Source: Anaeramoeba ignava BMAN
Taxonomy: Eukaryota > Protista > Anaeramoebae
Assembly (NCBI GenBank): GCA_028826165.1
Contig: JAPDFW010000103.1
Coordinates: 496,001 to 560,000, forward strand
Length of the DNA: 64,000 nucleotides
Direction of reading: 5' to 3'
Position numbers and translations under genes: made by a program. Numbering within the stretch: the stretch's first letter is position 1; each line of letters begins with the position of its first letter. The notes under the pieces are model-generated. The model did no database searches and had not been told where the DNA came from. It was given only the letters and a program-made list of their open reading frames with translations. Below, piece by piece: positions 1-64,000 of the stretch.

Positions 1-978
1 AAATTATCCACTTCAACCACCAAATATAAGATTTTTAACTCCAATTTATCATCCAAATATTGATGAGTAAATTAAATTAAATTAATTTTCATTTTAAAAT
101 TAATTTTGATTTTAAATTCATTTTCATTTTAAATTGATTTTCAAATTAAATTAATTTTGATTTTAAATTAATTTTCATTTTAAATTAATTTTGATTTTAA
201 ATTTTTAGTCAAGGAAGAATTTGTTTAGGTTTATTTCCTTTTTAAAATTAAAGAAAATTTTCTTTTAAAAAAAAAAGTGGAACAAAAAAATTTTTTTTTT
301 CTTCTTTTTATTTTCTTTTAAGATACTTTAAAAATGGCAGGAAAAAATAGAGAAGGAGGTTGGAATTGTGCTTTATCAATTGGAACTTTGATTCAAATGG
401 TTCGTTTATTACTTGAAACTCCCAATCCTGATGATGGATTAATGTTAGAATCTGTAAAATTCAAATTAAATTCTTTTATTTTTTTTAAATTTATTTAGTT
501 TATTTTTTTTTAATAATTTATCAAGTCAAAAGAATTTGTTCAAAATAGAGATCTTTTTAATCAAAAAGCTAGAAATTTTACTATATCACATGCAATAAAC
601 AATAAATCAAATTTAAATAAATCAAATTTAAATCAATCAAATTTAAATAAATCAAATTTAAATCAACCAAATTTAAATGAATCAAATAAAAATGAAACAA
701 ATTTAAATAAATCAAATTTAAATCAATCAAATTTAAATCAATCAAATTTAAATCAATCAAATTTAAATGAAACAAATTTAAATAAAACAAATTTAAATAA
801 ATCAAATTTAAATCAATCAAATTTAAATAAATCAAATTTAAACCAATCAAATTTAAATCAATCAAATTTAAATCAATCAAATTTAAATAAATCAAATTTA
901 AATCAATCAAATTTAAATCAATCAAATTTAAATCAATCAAATTTAAATGAATCAAAATTAAATCAATCAAAAATTTAA
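1..978 (+). CDS. UBE2T: Ubiquitin-conjugating enzyme E2, UBE2T/UBC37-like (5' part outside window; exons ~1-66, 209-228, 323-453, 526-978)
   Basis: Manual splicing at GT-AG sites gives NYPLQPPNIRFLTPIYHPNIDD-QGRICLD-TLKMAGKNREGGWNCALSIGTLIQMVRLLLETPNPDDGLMLES-SKEFVQNRDLFNQKARNFTISHA. This has the HPN motif and catalytic Cys and resembles UBE2T (PNPDDxLM). It continues in frame into SNLN(Q/K) repeats to TAA at 976-978. Confidence 0.8.
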
Positions 979-1010
979 ATAAATCAAATTTAAATCAATC
1001 AAATTTAAAA
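598..1010 (+). repeat. 15-bp coding tandem repeat (AATCAATCAAATTTA), translated as the (SNLNQ/K)n tail of the E2
   Basis: About 25 visible units, in frame with the last E2 exon. Confidence 0.85.
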
Positions 1011-1318
1011 ATCAAATAAAAAAAAACAAAATCAAAGAGAAAAAGAAAAACACAATCAAAAACAAGAAAAAAAATCAAAATCAAAATCAAAATCAAAATC
1101 AAAATCAAAATCAAAATCAAAATTTTTCCAAAATCAAAATCAAAAAATTCGGAAAAAAAATAATCAAAAAAGAATTTTATTTTCTTTTTTTTTTTCCTTT
1201 TTTTCCATTCTTTTTGATTTTTTAATTAAAAAAAATTTAATTTTTCATTTTTAATTTTTCATTTTTCATTTTTCCAAATTTTTTTTTCTTTCTTTAAAAA
1301 AAAAAAAAAACAAACAAA

Positions 1319-4300
1319 ATGCAACATTTACTTGAAGGAATTCAAAATGAAGATATTTCTATTAAATATAATAGCATTATTGAATTAAATGAAAAGATTT
1401 GTCTTGCAACAGAAAAAACATTTCGTGGTTTTTCTTTAGAAAAATTTGTACCTGCAATTGTTAATCTTATTGAATTACCAGATTCACCTGAAATTAGTTG
1501 TAAATATAATTTAATTTTTTTATTTAATTTTTTCAATTAATTTTTTATTTTAAATTAATTTTTTATTTTAAATTAATTTTTTAATTAGTAATTGCTTCTC
1601 GTACTCTTACAAATTTACTTGAAACTCTCCCTGATTCTTATCATATTATTTCTTCTTTAGCAATTGATGTTTTACTTTCAAAAATTTTATCTATTGAATA
1701 TCTTGATCTTGCAGAAATAGCAATAGATGTAAAATTAAAATTCATTTATAAAATTAAAATTAAAATTAAAATTCATTTATAAAATTAAAATTGAAATTAA
1801 AAATTAAAATTCATTTATAAAATTAAAATTAAAATTAAAATTCATTTATAAAATTAAAATTAAAATTAAAATTAAAATTAAAATTAAAATTATAATTAAA
1901 ATTCATTTATAAAATTAAAATTAAAATTAAAATTAAAATTAAAATCAAAATTAAAATCAAAATTAAAATTAAAATTCATTTATAAAATTAAAATTCATTT
2001 ATTAAATTAAAATTAAAATTGAAATTAAAATTAAAATTAAAATTAAAATTAAAATTAAAATTAAAATTAATTTATAAAATTAAAATTAAAATTAAAATTA
2101 AAATTAAAATTAAAATTAAAAATTAAAATTCATTTATAAAATTAAAATAAATTAAAATTCAATTTAAAATTATAATTAAAATTAAAATTAAAATTCATTT
2201 ATAAATTGAAATTGAAATTAAAAATTAAAATTCATTTATAAAATTAAAATTAAAATTAAAATAAATTAAAATTAAAATTAAAATTAAAATTCATTTATAA
2301 AATTAAAATTAAAATAAATTAAAATTAAAATTCATTTATAAAATTAAAAAAAAGATAATTGAAAAAATATCAAGAAGAACCTTTAAAAGAATTTTAGAAA
2401 GTGGAGGAATGATTGCCTTACTTCAATTTATAGACTTTTTCCCATCAATTACACAAGAAAAAGCACTTTCAGCTATTGCAAATATGGCAAGAGAAATCCC
2501 ACAAAATTCTCTTGATAAAGTTACAGAAGCACTTCCTTTAATTATAAATCAATTAGAATCATCAAATAATAAAGGTTGGAATCAAATAATTTTATAAAAA
2601 AATAATTTTATAAAAAAATAATTTTATAAAAAAATAATTTTAATTTATTTATTAATTTGTTTGTTTTCATTTTGATTAGTTGTTGATCTTGCTTGTCTTG
2701 CAATATTTCGAATTAGCAAAAAGATAATATTTGAACCAACCTTTTTAACAATTTTATCGGATTCAAATTTATTAAAAAATATGGTTAATCTTCTTATTAA
2801 AGAATCACAAAATACTGGAACAATAAAATCAACTACATTTGCTTCAGTTGCAAGTTTTATCAATGATTTATGCTCAATTAATCCATCTATTGTTAAAATT
2901 TTATTTGAAATGGATCTTTATAATATTCTTAAAAAAATATTGATTGGCGATTCTTCACAAAATCAAATTGAAGATCGTAATTTATTAATATTTTAAAAAA
3001 AAAAATAAGCAATTTATTAAATATATTTTTAAAAAAAATATCAATTTAAATAGAATTTATAGATAACACAAATCTTGCGAATTCACCATCAAAGCAAATG
3101 ATTAATATTCCATATACAAGAAGTACAAATCAAATTTTTCATATCATTTCTCTTATCGAAGCTCAATTACCATTAATCCCACAAAATGTCATATCCAAAG
3201 AAATTTGGGATATAATACAAGAAGAGAATGAAATCAAATCGGAAATTCATTCAAATATTCTCGATCTTAAACAAGCAGAAAATTTACAAGCAGCTCATAT
3301 TGAATTAATTACAACTAGTCCAGAAATCCCAGAAAATTTAGCAGCAAATTTATTAGAGCCATTGATAATCACATTTACAAACTCAGTGGCGCCAGCATTA
3401 AAAAGAAAATGTCTGGTTTCATTGTTTAAAATGATTCACTTTAATTCACAAGAAAAACTCAAACAATTAGCTTTGCCTTTATTGAATTCGTTTTCTACAT
3501 TAATTTCTGAGTTGATTACTCAAAGAAAAGACCATATCCAAATTGGATTTGGGATTTTGCTTTCCCATTTGTTTTGCGAAAAATTACCGGAAATGTTTTG
3601 GAACATTTTTCAAAGAGATGGAATTTTTTATGAGTGTGAAAATCTTCTTAGTGTAACAAAAGAATGGATTGTTTCAAATGAGCAAAGCATTACTGATTTC
3701 AAAAAAGGATTGGAAATTCAATTGGAAAACGACAAAAACGAAATTGAAGAATTGAGAAAAGAAAAAGAAAACAAAGAAAACAGAAAACAAGAATTGCAGC
3801 AATCGTTCCAGAAACGAAAAGAAGAAATAGAAAAGGAAATGGAAGAATTCAAATCCAAAAACAAAGATGAGGAAAGTATTATTGAAGCAAACCGACAAAA
3901 CGAGCAAGAAATCAAGAAGTTAAACCAAAATATAACAAGAATCAGCAATCAGACCAAGTCAATCATACGCGCAATTTCAACCAAAACCAGAAGCATTTCT
4001 CAAGTGAAGGAAAAGCTTGAAAAATATACTCGTGTTCTTGAGAAATCCCAAATGAAAAAACTAGATTCAATGGATCAAGAAACAAATCAAAATATGGACC
4101 AAGAACCAATTAATGAAGATATGAAACAAGACTTGTTTTCTGATGATCAAGACGAAACAGATATAAAAGACTCATTCCAAGAAGAAAAAACTCGAAAGCT
4201 CGAATTATTTCGGATTTTGAGAGAAAAAGATCAACAATTTCTACTCGAGCATCGCGATGAAATTGAGCAAATGGTCGGTGAATTACCAAGATATGGAGAT

Positions 4301-7300
4301 GAGAACTTTTCCTTTTCTTTTTCAAAACCAAAAGAGCTAAAAAGAATTGAAAAACCAGCGCCCAAGGATGAACTTATTCAGAAGAAAATTATTGACGATT
4401 GGATTTTATTTACAACCCAAATATTTCTTGATAAATTTTTCTCTGATGAATTGAAAAAGAAATTTGGAGTTCAAGACTTGGGGTTGGAAAAGTTCAAACA
4501 ACTTGGGAAAGAATTGGTATCTGATAACAATAATAGTTTAGCTATTTTAAAAGAAATTGCGGATATTTTTCGCAAACATTCAAAATCTACATTCGAAATT
4601 CTTCAAAGTGGAATTATCCCATCTCTAATTCGCTATTTGACTCTTCCTCGGGAAATACAAGATATCACATCAAATACAGAAGATGTGGAGTTGGCTTCCA
4701 AGTTGCTTGATAATCTGGAAAAGTTTCACTCAACATTTTTTTATATTCCACAAGAGGAAAAAGTAATTATTGAAAATGAACAACAAGACAATCAAGAGAA
4801 TTTCAAAGAACGAGTGCCGATTATTGAAATGATTCGGCAGCTCCAAGAAGTCTTAAACAAAGTGGAGGATTTCCCATCAGAAGTTGATCCGCAATTTTCA
4901 TTCCATTTGGCAAGAAAACCGTTGAAAATTATGTTTGAAAAATCACCCAATGAAAAAACATTGAAACCACTTGGAAATGGATTTTCTACGTTTGATCCAT
5001 TGATAACAACAAATATTCTAGAAACAATTATTTGGGGAAAAGTGCGATTACCTATTGATGGATCTTTGCCTTATATTGATCCTGAAATTCTTGGCTTCGA
5101 AGAAAAGCAGCACAATCAACTATTCGAAGTTGATCCTGATGAAGTTCATTTGTCAGATCATCCTTTTTATAACCGTGAAAGTTTCCTTGATTTTAATTTG
5201 ATTAGTAGTAGCTTGGGAATCATCAAGCAAGATCCAAGTTATTTGGATAGCAATCGATATGAAGATCAATATCGTCCATATTCATATTTTAATCAATATT
5301 CAAAAGGTCCTTTTTCGATGCAAAGTGAAGATAAGTTTGAAGATTTATTCAGTATCAAATCAAAATTTGGAGAAAAGAATCAAGAGAAAGCTAAAATTAA
5401 AAAGTTTATGATTCGCAAGAAATTAAAATCATTGAAAAAGATGAAAAAGAAAATGAATAAAGAATATCAAGAAAGTGATTCAATTTCAATCACAAGTGAA
5501 AGTATAAGCAAAAGTACCAGTAAAAGCAAAAGTGAAAGTAAAAGTAAAAGTAAAAGTAAAAGCAAAAGTAAAAGCAGTGATGATGAATTTATGCTTATTG
5601 AACCAATTAAAAAAGAACCAATTAAAAAAGATAAAATTAAAAAAGATAAAATTAAAAAAGAACCAATCAAAAAAGATAAAATCAAAAAAGATAAAACCAA
5701 AAAGGAGAAAATCAAAAAAAAACCAATCAAAAAATATCACAAAAAATACCACAAAAAATTTGATGATAAAAAAGAAAAAAAATATGTTTCTCCGTTTCTT
5801 AAAGAACCAAAAAGTAAAGTTGAAAAGAAAGAACAACAAATTAAAATGGATGAAGATGACAACCAAAACTCAGAACAAAAAGCACTAAATAGTCAAGAAA
5901 AACAACAAGAATATATTTCCGAACTTGAAAAGTATGAAAAATTATTCCCAATAAACCAGAATAACCACAGATATCATGCTTTACAACTCTCATATATGGG
6001 GAAGAAATTGGATTATAATAAAGGATTATTTCAACAAATTTTTAAAATTTGGAGACAAAATCATGAGAAAGGAGTAGTGATTGGAAATTTATGGAAAGAA
6101 ACTATTGTTATTCGATATCAACGATTGTATCCATTTTCAGAAAGAATGGTTGAGTTGATGAAAGTTCAAGAACAAAATGCACAAAAGATGCAAATTGATT
6201 CAAAAAAAGAAATTTTGGAAAAGAAAAATGAAGCCAAAATTAAAATTAAAAACAAAAACAAAAACAAAAACAAAAACAAAAGTAATAAAAGAAAAATTGA
6301 AGACAATCAAGAGAATGTTGCGGTGAATATAAATAATAGCAACGAAAAAACGCAATTTTATGGAACAAAAGTTCCCGAAATTATTCAAATTTTATCCGAT
6401 CGCAAATTAAGAAGATTAGAATTTCCCGATTCGGATTTGAGATGTTTAGAGGCATTGGAGCTATTGTGGATATTGGAAACCATCAACCGACTTTATTCGC
6501 AAGAAATTGAGTCTGGAAAATCCGTGAAAGCAAGTGGTGTTCAAGTTCCACAAGAAGAATTTATTTCGCTAAGATTAACAGCAAAATTTACGCGACAAAT
6601 CGAAGACCCATTTATATTATTTTGCAACGCAATTCCATTTTGGTGCACGCAAATGATGCACAAAGGATATCAGTTTATGTTTCCATTTGAGAAAAGATTG
6701 CGCTATTTTTATGCGACATCCAACGAACCTTATCATTCTATGAAGCAAGTGATTAGCAATACAGAAAAATATGCACATCAATTCCGAAACATTAAATTGG
6801 GAAGAATCCCAAAATTCAAAGTGAAGGTATTGCGGAATAGAATTCTAGATTCTGCAATACGAATCCTTAATTCCCCACGAGGAATCGGCAGATCTTTACT
6901 TGATGTGGAGTATTTCGGAGAGGCTGGATTTGGATCCGGACCTTCCCAAGAGTTTTTCTATCTTGTATCAAGGGAATTGAGGAAGAAAAACTTGAAAATA
7001 TGGCATGATTCATCTTTCCAGAAGAACAAAAACGAAGAGAAAGATGAGGAAGAATATGTGGAATCACCAAACGGATTGTTTCCGAGATCGATATTTTCCC
7101 ATGATTCTCAGAAAATAATCTCAAATGACGAGCAAAACGAGAACCAAAAAATTGCAGATACATTTGAATTTATTGGGAAATTTGTCGCGCGAGCAATCAC
7201 AGATTCAAGAGTGACCGAGTTGCCTTTTTCGCAGGCTTTTTTCAAGGCAATTCTCGGGAAGGAGCTTGGATTCTCAGATCTCCAATCACTCGATCCTGAA

Positions 7301-7999
7301 TTTTCCAAGGCATTAAAGGAATTAAGCGATATATCGGATCAGTACAAAAAAACTGGCAACAAAAATATCATGTATAAAAACGCAAAATTTGAGGATCTTT
7401 TTATCAATTTTGTTCTTCCTGGGAACGATACTGAACTCAAACCAGGAGGCAAGGATATCTTTTTAAATCTGGATAATATCGATGAATATATTGATTTGAT
7501 TATCCGCGCAAGATTGAAAGAAGGAATATATAAGCAAGTTGCAAGTTTTGTAAAAGGATTCAATCAAATATTTCCGATTAAAAATCTGCGCGTTTTTTCG
7601 TTTGAAGAATTTGATGTTCTTTTGAATGGAAGTGTTGAGCAATGGGATGAGAATTTAATCAGAAAAAACATCAAATGCGCACATGGATATACAATTGAGA
7701 GTCGTGTTGTCGGTTATTTAATACAATTTATGGCTGATATGAGTCCTTCTCAACAAAGAAAATTTCTTCGTTTTATCACAGGAAGTTCTCGTTTGCCTGT
7801 TGGTGGGATTGCTAAATTAAACCCTCTTTTGACTGTTGTTAGACTTAGTGTCGAAAATATGAATCCTGATAATTATCTTCCTAGTGTTATGACTTGCGCT
7901 AATTATCTTAAAATTCCTCAGTATTCTTCAAAGGAAATTTTTCTTCAGAAATTTCAAATTGCTATTTCTGAAGGTCAATCAAGTTTTCATCTTTCTTAA
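1319..7999 (+). CDS. TRIP12: HECT E3 ubiquitin ligase, TRIP12/UFD4/UPL3 family (N-terminal ARM repeats, C-terminal HECT); 5 exons
   Basis: Exons 1319-1499, 1589-1728, 2355-2574, ~2680-2976, ~3055-7999 join at GT-AG sites. The N-terminus (IASRTLTNLLETLP...IEYLDLAE) matches TRIP12 ARM repeats. The C-terminus has LDVEYFGEAGFGSGPSQEFF, YLPSVMTCANYLKIPQYSS and terminal SFHLS. Confidence 0.92.
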
Positions 8000-8265
8000 A
8001 CTAAACAACTAAAGCATTAAAACATTTTTTTCAAAATAAAACAAGCAATAAAAGAAAGAAAAAGAGAATTTTGATTTTTATTAATTTTGATTTTTATTAA
8101 TTTTAATTTTGATTTTGATTTTTATTTTAATTTTGATTTTGATTTTGATTTTGATTTTAATTTTAATTTTAATTTTGATTTTAATTTTAATTTTAATTTT
8201 AATTTTGATTTTAATTTTTAATTTTAATTTTTAATTTTAATTTTAATTTTAATTTTAATTTAATT

Positions 8266-9267
8266 TTAATTTAATTTTTCGAAAAGATATTGTAAAGATG
8301 AAGTTAATTGAAAAAATTCTGAAACATCAGAAAGTTCTTCTTTAATTGATTTAGAAATTTCATTAGGAATTTTATCAGTATAAAATGAATCCAAAAAGAT
8401 ATGAAAAGCTTGAGAAGTTTTGTTTGTTGTTTCAGGAACAGATTCACTATTATCAACAACACTTTCAAACATATGACGATATAATTCACTTCTTGCTGCA
8501 AGAATGATTTTATGAGTTTTCACAAGTTCTCCATTAGAAAGAATAATTGTAAAATCTTTTGAATTTTCATCTTTAAGAAGACCTGAAATATCAATATTAA
8601 ATTTTGCAATTGAAATTTCCTTTTCAAAATTTGTAAATCCAATTTTAGAAGCAATTTTCTTTCCTTTTTCTTCTTCTTTATCATTCTCAAAAAATCCGCA
8701 ATAAATCCATCTCATAAAAGGTTCCAAATCGCTTTTAGTTTCTTCACCCAAAAACGCACAAAAATTCTCAAAATGTGATCCAAGTCGAATTTTGCAAATA
8801 AGTCGGTTTAAAGTAAAAATGCCATCCAAACAAGAAATTGAGAAATCTGTTTGAATTTTTGACTGGTAAACATTAAGAAAATCATTTGCTAATCCAAAAG
8901 AATAAGGTTTTTTCATGACCCCCCTAAAATCTAAAGGACCTTCTCCAGTATTTTGAATTGAACCAATAAAAAGTGGACCGATTTGAGGTTTTTTAAAATA
9001 ATAAACGGAATCTTCTTTCATTTTGAACGTGATTGAACCGTTTGTACTTGCTCCAGTGCAATATGCATTTGGTTCGTTTGGATCTCTTTTCCAAATGATT
9101 TTTTCTTCTTCCATTGTTATGTTTCTTACTGGTTTTTGATTTACAAAGATTTTCCCATTATCAGTGTATATTTCTACTTCTAATGAACCTCTCCATATTC
9201 CATGCATTCCTCCCCATTTGTAATTGCATTCATAAACTCCATAATATTCTGGTTTTAATTTAAACAT
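8266..9267 (-). CDS. BTB/POZ-domain protein (intronless) with an unrecognised ~120-aa N-terminal domain
   Basis: 333-aa ORF with DFTIILSNGELVKTHKIILAARSELYRHMF...FHIFLDSFYTD (BTB) and a degenerate upstream BTB-like segment (TDFSISC...LNRLICKIR). Confidence 0.8.
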   Translation of the reverse strand: MFKLKPEYYGVYECNYKWGGMHGIWRGSLEVEIYTDNGKIFVNQKPVRNITMEEEKIIWKRDPNEPNAYCTGASTNGSITFKMKEDSVYYFKKPQIGPLFIGSIQNTGEGPLDFRGVMKKPYSFGLANDFLNVYQSKIQTDFSISCLDGIFTLNRLICKIRLGSHFENFCAFLGEETKSDLEPFMRWIYCGFFENDKEEEKGKKIASKIGFTNFEKEISIAKFNIDISGLLKDENSKDFTIILSNGELVKTHKIILAARSELYRHMFESVVDNSESVPETTNKTSQAFHIFLDSFYTDKIPNEISKSIKEELSDVSEFFQLTSSLQYLFEKLN

Positions 9268-9489
9268 TTTTTGTTATTGTTTAAATTGTAAAAAAATGAT
9301 TTTTTGAAAATAAAAAAAATTTTTTTTTTTCTCCTTTTTTTTTAAGAATTTTTTTTCAATTAAGATTTAATTATAAAAAAAGCAAAATTTGATCAAATTT
9401 TTTAAAATTAGAAAATGATTTACTCAAATTTTAAAAATTATTCAAATAATAAAAATTTGATTTGGAATTTCCAACCAATAGAGATTAAA

Positions 9490-12400
9490 TTTTTCCATTT
9501 ATTTTAATTAAATTTATTCCATTTAAATTATATTTATTACATTTATTTTGAATTAAATTCATTCTACTTTTTAATTAAATTTATTCCATTTATTTTAATT
9601 ATTTTTAATTAAATTTATTATATTTATTTTAATTAAATTTATTATATTTATTTTAATTAAATTTATTATATTTATTTTAATTAAATTTATTATATTTATT
9701 TTAATTAAATTTATTCCATTTTTTTTAATTAAATTTATTCTATTTATTTTAATTAAATTTATTATATTTATTTTAATTAAATTTATTAAATTTCTATTTA
9801 TTTTTTAATTAAATTTATTCTATTTATTTTAATTAAATTTATTATATTTATTTTAATTAAATTTATTCTATTTATTTTAATTAAATTTATTCTATTTATT
9901 TTAATTAAATTTATTCTATTTATTTTAATTAAATTTATTATATTTATTTTAATTAAATTTATTATATTTATTTTAATTAAATTTATTCCATTTATTTTTA
10001 ATTAAATTTATTCCTATTCTTTTAATTAAATTTATTTTATTTATTTTAATTAAATTTATTATTTATTTTAATTAAATTTATTTTATATTTATTTTAATTA
10101 AATTTATTATATTTATTTTAATTAAATTTATTTTATTTATTTTATTTATTAAATTTATTTTAATTTTATTATATTTATTTTTAATTAAATTTATTCCACT
10201 TTTTTAATTAAATTTATTATATTTATTTTAATTAAATTTAATTTTTTTAATTAAATTTATTATATTTATTTTAATTAAATTTATTCCACTTTTTTTTTAA
10301 TTAAATTTATTCCATTTATTTTTAATTAAATTTATTTAATTAAATTATTTATTTTTTAATTAAATTTATTCATATTTAATTTAATTAAATTTATTTTTTT
10401 TAATTAAATTTATTCCATTTATTTTTAATTAAATTTATTCCATTTTTCTTAATTAAATTTATTTATTTATTTTTATTTTTAAATTTATTCCTATTTATTT
10501 TAATTAAATTTATTATATTTATTTTAATTAAATTTATTCCACTTTTTTTAATTAAATTTATTCCACTTTTTTAATTAAATTTATTATATTTATTTTAATT
10601 AAATTTATTCACTTTTTAATTAAATTTATTCCATTTATTTTAATTAAATTTATTCTATTTATTTTTAATTAAATTTATTCCATTTACTTTTTAATTAAAT
10701 TTATTCTATTTATTTTAATTAAATTTATTCCATTTATTTTAATTAAATTTATTATATTTATTTTAATTAAATTTATTCCACTTTTTTAATTAAATTTATT
10801 CCATTTATTTTTAATTAAATTTATTCTATTTATTTTAATTAAATTTATTCCATTTATTTTAATTAAATTTATTCTATTTATTTTAATTAAATTTATTATT
10901 TATTTTAATTAAATTCATTCTATTTATTTTAATTAAATTTATTCTATTTTTTTTAATTAAATTTATTATTTAATTTTATTATTTATTTTAATTAAATTTT
11001 ATTTTTTTATTTATTTTAATTAAATTTATTATATTTATTTTAATTTAAATTTATTATATTTTTTAATTAAATTTATTATATTTATTTTAAATATTTATTC
11101 TATTTATTTTAATTAAATTTATTATATTTATTTTAATTAAATTTATTCCACTTTTTTTTAATTAAAATTTTTAATTAAATTTATTATATTTATTTTAATT
11201 AAATTTTGATTAAATTTATTATATTTATTTTAATTAAATTTATTCCATTTATTTATTTAAATTAATTTATTTTTTATTTTATTTTAATTTTAAATTTATT
11301 ATATTTATTTTAATTAAATTTATTATATTTATTTTAAATTTCCATTTATTTTAATTAAATTTATTACATTTATTTTAATTAAATTTATTATATTTATTTT
11401 AATTAAACTTATTCCAATTTTTTAATTAAATTTATTCAATTTTTTTTAATTAAATTTATTATATTTATTTTTTTAATTAAATTTATTCCACTTTTTTTAA
11501 TTAAATTTATTCCATTTATTTTTAATTATATTTATTCCATTTATTTTAATTAAATTTATTATATTTATTTTAATTAAATTTATTCCACTTTTTTTAATTA
11601 AATTTATTCTATTTAATTTATTTATTTTTTATTTTTAATTAAATTTATTATATTTATTTTAATTAAATTTATTCTATTTATTTTAATTAAATTTATTCTA
11701 TTTATTTTAATTAAATTTATTCTATTTATTTTTTAATTATATTTATTCTATTTATTTTAATTTATTTATTTTTTTAATTAAATTTATTTATTTATTTTAA
11801 TTAAATTTATTCCACTTATTTTAATTAAATTTATTTTATTTATTTTAATTATATTTATTCTATTTATTTTAATTAAATTTATTATATTTATTTTTTAAAT
11901 TTATTCCACTTTTTTTAATTAAATTTATTCATTTTTTTAATTAAATTTATTATATTTATTTTAATTAAATTTATTCCACTTTTTTAATTAAATTTATTCC
12001 ATTTATTTTAATTAAATTTATTCTATTTATTTTAATTAAATTCATTATATTTATTTTAATTAAATTTATTCCACTTATTTTAATTAAATTTATTATATTT
12101 TTTTTAATTAAATTTATTATATTTTTTTTTTATTAATTTATTTATTTATTTTTAATTAAATTTATTATATTTATTTTAATTAAATTCATTCCACTTTTTT
12201 TAATTAAATTTATTCCATTTATTTTTAATTAAATTTATTCCATTTATTTTAATTAAATTTATTCTATTTATTTTAATTAAATTTATTCTATTTATTTTAA
12301 TTAAATTTATTATATTTATTTTAATTAAATTTATTCTATTTATTTTATTAATTTTTCCAAATATTTATTTTAATTAAATTTATTCTATTTATTTTAATTA

Positions 12401-13325
12401 AATTTATTCCATTTATTTTTAATTAAATTTATTCCATTTTTTTAATTAAATTTATTCCACTTTTTTTAATTAAATTTATTATATTTATTTTAATTAAATT
12501 TATTTATTTATTTTTTAATTTAATTAAATTTATTCCACTTTTTTTAATTAAATTTATTCTACTTATTTTAATTAAATTTATTATATTTATTTTAATTAAA
12601 TTTATTATATTTATTTTAATTAAATTTATTTTAATTTTTTTTAATTAAATTTATTCCACTTTTTTTAATTAAATTTATTATATTTATTTTAATTAAATTT
12701 ATTCCACTTTTTTTAATTAAATTTATTCCATTTATTTTAATTAAATTTTATTATTTATTAAATTTTTAATTTAAATTTTATTTTTATTATATTTATTTTT
12801 AATTAAATTTATTATATTTATATTTTTTTTAAATTTATTATATTTATTTTAATTAAATTTATTCCATTTATTTTAATTAAATTTATTCCAATTTATTTTT
12901 AATTAAATTTATTCTATTTATTTTAATTATATTTATTCTATTTATTTTAATTAAATTTATTCCATTTATTTTAATTAAATTTATTATTTTATTTATTTAT
13001 TAAATTTATTTTTAATTATATTTATTCTAAACATTTTAATTAAATTTATTCTATTTATTTTAATTATATTTATTCCACTTATTTTAATTAAATTTATTCT
13101 ATTTTAATTAAATTTATTCCATTTATTTTTAATTAAATTTATTATATTTATTTTAATTAAAAATTTAAATTTATTCTATTTATTTTAATTAAATTTTTAG
13201 ATTTTTTTAATTAAAACACTTTTTAATTAAATTTATTATATTTATTTTTAATTAAATTTATTCCATTTATTTTAATTAAATTTATTCCACTTTTTAATTG
13301 AATTTATTCTATTTATTTTAATTAA
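9490..13325. repeat. ~3.8-kb 24-bp satellite (AATTAAATTTATT[CCA/CTA/ATA][T/C]TT[A/T]TTTT) between divergent genes
   Basis: Directly visible tandem units with CCAC/CCAT/CTAT/ATAT variants. Confidence 0.92.
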
Positions 13326-13420
13326 AAAGTATTGTTGTAAAAAGAAAAATTTTTGATTTAAAATTTTGAACCAAATAGAAAATGAGTTAAAACAAAGAAA
13401 TTAAATAAAAAAAACAAAGA

Positions 13421-16400
13421 ATAGATCATCAAACAGAAAGATCAAAAAGACATACATTAACAATTGAAATTAGTAAGAAAAAAAAAGAAAATCATATTAT
13501 GAAAAGAAGATTTTTGATAAATGAACCAAATTCATCAAAAATTGAAGAAAATGAAAAAAATAATCAATTAAATTTAAATGAAAAAGTAATTTTAAATTTT
13601 AAATCCAAAAAATTAATTAAAAAAATTAATTAAAAAAAATTCAACGGTTATTTTAGATTGAAAAATTATCTAAATTTGTTGATGGAATTCGTTCAAATGA
13701 TATTGAAACTAGTTTTAATTCTCTTGTTGAAATTAGAAAACTTCTTTCAACAAATAAAAATCCACCAATTAATTCTATTATTCAACAAGGAATTGTTCCA
13801 GATTTAGTTCAATTTTTAAAATCAAATCACAAAGAATTTCAGGTTTTTTATTTAAAATTAAAATTAAAATTAAAATTCATTTATAAAATTAAAATTAAAA
13901 TTAAAATTAATTTAAAAATTAAAATTAAAATTAAAATTAAAATCAAAATTAAAATCAATTTAAAAAATTAAAATTAAAATTAAAATTAAAATTAAAATTA
14001 AAATCAAAATTAAAATTAAAATTAAAATCAAAATTAAAATCAAAATAATTCAAATTCAAAATTAAAATTAAAATTAAAATTAAAATTAAAATTAAAATCA
14101 AAATCAAAATCAAAATCAAAATTAAAATCAAAATCAAAATTAAAATCAAAATCAAAATCAAAATCAAAATCAAAATCAAAATCAAAATCAAAATCAAAAT
14201 CAAAATCAAAATCAAATTCAAAATCAATTTAAAAAATTAAAATCAATTAAAAAATCAAAATTAAAATTAAAATTAAAATCAAAATTAAAATTAAAATCAA
14301 AATTAAAATTAAAATCAAAATTAAAATTAAAATCAAAATTAAAATTAAAATCAAAATTAAAATCAATTTAAAAAATTAAAATTAAAATCAAAATCAAAAT
14401 CAATTTAAAAAATTAAAATTAAAATGAAAAATTTAAATAATTCAGTTTCAAGCTGCTTGGTCTTTAACAAATATTGCAAGCGGAACTTCAGAACAAACTC
14501 GAATTGTTGTTGATTCTGGTACAATCCCCATTTTTATTACTCTCTTAGATTCAGATTCTGAAGATATTCGAGAACAAGTTATTTTCAAATCAATTTAAAA
14601 TTTAAATCAAAAAAAATTACTTAAAATGAAAATCAAAAAATTTTTTTAAATTTTTATATCAACATCAAATAAACATAAATACCACGAAAACAATAAAATC
14701 AATACAGGCAGTTTGGGCACTTGGAAATTTTGCAGGAGACAACCTCAATTATAGAGATGAAATTATAAATAATTCAAATACAATCAATTCAATATTGAAA
14801 ATTTTGCAGAATTCCAGTAAAGTTTCTGTTATAAGAAATACCACATGGGCAATATCAAATCTTTGTAGAGGAGATCCGTACCCTAACTTCCAAATATTCA
14901 AGCCACTCTTAGATACTCTGGTTAAGCTATTAAATTATAATAATAAAGAAATCAAAATTGATATATTGTGGAGTTTATCTTATTTAGCTTCTTCTTCTTC
15001 TGAGGCTATTGATTCAATTCTGATAACTGGAGTTTGTCAAACTATTGTTGATCTTCTTGTGTTTGTGATCATTATTTATTAAATTAATTTTTATTAAACA
15101 AAGAAATTCAAACAAAAAAAATAACATTTTGGAAAATGAGAAAAAAAATTTTCAAGAAAAAAAAATAATCATTTTCAAAGGGAAAAAATAATTCTAAGAC
15201 AAGAAAAAAATTAATGGAATATTTTAATTAAAGTATTTGTGATTGAATATTAATGAAGTTTATTTTATTGAATGTATACAGATTTAATTCAATTTTAATA
15301 CAAGCACCAGCATTAAGAACAATTGGAATATTTGTTTCAAGTAATGACAAAAATACTCAATATGCTCTTGAGTGTAATCTTCTTCCAAATCTTATTCCTC
15401 TTTTAAGAAGTAGTAGGATTTCTATTAGAAATGAAGCTTGTTGGGTTATTTCTAATATTACTGCTGGAAATAAAAAACAAATTCAAATTGTTATTAATTC
15501 TCAAATTATTTATACTCTTTTTAAAATTATTGAAAATGATGAGTTTCCTGTTAAAAAAGAAGCTATTTGGAGTCTTTCAAATATTATTTATTGTGGAGAT
15601 GAAGAGCAAGCAAGGTAGATTATTCAAAATCAATTCAAAATCAATTTAAATTAAAAATCAAATTAAAATTAATTTAAATTCAAAATCAATTTAAAATTAA
15701 AAATCAAATTTAAATTAATTTAAATTAAAAATCAAATTAAAATTAATTTAAATTCAAAATCAATTCAAAATCAATTTAAAATTAAAAATCAAAATTAATT
15801 TAAAATTCAAAATCAATTTAAAATTAAAATCAATTTAAAATTCAAAATCAATTTAAAATTCAAAATTAATTTAAATTCAAAATCAATTTAAAATTAAAAA
15901 TTCAAAATCAATTTAAAATCAAATTAAAATTAAAAATCAAATTTAAAATCAATTTAAAATTTAAAATTCAAAATCAATTCAAAATTAAAAATTCAAAATT
16001 AATTTAAAATTAAAATCAATTTAAAATTAAAAATTCAAAATCAATTTAAAATCAAATTAAAATTAAAAATCAAATTTAAAATCAATTTAAAATTCAAAAT
16101 TAATTTAAAATTCAAAATCAATTTAAAATTTAAAATTTAAAATCAATTTAAAATTCAAAATTTAAAATAAATTCAAAATCAATTTAAATTCAAAATTTAA
16201 AATAAATTCAAAATCAATTTAAAATCAATTTAAATTCAAAATCAATTTAAAATTCAAAATTAATTTAAATTTAATTTAAAATTAAAAATTAAGTTATCTT
16301 GTAAAAATTGGATGTGTTCAAATTTTTTGTGATATGTTAATTTACGAAGACACAAAATTACTTTATATTATTCTTGAATCACTTGAAATTCTTTTAAAAA

Positions 16401-16645
16401 TTGGACAAAAATTTTCAATTGAAGAAGAGAATCCAATTGTTTCATTAATAGAAGAATGTGATGGTGTTTCAAAATTAGAAAAATTACAAAAAAATCAAAA
16501 TGAATCAGTTTATTCAAAAGCTTCAGATTTAATTTCAACATATTTTGGTGGAATTGATATTGATGATTCTTCTCCTTTGTTTGATGATTTAAATTTTTCT
16601 GAAATGGAATCTTATTTTAATTCAAATCAAAATTTTGATATTTAA
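13421..16645 (+). CDS. KPNA: Importin subunit alpha (karyopherin alpha); start codon not resolved
   Basis: IBB-like [30 protein letters not shown], then exons encoding [71 protein letters not shown] and [28 protein letters not shown] introns. Confidence 0.92.
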
Positions 16646-16709
16646 TTTTGATTTTCTTTTCAAAATGTTAAAAAAAGAAACAATTTAAAAATTTAAAAAA
16701 TAAAATTTT

Positions 16710-18230
16710 TGGATTTTGATTTTGAATTTCATTTTGATTTTGAATTTGATTTTGATTTTGATTTGATTTAGATTTTTATTTTGATTTTGATTTTGATTTT
16801 GATTTTGATTTTGATTTTAATTTTAATTTTAATTTTAATTTTAATTTTGATTTTAATTTTAATTTTGATTTTGATTTTGATTTTGATTTAGATTTTTATT
16901 TTGATTTTCATTTTGATTTTGAACTAATTTTGAATTTTGATTTTGATTTTGATTTTGAATTTGATTTAGATTTTGAATTTGATTTTGATTTTTGAATTTG
17001 AATTTGATTTTGATTTTGATTTTGAATTAAATTTTGATTTTAATTTTGAATTAAATTTTGATTTTAATTTTGAATTTGATTTTGATTTTGATTTTGATTT
17101 TTGAATTTGAATTTGAATTTTGATTTTTATTTTGATTTTGATTTTGATTTTAATTTTAAATTGGATTTTGATTTTGATTTTAATTTTGATTTTAATTTTG
17201 ATTTTTATTTTGAATTTGAATTTTGATTTTGATTTTGATTTTGATTTTAATTTTGATTTTGATTTTGATTTTGATTTTGATTTTGATTTTGATTTTGATT
17301 TTGAATTTGATTTTGATTTTCATTTTTATTTTGAATTTTGATTTTGAATTTTGAATTTGATTTTTATTTTTATTTGGATTTTGATTTTGATTTTGATTTT
17401 GATTTTGATTTTTATTTTTATTTTGATTTTGAATTTTATTTTTATTTTTGATTTTGATTTTGATTTTGATTTTGATTTTGATTTTGATTTTGATTTTGAT
17501 TTTGATTTTGATTTTGATTTTGATTTTGATTTTGATTTTGATTTTGATTTTGATTTTGAATTTTGATTTTTATTTTTGATTTTGATTTTTATTTTGATTT
17601 TGATTTTGATTTTGAATTTTGATTTTGATTTTAATTTTGATTTTAATTTTTTTTAAATTTGATTTTGATTTTGATTTTGATTTTGATTTTGATTTTGATT
17701 TTGAATTTTGATTTTGAATTTTGATTTTCATTTTTATTTTGAATTTGATTTTAAATTTGATTTTGATTTTGATTTTGATTTTGATTTTGATTTTGATTTT
17801 GAATTTTGATTTTGAATTTTGAATTTGATTTTTATTTTTATTTGGATTTTGATTTTGATTTTGATTTTGATTTTGATTTTAAATTTTGATTTCAATTTTG
17901 ATTTTAATTTTTGATTTTTTAATTTTTGATTTTAATTTTGATTTTGAATATTTTGATTTTATTTTTATTTTGATTTTGAATTTGATTTAGATTTTATTTT
18001 GATTATTTTGAATTTTTGATTTTGATTTTGAATTTTTTGATTTTGATTTTATTTTGATTTTATTTTAAATTTTTTTTGATTTTGATTTTTTGATTTTGAT
18101 TTTGATTTTGATTTTGATTTTGATTTAGATTTTGATTTTGATTTTCATTTTGATTTTGAATTTGATTTAGATTTTGATTTTGATTTTGATTTTGATTTTG
18201 AATTTGATTTTGAATTTGAAATTGATTTTG
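16710..18230. repeat. (ATTTTG)n hexamer microsatellite between convergent 3' ends
   Basis: Directly visible; the same hexamer occurs at ~8070-8260, 21248-21540 and 27150-28600. Confidence 0.9.
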
Positions 18231-18234
18231 AAAA

Positions 18235-21112
18235 TTAGAAATAATTTCGGATTGCTTTTGCAAATGGAATTGATGCATCAACAATAATAAATTTATCAGA
18301 TTCTTTAACTAATTTGATTTGACTCATTGGATGTGAATTAGTTGTAATAATTTTAGTAATTTTAGAATCAATTAATTTTTGGCAAACTGCTTCTGAAGTA
18401 ATTGCAAAATGTGAAATAACTGTATAAATTGATAATGCTCCATTATTTAAATAAGCATCAACTGCATGAAATAATGTTCCTCCACTTCTAATCATATCAT
18501 CATAAATAATAACATGCATTCCTTTAACTTCTCCAATTACTTCATGAACTTCAGTTTCTTCCATTTTTCTTGTTTTTCGAACAAATGCAACTGGTGTGTT
18601 ATTGAATTTCTTTGAATATGATGAAACCCATGCTGTTCTTCCTAAATCTGCTGATGCAAACATAAAAGTTCCTGGTTCTAAATTTAATTTTCTAACTCCT
18701 TCTGCAAGAATTTGTTCTCCATAAACTTCAAATGCAATTGTTGACTTTTTAATTTTAATTTTGAATATTTTAGATATTTTGGATATTTTAGATATTTTAA
18801 ATATTTTAGATATTTTGGATATTTTGGATATTTTAGATATTTTGAATATTTTGAATATTTTGAATATTTTGAATATTTTGAATATTTTGAATATTTTGAA
18901 TATTTTGGATATTTTAAATATTTTAGATATTTTAAATATTTTGAATATTTTGAATATTTTGAATATTTTGGATATTTTGGATATTTTGGATATTTTGAAT
19001 ATTTTGAATATTTTGAATATTTTGAATATTTTGGATATTTTAGATATTTTGAATATTTTGAATATTTTAGATATTTTAGATATTTTGGATATTTTGAATA
19101 TTTTGAATATTTTGGATATTTTGGATATTTTGAATATTTTAAATATTTTGAATATTTTGGATATTTTAGATATTTTGGATATTTTAAATATTTTGAATAT
19201 TTTGAATATTTTGAATATTTTAGATATTTTGGATATTTTAGATATTTTAAATATTTTAGATATTTTGGATATTTTAGATATTTTGAATATTTTGAATATT
19301 TTGAATATTTCATTTAAATTTAAATTTATTTTAATTTAAATAAAAGTCAAATAAAAGTAAAATAATAAAATTGAAATGTTTTTGTTTGATTGTTATTATT
19401 AAATAAAGAATTAAATTACTTCAAAATAATGGACAATTCCAGAAACATGAAGATCAAATAAGAAAAATATATTTCCTTCTCCATCTTTTGGGATTGAACT
19501 TAAAATTCTACAATTTGTTTTGCAAGTTACAACCTATTATTTAATTTTAATTTTAATTTTTAATTTTAATTTCAATTTTAATTTTAATTTTAATTTTAAT
19601 TTGAATTTTAATTTTAATTTTAAATTTTAATTTTAATTTTAATTTTAATTTTAAATTTAATTTAAATTTTAATTTTAATTTTAAATTTTAATTTTAATTT
19701 TAATTTTAATTTTATTTTTAATTTTAATTTTAATTTTATTTTTAATTTTAATTTTAATTTTAATTTTAATTTTAATTTTAATTTTTAATTTTGATTTTAA
19801 TTTTAATTTTAATTTTAATTTACCTCTCCTGATTTTGTTGCTCTTTCCAGTAATCAATAAAAAAATGGAAAAATAAAATTCCATTAATTATATCAAGGAA
19901 AAAAATATTTGGATAATAATATTATTAGTATTAATATTATTTGAAAATTATTATTATTATTATTTAAATTAAAGAATGAAATTAAAATAAAGGATATTTG
20001 TTGAATAACCCATAAATGGAATAACAAAAATTCTTCTTCTAGTTCCATAAGCAGAAAGAGCCATTCCAACACGAACAAGTTCTAAAAAGTCACTATCATA
20101 AGCAGTTGAAGAAACAAAAATAACAGTTTTATCAAGAAGATCAGATTTCTTATCAACATCAACTCTATAATATTCTTCTCCACCAGCAAATTGCTATTTA
20201 AAATATTATTTAGAATATTTAGAATATTTAGAATATTTAGAATATTTAGAATATTTAGAATATTTAGAATAATTAATATTATTTAGAATATTTAGAATAA
20301 TTAATATTATTTAGAATATTTAGAATATTTAATATTATTTAGAATATTTAATATTATTTAGAATATTAAGAATATTTAGAATATTTAGAATATTTAGAAT
20401 ATTTAATAATATTTAGAATATTTAATATTATTTAGAATATTTAGAATATTTAGAATATTTAGAATATTTAATATTATTTAGAATATTTAGAATATTTAGA
20501 ATATTTATAATATTTAGAATATTTAATATTATTTAGAATATTTAGAATATTTAATAATATTTAGAATATTTAGAATATTAAGAATATTAAGAATATTAAG
20601 AATATTTAGAATATTTAGAATATTTAGAATATTTAGAATATTTAGAATATTTAGAATATTTAGAATATTTAGAATATTTAGAATATTTAGAATATTTAGA
20701 ATATTTAGAATATTATTTAGAATATTTAATATTATTTAGAATATTTAGAATATTTAGAATATTAATTAAAATTATTTCAATAATATTTAACATTCCAAAT
20801 TTTCATTATTCCAATTTTAAATTAAAAAAGGAAAAAAAGAAAAGAAAAAGGAAAAAAAAAAGGAAAAAAGGGGATAATGTTTGAAACAAAATAAACTCAA
20901 AATATAATCAAGAATATTACTTTTCTATCCATTGCAACTCTTTCAAAATTATCTGTTCCTAACTTTTCAAGTAAAAGATCTGCAAAGTATTCCCCACTTT
21001 TAGTTGAAAGTATCATCACTTTATTTTTACCATTCTTTTTTTGAATTATTGGTGATTTTGGTTCAATTTCAGTTTCAATTTTAGTTTCAATTTTAGTTTT
21101 TTCGTCTGACAT
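18235..21112 (-). CDS. prs: Ribose-phosphate pyrophosphokinase (PRPP synthetase), bacterial-like, copy 1; 5 exons
   Basis: Exons 21112-20921, 20193-19998, 19849-19824, ~19533-19420, 18744-18235 give ...[11 protein letters not shown]...[34 protein letters not shown]...[15 protein letters not shown]...ASADLGR...[13 protein letters not shown] (PRPP-binding loop). Confidence 0.92.
19850..19997 (-). other. AT-AC (U12-type, minor spliceosome) intron, 148 nt, in PRPS copy 1
   Basis: On the minus strand it starts ATATCCTTT, contains TTTTCCTTGAT and ends TTAC. Removing it fuses A+TG and restores GYST-M-ERA in frame. Confidence 0.88.
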
Positions 21113-21543
21113 TTAATTTAACTTTAATTCTTATTGAAAGCAAAAAAATGAAAAGAAAAAATGAAAAAAATTTTGTTTTTCTTTTTGTTTCTTTTTCTTT
21201 TTTTTTGGAATTATGTAGTAGAAAAATATTAAAAGAATAAAAGAATTTTGATTTTGAATTTGATTTTGATTTTGATTTTGATTTTGAATTTGAATTTGAT
21301 TTTGATTTTGATTTTGATTTTGATTTTGATTATGATTTTGATTTTGATTTTAATTTTAATTTTGATTTTGATTTTGATTTTGATTTTTGATTTGAATTTT
21401 GATTTTGAATTTGATTTTGATTTTGATTTTGATTTTGATTTTGATTTTAATTTTAATTTTAATTTTGATTTTGATTTTGATTTTGATTTTGATTTTGATT
21501 TTGATTTTGATTTTGATTTTAATTTTGATTTTGATTTTGAAAA

Positions 21544-24500
21544 TTAGAAATAATTTCGGATTGCTTTTGCAAATGGAATTGATGCATCAACAATAATAAA
21601 TTTATCAGATTCTTTAACTAATTTGATTTGACTCATTGGATGTGAATTAGTTGTAATAATTTTGGTAATTTTAGAATCAATTAACTTTTGACAAACTGCT
21701 TCTGAAGTAATTGCAAAATGTGAAATAACTGTATAAATTGATAATGCTCCATTATTTAAATAAGCATCAACTGCATGAAATAATGTTCCTCCACTTCTAA
21801 TCATATCATCATAAATAATAACATGCATTCCTTTAACTTCTCCAATTACTTCATGAACTTCAGTTTCTTCCATTTTTCTTGTTTTTCGAACAAATGCAAC
21901 TGGTGTGTTGTTGAATTTCTTTGAATATGATGAAACCCATGCTGTTCTTCCTAAATCTGCTGATGCAAACATAAAAGTTCCTGGTTCTAAATTTAATTTT
22001 CTAACTCCTTCTGCAAGAATTTGTTCTCCATAAACTTCAAATGCAATTGTTGACTTTTTAATTTTAATTTTGAATATTTTAGATATTTTGGATATTTTAG
22101 ATATTTTAAATATTTTAGATATTTTGAATATTTTGAATATTTTGAATATTTTGAATATTTTGGATATTTTAGATATTTTGGATATTTTAAATATTTTGGA
22201 TATTTCATTTAAATTTAAATTTATTTTAATTTAAATAAAAGTCAAATAAAAGTAAAATAATAAAATTGAAATGTTTTTGTTTGATTGTTATTATTAAATA
22301 AAGAATTAATTTACTTCAAAATAATGGACAATTCCAGAAACATGAAGATCAAATAAGAAAAATATATTTCCTTCTCCATCTTTTGGGATTGAACTTAAAA
22401 TTCTACAATTTGTTTTGCAAGTTACAACCTATTATTTAATTTTAATTTTAATTTTAATTTTAATTTTAATTTTAATTTTAATTTTAATTTTAATTTTAAT
22501 TTTAATTTTAATTTAAATTTAAATTTTAATTTTAATTTTAATTTTAATTTTAATTTTAATTTTAATTTTAATTTTAATTTTAATTTTAATTTTTAATTTT
22601 AATTTAAATTTTAATTTTAATTTTAATTTTAATTTTTAATTTTAATTTTAATTTTAATTTACCTCTCCTGATTTTGTTGCTCTTTCCAGTAATCAATAAA
22701 AAAATGGAAAAATAAAATTCCATTAATTATATCAAGGAAAAAAATATTTTATTTGGATAATAATATTATTAATATTAATATTATTTGAAAATAATTATTA
22801 TTATTATTATTTAAATTAAAGAATGAAATTAAAATAAAGGATATTTGTTGAATAACCCATAAATGGAATAACAAAAATTCTTCTTCTAGTTCCATATCCA
22901 GAAAGAGCCATTCCAACACGAACAAGTTCTAAAAAGTCACCATCATAAGCAGTTGAAGAAACAAAAATAACAGTTTTATCAAGAAGATCAGATTTCTTAT
23001 CAACACCAATTCTATAATATTCTTCTCCACCAGCAAATTGCTATTTAAAATATTATTTAGAATATTTAGAATATTTAGAATATTTAGAATATTTAGAATA
23101 TTTAATAATATTTAGAATATTTAGAATATTTAGAATATTTAATAATATTTAGAATATTAATTCAAATTATTTAGAATATTTAGAATATTTAATAATATTT
23201 AGAATATTTAGAATATTAATTCAAATTATTTAGAATATTTAGAATATTTAAAATATTTAGAATATTTAGAATATTTAGAATATTTAATAATATTTAGAAT
23301 ATTTAGAATATTTAGAATATTAATAATATTTAGAATATTTAGAATATTTAGAATATTTAGAATATTTAATAATATTTAGAATATTTAATAATATTTAGAA
23401 TATTTAATATTATTTAGAATATTTAATATTATTTAGAATATTTAATATTATTTAGAATATTTAATAATATTTAGAATATTTAGAATATTTAATATTATTT
23501 AGAATATTAAGAATATTTAATATTTAGGAATATTTAGAATATTAAGAATATTTATAATATTATTATTTAGAATATTTAGATTATTTAGAATATTTAATAT
23601 TATTTAGAATATTTAGAATATTTAATAATATTTAGTATTATTTAGTATTATTTAGAATATTTTAGAATATTTAATAATATTTAGAATATTTAGAATATTA
23701 TTTAGAATATTTAGAATATTTAGAATATTTAGATTATTTAGAATATTTAGATTATTTAGAATATTTAATAATATTTAGAATATTTTAGAATATTTAGAAT
23801 ATTTAGATTATTTAGAATATTTAATATTATTTAGAATATTTAGAATATTTAGAATATTTAGAATATTTTAAAATTATTTAGAATATTTAATATTATTTAG
23901 AATATTTTAGAATATTTAGAATATTTAGAATATTTAATATTATTTAGAATATTTAAAATTATTTAAAAATATTTAGAATATTTAGAATATTTAGAATATT
24001 TTAAATATTTAATATTATTTAGAATATTTAATAATATTTAGAATATTTAATATTTAAGAATATTTAGAATATTTAATATTATTTAGAATATTTAATAATA
24101 TTTAGAATATTTAGAATATTTAGAATATTTAGAATATTTAGAATATTTAGAATATTTAATAATATTTAGAATATTTAGAATATTAAGAATATTAAGAATA
24201 TTTTGAATATTATTTAGAATATTTTGAATATTATTTAAAATTATTTCAATAATATTTAACATTCCAAATTTTCATTATTCCAATTTTAAATTAAAAAAAA
24301 AATAAAAGAAAAAGGGAAGGAAAAAAAAAGGAAAAAAGGGGATAATGTTTGAAACAAAATAAACTCAAAATCTAATCAAGAATATTACTTTTCTATCCAT
24401 TTCAACTTTTTCAAAATTATCTGTTCCTAACTTTTCAAGTAAAAGATCTGCAAAGTATTCCCCACTTTTAGTTGAAAGTATCATTGTTTTACTTTTGCAA

Positions 24501-24580
24501 TTCTTTTTTTGAATTATTGGTGATTTTGGTTCAATTTCAGTTTCAATTTTAGTTTCAATTTTAGTTTTTTCGTCTGACAT
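21544..24580 (-). CDS. prs: Ribose-phosphate pyrophosphokinase, tandem copy 2; 5 exons
   Basis: Same exon structure as copy 1. The last exon is protein-identical with synonymous changes; exons 1-2 have several amino-acid changes. Confidence 0.92.
22689..22844 (-). other. AT-AC (U12-type) intron, 156 nt, in PRPS copy 2
   Basis: Same ATATCCTTT donor, TTCCTTGAT branch motif and TTAC acceptor as copy 1. Confidence 0.88.
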
Positions 24581-24780
24581 TTAATTTAACTTTAATTCTG
24601 GTTAAAAACAAAAGGAAAAGAAAAAATGAAAAAGAGAAAATAAAAGAGAAAATAAAAAGAAAGTTTTTTTTTTGCTTTTTTTTGTTTTTTTTTTTGATCT
24701 ATTAAATTAAAATTAAATAAACAAATTAAAAAAAAGAGAAAAAAAAATTTTTTGGTTTTGTTTTTGTTTCTTTTTTGTTT

Positions 24781-27700
24781 TTAATTATTAAGAGAATCAC
24801 ACCAATTCTTTATTGGAATACAATTTAAATATGTACAAACTTTACACCATTCAGAACCATTAATATTTTTGTAAAAAATTGAAAAACCAATTATGAAATA
24901 TAAACAAATACAAATTAAAGCAATTATTAAATTAATTTTTTTAATTTTTTTATCTGCAATATTTGGTAAAAATAAAGCACCAGCCATTATCCCCATAATA
25001 AAACCTCCTAAATTATATATTAAATATTAAATATTTGATTATTAAATATTGATTATTAAATATTTGATTATTAAATATTTGATTATTAAATATTGATTAT
25101 TAAATATTAAATATTTGATTATTAAATATTAATTATTAAATATTCATTATTAAATATTGATTATTAAATATTTGATTATTAAATATTGATTATTAAATAT
25201 TGATTATTAAATATTGATTATTAAATATTGATTATTAAATATTTATTATTAAATATTTGATTATTAAATATTTGATTATTAAATATTGATTATTAAATAT
25301 TAATTATTAAATATTAAATATTTGATTATTAAATATTAAATATTAAATATTAAATATTTGATTATTAAAATATTAAATATTTGATTATTAAATATTAAAT
25401 ATTAAATATTTGATTATTAAATATTTGATTATTAAATATTGATTATTAAATATTTGGTTATTAAATATTGATTATTAAATATTGATTATTAAATATTCAT
25501 TATTAAATATTGATTATTAAAATATTGATTATTAAATATTTGATTATTAAATATTAATTATTAAATATTTATTATTAAATATTGATTATTAAATATTGAT
25601 TATTAAATATTGATTATTAAATATTAATTATTAAATATTTGATTAATAAATATTAAATATTAAATATTTGATTATTAAATATTTGATTATTAAATATTTG
25701 ATTATTAAATATTTGATTAATAAATATTAAATATTAAATATTGATTATTAAATATTGATTATTAAATATTTGATTATTAAATATTGATTATTAAATATTA
25801 AATATTAAATATTGATTATTAAATATTAATTATTAAATATTAATTATTAAATATTAAATATTAAATATTTATTATTAAATATTGATTATTAAATATTTGA
25901 TTATTAAATATTTGGTTATTAAATATTTGGTTATTAAATATTGATTATTAAATATTTAATACCTAAATGAGAAAAATTATCAATAATAGGAAAAAGACCT
26001 GTTATGAAAGAAGTAAGAATAACAATTAAAAGACGAATTAAGCCACGTTTTGGAGATTCAATCATTTTCCAATTTCTAGAAAGATCAACAACCATAAATC
26101 CTAATAATCCAAAAAGAGCACTAGAAGATCCAACTGAAACAACATTTGGAAGAAATATCGCACTTAATAAATTACCACTTATTCCTGTTAAGAAATAAAT
26201 TATTGCTATTCTTAAACCTCCAAAATATCTTTCTAATTGAAACCCATATATAATTTGAAACCAAAGATTCAAAACTAAATGAATAATTCCAGCATGAAGA
26301 AATATTGCTAAATAAAATCTATAAAATTGACCTTGTCTTATTTTTGGAGTATCTAATTTATAAATATTATATTAATTTATAAATATTATATTAATTTATA
26401 AATATTATATTAATTTATAAATATTATATTGATTTATAAATATTATATTAATTTATAAATATTATATTGATTTATAAATATTATATTAATTTATAAATAT
26501 TATATTAATTTATAAATATTATATTAATTTATAAATATTATATTAATTTATAAATATTATATTAATTTATAAATATTATATTGATTTATAAATATTATAT
26601 TAATTTATAAATATTATATTGATTTATAAATATTATATTGATTTATAAATATTATATTGATTTATAAATATTATATTAATTTATAAATATTATATTAATT
26701 TACATTTTGCACCAAGTTCAACAAGAGTCATAGCACTTGGTCCAAAAAAAGGGTTTTGAGATAAAGGAGCAAATCCATGATTATAAATAACCTCAATAAT
26801 TAAAATAATAATTTGACAAATTGTTAAAAATATCATAACACTTGGAGGATAAGTTTTCACAATTAAATTTTCATTATCTAAACCCATTTGTATTTCAGCA
26901 ACATTTGTAACTTTAAATGATGAGAATTTATATCTTTTTGATTTTGTATTTAAATTGGAATTATTTGATTTTGAAATTTTTTCTGATTGTCCTAATTCAT
27001 CATTACTTTCATTTGATAAATCAACATGAGACCATAATTCTTTGTGATTTTGTTCTTGTAAAGTAGATTCGTTTTCGATTTCTTGATCTTCATTTTCAGA
27101 AAAAGAAGATAATTTTATTAATTGAAAAGAATCTAATTCCAGTAATTGAATTTGATTTTGATTTTGATTTTGATTTTGATTTTGATTTTGATTTTGATTT
27201 TGATTTTGGTTTTGATTTTGATTTTGGTTTTGAATTTGAATTTGATTTTGATTTTGATTTTGATTTTGGTTTTGATTTTGATTTTGATTTTGATTTTGAT
27301 TTTGATTTTGATTTTGATTTTGATTTTGATTTTGATTTTGATTTTTATTTTTATTTTGAATTTTATTTTCATTTTTATTTGTATTTTGATTTTGATTTTG
27401 ATTTTGATTTTGATTTTCATTTTGATTTTGATTTTGATTTTGATTTTCATTTTGATTTTGATTTTGATTTTGATTTTGATTTTGATTTTGATTTTGATTT
27501 TGATTTTGATTTTGATTTTGATTTTGATTTTGATTTTGATTTTAATTTTGATTTTGATTTTGATTTTGATTTTGATTTTGATTTTGATTTTGATTTTTAT
27601 TTTTATTTTTATTTTGATTTTGATTTTTATTTTTATTTTTATTTTGATTTTTATTTTGATTTTTGATTTTGATTTTGTATTTTGATTTTGATTTTGATTT

Positions 27701-28840
27701 TTTAATTTGATTTTGATTTTGATTTTGATTTTTATTTTTATTTTTGATTTTTTTGATTTTTGATTTTTGATTTTGATTTTGATTTTGATTTGTATTTTTA
27801 TTTTGATTTTGATTTTGATTTTGATTTTGATTTTGATTTTGATTTTGATTTTGATTTTGATTTTTGATTTTGATTTTGATTTTGATTTTGATTTTGATTT
27901 TGATTTTGATTTTGATTTTTTTGATTTTTATTTTTTTTTTTGATTTTGATTTTGATTTTGATTTTGATTTTTGATTTTGATTTTATTTTGATTTTGATTT
28001 TGATTTTGATTTTGATTTTGATTTTGATTTTGATTTTGATTTTGATTTTTATTTTGATTTTGATTTTGATTTTGATTTTGATTTTGATTTTGATTTTGAT
28101 TTTGATTTTGATTTTGATTTTGATTTTGATTTTTGATTTTGATTTTGATTTTGATTTTGATTTTGATTTTATTTTGATTTTGATTTTGATTTTTTGATTT
28201 TGATTTTGATTTTGATTTTGATTTTGATTTTGATTTTGATTTTGATTTTGATTTTGATTTTGATTTTGATTTTGATTTTGATTTTGATTTTGATTTTGAT
28301 TTTGATTTTGATTTTGATTTTGATTTTGATTTTGATTTTTGATTTTGATTTTTTGATTTTGATTTTGATTTTGATTTTGATTTTGATTTTGATTTTGATT
28401 TTGATTTTGATTTTGATTTTGATTTTGATTTTTGATTTTGATTTTTGATTTTTATTTTGATTTTTGATTTTGATTTTGATTTTGATTTTGATTTTGATTT
28501 TGATTTTGATTTTGATTTTGATTTTGATTTTGATTTTGATTTTGATTTTGATTTTATTTTGTATTTGATTTTGATTTTGATTTTGATTTTGATTTTTATT
28601 TGTATTTTTATTCTCGTTTTGATTTGTATTGGTATTTTGAATTAAATTTTGAATAGTAAGTGTTTTTTTAAAATTTGAATTTTGTTTATTATTATTATTA
28701 TGATGACTGTAATGAGAATGTTTTTTTTGTTGATAAATAATTGAAGGATTGTTTCCAAAAGTTTGTAAAGTTTTATTTTTTTGAATTTGTGGTTGTTTGT
28801 TTATTGAAAGAATTAAAGATTTTTTATTAAAATCAATCAT
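24781..28840 (-). CDS. Rhomboid-family intramembrane serine protease with a long low-complexity N-terminus (5' end uncertain)
   Basis: Spliced: NPFFGPSAMTLVELGAKYTPKIRQGQFYRFYLAIFLHAGIIHLVLN...LERYFG...VSVGSSSALFG (GxS)...IDNFSHLGGFIMG (His)...WCKVCTYLNCIP. An acidic open frame extends upstream to ~27150, then a (QN)-type repeat to the ATG at 28840. Confidence 0.82.
26353..26703 (-). repeat. Rhomboid intron made entirely of a 19-bp tandem repeat (ATAAATTAATATAATATTT, ~18 units)
   Basis: Visible units run from the GT donor to the AG acceptor. Confidence 0.88.
27150..28600. repeat. (ATTTTG)n microsatellite, probably exonic, read as (Gln-Asn)n on the minus strand
   Basis: Flanked on both sides by Q/N-rich open frames; no GT donor on the sense strand within or immediately before the tract. 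Confidence 0.75.
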
Positions 28841-29189
28841 TTTTTTAAAAAGAAAAAATAAATTAAAAAAAGAAAAAAAATAAAAAAGAGAAAAATAAAT
28901 TTTTTTTTTCTTTTTTTTTTTAATTAAAAATTTTTTTTTTATTTGAATTATTTTTTTTCATTTTTTCTATTTTTTTTTTTTCTTTTAATTTGATCAATTT
29001 ATTTTAATTTTTTTATTGGGAAAAAAACACAAAAAGAAAAAGAAAACTTAAAAAACCAAATAAAAAAAATAAAATAAAAAACAAAATAATACAAACTGAA
29101 CTAATAAAAGAAAGCAAATTTTTTTTGAACAATAAAAATATATAAAAAAAATATATAGAAAAATAAAAAAAGAAAAGAAAAATCTAAAA

Positions 29190-32100
29190 ATGGTTGATCG
29201 AAAAGAAATTGAAGAAAATTGTCGAGAAGGAAAAATAGAAAAATTCCAAAAATACATTTCCGATGGAATTTTAAAGAAACCAGAAGCAACTCAAGCAATA
29301 AAATTTGCAATTCAATACAAAAAAAAAGAAGTATTTCAACTTCTTGTTGATTTAGATTTTGAATTTGATTTCCAAGAAAAAGAAAATGGTTTTTCTCTTT
29401 TACATTATGCTGTTTATTTTGGAGTTACTTCTTTTTTTCAAGATTTATTATCAAAAGGGACTGATCCTAATTTACAAGATGTTTCTGGATTGTAAGTTAT
29501 TTTTTTCAAATTCAAATTAAAATTCAAATTAAAATTCATTTATAAAATTAAAATTCAATTTAAAATTAATATTAAAATTAAAATTCACACTTTATAAAAA
29601 TTCAAATTTAAAATTCATTTATAAAATTCATTTATAAAATTAAAATTAAAATTAAAATTAAAATTAAAATTAAAATTAAAATTAAAATTAAAATTAAAAT
29701 TAAAATTAAAATTAAAATTAAAATTAAAATTAAAATTAAATTTAAATTAAAATTAAAATTAAAATTAAAATTAAAATTTAAAATTAAAAATTAAAATTAA
29801 ATTTAAAATTAAAATTAAAATTAAAATTAATATTAAAATTCGGATAAAAATTAAAATCAAATTCAATTTCAAATTTAAATTAAAATTCAAATTAAAATTT
29901 CAAATTTAAATTAAAATTCAAATTCAAATTAATATTAAAATTAAAATTAAAATTAAAATTAATTTTAAATTTAAAATTCGGATAAAAATTAAAATTAAAA
30001 TTAAATCATTAAAATTAAAAATTAAAAATTAAAATTAAAATTAAAATTAAAAATTAAAAATTAAAATTAAAATTAAAATTAAAATTAAAATTAAAATTAA
30101 AATTAAAATTAAAATTAAAATTCAAATTAAAATTAAAATTAAAATTAAAATTAAAATTAAAATTAAAATTAAAATTAAAATTAAAATTAAAATTAAAATT
30201 AAAATTAAAATTAAAATTTGAATTTATTAAAGAACACCACTTCATTTAGCTGTGAAACTACAAAAAACAGAATCAGTTCGAGAATTAGCAAAAAAATCAA
30301 GTGTAAAAAGTGTTTCAGATTTTTATGGAGATTTACCGATACATTCTGCATGTGTTATAGGAAATGAAGAAATATGCGAAATTCTAATAAAAAATAATCA
30401 TGCATTTGAAAACAAAAGCAATTCAAATGGATATTTGCCTGTTCATCTTGCAGCAATCAATCGCAAACTAAATATTTTGAAATTATTAGCTAAACATAAG
30501 TTTTCTTTTGATACTCTTTCAACAGAAAAAAAAACTCCACTTCATTATTCAGTTAAAAATGAAGATATTGAAAGTGTCAAATTTTTATTGAATCAAGAAA
30601 TTTCAGTTGATGTTGAAGATTCAAATGGAAAAACTCCACTTGTAATTGCTCAACAATTACATGCAAATGAAATTTGTAATCTTCTTTTACAAAAAGGTGC
30701 AAAAAGTCCTATTCATGAATTTTGTATTAATCAACAACAAGAAAAAATTGAAAAGTTGTTGCAATCAAATAATGTTGAAATTGAAGGTTTATATTTTATA
30801 TTTATATATTTTATATTTAATATTTATATATTTATTTTATTTATATTTTTATATTTAGCACTTGATAGAAGTGAAAGAAAACCTATTCATTGGGCAGGTA
30901 AATTAAGATTAAGATTAAAATTAAAATTAAAATTAAAATCAAAATTCGGATAAAAAATTAAAATTAAAATTCGGATAAAAAATTTAAATCAAAATTAAAA
31001 TTAAAATTAAAATTTAAATCAAAATTAAAATTAAAATTAAAATTAAAATTTAAATCAAAATTAAAATTAAAATTAAAATTAAAATTAAAATTAAAATCAA
31101 AATCGAAATAATTAAAATTAAAATTAAAATTAAATTAAAATTAAATTAAAATTAAAATTAAAATTAAAATTAAAATTTAAAATTAAAATTAAAATTAAAA
31201 ATCAAAATTAAAATCAAAATTCGGATAAAAAATTAAAATTAAAATTAAAATTAAAATTAAAATTAAAATTAAAATTAAAATTTAAAATCAAAATTCGGAT
31301 AAAAAATTAAAATTAAAATTAAAATTCGGATAAAAAATTAAATTGAATTTAAAAAAATTTTGTAAAAAAGCAATGAAAGGATCAACAAAAATAGTGCAAC
31401 TATTAATCAAACATGGAGCATCATTAGACTCATACGATATAGATCATCTAACACCACTAATGCTATCTACAAGAAACGGATATGCAGAAACGACCCAAAC
31501 ACTTATAGAAAACGGAGCAGATTTAACACTTAAAGATAGCGATGGAAATAGTGTTCTTCATTACTCAATAATATATGGTCATTATGAAATAATACAGATG
31601 CTTCTAGAAAAGGGAGTATCACCGAATGAAAAAGATAACAAAGGAAAATTGCCGCTTCACATAGCGTGCGAGTCAGGAAACTATATATTTGTAAATAAAC
31701 TATTGGAATTTCACGCAGATTTAAATGCAATAAATAGTGAAAATCAAACACCATTGCATATCGCATGTAAAAATGGAAGAGTCAAAGCAACAGAGACGTT
31801 GCTTGGATTTAAATCGAAGAAGAAAATACAAATGGATCTAGTGGATAATGAAGGCAAAACAGCGTTTATTTACGCAGCAATAACAGGCAAAACGGCGTTA
31901 CTTAGCGCCCTTTTAAATTTTAAGCCTAACGTTAATATCGTTGACAAGGAAGGCATGACAGGGATCCATTACGTAATAAAAGCAGAGAATCACGAGGCAT
32001 TGCAATTTTTAATTGAGAGCAAAATTAAAATCAAGCCTCAAAAAGAAGCAAAACCATTTCTTGAATTTGCAGTTCTGGAAAACAAGGGCGTGAAATGTCT

Positions 32101-34915
32101 CGAAATATTACTTGCAAATATGAAGCGCCCAAAACAACAGAAGGGCAAGGCAACACTGCTGCATCTTGCGGCGCGCAACTGCAAGATTGAGATCATGGAA
32201 AAATTAATTTTAAATGGGGAAAAAATCGATGAAAAAAACGTCGACGGCGATACACCTTTAAATATTTTAATTTCTAGCGGCGGTACGCACGCAATGATAC
32301 TCAAACTCCTTGAGAAAGGCGCGTCCGCAATTCTGGAGAATAACAAGGGCCAGACACCGCTACATCTTGCTGTGCTCAAAGGCTCAAAAGGTCTTGTCGA
32401 CTGTCTTTGCAACGAGTCAGTTGTCAACAAGAAGGACATTGACGGCTTCACTCCAATTCATTTGGCAAATATTAACGGTCATCTTGAAGTCGTTAATTTC
32501 CTCGCAGAAAAAGGCGCGACGTTGTCTGTTCACGAGGCGCTACTCAATAACGACTTGAAAACTGCTCGTGAACTGATCGAGAAAAAATTCCCGATCGACC
32601 CACTTGGAAAGTACGGCAAAAATGCCCTTCATATATGTCTAGAAAACAAGATCGAATCCCTCGTTCCCACAGTTCTTCGCCACTCATATTCCCTCGATAT
32701 CCCTACTGCAAACGCCCAGCATCCCATAATCCTAGCCTATCAATGGGGAAATGTTGACATTTGTAAGATGATCCTCGAGCACGGGATCAATTTCTCAACT
32801 CTTTCTCAGGAATGCCAAGCAATCATCTCAAAAAAACTCTACGACAACGACTGTGCAGATCTTGTTCTCTCTGAGATGAAGCGCAGTTTTGCTGCATATC
32901 AGTTTCTTACTACAGAAAAAAATTATTGCGACTCGTTGCATTTGCTTGTCAACGAAGTCATTATTCCTTTAAAGAAGCTGCGTATTCTCTCCCAAAAGGA
33001 AATTGACCTGATCTTCATAAACATCGAGGAGATCGCAGATTCCAACCACAAATTTCTGCAAGACCTCGAGAAGAGATTTGCCAAGTGGAGTATTCTTTCT
33101 GGGCTCGGCGACATTCTCCGAAAACATTCATATTTACTTTATAATTATCATAAATACAATGCGAATTTTGACATTTCAAAAAAAACGCTTTCAAACGTTT
33201 CCAAAAATCCCCAATTTGCAGATTTTCTCAAAAACACATATTCCAAAGAACAGTTCAAACGCACAGACATCCCATCAATCATGATCAAACCAGTTCAACG
33301 GATTGGGCACTATCTTTTACTCACTTCCGAGCTTCTCAAAAGAACTCCTCAAAATCATACAGACTATATAGACATGACCCAAGCAGAAAGTCTCTACCAA
33401 AGCATTGCGCTTCAACTCAACGAAAAAAAGCGCAAGGTCGAGCATCTTGAGAGAATCAAACAAATTGAGGAGCAAATCATCGGTTTGCCGTTCCCAATTT
33501 CTGAGAACGAACACAGAAAAATCATGATTGAAGGCAAAATTCGCGTCGATTCAAATCCAAATCAACCTCAAGACTTTAAATCACTTAACTCTCTTGTCCG
33601 CCAGAAATCGGACTCTTCTCATTTCATGAAAATCCCGAAAGACCGTTTTAGATCAGTTCATATCCCTTCAGAATCACTTTCTCAATTTAAAAATCAAAAT
33701 AAAGCCAATTTCGAAAATTTGATTGATTTCGATCCAAAATCTTTTATCAAAAAATCCAAGTCTCAAAACCCTTCAAATCGCAAAGTAAAATCTGCGCGAA
33801 AAAAGCAAGTTTTTTTATTAAACGATGTTCTGATCATCTGCAAAATTGCGAAAGGAAATACGTTTATTTTTGAAGAATCTGTTTCTGTTCTTTCCATTTT
33901 TGTTGATGAAAAAGATCCTCAAGATGATCATCTTGTTCTTAAAATTATTTCCCAAAATGGATTTTTGTGTTTTTTTATGGAAATTGAAAATGAAGTTCAT
34001 GTTTGGGAAGACAAATTCAAAGAAGCAATTGATTATTCTATTAAAATGTATCGTGAAGAAACTAAATTACAGATTCAAGAAAGCAAGGATGTTATAAAGA
34101 ATATTTTTAATTTAACTGATTCAATAGAAATTGGAACTGAAACTGAAACTGAAACTGAAACTGAAACCGAATCAAAAAATCAAGAAACTGAAGAAATTGA
34201 AGAAAATCAAGAAATTGAAGAAATCAATAAAAATGAAGAAATCAATAAAAATGAAGAAATCAATAAAAATCAAGAAAATCAAGAAAATCAAGAAATAAAA
34301 GAAAATAATGAAAATAATCAAGAAATAAAAGAAAATAATCAAAATATTGAAAATAATCAAGAAATAAAAGAAATAAAAGAAAATATTGAAAATAATCAAA
34401 ATAATCAAGAAATCAAAGAAAATAATGAAAATAATCCAATTATTAAACAAAATTCATTTATAAAAGAAAATAATCAACAAAATCCACTTATTAAACAAAA
34501 TTCATTTATAAAAGAAAATAATCAACAAAACCCACTTATTAAACAAAATTCATTTACTAAAGAAAATATTCAAAATAATCTATTTATTAAACAAAATTCA
34601 GCAATCAAAAAAAATATCTCAAAAAATATAAACCCAAATCTTAAACTGTTTTCTTGTCATTGCTTCTTCGTTAAAAAATTTCCTTTTAAAAATCCTAAAG
34701 TTAAATTGATCTCTTTTGTTGTTGTTCTCTTTTCTAGAAAACAAGTTCATTCTTTGATTGAAAATGAAAATTTTTGTAAATCAAAAAAAATTGAAACAGA
34801 AAGAAAAAGAATTTTAATCCAAAAAATTAGTAATTCTCCAAATTTTCCAATATTTTTTCAAGATACATTTCATCATCAACAAAAACATTTTCGATCAAAA
34901 AAGAAATTTAAATAA
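29190..34915 (+). CDS. Ankyrin-repeat protein with DH (RhoGEF) and PH domains; 4 exons
   Basis: Many TPLHxA ankyrin motifs; DH motifs QFLTTEKNYCDSL and IMIKPVQRIGHYLLLTSELLKRTP; PH-like RKKQVFLLNDVLIICK; N/E/Q-rich tail; GT-AG introns at ~29492, ~30788 and ~30898. Confidence 0.9.
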
Positions 34916-35035
34916 TAATTTTTAAAAATCAAAATCAAAATCAAATTCAAATTCAAATTCAAATTTTATTTTATTTTCTTTTTTTTTTAGTAAAAAAAAA
35001 AATTTCAATTTTTTAAATTTTTAATTTTAAATTTT

Positions 35036-37523
35036 TTAATCTATGAATGATAATTTAGGACAAGCTATTGTAAATTCATGTTCAAGTGGTGGATTTTCTG
35101 TAATCAATCCAGTTTGTGGAATATGTAATCTTTTTAATTCCTTTAAAACATCAAATTCATAATCAATATGAAAAGCTGAAGTTAATTGTCTTACAAATGC
35201 AATTTTTCCTTCTTTTGTTGAATGATATAAAAATTGCTAAATATATTTTTTAATTTAAATATTTATTTGATTTAAATATTTATTAATTTAAATATATTTA
35301 TTTGATTTATATATATTTATTTGATTTATATATATTTATTTGATTTAAATATATTTATTTTATTTAAATATATTTATTTTATTTAAATATATTTATTTGA
35401 TTTAATTATATTTATTTGATTTAAATATATTTATTTATTTAAATAATTTAATTTTAAATATTTATTTTATTTTGATTTTAATATATATTTATTTTCAAAT
35501 TAAAAATTTAATATTTTTATTTGATTTAAAATATTTTTTTAAATTTAATTTTGATTTAAATATATTTATTTAAATTTTTTTTTAAATTTATTTTATTGAT
35601 TTAAATATATTTATTTATTTGATTTAAATATATTTATTTATTTAATTTAAAATATATTTATTTTTTGATTTAAAATTATATTTATTTGAATTTAAATATA
35701 TTTATTTGATTTAAAAATATATTTATATTTGATTTAAATATATTTATTTGATTTAAATATATTTATTTAATTTGATTTAAAATATTTATTTATTTGATTT
35801 AAATATTAATTTTGATTTAAATATATTTATTTTGATTTAAAAATATATATATTTGATTTAAATATATTTTTATTTTATATTTTTGATTTAAATATATTTA
35901 TTTATTTAAATATATTTATTTTTGATTTAAATATATTTTTTTGATTTAAATATATTTATTTGATTTAAAAAATTAAATATTTATATATTTTTGATTTTAT
36001 ATATATTTATTTGATTTAAATATATTTATTTTGATTTAAATATATATTTATTTTGATTTAAATATATTTATTTGATTTAAATATATTTATTTGATTTATA
36101 TATTTTGATTTAAATATATTTATTTGATTTATATATATTTATTTGATTTAAATATATTTATTTGATTTTATATTTAAATTAAAAATATTTATTTTGATTT
36201 TATATATATTTATTTTGATTTAAAATATAATTTTTATATTTTTTGATTTAAATATATTTTATTTGATTTTAAATATTTATTTAATTTAAAATATATTTAT
36301 TTGATTTAAATATATTTATTTGATTTTAAATATATTTTATTTAATTTAAAATATATTTATTTTGATTTAAAATATTTATTTTTATTTAATTTGAAATATA
36401 TATATTTTATTTTAAAAATATATTTTTTATTTGATTTAAATATATTTATTTATTTTTATATATATTTATTTGATTTAAAATATATTGTTTATTTATTTTT
36501 GATTTATATATATTTATTTGATTTAAATATATTTATTTTTATTTTGGATTTAAATTTATTTTGATTTAAATATATTTATTTTGATTTAAATATATATTTA
36601 TTTTGATTTAAATATATTTATTTGATTTAAAATATATTTATTTTAATTTTTGATTTTAAATATATTTTTATTTTGATTTGAAAAATATTTATTTGATTTA
36701 AAATATTTGATTTATTTAAATATATTTATTTGATTTTAAATATATTTATTTGATTTAAAAATATATTTTTTAAATTTTTTGATTTATATATATATATTTT
36801 GATTTAAAATATATATTTTAAATATATTTTTGATTTAAAAATATTTATTTGATTTTTATTTTTTGATTTAAATATATTTATTTTATTTAAATTTAAATAT
36901 ATTTAAATATATTTTTTGATTTAAAAATATATTTATTTGATTTAAATATTTATTTGATTTAAATATATTTATTTGATTTAAATATTTATTTGATTTAAAA
37001 ATATATTTATTTGATTTAAATATATTTTGATTTACAATTTTTGGGATTCCGATTGAAAAAAGTCCAAACTCTTCATATAATTGTTCCAAATTTTCTTTTT
37101 CTGTTTTATCTTTACAATAAGTAATTATAAAAATTTGGTGTTTTTGAGAAAGTTTAGTTAAAGCTTGAATTGAATCATCAATTAAAACAATTTTATCATC
37201 TTGTTTTTTCCAGATAATCTAAATAATAAATTAATTTTTTAAATTAATTTTTTCAATTAATTTTTTCAATTAATTTTTTCAATTTAATTTTTTCAATTAA
37301 ATTTTTCAATTTAATTAAAATTTTTTCATTTTATTTGCAACAATAGTGAATTTATTTGATTTTCATTTGAAATTTTTGGTCGAATATATCTATCAAATAT
37401 ATTATATCTTCTTGGTCTTCTTCCATGTTTTTTTTTTAAGCAACTAATTATTTCATATAAAATTAATATAATAATCATAAAAAGTATTAAACTTGGTATT
37501 GGAATTTCTATTAAATTTCTCAT
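35036..37523 (-). CDS. PEX22: PEX22-like peroxin (N-terminal TM anchor); exon 1-2 junction needs a frameshift correction
   Basis: Hydrophobic N-terminal helix followed by basic residues. Exon 37218-37036 encodes IIWKK...ALTKLSQKHQIFIITYCKDKTEKENLEQLYEEFGLF. Exon 35236-35036 encodes QFLYHSTKEGKIAFVRQLTSAFHID, resembling from memory the plant PEX22 motif LFCSTExGRxSFVRQLEPDWHID. Confidence 0.62.
35240..37030. repeat. Degenerate ~19-bp intronic minisatellite (TTGATTTAAATATATTTAT)
   Basis: Visible; fills the intron of the PEX22-like gene; noisy in the middle. Confidence 0.8.
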
Positions 37524-37746
37524 TTTAATTTTAAATAGAAAAATTTTTTAATTCAATTATAAAAAATAAAAGGAAAAAAAATGAAAAAAAATGAAAAAAA
37601 TTTTTTTATTTTGTTTTTTTTTGAAGAATAAAAAAAAAAGAAATTAATTTTGATTGATTTGAATCAAAAATTTGAATTGTTGTAATTTTATAAAAAGAAA
37701 AAGGAAAAAGGAAAAAGTTGATTTTAAAAATTTATTGGAATTTAAT

Positions 37747-40036
37747 TCAACATTTTTAAAATTGATTCCACAAAACACCAACCAGAATAAAAAGATAACA
37801 ACCTAAAAAAGATAAACCAAAAAATATTATTTAAATTAAAATTAAAATTAAAATTAAAATTAAAATTAATAATTAAAATTAAAAATAATAATTAATAATT
37901 AAAATTATAATTAAAATTAAAATTAATTAAAATTAAAATTAAAATTAAAAATAAAATTAAAATTAAAATTAAAATTAAAATTAATATTTTTTAGAAATAA
38001 TTTATATACAAGAATAATAACTAAAAGAATTAAAAGCATTTTCTTGTCTTTCCACCACATTTTTCTTTTGAGTGTTGTTGCTTGCTTTTTGAAAATATAT
38101 GATTTTTTGTTTATTTTATCTGTTTTATCAATTAAAGTATCTAATTTTCCTCCTCTTTGAACTATTTTTTCTAAATTTTCATCCATAATACTCTTTAATT
38201 CATCCAATTCTTTTTTTGTTTTCAAAATATTATCATAATCTTTTTCATTTGAAAAATAATTCTAAAATAATTATAAACATTATAAATATAAATATTATAA
38301 ATATAATAAATATTATAAATATTATAAATATTATAAATATTATAAAAATATTATAAAAAATATTATAAATCATTATAAAATATTATAAATATTATAAATA
38401 TTAAAATAAATATTAAAAATAAATATTATAAATATTATAAATATTATAAATATTATAAAAAATTATAAAAATAAACATATAATATAAATATAAATATTAT
38501 AAAAATAATAAATTATAAAAATAATATATAAATATTATATAAAATAATTATAAATAATTAAAAATAAATTAAATAAATAAATAAATATTATAAAATAAAT
38601 ATTATAAATATAAAATTTTAAATAAATATTATAAAATAAATATTATAAATAAATATTATAAATATAAATATTATAAATATAAATATTATAAATATAAATA
38701 TTATAAATATAAATATTATAAATATAAATATTATAAATATAAATATTATAAATATTATAAATATTATAAATATTATAAATATAAATATTATAAATATAAA
38801 TATTATAAATATTATAAATATTATAAATATTATAAATATTATAAATATTATAAATATTATAAATATTATAAATATTATAAATATTATAAATATAAATAAA
38901 TTTGTATGAAAAATTACAACTTCTCTTTCTAAAATTAAATCAAATTCTTCAATTCTTTCATTATTTTCAGCTTGTGTTAAATACTTTCTCTCAAATTCAT
39001 TTCTAATAACTGCTAAAAAGGCAAATGGAATTCTTTTTCCAAACATTTCATCAGCAGCACAAATATAAATAACTTCATCTTCAGCTTTTCTAACAAGAAA
39101 GTTATAACTTTAAACAAAAAATAAACAAAAATAATTTAAATTAAAATTAAAATTCATTTATAAAATTATAAAATTAAAATTAAAATTCATTTATAAAATT
39201 CATTTAAAAATTAAAATTCATTTATAAAATTAAAATCAAAAATTAATATTAAAATTAAAATTAAAATTCATTTATAAAATTAAAATTCATTTATAAAATT
39301 CATTTATAAAATTAAAATTCATTTATAAAATTCATTTATAAAATTAAAAATAAAATTCATTTATAAAATTAAAAATAAAATTAAAATTCATTTATAAAAT
39401 CAAAAATTCATTTATAAAATTAAAATTCATTTATAAAATTAAAATTCATTTATAAAATTCAAATTAAAATTCATTTTATAAAATTAAAAATAAAATTAAA
39501 ATTCATTTATAAAATTAAAATTAAAATTAAAATTCATTTATAAAATTAAAATTAAAATTAAAATTAAAATTAAAATTCATTTATAAAATTAAAATCAAAA
39601 TTCATTTATAAAATAAAATTCATTTATAAAATTAAAATTAAAATTAAAATTAAAATTAAAATTAAAATTCATTTATAAAATTAAAATTAAAATTAAAATT
39701 AAATTCATTTATAAAATTAAAATTCATTTATAAAATTAAAATTCATTTATAAAATTCATTTATAAAATTATTAGAATTTGAATTTGTTAATAAAAACCTT
39801 TCATAAACATAACAAACTCTTGAATTTTCTGTTCCAATTGCTGCAAGAATTGCTTCAGCTTTTTCAAGTAAATTTTCTTTTTATTTTTTTCAAATTGAAA
39901 AGAAAAAAATTTTTTTTTTCAAATTTGTTTATTTTGAGAAATAGAATTTTGCAAAATTAAGTTTACCATGTCCTTTAACAGCATAAAAAGAATAAATTGC
40001 TTTGGGACTTCCAACTAAAGCACAAAGAATTGACAT
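37747..40036 (-). CDS. VAMP7: VAMP7-like longin R-SNARE; 5 exons
   Basis: MSILCALVG...YNFLVRKAEDEVIYICAADEMFGKRIPFAFL (longin); MDENLEKIVQRGGKLDTLIDKT (R-SNARE, central Arg); RKMWWK, TM helix, then FCG. The stop position is approximate (likely 1-nt homopolymer loss near 37753). Confidence 0.88.
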
Positions 40037-40162
40037 TTTTTGAATAAAGAAAATAAAAAATAGAGAAAATTAAAGAGAAAAAAAATGAAAGTTTTTTTTT
40101 CAAATTTTTATTTTTCATTTTTTTTTTAAAACAAAAAGAAAAAAAAAACAAATTAATTTAAA

Positions 40163-43100
40163 ATGGAAAATCAATTTTTAAAACCTTTTGAAATTTCTAT
40201 TGATTTATTTGCAAATTTATCTTCTTTTGGTTTTGATTCTCGTTTTTTTAATTTTTCTAATTTATCAATAACAAGTGAAAAATTTTTATGTTTAAATGAA
40301 TTAGATCAATTTACTGGTAAAATTTCAGTTGTAAATTTTGAATCTTTTTCCAAAACTACTTATTCTTTGCAAGGAAATTTAGCTAAAATGAATCCAGAAA
40401 ATCATCAAATTGCTCTTCAAAGTAATTTTTTTTTTGATTTAAAATAATAAAATTCATTCATTCAAAATAATTTATATTTTTTTTTCTGTAAAACGTTTTT
40501 TTTTTAAAAAATAGATGAAACAATAATTCAAGTTCTTGATTTAGATTCAAAAATGTGTTTAAAAAAAACAAATTTCAAAGAAAACGTTTTGTTTTTTAAA
40601 TGGATCACAGTTGAAATTCTTGCAATAATAACAGAAAATAAAGTTTATCATTGGAATATAAAAGGTAATTTCCATATAAATAATATGAATATAAATATAA
40701 ATCCAAATATAGATATAATTATAAATATAAATATAAATCAAAATTAAAATATAAATCCAAAATATAAATATAAATATAATTATAAATATAAATATAAATA
40801 TAAATATAAATATAAATATAAATATAAATATAAATATAAATATAAATATAAATATAAATATAAATATAAATATAAATATAAATATAAATATAAATATAAA
40901 TCCAAATATAAATACAAATCAAAATACAAATCCAAATACAAATATAAATAAATAAATAAAAATATAAATATAAATATAAAATCCAAATCAAATCCAAAAT
41001 CCAAATCCAAATATAAATATAAATATAAATCCAAATCCAAATACAAATACAAAATACAAATCCAAAATAAAATATAAATATAAATCCAAATCAAAATCCA
41101 AATCCAAATCCAAATCAAAATCTAAATCTAAATATAAATATAAATCCAAATATAAAAATAAATATAAATCCAAATCCAAATCCAAATCCAAATCTAAATA
41201 TAAATCCAAATCCAAATCCAAATCCAAATCCAAATCCAAATCCAATTCCAAATCCAAATCCAATTTCAAATCCAAATCCAAACCCAAATCCAAATATAAA
41301 TTTAAATCCAAATCCAAATATAAATATAAATATAAATCCAAATATAAATATAAATCCAAATATAAATATAAATCCAAATCCAAATCCAAATCCAAATCCA
41401 AATCTAAATACAAATCCAAATCCAAATCCAAATCCAAATCCAAATCTAAAAATAAATATAAATATAAATCTAATTCCAAATCCAAATATAAATATAAATA
41501 TAAATATAAATAAAAATATAAATAAAAATATAAATATAAATATAAATAAAATACAAATCCAAATCCAAATCCAAATCCAAATATAAATATAAAAAAATAT
41601 AAATATAAAATATAAATATAAATATAAATATAAATATAAATATAAATATAAATATAAATATAAATATAAATATAAATAAAATATAAATATAAATATAAAA
41701 TATAAATATGAATATTATAAATATAAATATAAATATGAATATAAATATGAATATAAATATAAATATAAATATAAAATAAATATATTTATAAAAAATATAA
41801 AATATAAATATAAAATACAAATCCAAATCAAAATCCAAATTTTCCAAATATAAATCCAAATCAAAATAAATACAAATATTTTTCCAAATCCAAAAAAATC
41901 CAAATATAAATATAAATATAAATATAAATATAAATAAAATCCAAATCCAAATCCAAATCCAATTCCAACCAAATCCAAATATAAATATAAATAAAAATAA
42001 AATATAAATATAAATATAAATATAAATATAAATACAAATCCAAATATAAATATAATTCCAAATATAAATATAAATATAAATATAAAAATATAAATATAAA
42101 TATAAATCCAAATACAAATATAAATCCAAATTCAAATCCAAATACAAATCCAAATACAAATCCAAATATAAATATAAATATAAATATAAATATAAATATA
42201 AATATAAATCCAAATCCAAATCAAAATCCAATCCCAAATCCAAATATAAATCTAAATTCAAATCCAAATCCAAATCCAAATCCAAATCCAAATCCAAATC
42301 CAAATCCAAATATAAATATAAATAAAAATAAAAATAAAAATATAAATATAAATCAAAATATAAATATAAATCCAAATCCAAATCTAAATCCAATTCCAAA
42401 TCCAAATATAAATATAAATCTAAATCCAAATCCAAATCCAAATCCAAATCCAAATCCAAATCCAAATCCAAATATAAATATAAATATAAATATAAATATA
42501 AATCCAATTCCAAATCCAAATCCAAATCCAAATCCAAATCCAAATCCAAATATAAATATAAATATAAATATAAATAAAAATATAAATATAAATATAAATA
42601 TAAATACAAATCCAAATCCAAATCCAAATCCAAATCTAAATACAAATCCAAATCCAAATCCAAATCCAAATCCAAATCCAAATCCAAATCCAAATATAAA
42701 TATAAATATAAATATAAATATAAATCAAAATTAAAATATAAATATAAATATAAATATAAATATAAATATAAATATAAATATAATTATAAATCTAATTATA
42801 AATATAAATATAAATATAAATATAAATATAAATATAAATATAAATATAAATATAAATATAAATATAAATATAAAAATAAATACAAATATAAATATAAATC
42901 TAAATCCAAATATAAATATAAATAAAAATATAAATATAAATATAAATATAAAAATAAATATAAATCCAAATCCAAATCCAAATATAAATCCAAATATAAA
43001 TATAAATCCAAATATAAATCCAAATCCAAATCCAAATCCAAATCCAAATCCAAATCCAAATCCAAATCCAAATCCAAATCCAAAATATAAATCCAAATCA

Positions 43101-44642
43101 AAATTAAAAATATAAATAAAAATTAAAATCAAAATTAATATTAATATTAAAATATAAAATGATTTAGATAGCAAAGAACCAGAACCACTATTCGAAATTC
43201 ACGAATCTCTTCAAAATCATCAAATTATTAATTACCAAACATCAGAAAACTTACAATGGCTTATTGTAGTCGGAATCACTCAAAAAGAAAATCAAATCTT
43301 TGGATCATCTCAATTATACTCAATTGAAAAACAAAAAACTCAAATAATTCAAACATCAGCTTGTGATTTGGCTTCTGTTTTTTTGCAAAATTTCAATAAA
43401 TCAATACTTATTTTTTCATGTATTATGAAAACTCCAACAGAAACAAAACTTTATTCAATGGAATTTGGAAATGATTCAACAACAGAAAACAAATTCAAAC
43501 GATACACGCATCCAGTAGAATTTGATTCATTTCCAACTCAAGATTTCCCAATTGATTTAAAAATTTGTGAAAAATTTTCTGTTATTTTTGTTCTTACAAA
43601 AATGGGATACTTATTCGTCTTTGATTTGCTAACAGGAATACTTTTTCTTAAAAAGCAAATATCCAATCATTCACCTCTTCATGCTGTTTTCAATAAAAAT
43701 AAAGATGGAATAATTGCAGTTTTCAAATCAGGAGAAATTTTAACAATTTCGGGAAAAAATCCAAATCTAAAAATCCACAACTTAAACCAATTCAATCAAC
43801 TTGTAGACGCAATAATTATTCAGGACTCAGACACAACAAGATCTATTTTTATTGATAAATTTGAGGTTCTTTTTAATCAAGGAAAATACCAAGAAGCTGC
43901 TAAAATTATTGCAGATTCGCCAGATCAATTTTTACGAACACAAGAAAATTTCAAGAAATTTCAAGAAGCAATCAAAAATGAAGGTGAAAAACCACCAGAA
44001 ATCATTTATTACCAGCTATTTCTTGCGCAAAATAAACTCAATTCTTTTGAATCAATTCATTTTGTTCGGAAATTAATTGAAATTCAAAAAAAAGAATTGA
44101 TTGAAAATTTTGTTAAAGAAGACAAACTTGAATTATCTCAAGAATTGATGAATATTTTTGATTCCGATCCTGAACTTTCTCAACTATTCAAAAAGAAACA
44201 AATTTCAAATGACAGTATAGTAACAAAACTAATTGAACAACAAGAATTCCTAAAGCTTCTTGATTATGGGAAAAATTTTTTGATGGGTTTAAATTATTCC
44301 GAATTGTTGAAAAATGTTTTGGAACAAAATGAACAAATTGCAGAAAATTTCGCTAAGTTTTTATTGAGCGAACAAAAGGAGAAAGATATATATTTAATTG
44401 ATGTTCTAAATGTTTTTGATATTTTTGCTGATGCAAAAAAAATTAAATCTTTGACAGCAGTTTTTTTGGATGTTTTGAAAGACAATAAAGAAGAAGAAGG
44501 TTATTTGCAAACAAAATTATTGGAAGTGATTATAAATTCGGGTCATATTCAAGTAGCTGATGCAATAATAAAAAACGAGATGTTTTCGCATTATGATCGT
44601 TTTACAATTGAATTACTTTTGAAAAATCAAACAAATTTTTAA
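40163..44642 (+). CDS. Clathrin heavy chain-like protein, truncated (terminal beta-propeller, linker and start of the leg only); 3 exons
   Basis: Exons 40163-40421, ~40515-40664, ~43168-44642. Motifs [26 protein letters not shown]...[53 protein letters not shown]...[15 protein letters not shown], then stop. This corresponds to roughly the first 620 residues of clathrin heavy chain. Confidence 0.85.
40680..43150 (+). repeat. 2.5-kb intronic array of alternating AAATAT and AAATCC hexamer blocks
   Basis: Visible; fills intron 2 of the clathrin-like gene. Confidence 0.9.
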
Positions 44643-44772
44643 AAGATTTCAAAAGAATTTTTTTTTTTTGATTTTTTTGAATTAAATTTTTGATAAGGAA
44701 TTTAAAAGAAATTTTTGGATTATAAAAGGAGTTCTAAAATAAAAAAATTTTTGAAATAAATTTGATAAGGAT

Positions 44773-44843
44773 GGGGGATTAGTTTAAAGGTAAAATGTGT
44801 TTACGTCATGAACAAGCTCCGAGTTCGAATCTCGGATCCTCCA
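44773..44843 (+). tRNA. tRNA-like gene, anticodon GTC (Asp), atypical loop ACGTCAT, G3-U70 acceptor
   Basis: GGGGGAT/ATCCTCC-A acceptor; GTTT/AAAT D-stem; TGTTT/GAACA anticodon stem; CCGAG-TTCGAAT-CTCGG T-arm. Confidence 0.72.
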
Positions 44844-44924
44844 CATTTAGATTTGAATTTGATTAATTCAATTTTTTTTTTGGAATAAATTTTATCATTT
44901 TCATTCTCTTTTTTTTTTGGAATT

Positions 44925-46020
44925 AAATTATTGATTAAATTATTAATTAAATTATTTATTAAATTATTTATTAAATTATTAATTAAATTATTGATTAAAT
45001 TATTTATTAATTTATTTATTAAATTATTTATTAAATTATTTATTAAATTATTTATTAAATTATTTATTAAATTATTTATTAAATTATTTATTAAATTATT
45101 TATTAAATTATTTATTAAATTATTTATTAAATTATTTATTAAATTTTTGATTAAATTATTAGGATTAAATTATTTATTAAATTATTTATTAAATTTTATT
45201 TAAATTATTTTAAAATAAAATCATTTATTAAATTATTTATTAAAATTATTGATTAAATTATTAATTAAATTATTAATTAAAAATTTTTGATTAAATAAAA
45301 ATTATTTATTAATTTGATTAAATCAATTTTTTGAACAAATTTTTTTTTTGGATTATAAATTATTTTAAATTCTAAAATTTTTATTAAATTATTAAAAAAT
45401 TAGTTTAAATTAAAGATTTAAATAATTATTAGCCTCCAAATTATTATTAAAATTAATTCGGGTTCAAATAATTAAATTTTATTTAATTAAATTATTAATT
45501 AAATTTTTTATTTATTAATTTTATTAAATTATTAATTAATCTTTTTTAAAAATTAAATTATTTAAAATTATTTTATTTAATTTAAATTATTAAATTAAAA
45601 AATTAAATTATTAAATTAAATTATTATAAAATTATTTTTTAAATTGATTAAATTATTTTAGTTAAAATTAATTAAATTATTAATTAAATTTATAAATTAA
45701 ATTATTTATTAAATTATTTATTAAATTATTTAAAATTATTAATTTTTTATTAATTAAATTATTAAATTATTTAAAATTAAATTTAAATTATTAAAATAAT
45801 AAAATTAAATTAAATTCCAAATTGATTTATTAAATTATTTATTAAATTTAATTTATTAAATTATTTATTAAAGATTATTTAAATTATTTTATTTAAATTA
45901 TTTAATAAAATAAATTAAATTAAATTATTAATTAATTTAAATTATTTATTAAATTAAAATTAATTAAATTATTAATTAAATTATTAATTTTAAATATTTA
46001 TTAAATTATTTATTAAAATT
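44925..46020. repeat. 12-bp repeat (TTAAATTATTTA)n, degenerating downstream
   Basis: Clean units at 44925-45200, noisy afterwards. Confidence 0.75.
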
Positions 46021-46035
46021 AGGGAATAAATTAAA

Positions 46036-46103
46036 AAGGGGATAATTTAAAGATAGAATGTAATGCTAAGTTTAAGATTCGGGTTCAAATCCCGACTTCT
46101 CCA
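46036..46103 (+). pseudogene. Degenerate tRNA-like copy (intact T-arm and 3' acceptor strand, eroded 5' half)
   Basis: TCGGG-TTCAAAT-CCCGA-CTTCTCC-A followed by a T-run; lies in a noisy region. Confidence 0.5.
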
Positions 46104-46188
46104 CACCTTTTTTGTTAAATTTATAATTATAAATAATCTATTTTTTGAATTTTTTTTTGCAAAAGGATTTGTTTAATTTAAATTAAAA

Positions 46189-46260
46189 TCAGAAGTAGTA
46201 TAAAGGTAAGTATGTGGGCTTTTCACGCCCATGATCCGAGTTCGAATCTCGGCTTCTGAG
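46189..46260 (+). tRNA. tRNA, anticodon TTC (Glu) on an Asp-type body, discriminator G
   Basis: TCAGAAG/CTTCTGA; GTAT/GTAT D-stem; TGGGC-TTTTCAC-GCCCA; CCGAG-TTCGAAT-CTCGG; downstream oligo-T. Confidence 0.82.
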
Positions 46261-46609
46261 CAATTTTTTTTGGAATAAATAATAAAAAGTGGAATAAATC
46301 TAATTGAAGTTGATTTAGAATATTTTTTTGAAATAAATAAATCTAATCAATCTAAATTAAATTGATTTAAATATTTTTTTTGAATTAAATAATAAAAAGT
46401 GGAATAAATCTAATTGAAGTTAATTTAGAATATTTTTTTGGAATAAATAATAAAAAGTGGAATAAATCTAATTGAAGTTAATTTAGAATATTTTTTTGAA
46501 ATAAATAAATCTAATCTAATCAATTTAAATTGATTTGAAATATTTTTTTGAAATAAATAAAAAATGGAATAAAAGTTGTAATTAATTAGAAAATTGTGAA
46601 TATTTTTGT

Positions 46610-46617
46610 TATAAAAG
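46610..46617 (+). promoter_or_regulatory. TATAAAAG box upstream of a tRNA gene (also at 44721, 47245, 47666, 49110)
   Basis: The same octamer lies 43-52 bp upstream of five tRNA-like genes. Confidence 0.6.
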
Positions 46618-46657
46618 ACACTAATTTATAAAATTTTAAAAGAAATTTGGATTAAAA

Positions 46658-46729
46658 CCGGAAGTAGTATAAAGGTAAGTATGTGGGCCTGTCACGCTCA
46701 AGATCCGAGTTCGAATCTCGGCTTCTGAG
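46658..46729 (+). tRNA. tRNA-Asp(GTC)-like; C1-A72 mismatch, G3-U70
   Basis: CCGGAAG/CTTCTGA-G; GTAT/GTAT; TGGGC-CTGTCAC-GCTCA; canonical T-arm. The D-stem, loop and G73 resemble eukaryotic tRNA-Asp. Confidence 0.82.
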
Positions 46730-47292
46730 TAATTTTTTTTGAATAAATAATAAAAAGTGGAATAAATCTAATTGAAGTTAATTTAGAATATTTTTTTGAA
46801 ATAAATAAATCTAATCAATCTAAATTAAATTAATTTGAAATATTTTTTTTGAAATAAATAATAAAAAGTGGAATAAATCTAATTTAAATTGATTTAGAAT
46901 ATTTTTTTGAAATAAATAAATCTAATCTATCTAATTGAAGTTAATTTAAAATATTCTTTGATTAAATAATAAAAAGTGGAATAAAACTAATTGAAGTTAA
47001 TTTAGAATATTTTTTTGAAATAAATAATAAAAAGTGGAATAAATCTAATTTAAATTGATTTAGAATATTTTTTTGAAATAAATAATAAAAAGTGGAATAA
47101 ATCTAATTGAAGTTAATTTAGAATATTTTTTTGAAATAAATAAATCTAATCAATCTAATTTAAATTAATTTGAAATATTTTTTTGAAATAAATAAAAAAT
47201 GGAATAAAAGTTGTAATTAATTAGAAAATTGTGAATATTTTTGTTATAAAAGACACTAATTTATAAAATTTTAAAAGAAATTTGGATTAAAA

Positions 47293-47363
47293 TCAGAAGT
47301 AGTATAAAGGTAAGTATGTGGGCCTTCACACTCAAGATCCGAGTTCGAATCTCGGCTTCTGAA
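47293..47363 (+). tRNA. tRNA-like gene with a 1-nt-short anticodon arm (TGGGC-CTTCAC-ACTCA); anticodon undetermined
   Basis: Body nearly identical to 46189 and 46658; the loop is 6 nt, or 8 nt on a 4-bp stem. Confidence 0.62.
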
Positions 47364-47714
47364 AAATTTTTTTTGATTAAATAATAAAAAGTGGAATAAA
47401 TCTAAATTAAATTGATTTAGAATATTTTTTTGAAATAAATAATAAAAAGTGGAATAAATCTAATTTAAATTGATTTAGAATATTTTTTTGAAATAAATAA
47501 ATCTAATCTAATCAATTTAGATTAATTTAAAATATTCTTTGATTAAATAATAAAAAGTGGAATAAAACTAATTGAAGTTAATTTAGAATATCTTCTGAAA
47601 TAAATAAATAATAAAAAGTTGAATAAAACTAATCAAAATTAATTGGAAAAATTTCAAATATTTGTTATAAAAGATGCTATTTTGAAAAATTTTAAAAAGA
47701 AATTTCAATTTAAA

Positions 47715-47785
47715 TCAGAAGTAGTTCAAAGGTAGAACGTGCGCCTTTCACGCCCAAGATCCGAGTTCAATTCCCGGCTTCTGAA
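47715..47785 (+). tRNA. tRNA-like gene, anticodon TTC (Glu), single mismatches in anticodon and T stems
   Basis: TCAGAAG/CTTCTGA; GTTC/GAAC; TGCGC-CTTTCAC-GCCCA; CCGAG-TTCAATT-CCCGG. Confidence 0.75.
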
Positions 47786-48088
47786 TAAATTTATTTTTTT
47801 GGAATTGATTTTTAATTTGTTTTGGAATTGATTTTTAATTTGTTTTGAATTGATTTGGAATTGATTTGGAATTGATTTTTAAATTGATTTTTAAATTGAT
47901 TTTTAATTTGATTTGGAATTGATTTTTAAATTGATTTTTAAATTGATTTGGAATTGATTTGGAATTGATTTTGTTTAAGATTTCTATTTTAAAATAAAGA
48001 ATAAAAAGTGGAACATAATATTAAATTTAAATGAGGAAGTTTGTCAAAAATTATTTTAAAAAATTTTTTGATAAATAATAAGAAAAAA

Positions 48089-48159
48089 GGGGAAGTATTT
48101 TAAAGGAAGAATGTGTCCTCCCAAAGCACACGGTCCGAGTTCAATTCCCGGCTTCTCCA
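48089..48159 (+). tRNA. tRNA-like gene, anticodon ambiguous (CCA/Trp or CCC/Gly depending on register), G3-U70 acceptor
   Basis: GGGGAAG/CTTCTCC-A; GTGTCCTCCCAAAGCAC arm; CCGAG-TTCAATT-CCCGG; T-run immediately downstream. Confidence 0.65.
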
Positions 48160-48201
48160 CTTTTTTTATCAAAATAAAGGAAAAAGGAAACAAGAAAATA
48201 A

Positions 48202-48272
48202 GCAGAAGTGGTATAAAGGCAGAATACAAAATTACCAATTTTGTGATCCGAGTTCGAATCTCGGCTTCTGCA
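48202..48272 (+). tRNA. tRNA-Gly-like with the unusual anticodon ACC
   Basis: GCAGAAG/CTTCTGC-A; CAAAA-TTACCAA-TTTTG; CCGAG-TTCGAAT-CTCGG. Confidence 0.78.
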
Positions 48273-48981
48273 AATGTTTCTTTTTTGGATAAATTTTTTT
48301 AGAATAATTAAATAATAAAATTAATTAAATTTGAATAAATAATAAAAAGTGGAATAAAACTAATCAAAACCATTTCAATCAACATTAATTTGAATAAATA
48401 ATAAAAAGTGGAATAAAACTAAATCAAGATTAATTTAGAATATTTTCTGAAATAAATAATAAAAAGTGGAATAAAACTAATTGAAGTTAATTTAGAATAT
48501 CTTCTGAAATAAATAATAAAAAGTGGAATAAATATAATCAAAACCATTTCAATCAACATTAATTTGAATAAATAATAAAAAGTGGAATAAAACTAATTCA
48601 AGATTAATTTAGAATATTTTCTGAAATAAATAATAAAAAGTGGAATAAATATAATCAAAACCATTTCAATCAACATTAATTTGATTAAATAATATTAAGT
48701 GGAATAAAACTAATTGAAGTTAATTTAGAATATCTTCTGAAATAAATAATAAAAAGTGGAATAAATATAATCAAAATCATTTCAATCAACATTAATTTGA
48801 TTAAATAATAAAAAGTGGAATAAAACTAATTGAAGTTAATTTAGAATATCTTCTGAAATAAATAAATAATAAAAAGTTGAATAAAACTAATCAAAATTAA
48901 TTGGAAAAAATTTCAAATATTTGTAATAAAAGATGCTATTTTGAAAAATTTTATAAAGAAATTTCAAATTAAAAATTTAAA

Positions 48982-49053
48982 TCGGAAGTAGTATAAAGGT
49001 GAGTATATGGGCTCTACACGCCCAAGATCCGGGTTCGATTCCCGGCTTCTGAA
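48982..49053 (+). tRNA. tRNA-like gene, anticodon TAC (Val) on an Asp-type body, C33, G3-U70
   Basis: TCGGAAG/CTTCTGA-A; GTAT/GTAT; TGGGC-TCTACAC-GCCCA; CCGGG-TTCGATT-CCCGG. Confidence 0.75.
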
Positions 49054-49152
49054 TAAAATTATTTTTTTTTAAATTAAAATTCTTTTTTGTTAAATTAAAT
49101 TAATTAGATTATAAAAGAAGAACTTTTAAAAATTTTAATTTATAAAAAAAAA

Positions 49153-49225
49153 GGAGAGATAGTATAAAGGAAAGAATGTGAGCCTGTCAAGCTCAAGATC
49201 CGGAGTTCGAGTCCCGGTCTCTCCA
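49153..49225 (+). tRNA. tRNA-like gene, anticodon GTC (Asp), discriminator A, 1-nt T-stem bulge
   Basis: GGAGAGA/TCTCTCC-A; TGAGC-CTGTCAA-GCTCA; CCGGAG-TTCGAGT-CCCGG. Confidence 0.72.
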
Positions 49226-49768
49226 AAAACGATTTTTTTGTTGTTTTTTTTTTTGAAGTAATTTTAATTTAATTTTAATTTTAATTGTAATTTTATCTAA
49301 TTTAATTGTAATTTCATTGTAATTTTAATTGTAATTTCATCTAATTAATTTTAATTTCTATTTAAATGGTTAAATTGGTTGTTAATTTGTATTAATTTTT
49401 TTTTTTGATAAATGAAAAATCTTTTCTTGTTTTTTGTTGTTGTTGTTTTAAAATTAATCGGTTTTTATCCGTTAAAAAAGATTATTTGAAAAAAAAAAAG
49501 AAAAATGATTTTTGGAAAGGAAAAAAAATGAAAAAAAATGAAAAAAAAAATTTGAATTAAAAAGAAGTTATTTGATTAGTTATTAAATGAGTTAAATGAT
49601 TTAATCTGATCTAGATTTTCCCCAATTAAGAAAACGCCTAAATAATTTTTATAAAAAAAAAAGAGAGAAAATTAAATTAATTTTTTTTCCGATTTTAAAA
49701 TTAAAATTAAAATTAAAATTATAATTAAAATTAAAATTAAAATTAAATTTAAATTTAAAAATGGAAAC

Positions 49769-52700
49769 TCACTTCATTATCAACTTTTCCAAATTCATAA
49801 AAGGTTGTTCAACCAAGAAATAAAGAATAAAACCAATTAAATAGCAAGTACCAACATTAGCAATAGAATTATAAAAAATAGGAGTAGTATCATAATCGAA
49901 CAAAATTCTTGAGCTAAAAATGACCATTAGCATAACAACTGGATGAGAAACATAAACAGAATAAGTTAATCTTGAAATAGGAACCCAAATTTTAAAGAAC
50001 AAAAACTTTTTAAAAGCAGAAGGAGTATCATGGAAGTAAACAAAGATAAGCAATATAAGCCCAACAGCAAGACCCCACAAAAGTTTTGACAAACCAATAT
50101 AAACAGCGTTTTGAGCGTTATTCCAATTATTTCCGAGATTTTTGAAGTTATCATAAGGAGAAAATTGAACCACTGCCATCGTTGCAAATGCGACAAGGAA
50201 AATAATATTCGACAACGCATAGTGAATCTTTGTGATTCTTTTCTTCTTCTCAAATGCTTTTGGTTTGTCAACAAGTTTTTCTTGTTCTTCAATCTCTAAA
50301 ATTTCTGATCGATTTGGTTGAAGTTTTTTCCAACTGAAAGTTGCCATTGCAAATCCAACTCCTACAAGATAAGGCAATATGCGTGTGTATGGTTTCGTGT
50401 ATATTTTGTTCCTGTATGTGTTGTATTGGTCTTCGTCTAAAAGAGTGAAGTTGATGTTGTAGTGATCAACAAGGTAGAAATTAAGTGCAAGTGATATTAT
50501 TCCAAATACTCCGACAATTGAAAATCCAATCCATTGATTTATTATGTATAAAACTGAGAATATTGGTGCAATAATGTAAAATTGAACATCGTTTGCGAGA
50601 TACCAACACCAATCTGAATAATATTATTAAATTAAATTAAATTAAATTAAATTAAATTAAATATTATTATTAAATTAAATATTATTATTGAATTAAATAT
50701 TATTATTAAATTAAATATTATTATTAAATTAATTTTATTATTGAATTAAATATTATTATTGAATTAAGTATTATTAAATTAAATATTATTATTAAATTAA
50801 ATTAAATTAAATTAAATTAAATATTATTATTAAATTAAATTAAATTAAATTAAATATTATTATTAAATTAAATTAAATTAAATTAATATTATTATTAAAT
50901 TAAATATTATTATTATTATTGAATTAAATATTATTATTAAATTAATTTTTATTATTGAATTAAATATTATTATTGAATTAAATATTATTATTAAATTAAA
51001 TATTATTATTAAATTAAATATTATTATTAAATTAAATATTATTATTATTATTAAATTAAAATATTATTATTAAATTAATTTTATTATTGAATTAAATATT
51101 ATTATTGAATTAAATATTATTATTAAATTAAATATTATTATTAAATTAAATATTATTATTAAATTAAATATTATTATTAAATTAAATATTATTATTATTA
51201 TTAAATTAAATATTATTATTATTGAATTAAATATTATTAAATTAAATATTATTGAATTAAATATTATTATTATTATTATTAAATTAAATATTATTATTAT
51301 TATTATTAAATTAAATATTATTGAATTAAATATTATTAAATTAAATATTATTGAATTAAATATTATTAAATTAAATATTATTGAATTAAATATTATTATT
51401 ATTATTATTCACTTACTCATGCATTCATCGTTGTAATCTTTTGGATAAAAATTATTAAAAAAGAATAAAGTTGAATACCAATATTTGTTACAAGTGTTTT
51501 TTAATCCATCTTTAACAAGATGATAATATGGACCATTGCTAAGATGAAGAGATAAATTGTTATAAATGATTAAAACAAAAAAAAGAACAGGAAAAAGACG
51601 GAAAAATCTATGAAAAAAGAATTTTAAATTAAATTTTGAATTGAATTGATTTTTGAATTGAATTGATTTTTAAAATTGATTTTTGAATTGATTTGATTTT
51701 TGAATTGATTTGATTTTTAAATTAAAATTAATTTTTGAATTGATTTTTGAATTGAATTGATTTTACCGATGAATGTAATATTTCCAAAAACTGAATTCCT
51801 TTTTTTTTAGTTTGTGAATTGTATAAAAAGTCACAAGAAATCCACTTATAACAAAAAATGTATCTGCTGCAAATTCAGCTCCCATAATAAATTGAAAAGG
51901 CCATTTTGTTGTTGGACCATCCTCAGAAATTACATAAACAATGTTTCTATAACCAGTAACTTCTTGAATTGAGATTGTTTCACCTAATTTTAATTATAAT
52001 TTTATAAATAATTTTAATTTTAATTTTAATTTTGATTTTGATTTTGATTTTGATTTTAATTTTGAATTTTAATTTTGATTTAAATTTTAATTTTAATTTT
52101 AAATGAATTTTAATTTTATAAATAATTTCAAATTTAATTTTAAATTTAATTTTAATTTTAATTTTAAATAATTTCAAATTTAAATTTTAATTTTATAAAT
52201 AATTTTAATTTTATAAATAATTTTAATTTTATAAATAATTTTAATTTCAAATTTAATTTTATAAATAATTTTAATTTTAATTTTAATTTTAAATTTAATT
52301 TAAATTTTAATTTTAATTTCAATTTTAAATATAATTATAATTTTATAAATGATTTTAATTTTAATTTTTAATTATAATTTTAATTTTAATTTTATAAATA
52401 ATTTTATAAATAATTTCAAATTTAATTTTATAAATAATTTTAATTTTAATTTTAATTTTAATTTTAATTTTAATTTTATAAATAATTTCAATTTTATAAA
52501 TGATTTTAATTTGAATTTTAATTTTAATTTTAATTATAATTTTGATTTTAATTATAAATAATTTTAATTTTAAATGAATTTTAATTGAATTTTAATTATT
52601 TACCTAAAATAATCCAAAACATAGATATAATTCTAAAGAAAGAGAAATGACTGAATTCAGGAAAAGGATAAGGTTTATGCATTTTTCTCCAATTTTTGAA

Positions 52701-53444
52701 GATATTAAAAGAAAGTAAAAGCTTGATTAAAAAACTTTTTTTTGGAGAATCTTTATTTTTCAAATCAAGTTGATCCCAATTATTATCTTCAAGACGCTCT
52801 TCATCTTTTTTTTGGTTGATAATCTCCTCTTTATTAATCTTAGAATTATCGGAAATCTCAGCAGAATCTGAGGAATCATTCTCATGATTTTTCTGCTGAC
52901 TTTTAACAGCAAAATATTGAGAACCTTCAATAGATTTTGATTGAGGAAACTTAAAGTATGCGAGAAAAAAAGCGGATACAACCAAAATAAAGACAATTAC
53001 AACAAGAACAATGGTGATAACAGGACCGGCAGAGAAGTCTCTTTGAAGGTCTTCAAGGCAGTGTATCTCTATTGTTGATGTGATAAGGGTAGTAGGAATG
53101 GGAAGTATATGATCCAAATAAATTTGAAGTGCATCTGGAATTTCAGAAGGATGACAAACATCTGGAAAGCAGAAACCCCACTGAAGAGGAAGTAAAGCTA
53201 CAGTCGCATCTAGTACAAAGTCTACAATGCAATGGTGTGTGTTCTCGAGCATCCAGCACAGCTCGTAATCTCCAGCATCTTTGGGTATGTTTTTTCCTGT
53301 TGCTAAATATATTGCTTCATATGAATCTGGTACTTCGAAATTAAACATCTTAGTGTATACTGTAGTGCAGTTTTCTTGTCCGTTTACAACGCTTATTTCT
53401 AGTACAATTATAATTAGTATAATTATGTTGAATAATTGTTTCAT
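49769..53444 (-). CDS. NRF-6/OACYL-type membrane O-acyltransferase (acyltransferase-3 family) with signal peptide and Cys-containing NRF domain; 4 exons
   Basis: GDYELC...WGFCFPDVC; FRIISMFWIILG; AADTFFVISGFL; RFFRLFP; WCWYLANDVQFY; YTKPYTRI.PYLVG; PISRLTYSVYVSH; YFLVEQPFMNLEK. Confidence 0.9.
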
Positions 53445-53554
53445 TTTTATTTTTTTTTTTTAAAAAGGAAAAAATGAAAAAAAAAATGAAAATTAAAATT
53501 AAAAAAAATTAAAAAAAAATTTTTTTGCTTTTTTTATTCTTCATCAATAAAATT

Positions 53555-56085
53555 TAAATATAAATTTATTTAATATTTTTAATATAAATTTATTCCACAT
53601 TTTTAATATAAATTTATTCCACATTTTTAATTATAAATTTATTTTAATATTTTTAATATAAATTTATTCCATATTTTTAATATAAATTTATTCCACATTT
53701 TTAATATAAATTTATTCCACATTTTTAATATAAATTTATTCCACATTTTTAATATAAATATATTTTATATTTTTAATATATATTTATTTTTATATTTTTA
53801 ATATAAATTTATTTTTATATTTTTAATATATATTTATTTTTATATTTTTAATATAAATTTATTTTAATATTTTTAATATAAATTTATTTTAATATTTTAA
53901 ATATAAAATTTTATTTATTTTTAATATAAATTTTAATATGTTTTTTAATTTATTTCACATTTTATATTTTTAATATAAATTTATTTCCATATTTTAAATA
54001 TAAATTTATTCCATATTTTAAAATATAAATTTATTTTAATATTTTTAAAAATATAAATTTATTTTTACATTTTTAATATAAATTTATTTTATATTTTTAA
54101 TATATATTTATTTTTAACATTTTTAAATATAAATTTATTTTTATATTTTTAATATAAATTTATTCCACATTTTTAAATATAAATTTATTTAATATTTTTA
54201 ATATAAATTTATTTTAATATTTTTAATATAAATTTATTCCACATTTTTAATATAAATTTATTTTAATATTTTTAATATAAATTTATTTAATATTTTTAAT
54301 ATAAATTTATTTAATATTTTTAATATAAATTTATTTTAATATTTTTAATATAAATTTATTTAATATTTTTAATATAAATTTATTTAATATTTTTAATATA
54401 AATTTATTTAATATTTTTAATATAAATTTATTTTATATTTTTAATATAAATTTATTTCATATTTTTAATATAAATTTATTTTATATTTTTAATATAAATT
54501 TATTTTATATTTTTAAAATATAAATTTATTTCAATATTTTTAATATAAATTTATTTTTATATTTTTAATATAAATTTATTTTTTTTTATTCCATATTTTT
54601 AATATAAATTTATTTTTATATTTTCCATATAAATTTATTTTATATTTTTAATATAAATTTATTCCACATTTTTAATATAAATTTATTCCATATTTTTAAT
54701 ATAAATTTTATTTTTATATTTTTAATATAAATTTATTTTATATTTTAAATATAAATTTATTTTATATTTTTAATATAAATTTATTTTACATTTTTTATAA
54801 ATTTATTTTATATTTTTAATATAAATTTATTTTATATTTTTAATATAAATTTATTTTATATTTTAAATATAAATTTATTCCATATTTTTAATATAAATTT
54901 ATTTTATATTTTTAATATAAATTTATTCCATATTTTTAATATAAATTTATTTTATATTTTTAAAATATAAATTTATTCCACATTTTTAATTATAAATTTA
55001 TTTAATATTTTAAATATAAATTTATTCCACATTTTTAATATAAATTTATTCCACATTTTTAATATAAAATATATTTTAATATTTTTAATATAAATTTATT
55101 TTAATATTTTTAATATAAATTTATTTTAACATTTTTAATATAAATTTATTCCACATTTTTAATATAAATTTATTCACATTTTTAATATAAATCTATTCCA
55201 CATTTTTAATATAAATTTATTTTAATATTTTTAATATAAATTTATTTTATATTTTTAATATAAATTTATTTTATATTTTTAATATAAATTTATTTTTATA
55301 TTTTAAATATAAATTTATTTTAATATTTTTAATATAAATTTATTTAATATTTTTAATATAAATTTATTTAATATTTTTAATATAAATTTATTTTTATATT
55401 TTTAATATAAATTTATTTAATATTTTTAATATAAATTTATTCCATATTTTTAATATAAAATTTATTTAATATTTTTAAATATAAATTTATTTAATATTTT
55501 TAATATAAATTTATTCAATATTTTTAATATAAATTTATTCCACATTTTTAATATAAATTTATTTAATATTTTTAATATAAATTTATTTTAATATTTTTAA
55601 TTATAAATTTATTTTATATTTTAAATATAAATTTATTTTTATATTTTTAATATAAATTTATTTTTAATATTTTAAAATATAAATTTATTCCAATATTTTA
55701 ATTTAAATTTATTTTATATTTTTAATATAAATTTATTTAATATTTTTAATATAAATTTATTTGATATTTTTAATATAAATTTATTCCACATTTTTAATAT
55801 AAATTTATTTAATATTTTTAATATAAATTTATTTTATATTTTTAATATAAATTTATTCCACATTTTTAATATAAATTTATTTAATATTTTTAATATAAAT
55901 TTATTTTATATTTTTAAATATAAATTTATTCCACATTTTTAATATAAATTTATTCCACATTTTTAATATAAATTTATTCCATATTTTTAATATAAATTTA
56001 TTTAATATTTTTAATATAAATTTATTTTAATATTTTTAAATATTAATCTATTTTATATTTTTAATATAAATCTATTTTAATATTT
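53555..56085. repeat. ~2.5-kb 24-bp satellite (AATATAAATTTATTCCACATTTTT and variants) between divergent genes
   Basis: Directly visible tandem units; related to the 9490-13325 array. Confidence 0.92.
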
Positions 56086-56318
56086 TTAAATAAAAATGAT
56101 CAAAAAAGAAAAAAAAATTTTTTGTTTTTATTTTGTTTTTATTTTTGACACTTTTTTTGCTTTTAAAAAATAAAATAAAATAAATAAAAAAAATATTGAA
56201 TAAATGAAAAATAAAAAGAAATAAAAAAGAAAGCAAAAAAAACCAAAAAAAATATTTTTTTAATTTAAAAAATTTTCATTTTTTTTCCTTTTTTATTTTT
56301 CAAAAGCAAAATTCCAAA

Positions 56319-61552
<5,234 letters not shown>

Positions 61553-61687
61553 ATTCAAATTCAAAATTCAAATTCAAAATTCAAAATCCAATTTTTTTTC
61601 ATTTTTAATTTTGGTTTAATTGATTCAAAAATAAAAAACCAAAATTCATTTTTTTTCTTTTTTCTTTTTTCTTTTTCTATTTTTAAA

Positions 61688-64000
61688 ATGAAAGTTTTAA
61701 TTCTTTTAAATTTCTTTTTATTTTTAAATTTAATAAATTCAAGTAAAAAAAAATTTAAATTAAAAAAAATTAAATTAAAAAAAATTTCTTTTATTATTTA
61801 TTAAAATATTTATAAAACAAAAAGAAACATTTCCAAAAATTTGTGATGAAGGTCAATACTTGAACCAAGAAAATAATTCATGTGTTAATTGTGCTAATGG
61901 AACATATTCACTTGGAGGAGGAATTTTATACAATAATTGGACTTCTTTACCAGAAAATTTCCAAATAACTTGCACAGGAAATAATTGTATATCATGGATA
62001 ACAGAAGGAAGTTATATCAAAAGCGGTAATTCTGGAACTGATTCAACTGATTCAATTTTGAAATATTGGGTTTATTTAAACAAAGATGGAAAAATTGAAT
62101 TTTCTTATAAAGTTAATAGTCAAGAAAATAAAGATGGTTTTATTTTTTATATTGATGGATTCCCAAGAATTAATTTGGAATCATCCATTTTGGAATATCA
62201 AACAGTTTCCTTTTTTTTATCAAGTGGAATCCACCAATTTGAATGGGTTTATCACAAGGATTCTTCAATTTCTACTGGTTTGGATTGCGCTCAAATTGAA
62301 TATATTAAAGTAATTGGAATTAATTATTCAGCAAATCAATGTGAATTATGTTCAAAAGGATATTCAAGTTTTTCAGAATCAAGTGAATGTTTTATTTGTG
62401 AAAGAAATTATTATTCACCAAAAGAAGGATCTGAACAATGTTTTCAATGTAATTCTAATGAATACTCTGATATAGGAGCAGATCATTGTATTCAAAGAGA
62501 AAATTGCACTGATGATGATTATCAATTTTATTTCTCAAATTGTGAAAATAATGAAAGAACAAAAAAATGGAGATTAATTGAACCAAGTATTTGTTCGAAT
62601 GTTTCAGATAAACCTGATGAACCAGGATATTCTTGTGCTGATTGCAATCCTGGAAGTGTTATGAATAATAGTGTGTGCGAATTTTGTCAAGAAGGATTTC
62701 AAAGAAATCAATCTTCATCAGTATGTTCTCCTTGTGAAGAAGGTCATAAAGCAAGTATTGCGAAATATATCACAAATTTTATTGATTTACCAAATGAAAT
62801 GTATACAGATTGTTATGGTGAATGCGGATATCCAGGATGGAGACCAATGGTCGATTATTTGGATTCAGGTGTTGGTCATTTGGGTTTTATACAAAATTCT
62901 ATTGTTCAATTTATTAATTTATCAAATCCTGGAAATATTATTTTTAATTACACTTTACAATGTGAAAATGTTACAACTTATCAAGTTTATTGTGGTTTTA
63001 ATTTCTTTATTGATAATGTTGTTTATTATTCAATGTATGATAAAAACATTACAAATCAAGTTGTTGAATATAATTTAACTTCTGGTGAACATACTGTTGG
63101 ATGGATTTTTTGGAAAGTAAATATTCAAGAAAAAAGAAAATTCAATTATTAATATTTATTAAACAAAAATTAAAAATAATAATTCTTTCTTTTTTTTTAC
63201 TTTTAAGGCTTATCCAAATAGATCATATTCAAATAATGATTTCGCAAGAATAAATCAAATCATCATTCATGGTGTTTCTCCTCAAGAAGGAGGAGCAGAT
63301 ACTTGCCAAATTTGTCCAGAAGGAACTTATAGTGAAGGAAATTCATCATTTTGCTCATTATGCAAGCCAGGTCAATATGGAAATAGAATGGGATTATCAA
63401 AATGCTATGATTGCCGAGAAAACACATTTTCAAAAGATTCAGGAAGCACATCTTGTTTGGATTGCGGACCTGGAACAACTTCACAAAGTGGAGCATCAGA
63501 ATGCAATACAAATAACTGCACTTTTACAATTAATGAATTGGATATCACTTATAATTTACAACCTCTTGAATCAAATACTTCAATGAATGGACCTGTTTTT
63601 GATTCTTATGGAAACAAATATTATCTCAGTATTTGCAATCAAAACCCAACAAATAATACTTGTTTGGATGAAAACAATCAACCAATTTTAACTTATGCTT
63701 GCCAAGAATCATCAAGTAATATTTCAATAGATATTGGCAATATAATTGGATTCGAAACTTTATCCTCAAATCCAAGAGATGGATTAATTGTTAGTTTTGG
63801 AAATGGAGAAATTGGATGTGATTCAAATCAACATAGAAATTCTTCAATAACTTTTATTTGTGATGTTTATTCGGGAAATGGATCTTTAGTTGCTGATGGA
63901 AATGTAATTGATCCTCAAAATCCTTGCAATTTCAAGTTTATATGGAACACACAATATGCATGTCCTTTATGCACAGAAAGAGATTATTCCTTTTTTTACA
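61688..64000 (+). CDS. ELAPOR/KIAA1324-like Cys-rich secretory-pathway protein (signal peptide, TNFR-like Cys repeats, beta-sandwich domains, MRH-like domain); runs off the window
   Basis: Signal-peptide exon from 61688; CDEGQYL...CANGTYSLGGG...W; GKIEFSYKV...FIFYIDG...GIHQFEWVYHKD; CTDDDYQFYFSNC; C-terminal SSITFICD...CNFKFIWNTQYACPLCTERDY. Confidence 0.8.

What the first reader, a model, noticed from the sequence alone, without database searches (positions are those of the whole stretch)
19850..19997. AT-AC minor-spliceosome (U12-type) intron inside a bacterial-type PRPP synthetase gene
Seen: the minus strand reads ...GGT TAT TCA ACA A|ATATCCTTT...TTTTCCTTGAT...GATTAC|TG GAA AGA GCA. Removing it restores GYSTMERA, which I recall as conserved in this PRS subfamily, and the same intron is in copy 2 (22689-22844). 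Known: ATATCCTT donors, TTCCTTRAY branch points and AC acceptors define U12-type introns. These are rare, usually sit in ancient eukaryotic genes, and are lost with the minor spliceosome in many protists. Inference: the organism has a working minor spliceosome. If the host gene is a bacterial transfer, this intron was gained de novo, which is rarely documented. If the organism is an anaerobic metamonad (unverified), the minor spliceosome itself would be notable.
Basis: partly seen in the sequence, partly recalled or inferred. Interest (0 to 1): 0.9.

Follow-up and report, generated by a model that had tools for sequence, protein, structure and literature searches.

The report
Real U12-type intron, already reported lineage
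The AT-AC intron in the two tandem PRPP-synthetase genes of the anaerobic protist Anaeramoeba ignava is real and is spliced exactly as predicted, but AT-AC introns and a likely minor spliceosome in this strain were already reported in a 2024 paper's supplement.

Summary
Observation confirmed. On the minus strand, 19997-19850 (148 nt) and 22844-22689 (156 nt) begin ATATCCTTT, carry TTCCTTGAT and end in AC. Removing them joins GYST + M (split codon A|TG) + [15 protein letters not shown] is present in about half of the full-length homologues. A public-run contig skips exactly 19850-19997.

The genome is Anaeramoeba ignava (Metamonada): two NCBI A. ignava proteins are encoded at 100% identity. It holds a U6atac-like gene separate from a canonical U6, a PDCD7/59K homologue and an SNRNP25/25K homologue. 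It also holds further AT-AC introns with the same signals in KTI12, two GOST-type 7TM paralogues, an Ank-DHHC gene and ATG9. U12, U11 and U4atac snRNAs were not found with the limited searches possible.

Not new in kind. Nat Commun 2024 (PMC11550330, Suppl. Note 1) already reports 33 AT-AC introns in this strain and infers a minor spliceosome. Other first readers of this scan flagged similar introns and a U6atac gene elsewhere in this genome.

"Bacterial-type" and "de novo gain" remain unresolved.

The parts
19850..19997 (-). AT-AC (U12-type) intron of PRS copy 1, 148 nt, phase 1
   Evidence: Sequence. An X1 contig skips exactly these bases. It is the only junction that keeps GYST-M-ERA.
19989..19997 (-). 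5' splice site ATATCCTTT
   Evidence: Its UCCUU is complementary to the AAGGA of the AAGGAGAGA box in the U6atac candidate.
19892..19900 (-). Branch-site-like motif TTCCTTGAT; the branch A at 19893 is 43 nt from the 3' splice site
   Evidence: The same motif occurs in other AT-AC introns of this genome at 12-38 nt.
19850..19851 (-). 3' splice site AC
19998..20193 (-). Exon 2 of copy 1 (196 nt; peptide ends ...PFMGYST plus the first base of the Met codon)
   Evidence: Pfam Pribosyltran_N 23.1 bits for this exon alone. X1 contig positions 683-878 lie on it.
19824..19849 (-). Exon 3 of copy 1, a 26-nt micro-exon (TG + ERATKSGE)
   Evidence: X1 contig positions 657-682 lie on it.
20921..21112 (-). 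Exon 1 of copy 1. A GT-AG intron (20194-20920) filled with an AATATTCT-type repeat follows it.
   Evidence: The A. flamelloides orthologue has an intron at the same position.
19420..19533 (-). Exon 4 of copy 1. A GT-AG intron (19534-19823) made of (AAATT)n precedes it.
   Evidence: VVTCKTN...HYFE aligns with homologues.
18235..18744 (-). Exon 5 of copy 1, stop codon included
   Evidence: Pfam Pribosyl_synth 49 bits and NCBIfam PRS models. 2768 homologues at E-value up to 0.001.
22689..22844 (-). AT-AC intron of PRS copy 2, 156 nt, with the same ATATCCTTT, TTCCTTGAT and AC
   Evidence: Copy 2 is 96% identical to copy 1 over this stretch.
21544..24580 (-). PRS copy 2 as a whole: exons 24580-24389, 23040-22845, 22688-22663, 22428-22315 and 22053-21544
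   Evidence: Read. The exon 5 peptide is identical to that of copy 1.

Best explanation
The stretch is a genuine U12-type (AT-AC) spliceosomal intron. It sits in phase 1 inside the catalytic-loop motif GYST|MERA of the only PRPP-synthetase genes of Anaeramoeba ignava, a tandem pair. Shown here: the sequence signals, removal at exactly these boundaries in a transcript-like contig, and the presence of a U6atac-like snRNA and two minor-spliceosome-specific proteins. Inferred: U11 pairs with ATATCCTTT; U12 pairs with TTCCTTGAT, or with a weaker site nearer the 3' end; U6atac then replaces U11 through its AAGGAGAGA box; and the intron is cut out by the minor spliceosome. The flanking GT-AG introns are removed by the major spliceosome, across a 26-nt micro-exon.
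For: The donor, branch motif and AC acceptor are present in both copies. The junction restores GYSTMER, which homologues conserve. No GT-AG alternative keeps the motif. The X1 contig skips 19850-19997 exactly, has no depth in the intron, and its length fits fully spliced exons 2-5. G000 has no intronless copy. The U6atac candidate at C71:58882-58994 scores 29.9 bits, E-value 8.1e-5, covers the whole model and carries AAAGGAGAGAUGGUUAGCA. It is distinct from the canonical U6 on C70, which scores 88 bits. PDCD7 scores 67 bits. The SNRNP25 domain scores 57 bits, and NCBI names that protein U11/U12 25 kDa [A. ignava]. Other AT-AC introns carry the same signals, and the Pfam profile continues across the junction: KTI12 1-225|231-271, GOST_TM 61-141|144-186, Ank|DHHC, and ATG9. 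Published: 33 AT-AC introns in this strain.
Against: No U12, U11 or U4atac snRNA was found. Those searches scored only a few dozen of thousands of candidates, or relied on guessed patterns. The U6atac match is below Rfam's gathering score (29.9 against 33). The best branch motif is 43 nt from the 3' site, whereas U12 introns usually have about 10-20 nt. Run X1 is not on record as RNA, and only contigs, not reads, were available.
Confidence: 0.85

Rival explanations
1. The minor spliceosome removes the intron, but the branch point is not the TTCCTTGAT A at 19893. It is a weaker site nearer the 3' end, for example the A at 19866 in TTTTTCCATTTT. The consensus-like motif 43 nt upstream would then be a relic or a coincidence.
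For: The usual U12 branch-to-3' spacing is short (own knowledge). KTI12, one GOST paralogue, DHHC and ATG9 show 12-17 nt. The published note found no conserved branch motif.
Against: The GOST paralogue L037 has its only good motif 38 nt from an AC acceptor, and homology to its sister gene fixes that acceptor. Long spacing therefore seems tolerated here. The nearer candidates match the consensus poorly.
Confidence: 0.3
2. This is an AT-AC intron removed by the major (U2-type) spliceosome.
For: U2-type AT-AC introns exist (own knowledge; also stated). No U12 or U11 snRNA was found here.
Against: The donor is the full U12 consensus ATATCCTTT, not a U2-type donor. A U12-type branch motif is present. 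U6atac-like RNA and the 59K and 25K proteins exist in the genome.
Confidence: 0.06
3. The skipped form in run X1 is DNA, from an intronless allele, a retrocopy or another strain, and not spliced RNA. Splicing would then be unproven.
For: X1's kind is not on record. The contig differs from copy 1 at one base (20160) and matches neither copy exactly.
Against: G000 holds only the two intron-bearing copies. X1 has no depth on unique intron bases. The contig length (656 bases before exon 3) equals exon 4 plus exon 5 plus 32 nt, as expected if all introns are removed. RNA-seq of this strain exists.
Confidence: 0.04

Closest known systems
U12-type AT-AC introns of animals, plants and Acanthamoeba (classical minor introns)
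   Same: The /ATATCCTTT donor, a TTCCTTRAY-type branch motif, a terminal AC, a single such intron among GT-AG introns, and a U6atac with the AAGGAGAGA box.
   Different: The branch motif is 43 nt from the 3' site. The intron is extremely AT-rich. It borders a 26-nt micro-exon. The partner U12, U11 and U4atac RNAs are not yet identified.
The AT-AC and (G/A)TATCCTTT introns reported for Anaeramoeba ignava BMAN (Nat Commun 2024, PMC11550330, Suppl. Note 1 and Table S3B)
   Same: Same genome and same class: 33 AT-AC introns, 32 introns with the 5' motif, and the authors' inference of a minor spliceosome.
   Different: Here seven AT-AC introns show TTCCTT(T)GAY, though six of them were found by searching for that motif. 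At least the KTI12 AT-AC intron is absent from the public gene model, which reads into the intron and stops.
PRPP synthetase, GYSTMER-type clade, of metamonads and Entamoeba
   Same: Pribosyltran_N plus Pribosyl_synth domains, and 39-52% identity over the exon 5 peptide to Blattamonas, Dysnectes, Aduncisulcus, Entamoeba marina and A. flamelloides proteins.
   Different: None of the homologous genes examined has an intron at this site. A. flamelloides shares only introns 1 and 4. Blattamonas has a GT-AG intron 4 codons upstream. Aduncisulcus is intronless.

Membership tests
U12-type (minor) spliceosomal intron | Extended 5' splice site /RTATCCTT | tested here: met
   ATATCCTTT at 19997-19989 and 22844-22836.
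U12-type (minor) spliceosomal intron | Branch-site motif TTCCTTRAY | tested here: met
   TTCCTTGAT at 19900-19892, and the same motif in copy 2.
U12-type (minor) spliceosomal intron | Short, constrained distance from the branch site to the 3' splice site (about 10-20 nt) | tested here: not met
   43 nt here. Other AT-AC introns of this genome show 12, 14, 17, 12 and 38 nt.
U12-type (minor) spliceosomal intron | Excision at the predicted AT-AC boundaries in transcripts | tested here: met
   The X1 contig skips exactly 19850-19997. Caveat: these are contigs, and the run's kind is not on record.
U12-type (minor) spliceosomal intron | Genome encodes the minor-specific snRNAs U11, U12, U4atac and U6atac | tested here: inconclusive
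   A U6atac-like gene scores 29.9 bits (gathering score 33) and has the diagnostic box. U12, U11 and U4atac were not found by heavily filtered or pattern searches.
U12-type (minor) spliceosomal intron | Genome encodes minor-spliceosome-specific proteins | tested here: met
   PDCD7/59K scores 67 bits. SNRNP25/25K scores 57 bits and is named as such by NCBI. A zf-U1 ORF scoring 31 bits could be 20K or U1C. zf-U11-48K was not found.
U12-type (minor) spliceosomal intron | Splicing depends on U12 and U6atac | not testable with these tools
   Needs snRNA knock-down, cross-linking or lariat mapping.
Ribose-phosphate diphosphokinase (PRPP synthetase) | N-terminal PRS domain plus PRTase/Pribosyl_synth domain | tested here: met
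   Searched exon by exon. Pribosyltran_N scores 23.1 bits on exon 2 alone, below the cut-off of 25. Pribosyl_synth scores 49.1 bits, Pribosyltran 34.9 bits, and TIGR01251 85 bits on exon 5.
Bacterial-origin (laterally transferred) gene | Eukaryotic sequences nested within a bacterial clade with support | tested here: inconclusive
   In the quick maximum-likelihood tree, the metamonad sequences and two prokaryote-context sequences sit in one unresolved group. The pattern-based scan of prokaryote genomes found only one distant hit, at 26% identity.

The most novel reading that the evidence does not exclude
The AT-AC intron was gained in the A. ignava lineage after its split from A. flamelloides. 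It would be part of a lineage-specific spread of AT-AC U12-type introns: at least 33 in A. ignava against none in A. flamelloides. That would make it a datable, recent U12-type intron gain in a housekeeping gene. In this lineage U12 would also tolerate branch-to-3' distances of about 40 nt.
Probability: 0.3. Interest if true: 0.6.

Novelty: already known. Interest (0 to 1): 0.35.

Why it matters
Metamonads studied earlier (diplomonads, parabasalids, Kipferlia, Monocercomonoides) were described with major-type or hybrid snRNAs only. A 263-species survey saw no strong evidence of minor introns or minor snRNAs in any Excavata species it analysed. Anaeramoeba therefore shows that the minor spliceosome survived in at least one metamonad branch, which bears on how often it was lost. 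That point is already made, briefly, in the supplement of the 2024 genome paper.
- named parts: U6atac, 59K and 25K;
- evidence that a canonical branch motif does exist;
- unusually long branch-to-acceptor spacing in two genes;
- an AT-AC intron missed by the public annotation, which truncates KTI12;
- a case where the sister species' orthologue lacks the intron.

Tried and rejected
U12 snRNA:
- The Rfam RF00007 genome search gave no match, but only 42 of 2212 candidates were scored.
- The human-like 26-mer with up to 3 mismatches gave none.
- GCCTTAAAC..AGTAAGGAA gave none.
- TGCC..GTAAGGAA gave two identical hits inside coding sequence.
- CCTTAAAC..AAGGAA gave one chance hit.
- TGCC..GCAAGGAA gave ten hits. 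Most lie in open reading frames and none scored as U12 at E-value up to 1.
- AAGGAAAA..CTACTTT gave 14 hits against 145 for the control, and none scored.

U11 and U4atac:
- The Rfam genome searches gave no match.
- A U4atac guess built from complementarity to U6atac, AACC..GAGTTGC, hit at chance level.
- The attractive pair on C68 lies in duplicated, coding-like sequence without snRNA features.

Other:
- zf-U11-48K gave no match.
- The other two ATATCCTTT sites in the window are antisense to coding ORFs.
- The hits L016, L019, L020, L035, L036 and L041 of the two-motif pattern are coding or not at exon breaks.
- The prokaryote-genome scan for close PRS relatives found only one Victivallaceae hit, at 26% identity.
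- The PRS tree was too poorly resolved to call a transfer.
- No gene record for the Entamoeba marina protein was available.
- No RNA run is on record for this stretch.

Full report
**Observation.** On the minus strand the window reads GGT TAT TCA ACA A, then ATATCCTTT..., then TTTTCCTTGAT..., then GATTAC, then TG GAA AGA GCA. The intron runs from 19997 to 19850 (148 nt). The second gene copy has the same structure at 22844-22689 (156 nt). The 9-mer RTATCCTTT is not enriched in the window: there are 4 sites against 3.08 expected. The two other sites lie antisense within long coding ORFs and are chance matches. The case therefore rests on where the motif sits, not on the motif itself.

**Gene model.**
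- I read five exons for copy 1: 21112-20921, 20193-19998, 19849-19824, 19533-19420 and 18744-18235. Copy 2 has matching exons.
- The three other introns are GT-AG and are filled with microsatellites.
- The exons were searched one by one, by reference. I did not build or search a joined spliced protein. Only the single split codon A|TG (Met) was read across the junction.
- Exon 2 matches the N-terminal PRS domain and exon 5 the Pribosyl_synth/PRTase domain.
- An exhaustive search with the exon 5 peptide found 2768 relatives.
- About half of the full-length relatives listed carry GYSTMER or a near variant at the matching place, followed by sequence that aligns with exons 3 and 4.
- I enumerated every in-frame, stop-free donor/acceptor pair around the site. 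Only 19998>19849 keeps [13 protein letters not shown]. All GT-AG options delete the motif.

**Transcript evidence.**
- No run on record as RNA holds the stretch. One run of unrecorded kind, X1 (Logan contigs), holds 0.41 of the words.
- Laid on 19824-20193, one 891-nt contig skips exactly 19850-19997, with ends GT..AT on the plus strand, which is AT..AC on the gene strand.
- It has 26 and 196 matching bases on the two sides and no depth anywhere in the intron.
- The 656 contig bases that precede exon 3 equal exon 4 (114) plus exon 5 (510) plus 32 nt, as expected for a fully spliced mRNA. That part lies outside the stretch laid, so it is an inference.
- The genome has only the two intron-bearing copies and no intronless one. 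Spliced RNA is therefore by far the likeliest source.
- The contig differs from copy 1 at one base (20160) and is not copy 2 either.

**Organism.**
- A HECT ligase in the window has its best named relative in Anaeramoeba ignava.
- That A. ignava protein is encoded at 100% identity elsewhere in G000.
- A second ORF of G000 is 100% identical to an NCBI A. ignava protein.
- G000 is 42.8 Mb in 147 contigs, and the window averages roughly 17% GC. This fits the published description of strain BMAN: 19.36% GC and one sixth the size of the A. flamelloides genomes.

**Minor-spliceosome parts.**
- Rfam's U6atac model matches C71:58882-58994 over its whole length. The score is 29.9 bits, just under the gathering score of 33, with E-value 8.1e-5 on the locus.
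- The match reads AAAGGAGAGAUGGUUAGCA, the U6atac-specific version of the catalytic region. Its AAGGA is complementary to the UCCUU of the donor.
- A canonical U6 with ACAGAGAAGAUUAGCA sits on another contig at 88 bits. The U6atac candidate is therefore a second, distinct gene.
- PDCD7 (U11/U12-59K) is matched at 67 bits by an ORF on C76.
- The SNRNP25 ubiquitin-like domain is matched at 57 bits by a 145-aa ORF on C116. NCBI names that protein U11/U12 snRNP 25 kDa protein.
- An ORF 196 kb downstream on the same contig, flagged by another reader as ZMAT5, has a U1-type zinc finger (31 bits). Pfam cannot tell 20K from U1C.
- U12, U11 and U4atac were not found. The genome-wide Rfam searches scored only a few dozen of thousands of candidates, and my pattern guesses gave only chance hits. 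This is a gap in the evidence, not evidence of absence.

**Other AT-AC introns.** Searching the genome for ATATCCTT followed within 10-100 nt by TTCCTTRAY gave 12 sites against 3 for the reversed control. Besides the two PRS copies, four sites lie exactly at exon breaks, and the Pfam profile continues across the gap in the first two:
- KTI12: profile 1-225 before the intron and 231-271 after it.
- A GOST-type seven-transmembrane gene: profile 61-141 before and 144-186 after.
- Its paralogue, with an intron at the same position.
- An ankyrin-DHHC palmitoyltransferase.

An ATG9 gene, found through Pfam and not through the branch motif, has a 373-nt AT-AC intron.

Branch-to-acceptor distances are 12, 14, 17 and 12 nt, but 38 nt in the GOST paralogue and 43 nt in PRS. 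The PRS spacing fails the usual U12 rule, yet it has a precedent in this genome. Which A is actually used remains open.

**Evolution.**
- P0024 of A. flamelloides finds only the two window copies in A. ignava, so these are the sole PRS genes there. The published gene-family table also lists two adjacent BMAN genes.
- The A. flamelloides gene shares the positions of introns 1 and 4. It lacks both the AT-AC intron and the next intron, which lie 26 nt apart.
- One joint loss in A. flamelloides explains this about as well as two gains in A. ignava.
- Blattamonas genes have other introns; the nearest is a GT-AG intron 4 codons upstream. The Aduncisulcus gene has none.
- Named relatives are metamonads and Entamoeba marina.
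- Two relatives at 46% identity sit in dense, prokaryote-like gene rows beside NAD-synthesis genes.
- A quick maximum-likelihood tree leaves these groups unresolved. 'Bacterial-type' and 'gained de novo' can be neither confirmed nor refuted here.

**Prior knowledge.**
- The main texts of the Anaeramoeba papers do not mention U12.
- Supplementary Note 1 of the 2024 genome paper does. It reports 33 AT-AC introns in BMAN and none in A. flamelloides. It reports 32 introns starting (G/A)TATCCTTT, and concludes that the lineage probably has a minor spliceosome. It also states that no conserved branch motif was seen.
- Broader surveys found no strong evidence of minor introns or minor snRNAs in the excavates they analysed. 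Metamonad spliceosome studies described only major-type components.
- The finding is therefore correct, but the class is already documented for this strain.
- The public KTI12 model (270 aa) reads into its AT-AC intron and stops, losing the last exon. The published count is thus a lower bound.
- Other first readers of this scan independently flagged AT-AC introns and a U6atac gene on other pieces of this genome. I treated these as leads only.

Noticed in passing
window 18235-24580 (minus strand): The PRS gene is a recent tandem duplicate, 96% identical over exon 2, the intron and exon 3, with identical exon 5 peptides. Its GT-AG introns are almost wholly microsatellite: an AATATTCT-type repeat of about 0.7-1.3 kb, (AAATT)n of about 0.25-0.3 kb, and an AAATATYC-type repeat. 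These two genes are the only PRS genes found in the genome.
   Followed up: partly
L018 (G000:C83, about 361500-362420, minus strand): The public A. ignava KTI12 protein (270 aa) ends ...QKRKISFLK, which reads through an unannotated AT-AC intron into a stop. The real last exon, matching KTI12 profile positions 231-271, lies 86 nt downstream.
   Followed up: yes
L017 (G000:C64, about 391790) and L037 (G000:C79, about 162235): Two GOST/7TM paralogues share an AT-AC intron at the same position. Their branch-motif-to-acceptor distances are 12 and 38 nt, which suggests U12-type spacing is relaxed in this organism.
   Followed up: partly
window 46038-49225 (plus strand): A cluster of nine tRNA genes lies within 3.2 kb, all on one strand.
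   Followed up: no
L027 and L028 (metagenomic contigs with PRS relatives P0012 and P0020): In prokaryote-like contigs this PRS clade sits next to NAD synthase, nicotinamidase-like and nucleotidyltransferase genes. This hints at a role in NAD salvage there.
   Followed up: no
window 3098-7999 (plus strand) and G000 C70, C115, C78, C7, C1: A TRIP12/UPL-type HECT ligase belongs to a family of at least six paralogues in the genome, 51-66% identical in the HECT domain.
   Followed up: no
L072:576-1010 (G000:C93:755975-756409): A 145-aa ORF begins with a U1-type zinc finger (31 bits). It could be U11/U12-20K (ZMAT5) or U1C; Pfam cannot tell them apart.
   Followed up: partly
window 20160: The transcript-like contig of run X1 carries T where the assembly has C on the plus strand, and it matches neither gene copy exactly. 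This could be an allele, a strain difference or an assembly error.
   Followed up: no

Follow-up and report, generated by a model that had tools for sequence, protein, structure and literature searches.

The closest described systems are the tRNA gene arrays of Entamoeba, in which nearly all tRNA genes, that is the functional set, are organised as long arrays of repeated units and short tandem repeats separate the genes (PMC2652664). Anticodon-shifted (remolded) tRNA genes are also known in eukaryotes, and the published shifts were defined by conserved cross-species synteny and concern mostly intact genes (Rogers and Griffiths-Jones 2014, PMC3923123; PMC4981973). Families of tRNA pseudogenes that turn over by birth and death are a third type of relative. 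In addition, some natural tRNAs are mischarged, among them non-Ala tRNAs with G3:U70 and the nematode nev-tRNAs.

Here we describe ten co-oriented tRNA-like genes on the + strand at 44773-49225, about 4.5 kb of the Anaeramoeba ignava genome, within a 64-kb window (the whole stretch of DNA that was analysed). Like the Entamoeba arrays, the locus lies in an AT-rich anaerobic protist and has co-oriented tRNA genes, complex short tandem repeat spacers, and co-duplication of gene and repeat. However, the functional set of A. ignava is dispersed and identical and does not lie in the array. The array itself is a single short locus of an unrelated lineage (Anaeramoebae, Metamonada), and its ten copies all differ, most of them being defective or having an altered anticodon. 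Like remolded genes, some copies combine a Glu-type body with GTC or TAC through one substitution; unlike the published shifts, several of them sit in one young tandem family, beside C33, indels and mismatches. The locus shares local duplication, relaxed constraint, relics and redundancy with canonical genes with tRNA pseudogene families, but its cloverleaf pairing is unusually retained, its arms are mosaic, and its AAAGG D-loop is common to a second cluster. As in mischarging tRNAs, the anticodon disagrees with the identity of the body or acceptor, and five copies carry G3.U70, two of them with GGG/TCC-A73. In the array, mischarging is a possibility, and G.U is also the expected mutational intermediate.

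The initial annotation had claimed about ten co-oriented tRNA-like genes, and this was borne out. ARAGORN called nine + strand genes (at 44773, 46189, 46658, 47293, 47715, 48089, 48202, 48982, and 49153), with the anticodons gtc, ttc, gtc, a short loop, ttc, ccc, acc, tac, and gtc in this order; the list read earlier is the same, with CCA/CCC at the sixth position. Rfam RF00005 (gathering cut-off 29 bits) matched 9/10 copies with 31.7-63.7 bits, the lowest score (31.7 bits) being that of a weak tenth copy at 46038-46103. The copy at 44773 was under the cut-off, yet it was called by ARAGORN, and the Rfam scores across the array form a gradient from 63.7 down to <29 bits. Furthermore, a family-specific covariance model (R1, filters off) found exactly these 10 copies in the 64-kb window and nothing beyond them below E = 0.8. 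The array occupies a 5-kb intergenic gap flanked by a clathrin-like gene and a downstream gene; the neighbouring genes end at 44642 and 49769. The features are as follows.

44773..44844, + strand: copy 1; GTC with C33; perfect cloverleaf; GGG/TCC acceptor end, G3.U70, A73; TATAAAAG at -52; ARAGORN, R1 84.4 bits
44922..46017, no strand: 12-nt AT satellite of about 90 repeats, separating copies 1 and 2; TRF
45399..45470, + strand: possible eleventh copy, strongly AT-decayed, within the 12-nt satellite; low confidence
46036..46104, + strand: copy 2, decayed relic; 5' acceptor truncated, anticodon arm shortened, GC 36%; Rfam 31.7 bits, R1 63.1 bits
46189..46261, + strand: copy 3; TTC; perfect stems; U33, A37 and G73 as in canonical Glu; Rfam 63.7 bits; minimum free energy (MFE) fold is the cloverleaf
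46265..47644, no strand: 58-nt satellite with higher-order periods of 110-224 nt, filling the spacers from copy 3 to copy 6; TRF
46658..46730, + strand: copy 4; GTC (one base from TTC); loop identical to the canonical Asp loop; G73, C1.A72 mismatch, G3.U70; ARAGORN, Rfam
47293..47364, + strand: copy 5; 6-nt anticodon loop through a one-base deletion; C.A mismatch in the anticodon stem; ARAGORN, Rfam
47715..47786, + strand: copy 6; TTC; two stem mismatches; different D arm; hybrid T arm common to copy 7; Rfam
48089..48160, + strand: copy 7; CCC, or CCA with C33 in an alternative reading; three mismatches; GGG/TCC end, G3.U70; Rfam 40.8 bits
48202..48273, + strand: copy 8, mosaic; ACC; Gly-GCC-type anticodon arm and acceptor end (GCA/TGC, A73)
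48328..48896, no strand: 116-nt satellite related to the 58-mer, separating copies 8 and 9; TRF
48982..49054, + strand: copy 9; TAC with C33; perfect cloverleaf; G3.U70, A73; T arm identical to the canonical Gly-GCC T arm; ARAGORN, Rfam
49153..49226, + strand: copy 10; GTC; one extra T-arm base; GGA/TCC end, A73; TATAAAAG at -43; ARAGORN, Rfam

The possible eleventh copy shares 14 nt exactly with the T arm of copy 2 and 11 nt with the D region of copy 1; its scores lie no higher than the top of the shuffle range, and R1 does not detect it.

The alignment of the ten copies showed the AAAGG D-loop (A14-A16 and G17 invariant; AAAGA in copy 2), a variable loop of 4 nt across the family, a CCGRG T-stem in 9/10 copies, and a GAAG/CTTC acceptor core in 7/10, which agrees with the shared D-loop, 4-nt variable loop, T arm and mostly common acceptor claimed before. 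The D-loop and T-loop columns (A and B box) are the most invariant, and C36 and A37 are kept in 9/9 readable copies. The GC content of the array bodies is 41-50%, that of decayed copy 2 is 36%, and the genome has roughly 15% GC.

In the stems, 93.6% of the cells were paired versus 81.8% in shuffles, and 12 pairs were changed on both sides versus 5.5 expected, a number that 0/500 shuffles reached; as a control, sliding the 3' partner lowered the pairing to 27-52%. All the compensatory acceptor and anticodon-stem pairs quoted in the initial annotation are present. Across the family, 24 deviating cells were compensated on both sides versus 13 unpaired. In addition, four divergent copies (1, 3, 8, and 9; 62-86% identity in the compared pairs) have perfect or canonical-like cloverleaves. 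However, this compensatory signal is partly due to mosaicism, in which entire arms match other tRNA genes, and to G.U intermediates, not to stepwise compensation.

The pair table also showed structural defects in 6/10 copies. A 7-nt loop, U33, a purine at 37, and full pairing of all stems, the features of a decoder, occur together in copy 3 alone, the only copy normal in every respect. The other copies deviate by C33 (copies 1 and 9), a 6-nt loop (copy 5), a mismatch or insertion (copies 4, 6, 7, and 10) or truncation (copy 2). The earlier count of two or three copies with C33 is correct, as copy 7 joins copies 1 and 9 under one reading of its loop. A34 was found in one copy (copy 8). G3.U70 was found in copies 1, 4, 7, and 9 and, by alignment, in the relic copy 2; copies 1 and 7 have the full Ala-type acceptor set GGG/TCC-A73. 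Within the core, G3.U70 is confined to the two copies whose anticodon left TTC.

The family is unique to this locus: BLAST, a whole-genome covariance model search and an AAAGG-pattern scan found no member elsewhere, and the AAAGG D-loop itself occurs in only two clusters, this window and contig C104. In the contig C104 cluster the body hardly varies, and the anticodon loops measure 6-9 nt. The D-loop AAAGG was absent from every canonical tRNA of the genome that was seen. The nearest relatives elsewhere in the genome, by covariance model, were canonical Glu-TTC (66 bits), Asp-GTC (62.5), and Gly-GCC (61.1), and metagenome scans returned nothing or unrelated bacterial tRNA-Ser genes. A tRNA-derived SINE was rejected, since the copies stop at the acceptor and T-run and occur at this locus only.

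The array is redundant, and every codon concerned is already covered by normal dispersed canonical genes (Asp-GTC x3, Glu-TTC x3, Glu-CTC x2, Gly-GCC x2, Gly-TCC, Val-AAC x2, Val-CAC x2, and Val-TAC). The bodies of canonical paralogs are 100% identical in 9/9 pairs while their flanks are 57-98% identical, a pattern of purifying selection that the array pairs do not show: their bodies are 82-93% identical (7-18% different) and their flanks 82-100%. For instance, the upstream 100 nt of copies 4 and 5 are identical, and their bodies are 93% identical. Sequence constraint on the array is relaxed. The initial annotation had placed the cloverleaf under selection. This is not fully supported: 6/10 copies are defective, and recent duplicates diverge as fast as their flanks, unlike canonical paralogs.

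The phylogeny with genomic tRNAs that had been proposed as a check was run by maximum likelihood. The core copies formed a clade with canonical Glu-TTC, Glu-CTC, and Asp-GTC (support 95/92) and did not group by anticodon class. As had been suggested, the genes are not ordinary isoacceptors; they are one locus-specific family, which apparently descends mainly from a tRNA-Glu gene. Copies 4 (GTC) and 9 (TAC) lay inside the Glu/Asp clade; the TAC copy was not with canonical Val and the ACC copy not with Gly. Copies 4 and 9 have the body of one isotype and the anticodon of another, as in remolded genes. Copy 8 is a mosaic because its anticodon arm is of Gly-GCC type (0.79 to canonical Gly-GCC, <=0.47 to other isotypes, 0.44 to the window copies); its inner acceptor, D loop and T arm are of the family type. 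In the core, the changed anticodons are all one base from TTC, and the minimum changes per site were 0.71 in the anticodon loop, 0.29 in the other body and 0.49 in the upstream flank (P = 0.06, anticodon loop against the rest of the body). Of the earlier proposal, the kept cloverleaf stands through the double changes of the divergent copies, and a free anticodon agrees with a loop that changes at about the flank rate, but diversifying selection found no support.

The repeat unit consists of the gene, its T-run, the satellite and an approximately 110-nt unique upstream segment with TATAAAAG, and the units including satellites are 84-88% identical (self-BLAST). The satellites between the genes have periods of 12, 58, 116, and 23 nt. 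The 58-nt satellite begins at the T-run of each gene, and its high-identity form was found at this locus only. TATAAAAG (TATA) lies at -43 to -52 of 5 copies and occurs 9 times in the whole 64 kb, and a T run of at least 6 follows within about 12 nt in 9/10 copies.

We propose that the array is a satellite-embedded birth-and-death tRNA family under relaxed constraint, patched by gene conversion, with a probability of about 0.5. This family of RNA-polymerase-III tRNA genes, confined to one locus, most likely started from a tRNA-Glu(UUC)-type gene and grew by repeated tandem duplication, with the upstream TATA segment, gene, T-run and satellite as the unit; its present mode would be birth and death with patchy gene conversion. 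The array sequence including the anticodon would be nearly free to drift because every GNN codon is already read by the dispersed canonical genes, which makes the copies redundant. Copy 3 still resembles a working tRNA-Glu. Drift may have produced the one-base anticodon steps (TTC to GTC, TTC to TAC), the Gly-type copy with ACC where canonical Gly has GCC, and also U33C, the one-base loop deletion, the stem mismatches and the T-arm insertion, and one or two copies may have decayed to AT-rich relics. The cloverleaf likely persists through the youth of the copies, arm exchange with intact tRNA genes, and the AT-pressure-favoured path from G:C through G.U to A:U; weak selection for transcription or processing may add to this. 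We infer that duplication and conversion built the array, that it is transcribed, and that most copies have no decoding role. However, the compensation (24 versus 13 cells) exceeds the expectation for simple decay, the bodies have stayed at 41-50% GC in a GC-poor genome, and TATA boxes and terminators persist in old copies. In addition, the invariant AAAGG, common to the C104 cluster and absent from canonical tRNAs, hints at a maintained scaffold.

Alternatively, the copies may be non-decoding tRNA-shaped RNAs of an AAAGG class with two loci (the window and C104), in which selection would hold the L-shape and leave the anticodon loop free. The acceptor, D and T arms would then serve Pol III transcription, RNase P/Z, CCA addition, export or a partner protein. 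The compensated stems of the divergent copies fit this reading, as do the perfect cloverleaves beside abnormal anticodon loops (C33 in two, A34 in one), the D-loop limited to two clusters and found in no canonical tRNA, the steady body and variable loops on C104, and the conserved position of TATAAAAG. However, the bodies of recent duplicates diverge about as fast as the flanks, the acceptor, T or anticodon stems are broken in several copies, and the relics are copies allowed to die. We regard it as possible but rather unlikely.

It is somewhat more doubtful that the variants are working anticodon-shifted tRNAs (copy 4 for Asp, copy 9 for Val, copy 8 for Gly), or that AlaRS charges the G3.U70 copies and puts Ala at Asp, Val or Gly codons. 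The identity rules applied to these three copies are those of the yeast and E. coli systems. By these rules, copy 4 has the canonical Asp loop, G73, and G10.U25, copy 9 has A35, C36, and A73, and copy 8 keeps the Gly acceptor end and A73; C36 and A37 are retained in every readable copy. However, C33 (copies 1 and 9), C1.A72 (copy 4), and A34 in a Gly context disfavour efficient decoding, canonical genes already serve these codons, and each variant is single-copy. To our knowledge, A34 in a Gly context is avoided in nature. AlaRS recognizes the G3.U70 wobble, helped by A73 and G2:C71, and the five G3.U70 copies, in the core only where the anticodon left TTC, are consistent with mischarging; nevertheless, drift from G:C to A:U that starts at the canonical Glu/Asp TCG/CGA end is expected to pass through G3.U70. 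Anticodon shifts are documented in eukaryotes (PMC3923123).

We consider it unlikely that there is a dedicated AAAGG scaffold class of two clusters and about 20 members, whose framework is conserved while anticodon arms are swapped or mutated, with a non-decoding role or a mismatched acceptor identity (e.g. G3.U70). If true, the class would provide regulated mistranslation, or a place where new tRNA identities arise.

A role at the DNA level is very improbable. In this reading the A and B boxes would matter as a cluster of TFIIIC/Pol III sites that forms a chromatin boundary or structural element, with no part played by the RNA; the invariance of the A and B box columns and the filling of the 5-kb gap agree with this, and a structural function has been discussed for the Entamoeba tRNA arrays (PMC2652664). 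However, the acceptor and anticodon stems are not promoter parts and stay paired through double changes, which points to RNA-level constraint or ancestry, so the purely chromatin-based option of the initial annotation fits poorly. That the variants are noise in a repetitive AT-rich long-read assembly of truly fewer, identical genes is hardly credible: the locus is rich in satellites and two defects (the loop of copy 5 and the T arm of copy 10) are single-base indels, the long-read error type, but the differences are mostly substitutions that fall in unique, GC-containing sequence, many of them affecting both partners of a pair in concert or an entire arm, the copies have distinct unique flanks, and the published A. 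ignava assembly combined Nanopore and Illumina (PMC11550330).

tRNA gene arrays, tRNA pseudogenes and anticodon shifts were already known separately; at this locus, one young tandem family combines several shifts with mosaic arms and copies in decay. The host is a little-studied anaerobic protist, and its genome paper contains 0 occurrences of tRNA (PMC11550330). If most copies are silent or uncharged, the locus would represent ordinary gene-family turnover, and annotators should not count the copies as isoacceptors. The G3.U70 copies are natural candidates for the expression and mischarging of intermediates. Furthermore, the locus illustrates how satellite-driven duplication may lead to redundancy and leave a tRNA body free to change its anticodon, with single steps that include Glu to Asp and Glu to Val.

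The tRNA-like array proposed in the initial annotation was found to be real. ARAGORN called nine plus-strand genes in it. Rfam RF00005 also found nine; it did not detect 44773 but picked up a weak tenth copy at 46038 (copies are named by their start positions in the window). Furthermore, R1, a covariance model built from the ten copies, recovered exactly these ten in the window with its filters off, and everything else had E ≥ 0.8. In the family alignment (A2), we saw the described AAAGG D-loop, 4-nt variable loop, and CCGRG T-stem, and the GAAG/CTTC inner acceptor was present in seven copies. The anticodons first listed also matched the copies. In addition, C takes the place of U33 in two copies, 44773 and 48982, and, if its loop is read in one way, also in 48089, in agreement with the two to three replacements reported. 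The proposed covariation of the stems was borne out: 93.6% of the cloverleaf cells in A2 are paired, twelve pairs have changed on both sides, none of 500 shuffles matched the array's pairing, and the pairing was lost when the partner was slid.

The state of the copies varied. Their Rfam scores ranged from 63.7 down to <29 bits, and the relevant canonical genes (normal dispersed tRNA genes of the same genome) scored 59.7-67.7 bits. The ten plus-strand copies and one weak candidate were as follows:

44773, perfect cloverleaf with an odd loop (C33)
46038, relic
46189, the sole fully normal copy
46658, a single defect (C1.A72)
47293, more than one defect (6-nt loop, C.A)
47715, two mismatches
48089, three mismatches
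48202, perfect-cloverleaf class with an odd loop (A34 in a Gly context); its D-stem mismatch also occurs in canonical Asp
48982, perfect cloverleaf with an odd loop (C33)
49153, an extra T-arm base, classed with the copies having more than one defect
45399-45470, possibly a further relic (weak)

The array family is confined to one locus. A BLAST search of the whole genome with copy 46189 gave matches in the window alone. When R1 was run against the whole genome, the ten array copies ranked first, followed by the canonical tRNAs Glu(TTC) (66 bits), Asp(GTC) (62.5 bits), Gly(GCC) (61.1 bits), and Glu(CTC) (60.9 bits). In a search of public metagenomes for relatives, a gapped pattern had no match. 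The T-arm and acceptor pattern had 120 matches there, and these were regarded as unrelated because the commonest were GC-rich bacterial tRNA-Ser-like genes.

When the genome was scanned for AAAGG D-loops suitably spaced from a B box, the only tRNA-like matches were those of the array and of a second cluster, located on contig C104:

L063:4265-8572 = G000:C104:288264-292571 (288-292.6 kb), minus strand, nine tRNA-like genes
L056:349-419 = G000:C104:274448-274518 (274.4 kb), a tenth gene

The C104 genes have a near-invariant body (acceptor, D, and T), with AAAGG or AGAGG in the D-loop. Their anticodon arms are highly variable, with CTG, GTC, CAT, ATC, CCA, or loops of 6 and 9 nt. Canonical Gln-CTG, Met, and Trp genes are present elsewhere in the genome. 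In addition, one Met copy is a hybrid, in which the 5' half of the stem matches its Met neighbour and the 3' half is of the Gln/Trp type, and the TTAGA/TCTAA stem of the cluster is that of canonical Arg tRNAs. G3.U70 is present in the Gln-CTG gene, the first of the Met-CAT genes, and the Trp-CCA gene, the three whose loops are best formed.

The assembly comprises 42.8 Mb in 147 contigs, and its GC content is about 15% overall, falling to 3-5% in some intergenic stretches. The A. ignava genome paper makes no mention of tRNAs (PMC11550330). The array fills the intergenic gap between two genes:

43368-44642, upstream ORF with 99% identity to Anaeramoeba ignava clathrin heavy chain (NCBI name)
ending at 49769, minus strand, downstream neighbour ORF

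No A. flamelloides ortholog of the clathrin-like gene was found within the length range searched. The ORFs of the window encode ordinary eukaryotic proteins (HECT ligase, ankyrin-RhoGEF protein, BTB protein, and AMP-binding enzyme). A foreign or mobile origin of the array (virus, SINE) was rejected in view of its host-like satellite flanks, its ordinary host gene neighbours, and the absence of dispersed copies. Elsewhere in the window, there is a duplication of a segment of about 2.9 kb (19430-19660 and 22325-22555), and three ORFs have an equal length of 142 aa (18235-18663, 21544-21972, and 38618-39046; minus strand). The last one, the only one scanned, gave a weak Longin-domain match.

TATAAAAG was found nine times in the 64-kb window, always on the plus strand. 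In five cases, it precedes an array copy by 43-52 nt; a sixth copy is preceded, at about -57, by a variant differing in one base. Matches to the conserved upstream motif at 19457 and 22352 were rejected as Pol III signals, as they sit in the duplicated coding-like segment and not upstream of Pol III genes. A run of at least six T follows within about 12 nt 3' of nine of the ten copies. Most canonical genes have, instead of TATAAAAG, a AATAAGAAAAA-like motif some 30-45 nt upstream, which is shared by Glu-TTC, Asp, Gly-GCC, Gly-TCC, Val-AAC, and Ala-TGC (loci L035-L054). Thus, the array copies resemble Pol III units whose promoter differs somewhat in type, and the two motifs may represent two types of Pol III upstream promoter. 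From these sequence features, the copies are presumably transcribed.

The spacers consist of satellites with periods of 12, 58 (higher order 110-224), 23, and 116 nt, and the 58-mer starts with the T-run of the gene itself. Units made of gene, satellite, and a unique upstream segment are 84-88% identical, and the high-identity form of the satellite was found at the array locus only. Intergenic DNA of this genome is repeat-rich in general, and every one of the 25 canonical tRNA loci sampled had tandem repeats no more than 60 nt away. Many unrelated canonical tRNA genes (L036, L040, L041, L044-L046, L050, L052-L054, and L059) are directly bordered by a tandem repeat of about 145-170 nt (about two copies). 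Its similarity between loci is 73-80% (E 1e-8 to 1e-29), which suggests a repeat family associated with tRNA genes.

The pattern of conservation in the array is the reverse of that in canonical genes. In nine pairs of canonical paralogs, the bodies are 100% identical and the 100-nt flanks 57-98%, whereas between 46658 and 47293 the upstream flanks do not differ (100/100) and the bodies are 93% identical; for 47715 and 48982, both values are 82%. To explain the differences among the five copies closest to one another, a minimum of 0.71 changes per site is required for the anticodon loop, compared with 0.29 for the remaining body and 0.49 for the upstream flank. Few events were counted in the core copies (46189, 46658, 47293, 47715, and 48982), and the excess of loop over remaining body was not significant (P = 0.06; Fisher 0.14). 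Comparison with the flank indicates that the anticodon loop changes at about the neutral rate, and the non-loop body of the core copies is mildly slower at most. We saw no evidence for diversifying selection on the loop, and this idea was dropped.

In the maximum-likelihood tree (50 tRNAs, about 73 columns, weakly resolved), the core copies formed a clade with canonical Glu-TTC, Glu-CTC, and Asp-GTC (support 95/92). The TAC copy was apart from the Val genes and the ACC copy from the Gly genes; thus, the genes do not each group by their own anticodon class. Within the core, the altered anticodons can each be reached from TTC in one step: a change at position 34 gives GTC, one at position 35 gives TAC, and a one-base deletion gives the 6-nt loop.

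Copy 48202 is a mosaic. Its anticodon arm has 0.79 identity to canonical Gly-GCC, whereas its identity does not exceed 0.47 to any other isotype or 0.44 to any window copy; canonical tRNAs that differ in isotype reach 0.68 at most. Its acceptor end is Gly-like, and its inner acceptor, D-loop, and T arm are of the family type. Furthermore, the neighbours 47715 and 48089 have an identical hybrid T arm with an A.C mismatch, the T arm of 48982 is that of Gly-GCC, and the D arm of 47715 is wholly different, yet perfectly paired. These observations point to exchange of arms. Therefore, much of the "compensatory" signal comes from whole arms matching other tRNA genes, a pattern that gene conversion would be expected to produce. 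The remaining signal includes series of G:C, G.U, and A:U (e.g., pairs 29:41 and 3:70), which would be an easy path under AT-biased mutation.

Canonical genes were sought by scanning for patterns with NNC anticodons in tRNA context and then running ARAGORN on the retrieved loci. In this partial census (a genome-wide Rfam search scored 63 candidates), there were three dispersed genes of Asp-GTC, three intact and one truncated of Glu-TTC, two of Glu-CTC, two of Gly-GCC, one of Gly-TCC, two each of Val-AAC and Val-CAC, one of Val-TAC, and three types of Ala. Judged by these anticodons, every codon that the array copies could read has a normal decoder elsewhere, and the array is thus redundant. 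A partial or damaged copy of canonical Glu(TTC) at L039 (G000:C60:360199-360270) is identical in the anticodon and T-arm region, scored only 37.8 bits with R1, and was not called by ARAGORN. Long (about 30-40 nt), extremely AT-rich introns lie 3' of the anticodon in three tRNA genes:

L071, G000:C79:17846, tRNA-Thr(CGT)
L072, C82:852274, tRNA-Tyr(GTA)
L076, C67:246216, tRNA-Ser(TGA)

A structurally intact 71-nt tRNA with anticodon CTA (reading UAG) was also found (L062:3337-3407 = G000:C71:170836-170906, minus strand), with a T1-A72 acceptor end and discriminator G; the genome's long ORFs look standard-code. Those ORFs and the Anaeramoeba matches speak against a ciliate-type genetic code, an idea prompted by the CUA anticodon.

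A selected, tRNA-shaped, non-decoding RNA family has a modest chance of being the explanation. Four divergent copies keep perfect cloverleaves, the invariant AAAGG signature is common to two loci, the position of the TATA is conserved, and the bodies are high-GC in a 15% GC genome. That individual copies work as anticodon-shifted tRNAs seems rather unlikely. By textbook identity rules, 46658 carries the Asp set (G73, G34 U35 C36, C38, and G10.U25) and 48982 the Val set (A35, C36, and A73). G3.U70, the determinant for AlaRS, occurs in five array copies, and 44773 and 48089 have the full Ala-type acceptor end. A purely DNA-level role of the array is improbable, as the pairing kept in the acceptor and anticodon stems agrees poorly with it. 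Assembly noise is very improbable because the substitutions are coordinated.

The best-supported reading, to which we assign a probability of about 0.5, is birth-and-death of a redundant, satellite-amplified family. A gene derived from tRNA-Glu would have been amplified together with the satellite, and its redundant copies, under relaxed constraint, would have undergone birth-and-death and gene conversion.
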